64,000 bases of DNA from Chrysomallon squamiferum (taxonomy: Eukaryota > Animalia > Mollusca): contig CM022679.1 in the NCBI GenBank assembly GCA_012295275.1, positions 29,512,001 through 29,576,000 on the forward strand, written 5' to 3'. The stretch's first letter is position 1. Each line of letters begins with the position of its first letter. Below, piece after piece: positions 1 through 64,000 of the stretch. The translations under genes and the position numbers were made by a program. A model generated the notes under the pieces. The model saw nothing but the letters and a program-made list of their open reading frames with translations, had not been told where the DNA came from and ran no database searches.

Positions 1-286
1 CTTTAATTTAACTACATTCCACTACAAATATTAATCTTCTGTCTTATTCATTACGTCTTTCTGTTATTATATCATGTAATACTTCTGTAACGATGTTCTT
101 ATTTACTGAAATTATTATTATTATTAGGTTTACACCGTTCTTGCTTTTTTGTTCCGCAAAATCGGGTATACCCGATTACTTACATACAATGATACATATA
201 AATATAACTGGGAATTTCCAAAAATTTCCTAATAAAAGCGACATTGCTGTCTGGAAGCATTTCTGTGATCCGAATCAACACTGACA

Positions 287-1166
287 ATGATGCTTCTGAT
301 GTTGATGTTTCTACCGTTGTTTTTACTCGTGTCTGTTCTGGGATATTCTCTGCATCGAGAAAGGTAAGTTAATCGTAAATAGAAGACGTGAGCGTGTAAT
401 TGTACACATACACACACATACACTATATATGTGTCCGAGTGTGTGTATGTGTACACACACACATTCACACATGCATGAATTATATATATGTGTACGAGTG
501 TGAGTATAACTAGGTATCTATGTATGTATGGATGAAAGAGAGTGATTGCCTCAACTACTTTATATACTTTTCCCAAACCGCAAAAGAAAAAGTATTAGTG
601 TTAGGTAAATTCTTTCTTGGAAGAAAATAAGAAACATACTGTATGCTTCACTCTCTAAACACCAAACACAGCTGGTGTTGCTACCTGTTTAAAAAATATA
701 TACGTATTTTTAATATTTTTTAATATTTTTTTTTTTCGAGTCTTTACTGAGGTCTTGATCGTAGTTTAGGGGAAATTTTAGAAGGAAAGAAAGATAACTC
801 TGTCAGAACATTATTTTGCACCATCTTCTTCGCTCTGCATTATTATTATTATTGTTGTTGTCTAGATAAGTTCTCAGATTTTCGAGCTGTATAAGTAAAT
901 GTGTATGAATTCTGTACGAGATAGCTATTCAATTTTCATCTCGGTTTTACCTTTCTGAGGTGGCACACTCGCTATCTTTCGTTTGTTTGTTTTGTGTTGT
1001 TTTTTCTCTATAAACTGTTATTATTTTATGAGCTGACCAGAACGGATTTATACATTTGAATTTGTAGCAGTTATTTACCCGTTCCAGAAAATGATTTCCG
1101 ATTTGTTTATGATTTTATGTTAATGGGAAAGAGGATAATGTTAAGAGTATATGTATATATGTATGT

Positions 1167-1224
<58 letters not shown>

Positions 1225-1347
1225 TTGTGTGTATTTGTGTGAGAGTGTCATATATCTAAAACAAAAGAATGAAAAAAAAATCATGTTAAGATGAAGATAT
1301 TTCGTTTTATAATCTGATAACAGAAATAAGTGATTAAGATAAATAAC

Positions 1348-1394
<47 letters not shown>

Positions 1395-2373
1395 AATCAG
1401 AATTGACAAAATAATGCAAATACAATTTACTTTCCAAGTTGATGTGAACGACTGCGCTTCACGACAATCCGACCTTCTGTATGATTCACATTTTTGTATG
1501 ATTCACACCACGTGTTTATCTCTAAACTTATCTGCTGATGACACCCGTAAAACCCGTAATACCTATTTTTAAAAACGGGTATTGATTTACCACAGTTTAA
1601 TAATCACAATACTCGGCAGACACCCTATACACTGTTTTTATATGTTTATTCACATCACGTATTTACCTGTACACTGTTTTTATATGTTTATTCACATCAC
1701 GTATTTACCTGTACACTGTTTTTATATGTTTATTCACATCACGTATTTACCTGTACACTGTTTTTATATGTTTATTCACATCACGTATTTACCTGTACAC
1801 TGTTTTTATATGTTTATTCACATCACGTATTTACCTGTACACTGTTTTTATATGTTTATTCACACCAAGTATTTACCTGTACACTGTTTTTATATGTTTA
1901 TTCACATCACGTATTTACCTGTACACTGTTTTTATATGTTTATTCACATCACGTATTTACCTGTACACTGTTTTTATATGTTTATTCACATCACGTATTT
2001 ACCTGTACACTGTTTTTATATGTTTATTCACACCAAGTATTTACCTGTACACTGTTTTTATATGTTTATTCACACCACGTATTCACTGTCTATTCATAAT
2101 CCCGATATAGCTCTATGATCAATGTCTATTTTTAGAAACGGGTATTACAGTCTTCAAATTTTAATAACTATATAGACAATATTCGGCAGAAACTAAATTC
2201 TTTGTCTTTAATTTTTCTAAAACTTCTTGTCGTTGTTGTTGTTGTTGTTGCTGTTGTTGTTGTTTTCATTTCTTTACTTGAGATTAGTAATTATTGTTTG
2301 ACTACTACCTTTATTTTAATTTATATTTAAAGCTGGGGATGTGAGGATGAGTGTGTATGTGTGTGTGTGTGTA

Positions 2374-2440
<67 letters not shown>

Positions 2441-2945
2441 TGCAGACTGTTTGTATAAGCTGTATACAAAATAAAATGGAGTTACAGTTTAAACGTAGGA
2501 CGTATTCTAACACTATATCCTATATTTCTTTGCTGGTTCATTAGTTGACTCTTCAGTCTACTGGTTGGTTGAAGAACTGATAAAGTTTCTTTTTTCGTTT
2601 CAGAAATTTTAGGTGCTTTAAAGACTTGTGCACGTATGATGAGCAGTTCTGCAACTGGCAAGAACAACGCTGTCAGAACTGTGAAGACTTTTCAGACTAC
2701 TGCGGAGAACGAGAACAGCCGCAGAACTGTTCAGTGTACTGTGGCCGTAAGTTCTTTCTGAAATAAATCTTCATTTTACCTTACAACGTTTTTGGTTGCT
2801 TTGTGTAGGTTTTTTTGTTTGTTTGTTTTTCGTTTACTATATAAATAAACTGAGAAACTGAACTGATTTGAAATTAATGAAATAAAGTGAATGACTGTCT
2901 AACTGAATTCATCTAAATGAAAAAACGAATAATATTACCACAACA

Positions 2946-2999
<54 letters not shown>

Positions 3000-3150
3000 G
3001 CCAGTACTTCTACTACTACTGCTACTTTTATTATTACTACTACTATTACCATTCCTACTACTACCATTACCACTACTACTGCTGCTGCTATTACTACTAC
3101 TATTAATATTTAATTATAATTGTTTATTATTATTATTTTTATTATTAATA

Positions 3151-3209
<59 letters not shown>

Positions 3210-4154
3210 GTTATTATTATTATTATTATTTCCCAGATTTAAAAATATATTTCTATTTTCTAGAATTCTTGATTCAACAAACGTTGGATTCCTGCAGAGC
3301 TAACTGTTCAGGTGTGTACTTTAGAGTTCTTGACAAGCACGATTCAGTGAAACGTTTATTTTATTTTTATTTATTTTCACAGTAAAACGTTCAAACCATT
3401 TCTACCACTGCTGTTTTTCTAACCATTACAATGTTTGTTCTTTATTTTACTTTAAATCTTCACTTTAAGTTATCCTAAATCAGTTCATTGTTTTTGTATT
3501 TCAAATAACACAGTAACAACAACAACAACGATAACGACAACAATAACAATAATAATAATAATAATACAGATAACGATGATAATATTGAATTTATTGATGA
3601 AGATGATGATGATGATGATTGATGATTATTATGATGAAGAGCTGGATATGATGATGATAATGAATGAATGAATATGAAAATAATGAATGAATAAATAAAG
3701 AACAACATGACTAGATTTCTGTTAATTCTTTGAATAATTATAATTTTAAAAATCAATAACATTAATAACAGCATCAGTGACATCAATATAAAAGTATGAA
3801 TGAATGAATGTATGAATAAATGAATGACTGTATGAATGAATAAATAAATGTATGAATCAATGTATGAATAAATGAATAAATGAGAAGGGACCCTGAAATA
3901 CGCATTATCACTAATTTCATAATTATGAACTTTTAAACAGATATTTCATTTAAAATTTTAAAAACTATTCTATTTTTGCTTTTTTCTTAGAACAAACACC
4001 ACATCCAACGACATCGTCATCAACGTCAACAAAGACCGCAACGCCCACAACACCCACAAAAGGTATGTATCAATAATTTGTGCTTGTCTGTCTGTCTATC
4101 TATCTGTCTTTCTGTCTATCTATCTAAATGTCTGTCTGTCTGTCTATCTATTTA

Positions 4155-4194
<40 letters not shown>

Positions 4195-4475
4195 TCTGTC
4201 TTTCTGTCTGCCTATCTATCTATTTCTCAGCCTGTCAGTCAGTCTATCTATTTGTCTGTCTGTCTGTTTATCGACCAATCTATGTCTGTCTCTCTGTTTA
4301 TCCATTTGCATGTCTCTCTCTATCTGTCTATCTCTCTGCCTGTCTGTCTATCTGTCCGTCCGTCTGTGTGTCTGTCTCTCTATCTATCTTTCTTTCTATC
4401 TATCTATATATATGGGGTTTTTTGTCTGTCTATTATTTTATCTGCCTTCTGTCTTTCTCTCTATCAGTCTATATA

Positions 4476-4506
<31 letters not shown>

Positions 4507-4757
4507 TTATTTCTGTGTATCTATCAATATATCTCTTTTATCTACTTATTTTTTTTTATTTACTTATTTAATAATTTATTTACAGTGTTCTTTTGACGAC
4601 TTACTATTATTATTATTATTTATAATTTTAATTATTGTCAGTTAATCACATAATACTTTTAATTTATATATAAATTAATTTATTAATTTACTTACTGATA
4701 TTTGTGGATTACCCTTCTTTCAGATATTAAAAAAAAAAATAAAAAAAAAAATAAAAA

Positions 4758-4793
<36 letters not shown>

Positions 4794-5270
4794 AATAAAT
4801 AAAAATACAAATCTAACAATACAATGATTATTTAATACGTACTGTTAAAATGTGATGAAATATCATTACAGAAATAATTAAATTATTTATTTATATCCTC
4901 TAATGGATCTAAATTGAAGACTTTGCTTTATTCTCAGATATTTTCACAGAACGCACCGAAGAACATGTCGAAGATAACCAGCTTCTCATAGGCATAGTCA
5001 CAGTCATTGGCGTAACCTCCTTCATAGGTGTCAGTTTTCTGCTGTGCTATCTCTTCAAGAGGAGATTCCCGGATATGCTGAAAAACGACAAAACTACAAA
5101 TTCAAGAAAAAACCGCGAAGAAACAGTTCCCCTTCAAAGTGAGTTAATGTATTATCATTTATTTGTTTATTTATTTATTTACTTATTTATTTATTTGTCT
5201 CTTTGTTTGTTTGTTTGTTTGTTTATTTATTTACTTATTTACTTATTTATTTATTTACTTACTTACTTAC

Positions 5271-5302
<32 letters not shown>

Positions 5303-5436
5303 TTATTTATTAATTTGTCTCTTTCTTTCTTTGTTTATTATTTCATTTTATTTGTTAGATTGTTTATTTATTTGCTTGGTTATTTGTTTATTTATTTATT
5401 TGTTTCCTTATTTATTTATTTATTTATTTATTTGTA

Positions 5437-5488
<52 letters not shown>

Positions 5489-6152
5489 TAAATAAAAATA
5501 AAATTATTTAAAGAATGTTGTGTGGGTTTTGTGTACTTATTTTATCTCACTTCTATGAGAGATACACTGACACTGAGTATTCACTCGTACGTGTGTATTG
5601 TTTGTATATAAAGCACGTGTACACAAACACACATCCGCACACAAACAATTCACCAACACGACAAAGTAACTCGTCATCATTCCCGCATTAATCATGTGTC
5701 TATTTATGTTTTAATCCTGTGTATATTTATGTTTTGTGTATGTAGGTTGTATGTAGGTGTGTATGTAGGTGTGTATGTAGGTGTATCTGTACACACACAA
5801 AAACAGAGACGAACACCAGACGAACACCAGACACACATAAAAAACACGTGCAGAAAAAAAGAAAAAAAAATGACCCTTCGTATTTAATATGGCTTGAAAA
5901 TGCAGTATACTTATATATATCTATGTCTATATCTATATCTATGTTAGAAAAAAGTCAGTGTTAATTTACAAATTTACAGATAAAGGACCAGACAACGGGA
6001 ATAAGGAAACTGTGGAGCCCAAACGTGCAGTCCGTGAAACTGAAAGTTCTGAACGAGCGACTGAACGAGAAGAAAATCTACATCGAAACGACCCCTGGAA
6101 AGGTGTTAGCCCGACCAGCCCTGCCGGAAAATCTGTTCTCCTTCTAAGTTAA
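287..6152 (+). CDS. Single-CRD TNFR-like (Grindelwald/TACI-type) type-I membrane receptor, array copy 1, 237 aa
   Basis: Six in-phase GT-AG exons totalling 714 nt. 287-363 signal peptide MMLLMLMFLPLFLLVSVLG; 2604-2746 CFKDLCTYDEQFCNWQEQRCQNCEDFSDYCGEREQPQNCSVYC; 3264-3311 FLIQQTLDSCRANCS; 3991-4062 Thr/Ser/Pro stalk; 4938-5138 TM LLIGIVTVIGVTSFIGVSFLLCYLF then KRR (alternative in-frame acceptor at 4950); 5980-6152 tail and TAA. Family call from Cys spacing. Confidence 0.85.
1628..2082. repeat. 42-bp minisatellite, ~11 copies, in copy-1 intron 1
   Basis: Unit GTACACTGTTTTTATATGTTTATTCACATCACGTATTTACCT, seen as the 14-aa repeat in ORF 1582..2118. Confidence 0.95.
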
Positions 6153-6427
6153 CTGTTTTAGTCTGAATGTCTGTGTGTCTGTGTGTCTGTGTGTCTGTAT
6201 GTCTGTCTATGCAGGATCTATGAGAGGGGGGATCCACCCATCCTCCCTTGAGACCAATCACGTTCTGCTACCCTCAGCCCGACATGTTGACATTCACACA
6301 CACAAACATCACTATAGCTACCAAACCAGCTTACTTATGTTTATTAGTAGTTTTAGCAATTTGCCTGCTTCGGGAGTCCTAAGATTTCATCACTACTTAC
6401 TAATCTGAATGCACTTCAGTGTTTTCA

Positions 6428-6531
6428 AACTAACTTTCAGTTTGGGGAACTTAAAACCATTCACGAATTAAAACTAATGTCTTCAGTTAATAAATGTCAT
6501 TATAGATGTATGTGTGTGTGTGTGTTTTGTG

Positions 6532-6607
<76 letters not shown>

Positions 6608-6951
6608 CCTACAGGGTATTTGTATAAGCTGTATATAAAATAAAATGGAAAAATAAAATTCTCAAATATCTTCAGGTATTTCGGAAAAATCCGGTATTCG
6701 AACATTTTACTCTAGTTAGTAAATTTAATTTTTTTTTTTTTTTTTTTTTTTTAATTTAATTTCATTTTTTTCATTTTAATTTCTACTTTTTCTGGATCAC
6801 ACCAAACCAGAAATCTTCATCCGCATTTTAAAATTTCACATATAAATGTAACTTTGAATCTGTAATATGCTTTCAATCTAACTTTCACTTTGGGGAACTT
6901 AAAACCATGCACAAATTAAAACTAATGTCTTTCATGAATAAATATTTATAG

Positions 6952-7001
<50 letters not shown>

Positions 7002-7270
7002 CCTACAGACTATTTGTATAAGCTGTATGTAAAATAAAATGGAAAAATAGAATTTAAACTCAAACTATATCTTCAGGCATTTCTTCGTTTTCGAACATTT
7101 TACTCTAGTGAGGAAATTTATTTATTTATTTATTTTTTTAATTTAATTTAATTTTTTTCATTTTAATTTCTACTTCTTCTGGATCATACCAAAGCAGCAA
7201 TCTTCATCCGCATTTTAAAATTTTACATATAAATGTAAACTTTGAATCTATAAAATGCTTTCTGTTTATA
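6428..7270. repeat. Local tandem duplication (~0.4 kb x2) downstream of copy 1
   Basis: The block AACTTTCA.TTTGGGGAACTTAAAACCAT, (TG)n, AATCCTACAG ... TTGAATCT occurs at ~6430-6870 and again at ~6880-7270. Confidence 0.85.
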
Positions 7271-7837
7271 TTTTTAAAAATCTATTTTATTTTGCTTCAA
7301 TTTATTTTATTTTATTTTGCTTCAATTTATTTTATTTTATTTTGTTTCAATTTATTTTATTTTATTTTGCTTCAGTTTATTTTATTTCATTTCATTTCAT
7401 TGTTTAAACTGCTTACAATAAAATGAGTTTGCATAAAATTGTGTTGTCTAACTTGTGTCGATCACATATAAAAATATCATTTAACAACTTTGGAAGTTTA
7501 CTTTTAAAACACACACGCACACACACACACACACACACACACTCACATCACACAAACCCCATACACACACGCGCGCACTTGCGCGCGCAGTGTTGCACAT
7601 GCATGCATCACACAGATAAACACGGTAAAACTTTCTCTTCCATTTCTCAAAAACAGACTTCTTACGTTTACAAGTAGAGCAAAGAAAATCAAAGGGAAGC
7701 AATCCATCGCGCTCTATAATCTAGCGATTTGAGTATTTGCTCACTGTTAACAACATCGCAACTTTAAACAAATAACATATACAGTACGTATTACGTCATT
7801 ATTATAGTTCAGACAATGTTATGCATTGTATACTGTT

Positions 7838-7895
<58 letters not shown>

Positions 7896-8037
7896 CAGAC
7901 TGTTTGTATAAGCTGTATATAAAATAAAATGAGGTTAGAATTTAAACTTAGAACCTATTCTTACACTATATTCTCAGGTATTTCGGGTAAAGGATTCTCA
8001 GCCTCACAATATATTTATTAATTGTAAATAATAGTGA

Positions 8038-8077
<40 letters not shown>

Positions 8078-8360
8078 GTGTGTGTGTGTGTGTGTCTATG
8101 ATCGTGTAAGTATGCTTTCATGCACTGTTTCTAGAATGGTTGGTAAAAACAAAAGATTTAATTGAAGTAACATGGTTTCAGGAGTCAAAAGGAATAAAAC
8201 AAAACAACAACAGCAACAGCAATAACAACAACAGTAATAATAATAATAATAATAATAATAATAGTAATAATAGTGAAAATAATTAGTTTTAAATTTGAGT
8301 GATTTTTATCCCGTTTCCAGGACAAAGCAGATCATGCATTTTCTTCCCCTCCCCAATTTT

Positions 8361-8462
<102 letters not shown>

Positions 8463-8836
8463 ATATATGGTCACAGACATACAAATTCTATCCTACGTAT
8501 GTCACCATCTTACTACATGTTTGTATATTATATATTTCAGTATACCACTGAATACTTTAATTTAACTACATTCCACTACAAATATTACTCTTCTGTCTTA
8601 TATATTTCAATACGTCCTTCTGTTATTATATCACGTAATACTTCTGTAACGATGTTCTTATTTACTGAAATTATTATTATTATTAGGCTTTCACCGCTTT
8701 TGTTTTTTGTTCGGTATGTAGCCTTCACCCAGTTAATTGCGCCAGCTTTGTCTAAATATAACTTAGAATTTCCCTGACGCTGGCGGGCAGGAAGACATTG
8801 TATTGACTAGAAGCAATTTCTATTAACAGAAACAAA

Positions 8837-9997
8837 ATGACATCGAAGACAGTGATGTTGATGTTTTTGCTGTTCTCTCCGATCGTATCTGTTCTGGGAT
8901 ATTCTCGGAATTCAGAAAGGTAAATTAACTGTAAAGACAAACGAAATAAAGGTACAAATAGGTGTGTGGGTGTGTCGAGATATAATTAACAAATTCATAT
9001 ATACAAAACAAAAGAATGAAAAAAAAATCATGTTAAGATGAAGATGTTTCGTTTTATAATCTGATAACAGAAATAAGTGATTAATGTTATTACAAAATAC
9101 ATAAAAAGATACTTTTTATATGCTTATTCACACCATGTATTTACCCAGTTAATGTCTATTTTTAGAAACGGGTATTACAGTCTTAAAATTTTAATAATTG
9201 TTGATTTTTTTGTTTTTTCTTTTATGTTTACTTGAGTTCAGTAATTACTGTTTGGTTATCTTTATTTTAATTTATATTTAAAACTGGGTTTTTCCAAAAA
9301 GCAATACTATAAATAACGTACAATAAATGAATAAATAAATAGAAAAATATTTTTAAAAAATATTTAAAAAAATAAATAAATAAATAAATAAAAAATCCAA
9401 AAACAGGTAGATGAAACAAAAAAACAAAAAAACAAAATAATTGGCGATAAGATACACATGTGTTCATTCATACTCACACACACACGCACATTCACGTGAT
9501 GTTTTGCTGGTGTCATCTGCTTCACTGAACGATCAACACATCGGTAGACTGAATTACTGGTTTGTCTTCTGGTTCATTAGTTGACTCTTCAGTCTACTGG
9601 TTGGTTGAAGAACTGATAAAGTTTCTTTTTTCGTTTCAGATATTTTAGATGTTATAAAGACTTGTGCACATATGATGACCAGTTCTGCTTTGTTCAAGAA
9701 CAACGCTGTCAGAACTGTGAAGACTTTTCAGACTACTGCGGAAAACGAGAACAGCCGAACAACTGTTCTGTGTTCTGTGGAAGTAAGTTCTGAGAAACTG
9801 AACTGATTTGAACTTAATGAAATAAAGTGAATGACTGTCTAACTGAATTCAACGAAATGAAATAAGTCATCTGAAAAAAGTGACTGACTAAAGAGAACAA
9901 ATAATATTACTATTGCGCTGCCGCCATTATTTCAACTACTATTACCATTACATTACTACTGCTACTATTATTATTGTTGTTGTTGTGTTTATTGTTG

Positions 9998-10031
<34 letters not shown>

Positions 10032-10560
10032 GATTATTATTATTTCGCAGATTTAAAAATATATTTCTATTTTCTAGAATTCTTGATTCAACAAACGTTG
10101 GTTTCCTGCAGAGCTAACTGTTCAGGTGTGTACTTTAGAGTTCTTGACAAGCACGATTCAGTGAAACGTTTATTTTATTTTTATTTATTTTCACAGTAAA
10201 ACGTTGAAACCATTTCTACTATTGCTGCTATTCTAACCATTACATTGTTTGTTCATTTTATAGCAAAACTATTTTACTTTAAATCTTCGTAAACCTATAT
10301 CCCTGTGGATTTTCTTCTTTAAAATAATAAAAAATAATAATAATAGATTTAAAAAAAATATATATAGAAATAAAAATTCAAAACATACAATGGTTACCTA
10401 GTGTTAAAATGTAATGAAATATCATTAAATAATAATTAAATTATTTGTCTGACTTTCTGTCTGTCTGTCTATCGATCTGTATCTATCTATATGTCTCTAT
10501 TTATCTACTTTTTTTTAATTCTTTACTTATATATAAATTTATTTACAATGCTCTTTTGAC

Positions 10561-10605
<45 letters not shown>

Positions 10606-12133
10606 ATTTTAATTACTGTCAGTTAATCACATAATACTTTTAATTTATATTTTTGATTAATTTATTAATTTTACTTACTGATTTTTGTGGATTTTCTTCT
10701 TTCAAATGTAAAATAATAATAATAATAATTAAAATATATATATATACAAAATTAAAAATTAGAAAATACAATGATTATCTACTTTTAAAATGTGATGAAA
10801 TATCATTAAAATAATAATGAAAAGTATTTTTTTATATCCTGTAATGTTTCTGAAACGGAAATTTTGCTTTATTCTCACTGAACATCTAAAATATTTTCAC
10901 ATAACGCAATGAAGAATGTGTTCAAGCTACAAAATCTCTCATAGGCGTTGGCATAGGCTTAGTTATAGGCATTGGCATATTCATAGGCATAACGTTGACA
11001 CTACAGATTAGACAAGAAATTCTGGAATACTGGAAGAACTTCAAAAGCAGGACAAAACCGTAAAGAAACACCTAGGCTTGAAAATAAGTAAAAATGTGTC
11101 ATTATTTTAATGCTATCATTTATTTATTTATTTGTTTAGTTTATTTATTTATTTATTTTATTTTATTTTATTTGTTTATTTGCTTGGTTATTTATTTATT
11201 TTTTTCTTTATTTTTTTCTTTCTTTTTTCTTCTTCTTAATATTTAAATAAAATATTATTTACTCGACTTACGAGTTTTTCGACTTAAGAACAGTCACCTG
11301 GATGATTTTTTGCTTTGAGTTGCGAGCCAAAATCCGAGTTACGAGCTAGCTTCAATTATGCCGCCGCTAGTTGGCGCAACGAACATCGCAACATCCGCCT
11401 AGCATCCCGTGTCTCACTCGTTTACTTGACGTTGTTACATCGCCGCAGAAACATCTCCGTTGTGTTGTGCTCGCGTTTTGTTCAGTATTTCACGGAAAAC
11501 TGAAGCCGAAGGAGTCGATAAAGGCTGTAACTCCAGCCAAAGGCGTTAAAATAATTTGTCTGATCTCCAAGATAAATGCACTTTACAAAACCAATGTATT
11601 TCTTTACATTCTCTTTTACTGTGTATTCACTCGTATGTGTGTATTGTTTCTACATAAAGCACGCACAAACACACACACACACGGAGACACACACATATAT
11701 ACATACCCTTTTAACCAACACACTAGCACAACAAACAAACAAAAAATAATAATAATAACGCTTTATTACTCCCACATTAATTAAGTGTACATTTATGTTT
11801 TTACATTCGTTGGTGCGTATGTAGGTGTATCTTTACACATACACATCAAAAACATATGCGGAAACATACAAAAGGAAAAAAAAAAAAAAAAAAAAAAAAA
11901 AAAGGAAACCTACGTACTTAATACTGGAATGAAAATGCAATGCTTATTTATTTTATTTAACTATAATTTTAAAATATATATATATATATATTAAATATAA
12001 TTTTATTTTAAATTTTACAGGGAATGAACCGGACAACGGCAATGAGGAACACGAACCTGTACAAGAACAAAACATAAATCAAAACAAACCGTGGCAAGCT
12101 GTCATCCCGACCAACAATCTTGTTGCAGGTTAA
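8837..12133 (+). CDS. Receptor array copy 2 with damaged TM exon (soluble or tailless decoy, or pseudogene)
   Basis: Intact exons 8837-8919 (signal peptide), 9640-9782 (CRD), 10078-10125 and 12021-12133 (tail, TAA). No stalk exon. The TM exon (~10903-11083) has its acceptor changed CAG>CAT (10900-10902), its donor changed GTAAGT>ATAAGT (11084) and a frameshift giving TAA at 11061-11063. Confidence 0.7.
11261..11625 (+). mobile_element. More deleted relative of the same Tigger-like family in a copy-2 intron
   Basis: Shares CGACTTACGAG, GATTTTTTGCTTTGAGTTGCGAGCC, CCCGTGTCTCACTCGTTTACTT and CTGAAGCCGAAGGAGTCGATAAAGGC..GTTAAAATAATT with the 12.7 and 23.5 kb copies. Confidence 0.7.
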
Positions 12134-12681
12134 ATGTGTTCAGGGATTCAATACTCTTTTCTATGCAGTGAGACGTGACCAGTGTGTAACAATCTCGTGA
12201 TATTATTCCTAAAAAGTATATATCATAAATCGTTTGCATGATACACTCTGTGTAATTTTCTTGGTTATACCAATAATTTGTTTTGCTCTAGTGCGTTTTT
12301 AATTAATGAACTGCCACGTGACTGGGAACACTGAAATGCAGGTACCAAACTGAGGCTAGTGTCATGTTCTCTGTTCGGTATTACATTTTCAACTCGTCTG
12401 TTAAAGTCTACGTGTTTTTTGTATAAGAAAACAAAAAACAAAAAACAGAGTTATGACGTCTTTTTGTTATAGTGTACTGTCACCCATTGTTCATTACGTA
12501 ACACAACACGGAAGTAACGTAAGACCTATTGAGGATCAGTTATCTGAGAAGCACCGAATTCCGAAAAGCTCCGAAAAGCTTCGAAAAACTCCGAAACTGT
12601 TTCTGAGGAATAGAAAATAGTTGTATGTTACAGGTTACAGATTGTTTTCCATATATACACACACACACATACACACACATA

Positions 12682-13376
12682 CAGTGGTACTTCTACTTAC
12701 GAGTGCCCATCTTATGAGTGTTTCGAGTTACGAGCAGCAACCCGGGCGATTTTTTGCTTTGAGTGGCGAGCCGCTGACTGGTGCAACTAACAACACAACA
12801 TCCGCCCAGCTTCCCGCGTCTCACTCGTTTACTTCAGCCGGTTACCTCGCCGTGGAAACATCTCTGTTGTGTTGTGCACGCGTTTACTCAGTACTTTGCC
12901 AAAAAAAAAAAATTTCTGACCATGGATCCTAAGAAAGTGAGTGCAGCAAAGGACAGTGCTGAGAAGAAGAAGCAGATGATGTCCACTGATTTAAAGCTTG
13001 AATTCACAGAGAAACAAGAGCGAGGTGTGCACGTAGTCGACTTGGCTGGGCACTATCAGTGTAGTACTTCTACCATTTTGAAGCTGAAGGAAATCAAAGC
13101 CGTTAAAATAATTTTGTCTGACCTCCACGATAAATACACTTCACAAAACGAATTTATTTCTTTATATTCCGTTTTATTTTGTTTTTAGGCAATTTTTGTC
13201 ATTTATAAATACATTTTTCTTATTTAAAAATACGTAACAAAAAAAAACAACAAAAAATGGTGGGCTGGAACGGATTAATGGTATTTCTGTTAAATTCAGT
13301 TGGGAAATTTGATTTGATATACGAGCAAATTGAGATACGAGCTCGGTCACGGAATGAATTAAACTCGTAAGTCAAG
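12682..13376 (+). mobile_element. Internally deleted Tigger/pogo-type DNA transposon
   Basis: Left end TA|CAGTGGTACTTCTACTTACGAG and partial inverted right end ACTCGTAAGTCAAG. Internal 12923-13110 encodes MDPKKVSAAKDSAEKKKQMMSTDLKLEFTEKQERGVHVVDLAGHYQCSTSTILK, resembling the N-terminal HTH of Tigger/CENP-B transposases. No DDE domain. Confidence 0.8.
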
Positions 13377-14010
13377 ATAGAGATATCTTGCATTCTGTTT
13401 ATATAAGCTCTATATGAAATATAAATGAAATTAGATAAAATACACGATATACACAAAGTATCTATTAATAGTAATTTATTATTTACATCTAACGAACACA
13501 ATTATAAGGAAACCTCGTTTAAAACCACCGACATGGCCACGCCCAAAATATAAACTGTTCCACTTAAGTAGAAACTCTTGTTTTTTGTGTGTAATATATT
13601 CCCACAAATACGCTAATTCTAGATAGACTGGCTTCTGTTGGTATGCGTTTCGCTCTTTGGTTGAGTTAACACAAACAAAAAATACAAAGAATGTTTATTT
13701 TTAAAAAGACTATAGCACCATCTTTAGGTGTTTTTAGTTTTAAAATTATTATGATGATTTTTATTACTATTTAAAATAAATAGCTTAATAAAATAAATTA
13801 ATAATAACAACAACAACAACAACAACACTAATACTGTGGTCTCGTTCACGTGAAGATAACCGGAAGATTTTCTGCAACCGGATGTCGAGTATGAAAACCC
13901 AATGATTCATATACAGTCCTAGCTTTATCTGAATGTTACGGGGAATTCCCATTATACTGGACGCCATTATAGTGACGAAGCCATTTTTGTTAACTGAAAC
14001 AAAACTGACA

Positions 14011-14255
14011 ATGACACTTGTGTTTGTGATTCTTCTATGTTTTTCGATCGTACCTGGATTGGGAATTTCTCAGAGTTCAAAAAAGTAAGTTAATCGTAAA
14101 CAAGAACAAAAAAAGAAAAAGAAAAAAGGATATGTTTACAGAAGACTCGATGTATGTGTGTGTGGGTGTCTTTGTGTGTATTTGTATATGTGTGTGTGTT
14201 TGTATATGTGTGTGTGTTTGTGTGTGTATCTGTCTGTGTGTGTAAGTATGTTTGA

Positions 14256-14341
<86 letters not shown>

Positions 14342-14494
14342 TAGACAGACAGACAGACAGAGGGCCGCAACAAACCAAAATTAAAGACTATATTAGTTTT
14401 AGCAAAATTCTTTGTGGATCTATCGTGAAATAGTCAACCTTTGACATAAAATGTATGCTTATATGTAATGTTTGTAATAATTATAATGATGATG

Positions 14495-14526
<32 letters not shown>

Positions 14527-17500
14527 TATTATTATTATTATTATTATTATTATCTAGATCTGTTCACAGTAGCTCTGAGATGTTCTCGAATAACGTAAAA
14601 ACGGTTTCGATTCAACCGCGATACTCATAATTTGTATTGAATATATGCAAGCATGCAGAAGTATAACACTAGATCCTTGATTTGTTTTATATATCCTACA
14701 GCTAAAACAACTTCGTTGAACCGAAAAATCAATGAACTATTTGGCCCCTCTTTTAAAAATAATGCTTTGGTACAATGCCAAGGAATAAGTGCGCATGCGC
14801 AAAGTTCGTACGCGTTTTTCCGTAGAATGACGGGTACACGAAACCAGTTTGCCGCGGAAACCAAACTAAGGGAGGTAACTCTTTATTTTAATGGTATAAA
14901 CAAGGAAAGAAAGGGCCTGCGTGGGGCATTTAATAAAACAGGAAAATCTTCCCTCAAGGATGTTGAAAATAAATTATTAAAGTCTTTAAGTTGCTTGTGC
15001 TTTAGGAACCTGACAGAAAGAAATATCTGGGAACATCTGGTAAGTTTTGTATTATCATTTTGACCCAGATAAACAGGTAGATGACAAAATAAATAAATAA
15101 ATAAATAAAATAATAAATTGGCGATGAATATTAATAGACACATGTGTTCACTCATACTCACACACACACGCACATTCACGTGATGTTTTGCTGGTGTCAT
15201 TTGCTTCACTGAATGATCAACACATCGGTAGACTGAATTACTGGTTTGTTTTTCTGGTTCATTAGTTGTCTCTTCAGTCTACTTGTTGGTTGAAGAACTG
15301 ATAAAGTTTCTTTTTCGTTTCAGATCTTTCAAATGCTTTAAACACTTGTGCACATTTGACAAGCAGTTCTGCTTTTTAGAACAAAAACTTTGTCGGGATT
15401 GTGAAGATTTTAGGCGCCTCTGTGGAAAACGAAAACAGCCGCAGAACTGTTCAGTCTACTGTGGCAGTAAGTTCTTTCTTTCGTGTCTTCATTTTACCTT
15501 ACAACGTTGATTTTTTTGTGTATGTATGTTTTTTCGTTTGCTGTATAAATAATCTGAACTGTTCTGACCTTAATGAAATAAAGTGAATGATTGTCTAGCC
15601 GAATTCAACTAAATGAAATAAGTCATCTGAAAAAAGTGACTGACTAAACAGAACGAATAATAATACTACTACTACGACTACTGCTGCTACTGCTACTATT
15701 ACTACTTTTATTAGTACTATTATTACTACTACTACTGTTGCTATTACTACAATTATATTAATATTTAAATATAACTGCTGTTTATTATTATTATTATTGT
15801 TAAAAATATATTTCTATTTTCTAGAATTCTTGACTCAACAAACGTTGGTTTCCTGCAGAGCTAACTGTTCAGGTGTGTACTTTAGAATTCTTGACAAGCA
15901 CGATTCAGTGAAACGTTTATTTTATTTTTATTTATTTTCACAGTAAAACGTTGAAACCATTTCTACCACTGCTGTTTTTCTAACCATTACATTGTTTGTT
16001 CCTTATTTTACTTTAAATCTTCATAAACCTCCACCCCTTCATTTATCCTAAATCAATTGATTGTTTTTTTATTTCAAATAACAGAAACTACAACAACAAT
16101 AATAATGACAACAATAACAAGAATAATATAATACAGATAATGATGATAATGACGACTACATTGATGAAGATGATGATGATTGATGATGATTATGACGAAA
16201 AGCTGGATATGATGATGAATGGATGAATGATTGAATGAATGAATGTATGTATAAATAATAAATAAATGTATAAAAAGAACATGACGAGGTTTCTGTTAAT
16301 TCTTTGAATAATTATAATTTAAAAAATCAACAATAACATTAATGAAAACACGATCAGTGACATCAGAATAAAAATACGAATGAATGAATGAGAAAGGACC
16401 ATGACACACGCATTATCATTAATTTCATAACTGTGTTCTTTAAACAGGTATCTGTCTGTCTGTCTGTCTGTCTGTCTATCAATCTCTATCATGTATCTGT
16501 CTGTAAGTGTCTACTTTTTATCTACTTTTTATTTATTTACTTATATATAAATTTATTTACAGTGCTCTTTTGACTTATTATTATTATTGTTGTTGTTGTT
16601 GTTATTGTTATTTATAATTTTAATTACTGTCAGTTAATCACATAATATATATATATATATTTATTTGATTTATATATAAATTAATTTATTAATTTAGTTA
16701 CAGATATTTGTGGATTTTCTTCTTTCAAATATTAAATAAAAATAATAAAAAAACAAAAATAAAACATCATTAAAATAATAATTAAATTACTTGTTTGTGT
16801 TCTCTAACGTATCTAAAACAGAAATTTTGATTTATTCTCACTGAACATCTCAAATATTTTCAACTTTCATAGGCACTGGCATAGGCACTGGCATAGGCAC
16901 TGGTATAGCCATTGGCGTAGTCATAATGATAGCCGTGCCATTTTTCATTTTTCTTCTGTGCTACATCTTTGTGAGGAAATTCCGAAATAAGTTGAGAAAC
17001 CTCACTGACAGGACTTCAAATGCAGAACAAAACCGCGAAGAAACAATTCCCCTTCAAAGTAAGTAAATGTGTATCATTGTATTTAATGTTATCATTTGTT
17101 TATTTATTTGTTTCTTTGTTTGCTAGTTTGACTGATTGTTTGATAAATTATTTAGCTATTTTATTTTATTAGTTGTTTATTTGTTTATTTATTTGTTTAT
17201 TTTTTCTTTCTTTCTCTTCTTCTTCTTCTTCTTCTTATTATTATTTAAATAAAATTAATACTATCCAAAGTTTGTATTTGAAGAAAGTTTTAGTTGTGTG
17301 TACTTATTTTATCTCACTTCTGTGAGAGATATACTGATATTGAGTATTCACTAGTATGTGTATATTGTTTCTATATAAAGCAGTCACGCACAAACATACA
17401 CAAATAAATACACACACACACAATTTCCCAACATATTACACACAAAAAAGTAACGCTTTATTACTTCCATATTAATTATGTCTACATTTATGTTTTTTCA

Positions 17501-17866
17501 TTCGTTCGTGTGTACGAAGGTGTATCTGAACACACACTCATCAAAAAACGCATGCAGAAACATACAAAAAAAAAAAAAAAAACTAATAAAAAAAAAAATG
17601 AAACTTACGTACTTAATACTGGAGTGAAAATGCAATATTTATTTATTTTATTTATTCATGTCTGAAAAAAAAAAAAAAAAAAATTAAAAATTAATTACAA
17701 TTTTACAGTGCATGAACCAAACATAAGCATTGAGAAAAATGTGAATCCCAAACGTGTAATCTGTGATGAAGACCTTTGTGAAGAAGATCAAAACCTACAA
17801 CGAAACGAACCGTCGAATCTTTCTGTCCGTAGGAGCAATACTGTTAATGTTGTTGTAAATGCATAA
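14011..17866 (+). CDS. Receptor array copy 3, stalkless with basic CRD, 202 aa
   Basis: In-phase exons totalling 609 nt. 14011-14084 MTLVFVILLCFSIVPGLG; 15324-15466 CFKHLCTFDKQFCFLEQKLCRDCEDFRRLCGKRKQPQNCSVYC; 15825-15872; 16873-17058 GTGIGTGIGTGIAIGVVIMIAVPFFIFLLCYIFV then RKFR; 17709-17866 tail and TAA. Confidence 0.8.
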
Positions 17867-19270
17867 GTGTACGTACGTCTGTCTTCTGTGCAGTCATAAT
17901 TTTACTAATGGTTTTAAGCTGATTTATTAGAAATGACATTTACAAAACATTAGAAAAAAGGCAAAAAAAAGAAACACAGGTGAAAAACAGAACACTAATG
18001 AGATTTGGTCACTGCTTACAATCTAAATTATTTAAATCTAACTTTCAGTTTAGTGAACTTTTAAAAATGTTTTAGTTAAAGGCAGCTCTTGATATGTGAT
18101 ATAAGTGGGAGTGCCACGCCCGCCCTCCCCCAAGTATATTGTGATACATGACACAAAGGACATTTTATACATTTTACAGTTTAGAGACTGCAGTTGATCG
18201 TTTTCAGTTCAGTAATTTTAATTTTTTTATAATTATTTATTTTAATTTTAATTTTAATTTTTTTTTTTTTTTTTTTTTTAAATTTTAATTTCTACTTCTT
18301 CTGGTTCACAACAAACCAGCATTTTAAAATTTCACATATAAACGTAACTTGGAGTCTATTATATGTTTTCTGTTTGTATTTTTTCTTTTTCTCCTCATTT
18401 GATTTTTAAATTCATTTTCAATTATCTATTTTAGATTGGTTCATTTTATTTAATTTTATGTTATTTCATTGCATTGTTTAACGCACTGACTGGTATTGGT
18501 ATTGTTGAAATATGATAGTGTTAAACATTGATTTTATTCATTTGTTGTGTGTAGATTTTTTGAATAAAAGTTACAGAATTATGACGTCATTTTGTACTGG
18601 CACCCACTGTTCATTACGTAACGTAACACAGATTGTGGATCTCTTATCCGAGAACGACCGATTTCCGACAAGCTCCGAAAACCTCCGAAAAGCTCCGAAA
18701 CGTTTTGCGAGCAGCAGAAATAGTTGTATCTTACAGGTTATGGACAGTTTTGCATACCCTAACTTTATTTTATGCACAAAATGATAAACTATATATATAT
18801 ATAAATATATATATAAATCCTGCAGACTATTTATATAAGCTTTATATGAATGGAATTAGTATTTAAGCGTAGACCTATCTCTTCGGGCATTTCGGATAAA
18901 GAATACACAACATACACAAAATATTTTATTAATACTAGTTTATTATTTACATCTAACGAACATAATTATAAGGAAACCTCGTTTAAAACCACCGACATGG
19001 CCACGCCCAAAATATAAACTGTTCCACTTAAGTAGAAACTCTTGTTTTTGTGTGTAATATATTCCCTCACAAATACGCTAATTCTAAACAGACTGGCTTT
19101 TGTTGGTATGCGTTTCGCTCTTTGGTTGTGTAAACACAAACAAAAATCACAAAGAATGTTTATTTTTAAAAAGACTATAGCACCATCTTTAGGTGTTTTT
19201 ATTTTTAAAATTGTTATGATGATTATTATTACTATTTAAAATAAATAGCTTAATAAAATAAATTAATAAT

Positions 19271-19301
<31 letters not shown>

Positions 19302-19411
19302 CTAATACTGTGGTCTCGTTGACCTGAAGTTAATTTGTTCGCAACCCATTACACTAACTGGACGCCATTATAGTGACGAAGCCATTTTTGTTAACTGAAA
19401 CGAAACTGACA

Positions 19412-19453
19412 ATGACACTTGTGTTTGTGATAAAACATCTCTTTCGTAACTGA
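19412..19453 (+). pseudogene. Truncated remnant of the copy-3-type first exon
   Basis: Matches 14011-14030 and its upstream flank, then diverges to a TGA at 19451-19453 with no splice donor. Confidence 0.75.
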
Positions 19454-19673
19454 TTATTATAGTCAAGTAGTATGAAGTTAACTCGAGTGCTGTCAACACA
19501 TTCATGCATCCAAAACAAAAGAAAGAAAGAAAAAACGAAGATGTTTTATTTATAAACTTATCTGCTGATGACACCCGTGAAACCCGTAATATCTATTTTT
19601 AAAAACGGGTTTACCACAGTTTAATAATCACAATACAGGAAGACACCCAGAACAAAACTAAACATTTTTAAGA

Positions 19674-20351
19674 ATGAATTCAAAAGTTCTTCTGCTTCTA
19701 AGTTGTCTTACAAGAATTTCAACACTTCCAGCCTTTTTCAACGGAGAAAAAAGGTAGGTGATATTTGTAATCATCTATAAAACTGCTTTTATAATTTATA
19801 AATACTTCCGTATGTCGACTGAATTAACAATATACACAACCCGTTATGATTTACTTAATTATTTGTCTTTTATTTTTCCAAAATTGTTCTTGTTGTTGTT
19901 TTTTTTTTTTTTTTCTTTTTTGTTGTTTTTTCTTATGTTTAATTGAGTTCAGTAATTATTTAATTAGTCGTAAAATTCAAATTCTGGGTTTTTCCAAAGA
20001 CAGTTACTTTACGACTAATTAAATTTATATTTAAATTCTGGGTTTTTCCAAAACAGTGATTTTACGACTAATTAAATATATATTTAAATTCTGGGCTTTT
20101 CCAAAACAGTTACTATCAATAACCTTCAACAGATAACACACACGAAAGAAAGAAATAGGCGGAAGAAGAAAAAAGAAAAAAAGAAACAAAGAAAAAATAA
20201 TAAAATTATAAATAAATAAATAGATAAATGTGAAGACATAATCACGATAATAAATATTAAGATTATACTCACACATGTGTACTCATACACCTTCATACAC
20301 ATACAGGCACACAAGCACAGACACATACACACACACAGAAACATTCAGACA

Positions 20352-20384
<33 letters not shown>

Positions 20385-22240
20385 TAATAGGTCCGAAGGT
20401 GAAATTAGTTATCACTCTCACTGTAAAATATCTGAATAACGGATAAAGTAGATATGTTTCTGGTTTCAGATATTTCAAATGCTTTAAAGACTTGTGCACA
20501 TATGATGAGCAGTTCTGCAACTGGAAAGAACAACGCTGTCAGAACTGTGAAGACTTTTCAGACAACTGCGGAAAACGAGAACAGCCGAACAACTGTTCAG
20601 TGTACTGTGGCAGTAAGTTCTTTCTGAAATAAATCAACTGAAAAAAGTGACTAACTAAACACAACAAATAATATTACTACTACTAGTACTACTATTACTA
20701 TTATTGTATTATTACTACTACTGCAACTGCTGCTGCTGCTCCTTTTTTTTTGTTATTGTTGTTATTATTATTAGTAGTAGTATTATTTCTCAGATTTTAT
20801 TAAAAATATATTTCTATTTTCCAGAATTCTTGATTCAACAAATGTTGACTAAAAAATCAGGTATGTAGTTTAGAATTCTTGACAAGCACGATTTGGTGAA
20901 ACGTTTATTTTATTTTTATTTATTTTCACAGTGAAACGTTGAAACCATTTCTACCACTGCTGTTTTTCTAACCATTACATTGTTTGTTCATTTTTTTACT
21001 TTAAATCTTCATAAACCTCCACCCCTTCATTTATCCGAAATCTTTAAACACATATTTCATCTTAAATTATAAAAACTATTCTATTTTTACTTTTTTCTTA
21101 GAACAAACAACACAGCCAACGACACTGTCAACAACGACTGCAACGACCACAAAAGGTATTTATCTATAATTTTTGTTTGTCCGTCTATTTGTCTGTCTGT
21201 CTGTCTGTATGTATATATGCCCCTGTCTGTCCGTTTGTGTGTCTAACAGCCTGTCTTTCTCTCTTTCTCTCTGTCTATCTGCCCATCTATATATCTTTCT
21301 ATCTAGCTGTGTATCTATGTGTATTTCTCTCTCTCTCTCTATCTATCCAACCATCTGTATCTTTGTCTGTCTATCTATCTATCTATCTAGCTATCTATCT
21401 CTATCTGCCTACCTATCAGTCCGTCTGTCTTTCTGTCTATTTATCTGTCTGACTGTCTGTCTGTCTATCTATCGATCTGTATCTATCTATATGTCTCTTT
21501 TTATCTACTTTTTCTATTATTTAGTTATATATAAATTTATTTACAATGCTCTTTTGACTTATAATTATTTTTATTATTATTACTTTTAATTTTAATTACT
21601 GTCAATTAATCACATAATACTTTTAATTTATATTTTTAATTTATTTATAAATTTACTTACTGATCGTTAAATTAAAAAAAAAAATCAATAAATAATAATT
21701 TATAAAAAAATCCAACACCACAATGATTACCTGTTGTTAAAATGTGATGAAACATCATTAAAATAATAATTAAATTACTTGTTTGTATTCTCTAACGTAC
21801 CTAAAACGAAGACTTTGCTTTAGTTGCCCTGAACATCTCAAATATTTTCACAGAACGCACTGAAGAACGTGTTCCAGATAAAAACCATTTCATAGGCATA
21901 GCCGTAGGGATAGTCTTGACAGTTCCCATTTTTCTTCTGTGCAACATCTTTGTGAGGAAATTCCGAAATAAGTCGAGAAATGTCACTGACAGAACTTCAA
22001 ATGCAGGACAAAAACCCCAAGAAACATTTCCCCTTCAAAGTAAGTAAATGTGTATCATTGTATTAATGTTATCATTTGTTTATTTGTTTGTCTGTTTGTT
22101 TGTTTAATTATTTAATTATTTATTGATTTGTTATTTTATTATAGTTATTTAGTTAGTTATTTTATTTTATTTTATTTGTTTATTTGCTTTGTTATTTGTT
22201 TATTTATTATTTTCTTTCTTTTTTCTTTCTTTCTTTCTTT

Positions 22241-22271
<31 letters not shown>

Positions 22272-22716
22272 TTATTATTATCATCATTATTATTTTTATT
22301 ATTATTTAATTATTTTATTTAAATTTAGTTTTAGTTGTGTGTACTTTTTTAACACACACACACACACACAATTTACCAACACATTAGCACAAAAAAAATA
22401 AATGTAAGATGTATCTTTACATACACGCATCAAAAACACATGGAGAAGGAATAAAAAAGAAGGAAGGAAAAAAATTAAACCTACGTTCTTAATACTAGAG
22501 AGAAAATGCAATACTTATTTATTTTATTTAACTATATTTTAAAAAAATAATTAAAAATTAAATGTTATGTTTATTTAAAATTTTACAGGGAATGAACCGG
22601 ACAACGGCAATGAGGAACACGAACCTGTACAAGAACAAAACATAAATCAAAACAAACCGTGGAAAGGTGTCATCCCGACCAGTGAAGACACTGACTACAA
22701 TCTTGTTGCAGGTTAA
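19674..22716 (+). CDS. Receptor array copy 4, alternative first exon, 208 aa
   Basis: In-phase exons totalling 627 nt. 19674-19753 MNSKVLLLLSCLTRISTLPAFFNGEK with phase-2 donor AG|GTAGGT; 20470-20612 CRD; 20825-20860; 21102-21155 Thr stalk; 21854-22039 TM FIGIAVGIVLTVPIFLLCNIFV; 22589-22716 tail with PVQE and TDYNLV, TAA. Confidence 0.75.
19962..20115. repeat. ~56-bp tandem repeat x3
   Basis: AAATTCTGGG.TTTTCCAAA.CAGT occurs three times. Confidence 0.8.
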
Positions 22717-23077
22717 ATGTATTCAGGGATTCAATACTCTTTTCTATGCAGTGAGACATAACCAGTGTGTAAGAATCTCGTGACATTATTCCTAAAAAGT
22801 ATATATCATAAATCGTTTCCATGATACACATGGCCAGTGAGTAAAGATCTCATTATTTATTTCATTGTCATAATATTTTTTGAATAATAAAAAAAGAAAA
22901 AAAAAGATTTATGACGTCTTTTTGTTATAGTGCTGTCACCCATTGTTCATTACGTAACACAACTCGGAAGTAACGTAAGACCTATTGAGGATCAGTTATC
23001 TGAGAAGCACCGAATTCCGAAAAGCTCCGAAAAGCTCCGAAACTGTTTCTGAGCAACAGAAAATAGTTTTATTAAAC

Positions 23078-23103
23078 CACACACACACACACACTCACAC
23101 ACA

Positions 23104-23170
<67 letters not shown>

Positions 23171-23247
23171 ACACACACACACACACACTCACACACAACA
23201 CTACACACACACACACACACACAACACACACACACACACACACAACT

Positions 23248-23290
<43 letters not shown>

Positions 23291-23365
23291 TGTGTCTGTG
23301 TGTGTGGTGTGTTCAAACACACATTTATACAAATGGTTGTGACACACACACACACATACACACAC
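23078..23365. repeat. Interrupted (CA)n microsatellite
   Basis: Direct inspection. Irregular interruptions may reflect low-quality consensus. Confidence 0.9.
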
Positions 23366-23429
23366 AGTTTGTAATTTTTTCTTATGAGTTTTAAATTCTA
23401 TTTTTTTTGATTGAGTTTAATTGATTTTA

Positions 23430-24070
23430 TTTCGATTTTTGCTTTGAGTTAAACTGCGAGCCAAAAAATCCGAGTTACGAGCGAGCTTCAGATACGATGC
23501 GACGAGCAACACAACATCTGCCCAGAGTCCCGCGTCTCACTTGTTTACTTCACCCGGTTACCTCGCCGCGGAAACATCTCTGTTGTGTTGTGCACGCGTT
23601 TACTCAATACTTTGCCAAATTTCTTTGTTCTGACCATGGATCCTAAGAAAGTGAGTGCAGCAAAGGACAGTGCTGAGAAGAAGAAGCAGATGATGTCCAC
23701 TTATTTAAAGCTTGAATTCATAGAGCAACATGAGCGAGGTGTGCACGTAGTCGACTTGACTAGGCACTATCAGTGTAGTACTTCTACCATTTTGAAGGTG
23801 AAGGAGTCAAAGCCGTTAAAATAATTTTGTCTGACCTCCATGATAAATAGACTTTACAAAACCAATTTATTTCTTTATATTCTGTTTTATTTTGTTTTTA
23901 GGCAATTTTTGTCATTTATAAATACATTTTTCTTATTTAAAAATACGTCACAAAAAACCCCTAAAAAATGGTAGGCTGGAACGGATTAATGGTATTTCAG
24001 TTAATTTCAGTTCGGAAAATTGATTTGATATACGAGCTCGGTCACGGTATGAATTAAACTCGTAAGTCAA
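23430..24070 (+). mobile_element. Second copy of the Tigger/pogo relic, duplicated with the copy-2/4 3' flank
   Basis: Near-identical to 12750-13373. ORF 23585..23824 carries the same MDPKKVSAAK fragment. Confidence 0.8.
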
Positions 24071-25419
24071 TATATATATATCTTGCATTCTATTTATATA
24101 AGCTCTATATGAAATATAAATGAAATTAGATAAAATACACGACATACACAAAATATTTTATTAATAGTAATTTATTATTTACATCTAACGAACATAATTA
24201 TAAGGAAACCTCGTTTAAAACCACCGACATGGCCACGCCCAAAATATAAACTGTTCCACTTAAGTAGAAACTCTTGTTTTTTGTGTGTAATATATTCCCA
24301 CACAAATACGCTAATTCTAAATAAACTGGCTTCTGTTCCTATGCGTTTCGCTCTTTGGTTGTGTAAACAAACACACACACAAAAATAAAAATAAAAAAAA
24401 AAAATAAAAATACAAAGAATATTGCCAGTGTTTGAAGACAGCAATCAATGGCGATTTGTTCTAAATACGCTACAAGCGATCGATATTCTCATTAAGGTAT
24501 TGTCAATGTAGCTTTAGCCAGTGTGGTTCCGCCCTAATGCAGAAACAGAAACATTTATTTGATTGAAAACGAAACGAAATCTTACTGAACTGGTTAATTG
24601 TCAGACATGACCGCACTGCCAGTTTGCGAAACGTTACAAACGTGCACGAAAAATCGTAGAATCGTCTTTCGCTGTTTTACGAGTTTTGAACCACAGTTTC
24701 CTCCCTCCACTTCGTCGTGTAGGAAGATGGAAGTGACTCGATATTCTCTGTTTGTTTGTCTGGCCGTCGATCGATGATAGGGTTTCGATTATTGCTATTG
24801 GTATTTTTCTTTAATCGATTTTTACCGTTTAGGTAAGTGACTTTCTGCTCGGTTCAAAAGCTGCAGTATTCGTGAATGTTTCACTTCTCGTATATTATTC
24901 AACGAAGTCTCGATTTTCAGTTTTCAGTGTGTAAATCAACAAAAAAAAAATATATATGGAATATATATGGGAAATATAACTGGAATTGTCTTTATTAACA
25001 ATTTTAATTTGTCATATAGAAACGACAAAACATTGGCGGATTATATTTTTTTGTAAAGGTTCGTCTTAGGAAAATCAACGAAGTTTTTAAAGCGTTAATT
25101 CTGTTCTAGGATTCTTATGTACGAAATTCAACGATTCGGGGATTTTCTGTTTTCGTTTAACTTCGCCTTTACGAAAATCAACGAAGTTCTTAAATCAAGA
25201 GTGAATAATTCTTATTTCGTAAGATTCTGATTTTTACGAAAATTAACGCAGAACATAAAGACTTTTTTTTTTTCAGACAGAAATGTTTAAACAAATTCAT
25301 TGAAGTTTTTATAATAATTAATACATACAGTTCTTATTCTGTTAAAATAGAAAATGTGAAAATAGTGGAAAATAATTACTAAAAGAATATTATGAAAAGG
25401 TAATTGTTGAAGACTAATT

Positions 25420-26112
25420 AAAACAAACTAGATCTAACTAGATGAAAAACAAACTAGATCTAACTGGATGAAAAACAAACAAGATCTTACTTGAACAAAA
25501 ACTAACTAGATCTAACTAGAAGTAAAACAAACTAGATCTAACTAGAAGAAAAAACAAACTAGATCTAACTAGATCTAACTAGAAGAAAAACAAACAAGGT
25601 CTAACTAGAAGAAAAACAAACAAGATCTAACTAGAAGAAAAACAAACTAGATCTAACTAGAAGAAAAACAAACAAGATCTAACTAGAAGAAAAACAAACT
25701 AGATCTAACTAGAAGAAAAACAAACAAGGTGTAACTAGAAGAAAAACAAACAAGATCTAACTAGAAGAAAAACAAACAAGATCTAACTAGAAGAAAAACA
25801 AACAAGATCTAACTAGAAGACAAAAAACTAACTAGATCTAACTAGAAGAAAACCAAATTGATCAAACTAGAGTAAAAAAAACTAATAACTTAACTGAAAT
25901 AAAAACAAACAAGGTGTAACTATAAAAAAACAAACAAGATCTAACTAGGACAAAACAAACTGGATCTAACTAAAGAAAAACAAACAAGGTGTAACTAGAA
26001 GAAAAAAAAACAAGATCTAACTAGAAGAAAAACAAACAAGATCTAACTAGAAAAAAAACAACAAGAACTAAAGAATAAAAACAAACAAGATCTAACAAGT
26101 CAAACAAGATCT
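25420..26112. repeat. 26-bp minisatellite, ~25 copies
   Basis: Unit AAACAAACTAGATCTAACTAGAAGAA with variants (CAAGATCT, CAAGGTGT). Confidence 0.95.
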
Positions 26113-26735
26113 ATCTGTCTGTTTCTCCATGTTACGGGTATCTGTCCACTATCTGTCTGTCTATCTGTTTGTCTATAATTTCTAAATTAGTTGTCTATCT
26201 GTTTATTTCTTATGTATTTAAAAATATACACAACACAGCAAATATATCTATCGAATTATAATATGTAACAATAATATAATAATAATAAGAACAAACATAT
26301 ATTATTTGAGTAAGTAAGTGTGTGCATGTGTGTGTCTGTCTGTCTGTCTGTAAGTGTATTACAAATGATATTTCTGACTGTACTAGTTACTGATTTAAAT
26401 GCACGTCAGATGTTTAAATCTGACTTTCAGTTTAGTGAACTTAAAACCATTCACAAAACTAACACTGAAGCATTCCAGTGAAATAAAAGTTGACAAGACA
26501 AAGAAACACTATCTATTGTGTTGTTGAATTAACAAAGAAAGCTCTCTGCTTTTCAACTCTTCATTCAGTTTATTGAATTTGAAGCCTGCGATAAAGAAAA
26601 TAAAAAATAAAAAAAAAAAAAAAAAAAAAAAAAAATTAAAAAAATTAAAAAAAAAAACATCAAGCTTGGGATGTCGTGATATTTTTTCATCATCACCCAG
26701 AATTATCTGTTTTGCTAAAAACGTCCTGGCCAGCA

Positions 26736-26770
<35 letters not shown>

Positions 26771-27327
26771 TATAAGTCATAAGAACTTGTTTTTCAAGCT
26801 TAGGCTGGAAACAAAAGAAATCCAGAAACTAATCTGAACTGAGTACTAAGAGAACATTTTCTTAACAGTGTCTTTGCTAAAGCCGATCAGAATTCGTGTT
26901 GACTGATTTAGCTTGTTACAGATACACACAATGTCAGTGTGGCAAAACTGATCAAAATTCCAGTCTAAATCTTCTAATTGCGTAAAAAAAAGTCTTATTG
27001 GTGTGTGGTAATGTTATCCTTTATAAGCGTGATGAAAAATCTTGGGTTAAATTTTTCTTGTGTCCGGTTCATTGAGGTGTAATGACGCTTTAGTTTTTAG
27101 TCCTGAGAAAAGTTAACGGTTAAAACGAGGTTAAGCAGTATCGAGTCAGGACTGTAGGAGATGGTATGTTTGTTTATAAAGCGTCAAATGTTTTTGTTTT
27201 TTTTTGTATCCAAACCTCGATAAGGTATCTGTTACCTCTCAGTGGTGGAAATTCATATTTTAAAAGTTTTAAAAATCTTTATCTCACCTGGACCTTTGTT
27301 GAAGTCGACATTCTCCTTTTATTTTTA

Positions 27328-27360
<33 letters not shown>

Positions 27361-28481
27361 TTACAACAGCAGCAACAAAAACTGATGACATTTTTTTCAC
27401 ATCCATGTCCTGATCTTCCAGTATTTTATTTTATTTTATTTTATTTTTTTTTCTCTCTGACAGGCTAGATCAAAATTCCATTGCTAAAACTTAATCATAA
27501 CATCGGGGACTTGGTAGGCGGGTGTCAACTCAGCCTGGCTGTAACACCGCGGACCAGTGAATGCGGCGGTCTGTTCTTTTCACACGTTTAAAAAACCTAT
27601 CCAGCTAGTTTCACTTGTTGAATCGTTCAGCCCTTTATCTTCTCTTTTGTTTGATCGCTTAACTGAAAGTTTTCTGTTCGAGTAGCGAGGACAGTTTGTT
27701 GTGGGTAGCGAGTGACACTTCTGTGTGGTTCATGACGAGTACATTTTCACGGTGTTTAATATTCAGACGTAATTTTTAGCCTGCTTCAGATTTCAAGTAG
27801 CTTTTGTCGCGAGACGGGAACACGTTTGTGCGTTAATGTACCTGCGTATTATTTTACCTGTATGTTTTACCTGTGATTCTTATCTGACCGTGATACATGT
27901 AAGTTTTTATATGTCTGTTTTATATGGATTTTTATCTACCTGTATTTTTTTTCACCGGGATGTTTTACGTGTCAATTTTCACCTGAACTACACCTGTCTA
28001 CGACACCTTCAAGATTTACCTGTTTTGTGTTACCTGTGAGTTTTACCTGTCCGTGTTACGTCAACTGTTACCTGTATTTTTCCACTGGAATAGTTTACCT
28101 GAGTTACACCTGTCTATGTTATCTTCAAGAGTTTACCTATTACCTACATATTTCACTTGTCACTGAGACGTGTTTGTCATCGTTGACTTTTTCATTACTT
28201 CAAGTCTCTTTGGTTGTTTTTTTTTCACCTGAAACTTCTACCAGCATTTCTCCTGTGAAAGTTTTAATTTCATTTTCACCTGAATATTGATTCATCTACT
28301 GAACTATAAACCTTTACATCCTCAAGGCTCGTGTGTACTACAAAAGTCCCATCACGAATCATGGAGGACATTATATTTGTTACTGAATATTACAGTTCTG
28401 TGAGAACGTGTGTAGTAAGGTAACAACACAGTGAGGTTTAAACTGATGTAAACTCGTGTTTAAATAATTAACTCGTGTCAA

Positions 28482-47559
<19,078 letters not shown>

Positions 47560-49399
47560 ATATGTCAAGGTCAGATTTCGATCTGGCCCCCTCCCCTCTC
47601 AAGCAAGTAGAAGAAGAAGAAGAAGAAGAAAAAAAGTCTTAGCCCGTAAGCTGGGTATTTTATCAGTAATATCCTAACTAATATTAATAAACCTATGACA
47701 GATCAGGAATCTATAATGGCCGTTAAACATGAATCAGTTTTGAGATATTACAGTTAAAAGGTATATCTAAATATCTAACTTTACAATAAAACCATTAATC
47801 ATTGAGGTGGGTTCATTTTTGTACTGTAAATTTTCAAATTATGTTAACCTCGTCCTTTAAGAATATCCATTTTACATTATATTAAAGTAACCTTTTACAT
47901 TACATCTAAGTAACTTTTTTCGACTGTGTGTCGCTTACCTTCGGCAGGAGAATGAGTTTAATATTTAGCATATTTCTATCGGATAATTTGTTTAAGCACA
48001 TATCTATATAGTGCACACATTTTTACGTCATTAGATAGCTCTTTTCACTTTAGTACAATCTGTATATCAACTTGAATTCATTATCAGAGAGATTTTCAAA
48101 AAATTGTTACCTCCTTCTCTTTCATTACTAACCAGCGAAAAGATAATCTACATATAAAACTAAACTGTTATATAATCTGGATTTATAGTCACCATAACCA
48201 TTATCATCATCATCATCCTCACCATCGTTATTATAATTATTATTATCATCATCGTCATAATCATCATCATCATTACTACTACTAATATTATCGTATATAT
48301 GTAGAATTTAATCGATAGATGTATATAAAACCAAAATAATATTCGAAACCGTTAGAATTTTACGCAGTTACTGATGACTGAGATAAATATAATACAATTT
48401 ATTAAACACGTATTTGACCATTCATTTTTCTACTCTTTGTAATCAAACTGCTGTGATGAATGGAGTTATGTCCCTTAGAAGGTTTTACTAAATGGAAATG
48501 CGACAACTGTTCGGAGATAGGAAAATCCTATTTAATCTGTGGCAGCTAAACTATGTTACTGTGCAATAAATATCTCATAAAATGATAATTGTTTTGTTGA
48601 ATTTTTTTTTTTTTTTTTTTTCTGTTGATTGTTGTTATTATTATTATTAATTTTTTTTTTTCGTTATTTATTTTTAAGTATTAGTATAATAACATTAGCG
48701 ACGGTTTTAAAATAAAAATGTGATGGTGATGTTATTTGTTTTGTATGGCATTTATTTTACTGCTTTTTAATATATATATTCGTTTAGAATAAATACACTA
48801 AATTAGTTATATAAACAAACACTGCCAATAATCCCCTGCTAATAATGTGGGACGAGGATTATCTTTTAAGCCAGATTACCTCGAGCGAAAAAAAAATAAA
48901 AAAATAAAAAAATCCACTAATTCAAAGAATATAATTAATGGTTTTATATGTATACGCATGCATACATGCACACATACACACAATAATAACTGAACGGACG
49001 ATAAAAGAAGCAACTGAACTGTGGCGGAGATAGGTGAATCACTGGATTATCGCCCCTGATCTGACTCTTTAATCTGTGAAAACAATTAAGCTACTGATTT
49101 ACATAATATCCTTGTTCAAACCGCGTAAAATTTAAAAATAAGGTCAAATTGTTAAATATATAAATTAAAATACTTCAGATGTGGTAGCGTTAAATAGGCA
49201 CTAGCTTTGAAACATTTGAAAACGTTAAATTATTAAATGTTTTTAATAAAATGGAAAACAACAAAGTTTTTAAAATCATGTAACTTTTTAATTGTGTCTA
49301 TAGCCATCCTTTTAGGGAACTTGTAATCGTGAATTTTTTCAGTTAATCAATAACAATGTCACAGAATAATATCAACATAAATAAATAACATAACATAAC

Positions 49400-49447
<48 letters not shown>

Positions 49448-49747
49448 TACAGCTTTATATATATATATACATTTTCCCAGGACGTCGTGGTTTTAAAGAT
49501 GGATGCCCTGTAGGTGCTATGTTTGTCACTAATTTGTAACGTGCATGTCTCAAACTGAATTCTTAGACATTGTGGTGATCTGATAGGATCATGCGCCTAA
49601 ATGAATGTTTCAGTAAAATAGTCATTCCTTTTAAATGAAGATACCTTTCTTTTTAATTGATAATAATTGTTTGATTTTTTTATTATTATTATTATGATTT
49701 TTTTAGAGGGGTTCGGAATTTTATTTATTTATTTATTTATTTATTTA

Positions 49748-49805
<58 letters not shown>

Positions 49806-50244
49806 TATGTCTAAAGGAGGTAATCATTATTTAAGTTTATTAAACAGGTGAGGACTAAATGTCGAATAATTATATACCTGTAAAGAAATATTAAAGTATT
49901 TTTAATAATACATCCAAATCTGATTGTTTTATTTTACAAATAACCTAAATAAGTAGGTAAACATGCATTCGAGGTATTCCGTAAACACTGGATGTTAAAA
50001 AATTATTCCGAATATTGCCGAAGATGACACTCCTCCCTTTTCTGAATACATCTATAAAATTAAAATTAACTGAAAGTTATATAAACAGACATGGTATTTT
50101 AAAATGTATTAATAATTGTTTAAAACAATTATAAAAATATATAAGACCAAAAATCAAAAGCAAAATAAGAAAATAAAAGAAAATATTAGTCAAATTCCGA
50201 AATTAGCCGTTTTTCGGCGAACACTCGGAAGATAATTTCTGACT

Positions 50245-50305
50245 CAACAAAGGGAGCTAACTGGTCGTTAAAGCAATGCGCATGCTCAAATAGCCATTTT
50301 GTTGA
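50245..50305 (+). promoter_or_regulatory. Putative UBE2D proximal promoter motifs
   Basis: NRF1-like TGCGCATGCTC (50277-50287) and YY1-like GCCATTTTG (50293-50301), 70-100 bp upstream of the ATG. Motif matches only. Confidence 0.4.
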
Positions 50306-50373
50306 AAGAAGAAGAATTTACTGACTGGTGAAGACGTTAAGAAATTCGTTATTTAATTACTACAGACACAACT

Positions 50374-54484
<4,111 letters not shown>

Positions 54485-57400
54485 TGAAAGGGTGTTCCTA
54501 TATGAAACATTTTTTGTCTGTGAAAAAAAATAAAAATTGTTTTTCGGTACACTTAAAAATGAACAGAACACTTAACAAAGGCAAATACAAAAAAAAAAAA
54601 AAAAAAAAAAAAAACTGTGTGAATAATTTTATAATCTTTTTTTCTCCCTCCTATTTCATACAAAGATGTAGATCAGGGGTTTGTATTAATAAAGGTGTGT
54701 CACTGGGGACTGAACATAGGGTGAGGGAGGGGTTAAGACTTTTTTTATACAGTGCTGACCACTGGTAAATCATTTAGCAGAATGTCTAGTTTTATTACTT
54801 TTCTTTCTTTTTAAATTTTAATCACCAATAATTTCATCATGATTGTTAATAGAGACATGACTTTGATTATTGTAAGACATAGATGTAAAGTGTACAGACC
54901 CATGGAAATTCTTACAGTGTTTATTTAATGAATAATAGTAATATTTAAATGTAATAACCAGCTACATATCTGTAACAAAGAGCAAATCATTTTTTAAAAA
55001 ACAATTTCTATCTTATTGCCACCACCCATTCTAAATTGTATATAGTATGAGTCACATAGAGGGTTATTTTTCAAATTATTTCCCAAGCACAGAATACACG
55101 ATAATAATTATTTTTTAAAATATTGTTTTATTATTTATTATTTATTTATTATCACATATTTGCACTATGATTTGTAGACAAAAATTTAAAAAAAGAAAAA
55201 AAAACATTTACACAGGCACTGCACAATTAAGTTTTAAAATGAATATTTCCAGTGAAATGGGTAAATTAATCTTTATTGCTATTTTTCTGGATTTTTTTAA
55301 ATTTTTGTTTTGAGAATTGTTGTCATGGAAATGGTAATATTTTTTTTTTTTTTTTTTTATCAAACTGTGGTTGGCCAACATTGGCTATTTTAGGAGCTGA
55401 TGTGCTGTGCAGTGACCATAATTTGTAATTGATTTAATTAATTTCTGAATAGAAGTTTGCAGCCATGATGAATTGAATCTATTGTAGATAAACTCATTCT
55501 GTTCACCAATCAGGCATTTAAAATTATCCATGAATGTAATATAGTTAAATTTCTGGATTTGAAGATAAGTATGATACATACATACTGTTTTAGTTAACCT
55601 TCGATTTTTAATTGAGGTTAAATAAATGTCTTTGAGCATGTGACATTGGTTGTTACGGCAACCTACATTTGAAACAATATGACATTGACTGTCTTAAAAA
55701 AATATTAAAAATTTGCTTGTCAATTCTACCATTTCATTATAAAAATAAGTATTTGGAGTTAATAATTTTTTTTATCCAAAACGTAATCTTTTTTTTTTTT
55801 TTTTTTCCAAAGGTTAGAGCATTTTTAAACAAAAACATATTGTAATTTAAAAATGCCTTAGTGTAATTCAAATAAAGCTTTTTTTTTTATTTTATATATA
55901 TATATATATAAATTTATTCACTTCTGTACATTTCATATTTTTCTGTTGCTAAATTTGACCTGTTCCAAACAGTGGCAGTTTTTTTGGATGGGTTTTGGGG
56001 CATTTTAGATTTTATTTAATTTTCATGAGGCTTGCTTCGCCACAGTGTGACGTAATAAAAAAACCCATCTCTACTGCGCCAATATACTACGACTGAAAAC
56101 TCAGGACACGACATTTTTAGTGTTCTGCATTAACTCTTATGTAAAATATTAAACAAAAAAATTTGTACAGAACTAGACCCCAATTTTCTTTTCACTATCT
56201 TTTAATTAACCTAACAAATTATAATTATTTTTTTTTTTTTTTTTCATTATTATTATTTACTGTGTTCAGAACATGATGTGCTTGGGACAAGTGGCCCGGT
56301 GTGAATAACATGTACATGATTAATAATACTTTTTTTTTTTTTTTTCATTACGGGCCTGTTACTGTCATCAAGCTGGTGTGTATAGTACATAAAGTTACAT
56401 AACAAACCATTTATGTTGTCTTGTTATCTTTTCTACATTGTACTCGCTGCATCATTATTTTAAAAAAAAAAAAAAAAAAAAATTATTAATGACTGAAAAA
56501 ATCCTATTAAAACACTAATTAGACTTGGGAGAATAAATTGCCTGTGTTTGAATTTGTATTTGGTTCAGAATACTGGGCATATTTGTAATATTAAAAACCT
56601 GTACACACATAATTACTGAATGATTTTTTTTTATTTGTAGTAAGAACGTGTATACAACTGCTTTCTAACAGTTAAACATTTTTAATTGATGTTATTTCTC
56701 ACACTGTTTGACCTGTATTAAATAAATCTTAGAGCAGGTGAAACATGTCAGATATTTCATTACAACATGTATTTGAATAAACCATCGCATTGCACAAAAT
56801 TCTGTGTTAAATAAAGATCAATAATTGATATGAATGCTAATACTTGTTGCAGTCTGGATAACTACTGGAATTTTATAAATATTGTTGGAAGGTAATTTAC
56901 TATAAAAAAAATTTAGTAATAATTTTACAAAACGATAAAAAGAGGTTGCTTTTCTGTTGTTTAATCCTTGACTTGAGTTCCAGTAATAGCAAGGTTTGGT
57001 CTCTGTTAAATTTATAAACACCACAAAAACAAAGAAAGAAACTGCATACCATTCAAATCACCAGTATTTTATTGGACTCATATTAATATAAATTAATATA
57101 TACAGCCTTAAAATGTTGTAAATAATAATTTATTGACAATCTGAAAAGAATGTTATAGAAAAAATATCCATTAAATATCCACATGTATGGTGGTTGTACA
57201 CAAATAGCAAATAAAAGCCAACAGCAGTTGCATAAATGTTGAAGGTTTTTTTTAAAACGAGTAACTCATTATGAAGCTAACTGAATATTCTTTTCCTTAT
57301 GAATGGTTTATCAACAGCTTATTTATACATATGTGTGTATGGGTATATGTCTGTGTGTGTGCAAACAATTTGACATTTAACAGTAAAATGTGATAAAATG

Positions 57401-58046
57401 GTATTTATCGAATGCCGAGATCATTTTGATTCGTTCCTGAAGCAGAGGTCAGTAAGGTGATTTTGTTTGATAAAGAATTGATGAAATTAGTAACAATATG
57501 GATGGTTAATAACAAAAAATAAAAACATGTATTTGATTTGTGGGTTTTAATTTAAAAGAAGAAAATGTCACAAATTTACATTGGACATTAGATTTGTAAT
57601 TAATTACTGTAATATATTTCATACTTAGCCAACTATTTATACTGTGTGATGGAAATGATACTTTAGTTTCAAAATATTTATATGCATTAACCTTTGATCG
57701 TTGACCTTACATCCACCTATCAGAAGGGGAACCGCCAGAAGAAATTTGTTACGTTTCATTTTTGAACAATCGCACCATTTTGTTATCTGTAAATAGTTAT
57801 GGGTTGAGTTATTTTTACATCTAATTATCCACGCGAAAGACATTTTACTTTTATGATTATTTAAACATGACATATAAAACAAATCTGACAATGTACCGTG
57901 ACCAAGTAGTTATTAAATAAATAATGAAAATAAATAAAGGAAATGAAACAAAAACAAATTATTAAAATGAGAAAATTGTTTGCCTTGTTATGCAATGTGC
58001 TATGAACGTTTTAAATGATATCTTTTGACTGTTGATGGATATTTAA

Positions 58047-58097
<51 letters not shown>

Positions 58098-58714
58098 CGT
58101 TAAACCTAATCAAGGAAGGGAAATAACTCTGTTCGATTTAATCGAAGTTTCATTTCAGAATGGAAATGACCAAATTTTTTGTTTTTGTTTTATTTAATTT
58201 AAATTATAAAATAACAAAGATATAGTTATTTTTTAAATAGGATGTAAACAAATAAAGAGCTATACAAAAGCAAAACAATATTTAAGATCGCGAAATATAA
58301 TATCAGAAATGGTTACAATGTGGTACAAATAAAGCAATTTATAAGAAACAAAAATTTAAAACAGTAACATGTTATCTTCATATTTCTTATTCATAAATAT
58401 ATCTGAAATTTATTTATTTGTTGTTGTTTTTTTTTTTGTTTTTTTTAATTGTATTTTATTTTAATTTTTTAAATAATAAGGTTTGATGACTTAAGCTATT
58501 AGCTTCTAGAGCAAAATGACTGCGCCACAGTTCACTGACAGAATATTGGCTCAAAATTTATCGTCCACGAGACGGTTTATGAGCCCCAAGAGACAGACCA
58601 TTTCTCTCTCCACGAAGCCGTAATAATTAGTGTTTAAGTATTTTCTAATTCATTTACATACATATATATATATATATAGGTATAGCTATAGATAACAGAC
58701 AGAAGACCGTGTTT

Positions 58715-58756
58715 TTTTTTGTGCTGCGGGGGGTGTCGTTAAACATTCATTCATTA
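58715..58756 (+). mobile_element. Possible SINE 3' tail fragment
   Basis: GTGCTGCGGGGGGTGTCGTTAAACATTCATTCATT resembles, from memory, gastropod SINE ends (GTCGTTAAAC plus short tandem tail). No head region seen. Confidence 0.3.
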
Positions 58757-58938
58757 ACATAGTTACCGACAGCTGTGATTTTTACTTTCTGTCACTTTTC
58801 AGTAATATTTGTTTGCCTTCAAAAAGTTATTAATTTTTATTTGTCATTAAAAATAGAATTTCCAAGGGAGACGACTACAATACATCTTATTTTATAAATT
58901 TAACATAGATAGTAAATCTTTTGTTTGTTTGTTTTTTT

Positions 58939-59024
<86 letters not shown>

Positions 59025-59250
59025 TGTTAAATTCTAAATACTATATAATGATGTCGACCAATATTAATGACTTTATTTTCCGTTCAGGTACCAACAAAAT
59101 TCTATATATAGCTAGCTATTCGGTTACCTTAAGCAATGCAGATTAACTATAACACATAATTGTGGTGTTTACTTTGATTATAATTATGTTCTGCTGAGAT
59201 ATTTTTAAAATATTGTTAATAAAACAATCCTTATTTATTTATTTATTTAT

Positions 59251-59302
<52 letters not shown>

Positions 59303-60131
59303 GGGAAATAATAAAATAAAATTGAAAAAAGGCATATAGGGATAATGCTGATCTAATTTTAGTGACCATTTTGGTTTAAAGTTACGTGATTTCGTTTATT
59401 TCCAACTAATTCATAAATAAACAGACACTTTTTAAATTTCGTTTTAGTTCTGATTATTTTTAACTAAGAGCACAAGCGTGTAAAGATGAGCGAATAATTC
59501 CTTTTCCCTATTATAGTCTAATAAATTATTAATTCCAAATTATCGATTTCTTCTCTGTTTTCTGTCCTTTTGACAAAGGGAATGACTCATTTGAATGTGG
59601 GGATTGTTGCTTGTTTTTTTACTTCATTGTTCTTTTTCTATTCAATATAATCTTCTTTCACAAACAGTTAATATCATTTTTTTTCAACAGTATGCATTTA
59701 TAAAATATTTATAAGTTTTAACTGTGAAGAAAAGGCATCCTGAAATATCCTTTTTATCTTTCATTTAATACTGCTCGAATCACTTATTTTGGTTTTGGAT
59801 CGGTCGGATTATCTCCCCTATCAAAGAGTGGTCGGTGCGCCATATTTTACCAGGACGACAGTATGCGTCGGGTGTGAGTATATTGCTTTTGTTTTTTCGT
59901 AAAATATAATTTTTTATAATTCCGTTTTTGTGATTAATTCAAGTACTTTTACAATAAAATGATGTCATTAAAAACAAAAAAATTAAACTTTGCATTTTGT
60001 CTAAAATTTTAATAGGACGCAGTGTTTAGGAAATCGCACTTCCGCAGTTACTGGTCAGCTGTCGACAAATTATTCGATCGAATTATCCGTTCCGTAATAA
60101 TGATAATTATGCTTATATTTGTTTTATATCA

Positions 60132-60189
<58 letters not shown>

Positions 60190-60773
60190 GCGTTGCAAGA
60201 AAACAGCTGAAATAAATTCTTTAGTAAATAGTAATTGCCAGAATTAGAATTTAGAAAAAGAATGATAAATAACTAGATACTTAAGATAGCAGATTAAAAT
60301 TTAAAGTGATAATAAACATTATCATTATAAAATAAACCGGAGTTATATAATAATAATAATAATAATTATAAATATTTTTTAAGAAAATGAACATTAAAAT
60401 ATCGTTTTCATTTAATAAAGATTTGGTTTCTGTTTCTGTTTCAACTTATCTTGTTTGAACTAGGCTTATCTTTGAGTTATAATTTTGAGAAATTAAAATT
60501 TGATATGATTTTAAAAATTTACTTTGAAAATGACCTAAAAAGCAAAGGTTCTTATCATCACTTATATGTGTACTAAAGTAATGTCAAAACAAAATAAAGT
60601 CCTGAAGCAATTGATATTATAAATGTTACATGGCTAAGGTGTGGTAGTGTTGAAAGGCAATATATTTGTACATATGTCACAATCATTTTTGATGGAAGTT
60701 ATTTAAAAATTGGAAAAAACAAATACACAAGTTTTACTTGGAACATGAATTTTTATTTCTAAAATTAAAAACT

Positions 60774-60817
<44 letters not shown>

Positions 60818-60971
60818 TGTCAATATTTTCAGAAATATTTAGTTCAGGTTATCCTCTTTTTTAATTGCATTTTTTTTTTGTAATAGGAAATGTGATACGT
60901 CTCATTTATATTTATTTTTATCTTCATTTCAGGTTGTCATGGTGATGTAAAAAAAAGAATACGTCAGGAGT

Positions 60972-61052
60972 ATGAGGATGCTGTTTATTTCCTTGGCATT
61001 TGTTGCCATTGTCTCTGTGGCTACAGCGAAGCCTCACAAACATGGTGGAAAG
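60972..61052 (+). CDS. First coding exon of an unidentified secreted or membrane protein (no later exon recognised in this window)
   Basis: Acceptor TTTCAG at 60932, in-frame upstream TAA, signal-peptide-like MRMLFISLAFVAIVSVATA-KPHKHGGK, donor AAG|GTAGGT. A probable 5'UTR exon ends at 59873 (GTGAGT). Confidence 0.7.
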
Positions 61053-64000
61053 GTAGGTTGTGAAAAACTACCAAACAAAGCTTATATAGTAATAATATGT
61101 AATACGAACAGACGTTAGAAAGCTTTGTAACTGACATCCTTTTTATGTATGGACATAAATGTACTTTTTTTTAATTTACTCTTTAGATATATTCATTAAC
61201 CTTTATTATATTTATCTCAATATGACACTTTATAACTGATGCAGTTTTGTTTTATAACGTCATTCATTAATTCATTCATTCATTCAGTCAAACATATGAA
61301 TAGAAAGTGTTCATTGTGGACCTCTATTTTTTGTAACCTAACCTTACCACAAGGTTGTATGTCTAAAAACTTATTGTATTACATCTAAAGTGTCAGTATG
61401 AGTCTAATGCTTTTCATGTGAATATTCAGTTCATTTTTGTGCAGTATTAATTAAGATAATATATATTTATTATTTATCAACAATGACTTGAATTGTGGCT
61501 TCAGTAAAGGACAGTGACATTTAACAGTGTATATTTAATTCATACAGATATAGAGAATTTAGTCATTTACTCAAAAAGGAATAAATCTTGATGTTCATTA
61601 ATGGATATTTATATTGTTTATGCAATATTTTTATTATATTTATTATTGATATTCTTATTGTTGTTTATATTATTACTGTATATATAATTGTATATATAAA
61701 AAATATTTTGATTAAAAGCAGTGAGAAGAAAACATTATTATCTCCTTTAATCATATATGGTACTGTTTCATGTGGTAGGTTATTTTGAACCATGCAGTAT
61801 TGTTACTGATCAAAACAATGAGAACTGTTTTCACATTCTGGCTTACTTCTTTGTTGATCTGTACAGTAATGGTGTTTAACATTTCACAGAATTCATTGTT
61901 GTGATAGAAATTCAGATAATAATGCAGGTGTCCAATTCCCAGTCACAAGTTAAAAATAATCAAATAATACATACTTAATGTCATTTACAAGTGAATACCT
62001 GGTTTTTAGTGCGTAGATAAAATTTAATATGCTGTATTTTGTATTACTACAAACTGAAATATATCTATAGATTATTATTAGCTGATTAGGCTTATCTAAT
62101 TTGAATTTTTCCAAATGATGTATACCAACACATTTGAAACAAAGGATTTAAGCCAAATTGATCCAAGTGTTATAAATAAACATTAGGTAATGCAGGTTAC
62201 CAGTTTATCCTTTTATATTGTTTTTTTTTTCCTCCACATCCATCTGTTACAAATAAGACTTCGTTATACACATGAATATTGTATATCTCCATGAAAACAC
62301 AGACTGAAGCATCCAAATCAAATTAAATTAAATGCAAAAAAATGCATTTCTTAAATTCTTAATAATAGTCTTATTACATATCTTATAGTTTTAAGATAAG
62401 CAGTTGATAGGTAATGGTGTTGTAGACTAATTTGAGAATATGTTAAGTTAAACACTGAGTTAGATAGAAAATTACAACATGCAGTTTAATAGTGTTTTTA
62501 TATACATGTAATTACTTTTTAAATCATAACCTGAGTACTTCATAATCAAATTTTTTTTGTTTTAAGCATGCATGCAAGCATACACAATGCAGGTGCACAT
62601 GTGCACACACAAACATATATATTATTAAACACATACTAACAAGCAGTAAACTGTATATACTTAGACATGGAAATTACAAGCATATGCACATTCATAAATA
62701 ATGTGATTTATGTGACTGTTCTATTTCTTTCTAATTTAAATGCACATACATGCACTTACTTACATGTAAACATGTATGTGCACACACTTACATACACATT
62801 TACATGCACAAGCTACTCAGACATGTAATTTATAGACAGTTTGTGCTACTGACTGAGATGTTAAAGAGCAGTCTGTATATGTTCCCAGATGATGCACACA
62901 AACATACATATGTACATAGACAGCAGTTAATATTGATCTGTGTTGTCAGGTTTGAACTCCCCTTCTGGCAGTTGTGTACTGAATATTTATAAATTTCCAG
63001 CAAGTAAAATCAGTTTAACGGTTTATTGTATAGCTCATAATGACTCAAGAGGATTGAGGAAAAAATGCATAAAAGATATTATTTATAAAAAGAAAATGGA
63101 TTGCTGTTTGAATTGTTGCCAGTGGAAACAGGAAAATTGTGGAGTTATTACACATACTTGCACATAACTACTATCTGGTTATTGTTGAAATTAATCAGTA
63201 CGAATATCAGTTAATTCTAGTACAATAGGTGATCAGTCTTTGGTAACAGGCTGCAGTGATACTAGTAATGGTAATAAAACTTGTCTGAACATCCGGCATC
63301 AAGTTATAAATGTGATGACACAAAGATCCCCTTTTTTTGTCATATCTGGTAATATTTTCATAAGCAGTGTATCCAGTTACCAGTTTAATTATCATTGGTA
63401 AGACACAGGATACTTTTCTTGTCAATTCTGGATTTGTATATTCATATCAGCATTTGTCTTCTGTCAGACAGTGTCTTCGTATTGTCAATGTTATTTCACA
63501 AAACGTTTTCTTGATTTTTTAAATTTTTATGTGGATTTGTGTAATTTGTATGTGTCTGTGTGTGTGTGAACTTACATTTTGTATGAGAAAGTAAACAGTA
63601 TGAAATATTATAAGGAAGGGAGAGAAAGGAGAGAAGAAAAAGAAAAAATTAAATACAGAGGAAAAGAAGATAAAAAAAAAAAAAAAATAAAAAAGGGAAA
63701 GAAACAAAAAAGGAGCAAGTAAAAAGGTTAAATAAGAGAAAAGAAGAATGACAATATTGCAGTTTGATTTTTATCTGCCTCAGAATCTGTCTGTCTGTCT
63801 GAGTTTGTTGGTTTCTCTGACTCAGTATCCATCTACTGTCACTTAGAACAAATATAAAGACAGAATGTTCAGCGTTAACTAAGTTCGGTAGTAAGTTATT
63901 TCCTGATTACTAAGTGTCTCAACAGCTGACACCAGATCTTAGAAGATTTACTATAGTAATTTACATGCTTTGTCCTGTGTGGTGTAGTTAATTATCTGAG

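Follow-up and report, generated by a model that had tools for sequence, protein, structure and literature searches.

The locus considered here raises the question of whether a receptor gene whose transmembrane (TM) exon has lost both splice sites still encodes a protein and, if so, whether that protein is secreted. The window, a 64,000-nt stretch of the Chrysomallon squamiferum genome (contig CM022679.1, positions 29,512,001 to 29,576,000), contains in its first 24 kb four tandem copies of one small cysteine-rich receptor gene, and exon-wise searches found no fifth. The intact copies combine a signal peptide, a single cysteine-rich domain, a TM segment and a short tail, as judged by hydropathy only (for copy 4, via a candidate exon 1); the tails were found by eye to be polar and short. 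Copy 2 is the one with the disrupted TM exon, and its parts are listed with the sister copies in Table 1.

Table 1. Receptor copies of the array and parts of copy 2 (window positions).
Feature	Positions	Strand	Description
Copy 1	287..6153	+	Open over six exons (233 aa), with signal-like start, cysteine domain, Thr-rich stalk, TM and tail
Copy 2 exon 1	8837..8919	+	Carries the start codon; signal-peptide-like stretch with hydropathy 2.61 over 12 residues; phase 2
Copy 2 exon 2	9640..9782	+	Eight-cysteine domain, spacing 4,6,6,2,6,8,3, phase 1
Copy 2 exon 3	10078..10125	+	Two more cysteines, phase 1; 47/48 nt shared with copies 1 and 3
Dead acceptor CAT	10900..10902	+	CAG in copies 1 and 4; run X2 agrees, the related X6 contig has G
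TM pseudo-exon	10903..11083	+	One extra base near 10998, stop at 11061-11063, 15-nt deletion; 10870-11050 matched by X2
Seven candidate cryptic acceptors	10912..10986	+	In-frame AG at 10913, 10925, 10943, 10955, 10961, 10967, 10985
Dead donor AT	11084..11085	+	GT in copies 1, 3 and 4; read from the assembly
Repeat fragment	11267..11627	+	In the intron 3′ of the pseudo-exon; related elements at 12711-13185 and 23436-23898
Copy 2 last exon	12021..12133	+	Polar ex-cytoplasmic tail with PVQE; 111/113 nt shared with copy 4; one 15-nt deletion
Copy 3	14011..17866	+	Open over five exons (202 aa), stalk exon absent; TM acceptor shifted to 16873
Copy 4	19674..22716	+	Open, 208 aa with candidate exon 1; eight cysteines, stalk, TM, PVQE tail

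The sister copies show several rearrangements of their own. In copy 3, a deletion at 16840–16900 removed the ancestral TM acceptor together with the codons preceding the TM, and a well-scoring new acceptor is used at 16873; the same shifted form is present in sequencing run X1. Copy 4 was at one point regarded as a 5′-broken gene, a view dropped once its candidate exon 1 (19674–19753) was recognised, the DNA of which has no clear likeness to the other first exons. Upstream of it, at 19357–19431, lies a truncated duplicate of copy 3 exon 1 (98.7% identity over 75 nt); the candidate signal exon behind it is in the correct phase and looks unrelated, an arrangement that may reflect exon recruitment. 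Exon 3 of copy 4 (20825–20860) is shorter by 12 nt and lacks both extra cysteines, and their joint absence is consistent with the two forming a pair. Across 1–24400, many intron blocks are 90–100% identical among copies, versus 67–92% for the first, second and TM exons, a contrast that would fit either strong intron conversion or rapid exon change. Other features of the window are a 42-nt tandem array inside the first intron of copy 1 (1624–2086), a promoter-like fragment at about 24095–24394, an A-rich short-unit tandem array 3′ of the gene array (about 25430–26100) and exons of a formin-like gene (about 43138–47556), with a weak FH2 match at 46132–46380 (E 2.6e-4, under the Pfam cut-off).

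A previous sequence-only reading of copy 2 had claimed that both splice sites of the TM exon are lost and its frame shifted, that the signal, cysteine-rich domain, exon 3 and last exon are intact, and that the flanking introns are both in phase 1, and each of these points is borne out. The acceptor and donor dinucleotides are replaced as given in Table 1, and the distance from the TM end to the next conserved codon is 31 nt, versus 30 nt in copies 3 and 4. The extra base brings a TAA into the TM frame, and the pseudo-exon's 15-nt deletion is in-frame and lies downstream of the frameshift. The Gly/Ile-rich hydrophobic stretch of the pseudo-exon is still open (hydropathy 2.4–2.5 over 19 residues). 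The Thr-rich stalk exon of copies 1 and 4, overlooked in that reading, is absent from copy 2. The intron 3′ of the pseudo-exon carries a repeat fragment that has no match in the equivalent intron of any other copy; two of this and its two related elements contain a short transposase-like reading frame. We take these repeats to be Tigger-like; Pfam gave no transposase match for them.

The four remaining exons of copy 2 have canonical GT/AG ends and, joined across a 1895-nt intron that skips the TM exon, form an open frame of 387 nt encoding 128 aa. This product keeps all ten cysteines and the signal-like start, and has no second hydrophobic stretch: its best 19-residue hydropathy after the domain is 0.77, versus 2.3–3.0 in the TM forms of the family, a value on which a GPI anchor or a hidden TM was rejected. 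All three sister copies bear a TM. In each splice outcome examined, copy 2 is without a TM or a signalling tail at the DNA level.

We consider the best explanation, with a probability of roughly 0.45, to be that copy 2, if transcribed, joins exon 3 to the last exon and yields a predicted secreted protein, possibly competing for the ligand of its sisters. We hypothesize that the first step was the loss of one TM-exon splice site in a duplicate receptor; with phase-1 introns on both sides, skipping would have been in-frame, and the TM exon would then have degenerated, with constraint continuing to act on the signal and cysteine exons. The secreted product could compete for the ligand of membrane-bound copies 1 and 4. 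Its ex-cytoplasmic tail, which carries a TRAF-type motif, would come to lie extracellularly and could not signal. The proposal supposes that copy 2 is transcribed, that skipping prevails over cryptic splicing, that selection acts on the remaining exons, and that these encode a Grindelwald-like TNF-receptor module able to bind ligand. The product may function as a decoy. A bolder version, in which a secreted decoy was born by mutational knock-out of one exon in a Grindelwald-like array, was selected and now segregates against an intact membrane allele, outside the vertebrate decoy families, appears improbable to us.

Alternatively, and this is the possibility that we take most seriously among the rivals while still holding it tentative, copy 2 may be a dead or dying paralogue in a birth-and-death array, with the skipped transcript as a by-product. 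One lesion would have killed the gene and the TM exon would have drifted, the intact look of the other exons being due either to a recent loss or to repeated overwriting by recombination with neighbours. Such pseudogenisation combined with gene conversion, omitted from the sequence-only reading, accounts for much of the same pattern. Copy 2 is indeed a mosaic: its 5′ flank resembles copy 1, exon 3 with its flanks shares 95–100% identity with copies 1 and 3, and copy 4 is the closest match for the last exon (98%) and for some 1.3 kb beyond it. Given this near-identity, the intactness of exon 3 and the last exon may stem from conversion or recent duplication. The missing stalk exon, the repeat fragment in the intron following the pseudo-exon and debris elsewhere in the array (the truncated exon-1 duplicate upstream of copy 4 and the promoter-like fragment) point in the same direction. 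Besides, the part behind the TM changes quickly in copy 1 too, although that copy is intact (12.5 of 78 nt, versus 15.5 in copy 2).

Against the death of copy 2 stands the distribution of its damage, as all three lesions fall in one of five exons. The first two exons, specific to copy 2 (76% and 87–89% identical to the nearest copy), keep their frame, splice sites and all cysteines; at the protein level, the cysteine domain is 83% identical to those of copies 1 and 4. In a neutral-decay simulation, exons 1 and 2 stayed intact while two further lesions struck the TM exon with a chance of 0.5–3% at divergence up to 0.2 and of 10–33% up to 0.05, figures to be read with the caveat that copy 2 was selected for study by this very lesion pattern. 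The corresponding chance for all four exons is 0.1–0.8% and 3–17%, respectively, but counting all four is unfair since exon 3 and the last exon match sister copies almost completely (Table 1).

The dN/dS of copy 2 in exon 2 against the three sisters is 0.37–0.42, and the copy 2 branch carries 4.5 silent and 7.5 replacement changes (dN/dS 0.38, compared with 0.46 for copy 1 and 0.69 for copy 4), a value that argues against a dying copy. Loss of constraint over the whole branch is rejected (P of 0.003 or less) and over half of it weakly rejected (P 0.02–0.11), while loss over the last quarter is not rejected (P 0.08–0.42); among the private changes, 3/7 are silent (P 0.13). Taken together, the confinement of lesions to one exon, the intact exons 1 and 2 and the low dN/dS lean towards selective retention. 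A recent death is compatible with the last-quarter test and would be nearly as likely as the secreted form.

Sequencing runs bear on the same alternative from two sides. Nine runs from three studies match the region, and four were aligned to the TM exon (10800–11112). The lesion haplotype recurs in a second sample, which speaks against a dying copy, and an intact relative is found in run X6, which speaks for it. Over 10800–10901, the intron in the X6 contig is that of copy 2 save for two letters and one insertion (about 3%), while position 10902 is G and the exon shows nine listed substitutions, a net 12-nt deletion and, from a reading of 30 loose letters, no extra base. This intact-looking TM exon could belong either to a copy 2 allele or to a sister copy absent from the window, so the loss in copy 2 may concern just one allele or one recent sister copy. 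The close intron next to a divergent exon suggests intron conversion or diversifying selection on the exon. In a separate observation, copy-4-like contigs of runs X1 and X2 have a Gly/Ile repeat (against 10952–10987) that is more like that of copy 2 than is the repeat of copy 4 in the window, so TM length seems to differ between haplotypes.

A separate issue is the family to which the array belongs. The exon 2 spacing is followed in copies 1–3 by a further 11,3, and Phe precedes the third cysteine. All four copies share with Anopheles Grindelwald (Grnd; spacing 3,5,6,2,3,6,3, Tyr before C3; PMC9646898 supplement) an aromatic residue before C3, the C3-x6-C4-x2-C5 run and C7-x3-C8, the aromatic and the last pair corresponding to Phe46 and C73-x3-C77 of the fly protein. 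The Grnd fold consists of an X2 β-hairpin and then a helical C2 module. Fly Grnd is described as a hairpin module (35–54, with Phe46) followed by C57-x3-C61-x11-C73-x3-C77 (PMC8024323); the 15-residue C5-to-C7 span of the array copies and a C-x3-C-x11-C-x3-C run occur as in this C2 module, with C6 displaced by three. CXXCXXXC is given as the signature of Grnd-like receptors (bioRxiv 10.1101/2024.07.27.603686). All four copies have C-x2-C-x6-C at this place, and we therefore file the array genes as resembling Grnd, not as members. In copies 2 and 4, the last exon contains PVQE, four letters that could occur by chance; PVQET in MAVS binds TRAF2/5 (PMC3743401). No TRAF-type motif was found in copies 1 and 3.

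Homologue searches used the 47-residue exon 2 peptide or the four-copy alignment, covering exon 2 only, without the two cysteines of exon 3. No relevant Pfam family was found for any of the four exon 2 peptides (tools of this kind often miss Grnd homologues), and no match was obtained among PDB sequences, in a word search of longer proteins, with HMMER over 1.84 billion representatives, in the ESM Atlas or in viral and metagenome contigs. Two low-confidence models of exon 2 alone (pLDDT 52 and 53) gave one hairpin plus a helix and a helix only, respectively, and fold searches with the first were uninformative (Foldseek best E 2.7, VIA best Z 3.4).

On the strength of the cysteine spacing, the layout and the one TRAF-type motif, kinship with TNF receptors is probable, in the sense of a resemblance. 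That the array encodes some other small cysteine-rich type I membrane protein seems rather unlikely to us; copy 2 would then still be a TM-less paralogue, but to call it a TNFR decoy would be a misnomer. The missing matches in Pfam, PDB sequences, the 1.84 billion representatives and the ESM Atlas would fit such a family, as would C5-x6-C6 in place of x3, the two extra cysteines of copies 1–3 and the lack of a TRAF-type motif in copies 1 and 3. However, the succession of a signal, one cysteine cluster, a TM and a short tail, the cysteine and aromatic positions shared with the Anopheles and fly proteins, and PVQE in copies 2 and 4 speak for a TNF-receptor type, and Grnd homologues are reported to escape sequence annotation (PMC9646898).

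A less probable fate of copy 2 is a tailless, non-signalling surface receptor, in which the TM is re-opened from a cryptic in-frame AG and the shifted frame adds a tail of 19 residues before its stop. Splice sites were scored with a crude matrix derived from sites within the array itself, a paralogous and non-independent training set that makes the scores a guide only. The seven cryptic acceptors score −11.6 to 4.1, versus 6.4–18.5 for 16 of the 17 used acceptors (the remaining used site scores −0.6), and the six GT donors in the vicinity range from −13.7 to 0.5, versus 6.2–12.5 for 16 used donors. Because cryptic acceptors and nearby donors score so poorly, exon skipping would be the likelier outcome. 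The acceptors proposed in the sequence-only reading, both AAG (10912–10914 and 10924–10926), are in the TM frame and give the 19-residue tail, but they score like random AGs: exons starting at 10915, 10927 and 10945 correspond to scores of −11.6, −8.0 and −3.7, values also attained by 55%, 36% and 20%, respectively, of the 607 AGs taken as background, while the new acceptor of copy 3 is equalled by 0.8% of them. Five further in-frame AGs had been overlooked, all TAG (10942, 10954, 10960, 10966 and 10984); the first of these, the one before 10945, proved not to be a strong acceptor at its score of −3.7. The top-scoring cryptic acceptor, giving an exon start at 10987, would lead to the loss of most of the TM.

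Several features would nevertheless suit a tailless form, including the TM frame common to all seven AGs, from 10913 to 10985, the retained hydrophobicity of the TM stretch (2.43–2.48) and the absence from copy 2 of two shifted-frame stops seen in copies 3 and 4. The family has been able to move its TM acceptor, as copy 3 demonstrates, and the most plausible site in copy 2 is the TAG before 10945, of the type that copy 3 now uses. The stop codon lies 24 nt upstream of a possible donor at 11088, with an AATAAA at 11246, so under the 50-nt rule for transcript decay a tailless transcript could escape degradation. Set against these are the low scores at 10915, 10927 and 10945, the absence of a good donor, and the fact that the shifted frame is open in intact copy 1 as well, which makes its openness in copy 2 weak evidence.

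The short-read contigs bear out two of the three lesions described in the sequence-only reading, the acceptor loss and the frameshift; no copy-2-type contig reaches the donor at 11084. Both confirmed lesions stand in a contig from run X2, which belongs to a study other than that of the best-matching run, X1: over its 181 nt (10870–11050) it differs from the assembly by one letter, with no gaps and T at 10902, although its depth is low (5.4) and its independence from the assembly is not provable. Run X1 yielded only copy-3- and copy-4-like pieces of the TM exon and X8 no piece, gaps that are not proof of absence. That the lesions are assembly errors is very improbable and largely refuted for the acceptor loss and the frameshift, since both recur in the short-read contig of a second study, even though the donor lies outside all copy-2-type contigs and X1 gave no copy-2-type piece. 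A small remainder of probability belongs to outcomes other than a secreted, decaying, tailless or misassembled copy 2.

If the secreted reading is correct, several known receptors offer parallels. DcR3, OPG, DcR1 and DcR2 each carry several classical TNFR repeats. Like copy 2, they are dedicated genes without a TM or a working tail (PMC13512678, PMC5295404). Unlike copy 2, whose product has no hydrophobic C-terminus, DcR1 carries a GPI anchor, and the death domain of DcR2 is truncated; the copy 2 product has a single, unrelated-looking Grindelwald-like cysteine cluster. The comparison with DcR3, OPG and DcR2 drawn in the sequence-only reading thus survives as an analogy of outcome; membership of that group is not supported, given the one cluster and no profile or structure match. 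Soluble Fas arises by in-frame skipping of a TM exon, FAS exon 6, which likewise gives a soluble receptor bearing the old tail (PMC4924680). There, however, a single gene produces the soluble form as a regulated isoform, with ligand blocking demonstrated, whereas in copy 2 the soluble form would be built in by mutation of a duplicate known from sequence alone.

With Grnd and Grnd-like receptors the array shares the signal peptide, a small domain with an eight-cysteine core, the TM and the short tail (PMC8024323, PMC9646898); lineage-specific expansions of such receptors are reported, the number of paralogues reaching 12 in one annelid (bioRxiv 10.1101/2024.07.27.603686). It differs in C5-x6-C6 in place of CXXCXXXC, in the ten cysteines of copies 1–3, in giving no sequence or fold match and in the unusable TM exon of copy 2. 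The extracellular part of Grnd binds Eiger without signalling, with clone growth unaffected in that study (PMC11373512), and an engineered Grnd ectodomain serves as a dominant negative (PMC6917273); further background is given in PMC3697994 and bioRxiv 10.1101/2021.12.26.474206. In our literature search, no naturally occurring secreted paralogue of the Grnd-like type came to light.

Should copy 2 be a dying gene, its loss would be an ordinary event in a fast-turnover gene array. If it is expressed and binds ligand, it would indicate that a decoy receptor can be derived from a signalling paralogue by few point mutations, and would provide a natural secreted member of a receptor type for which the literature search found none. 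The intact relative in another sample would then, if the decoy reading is true, permit a comparison of the locus before and after this change.
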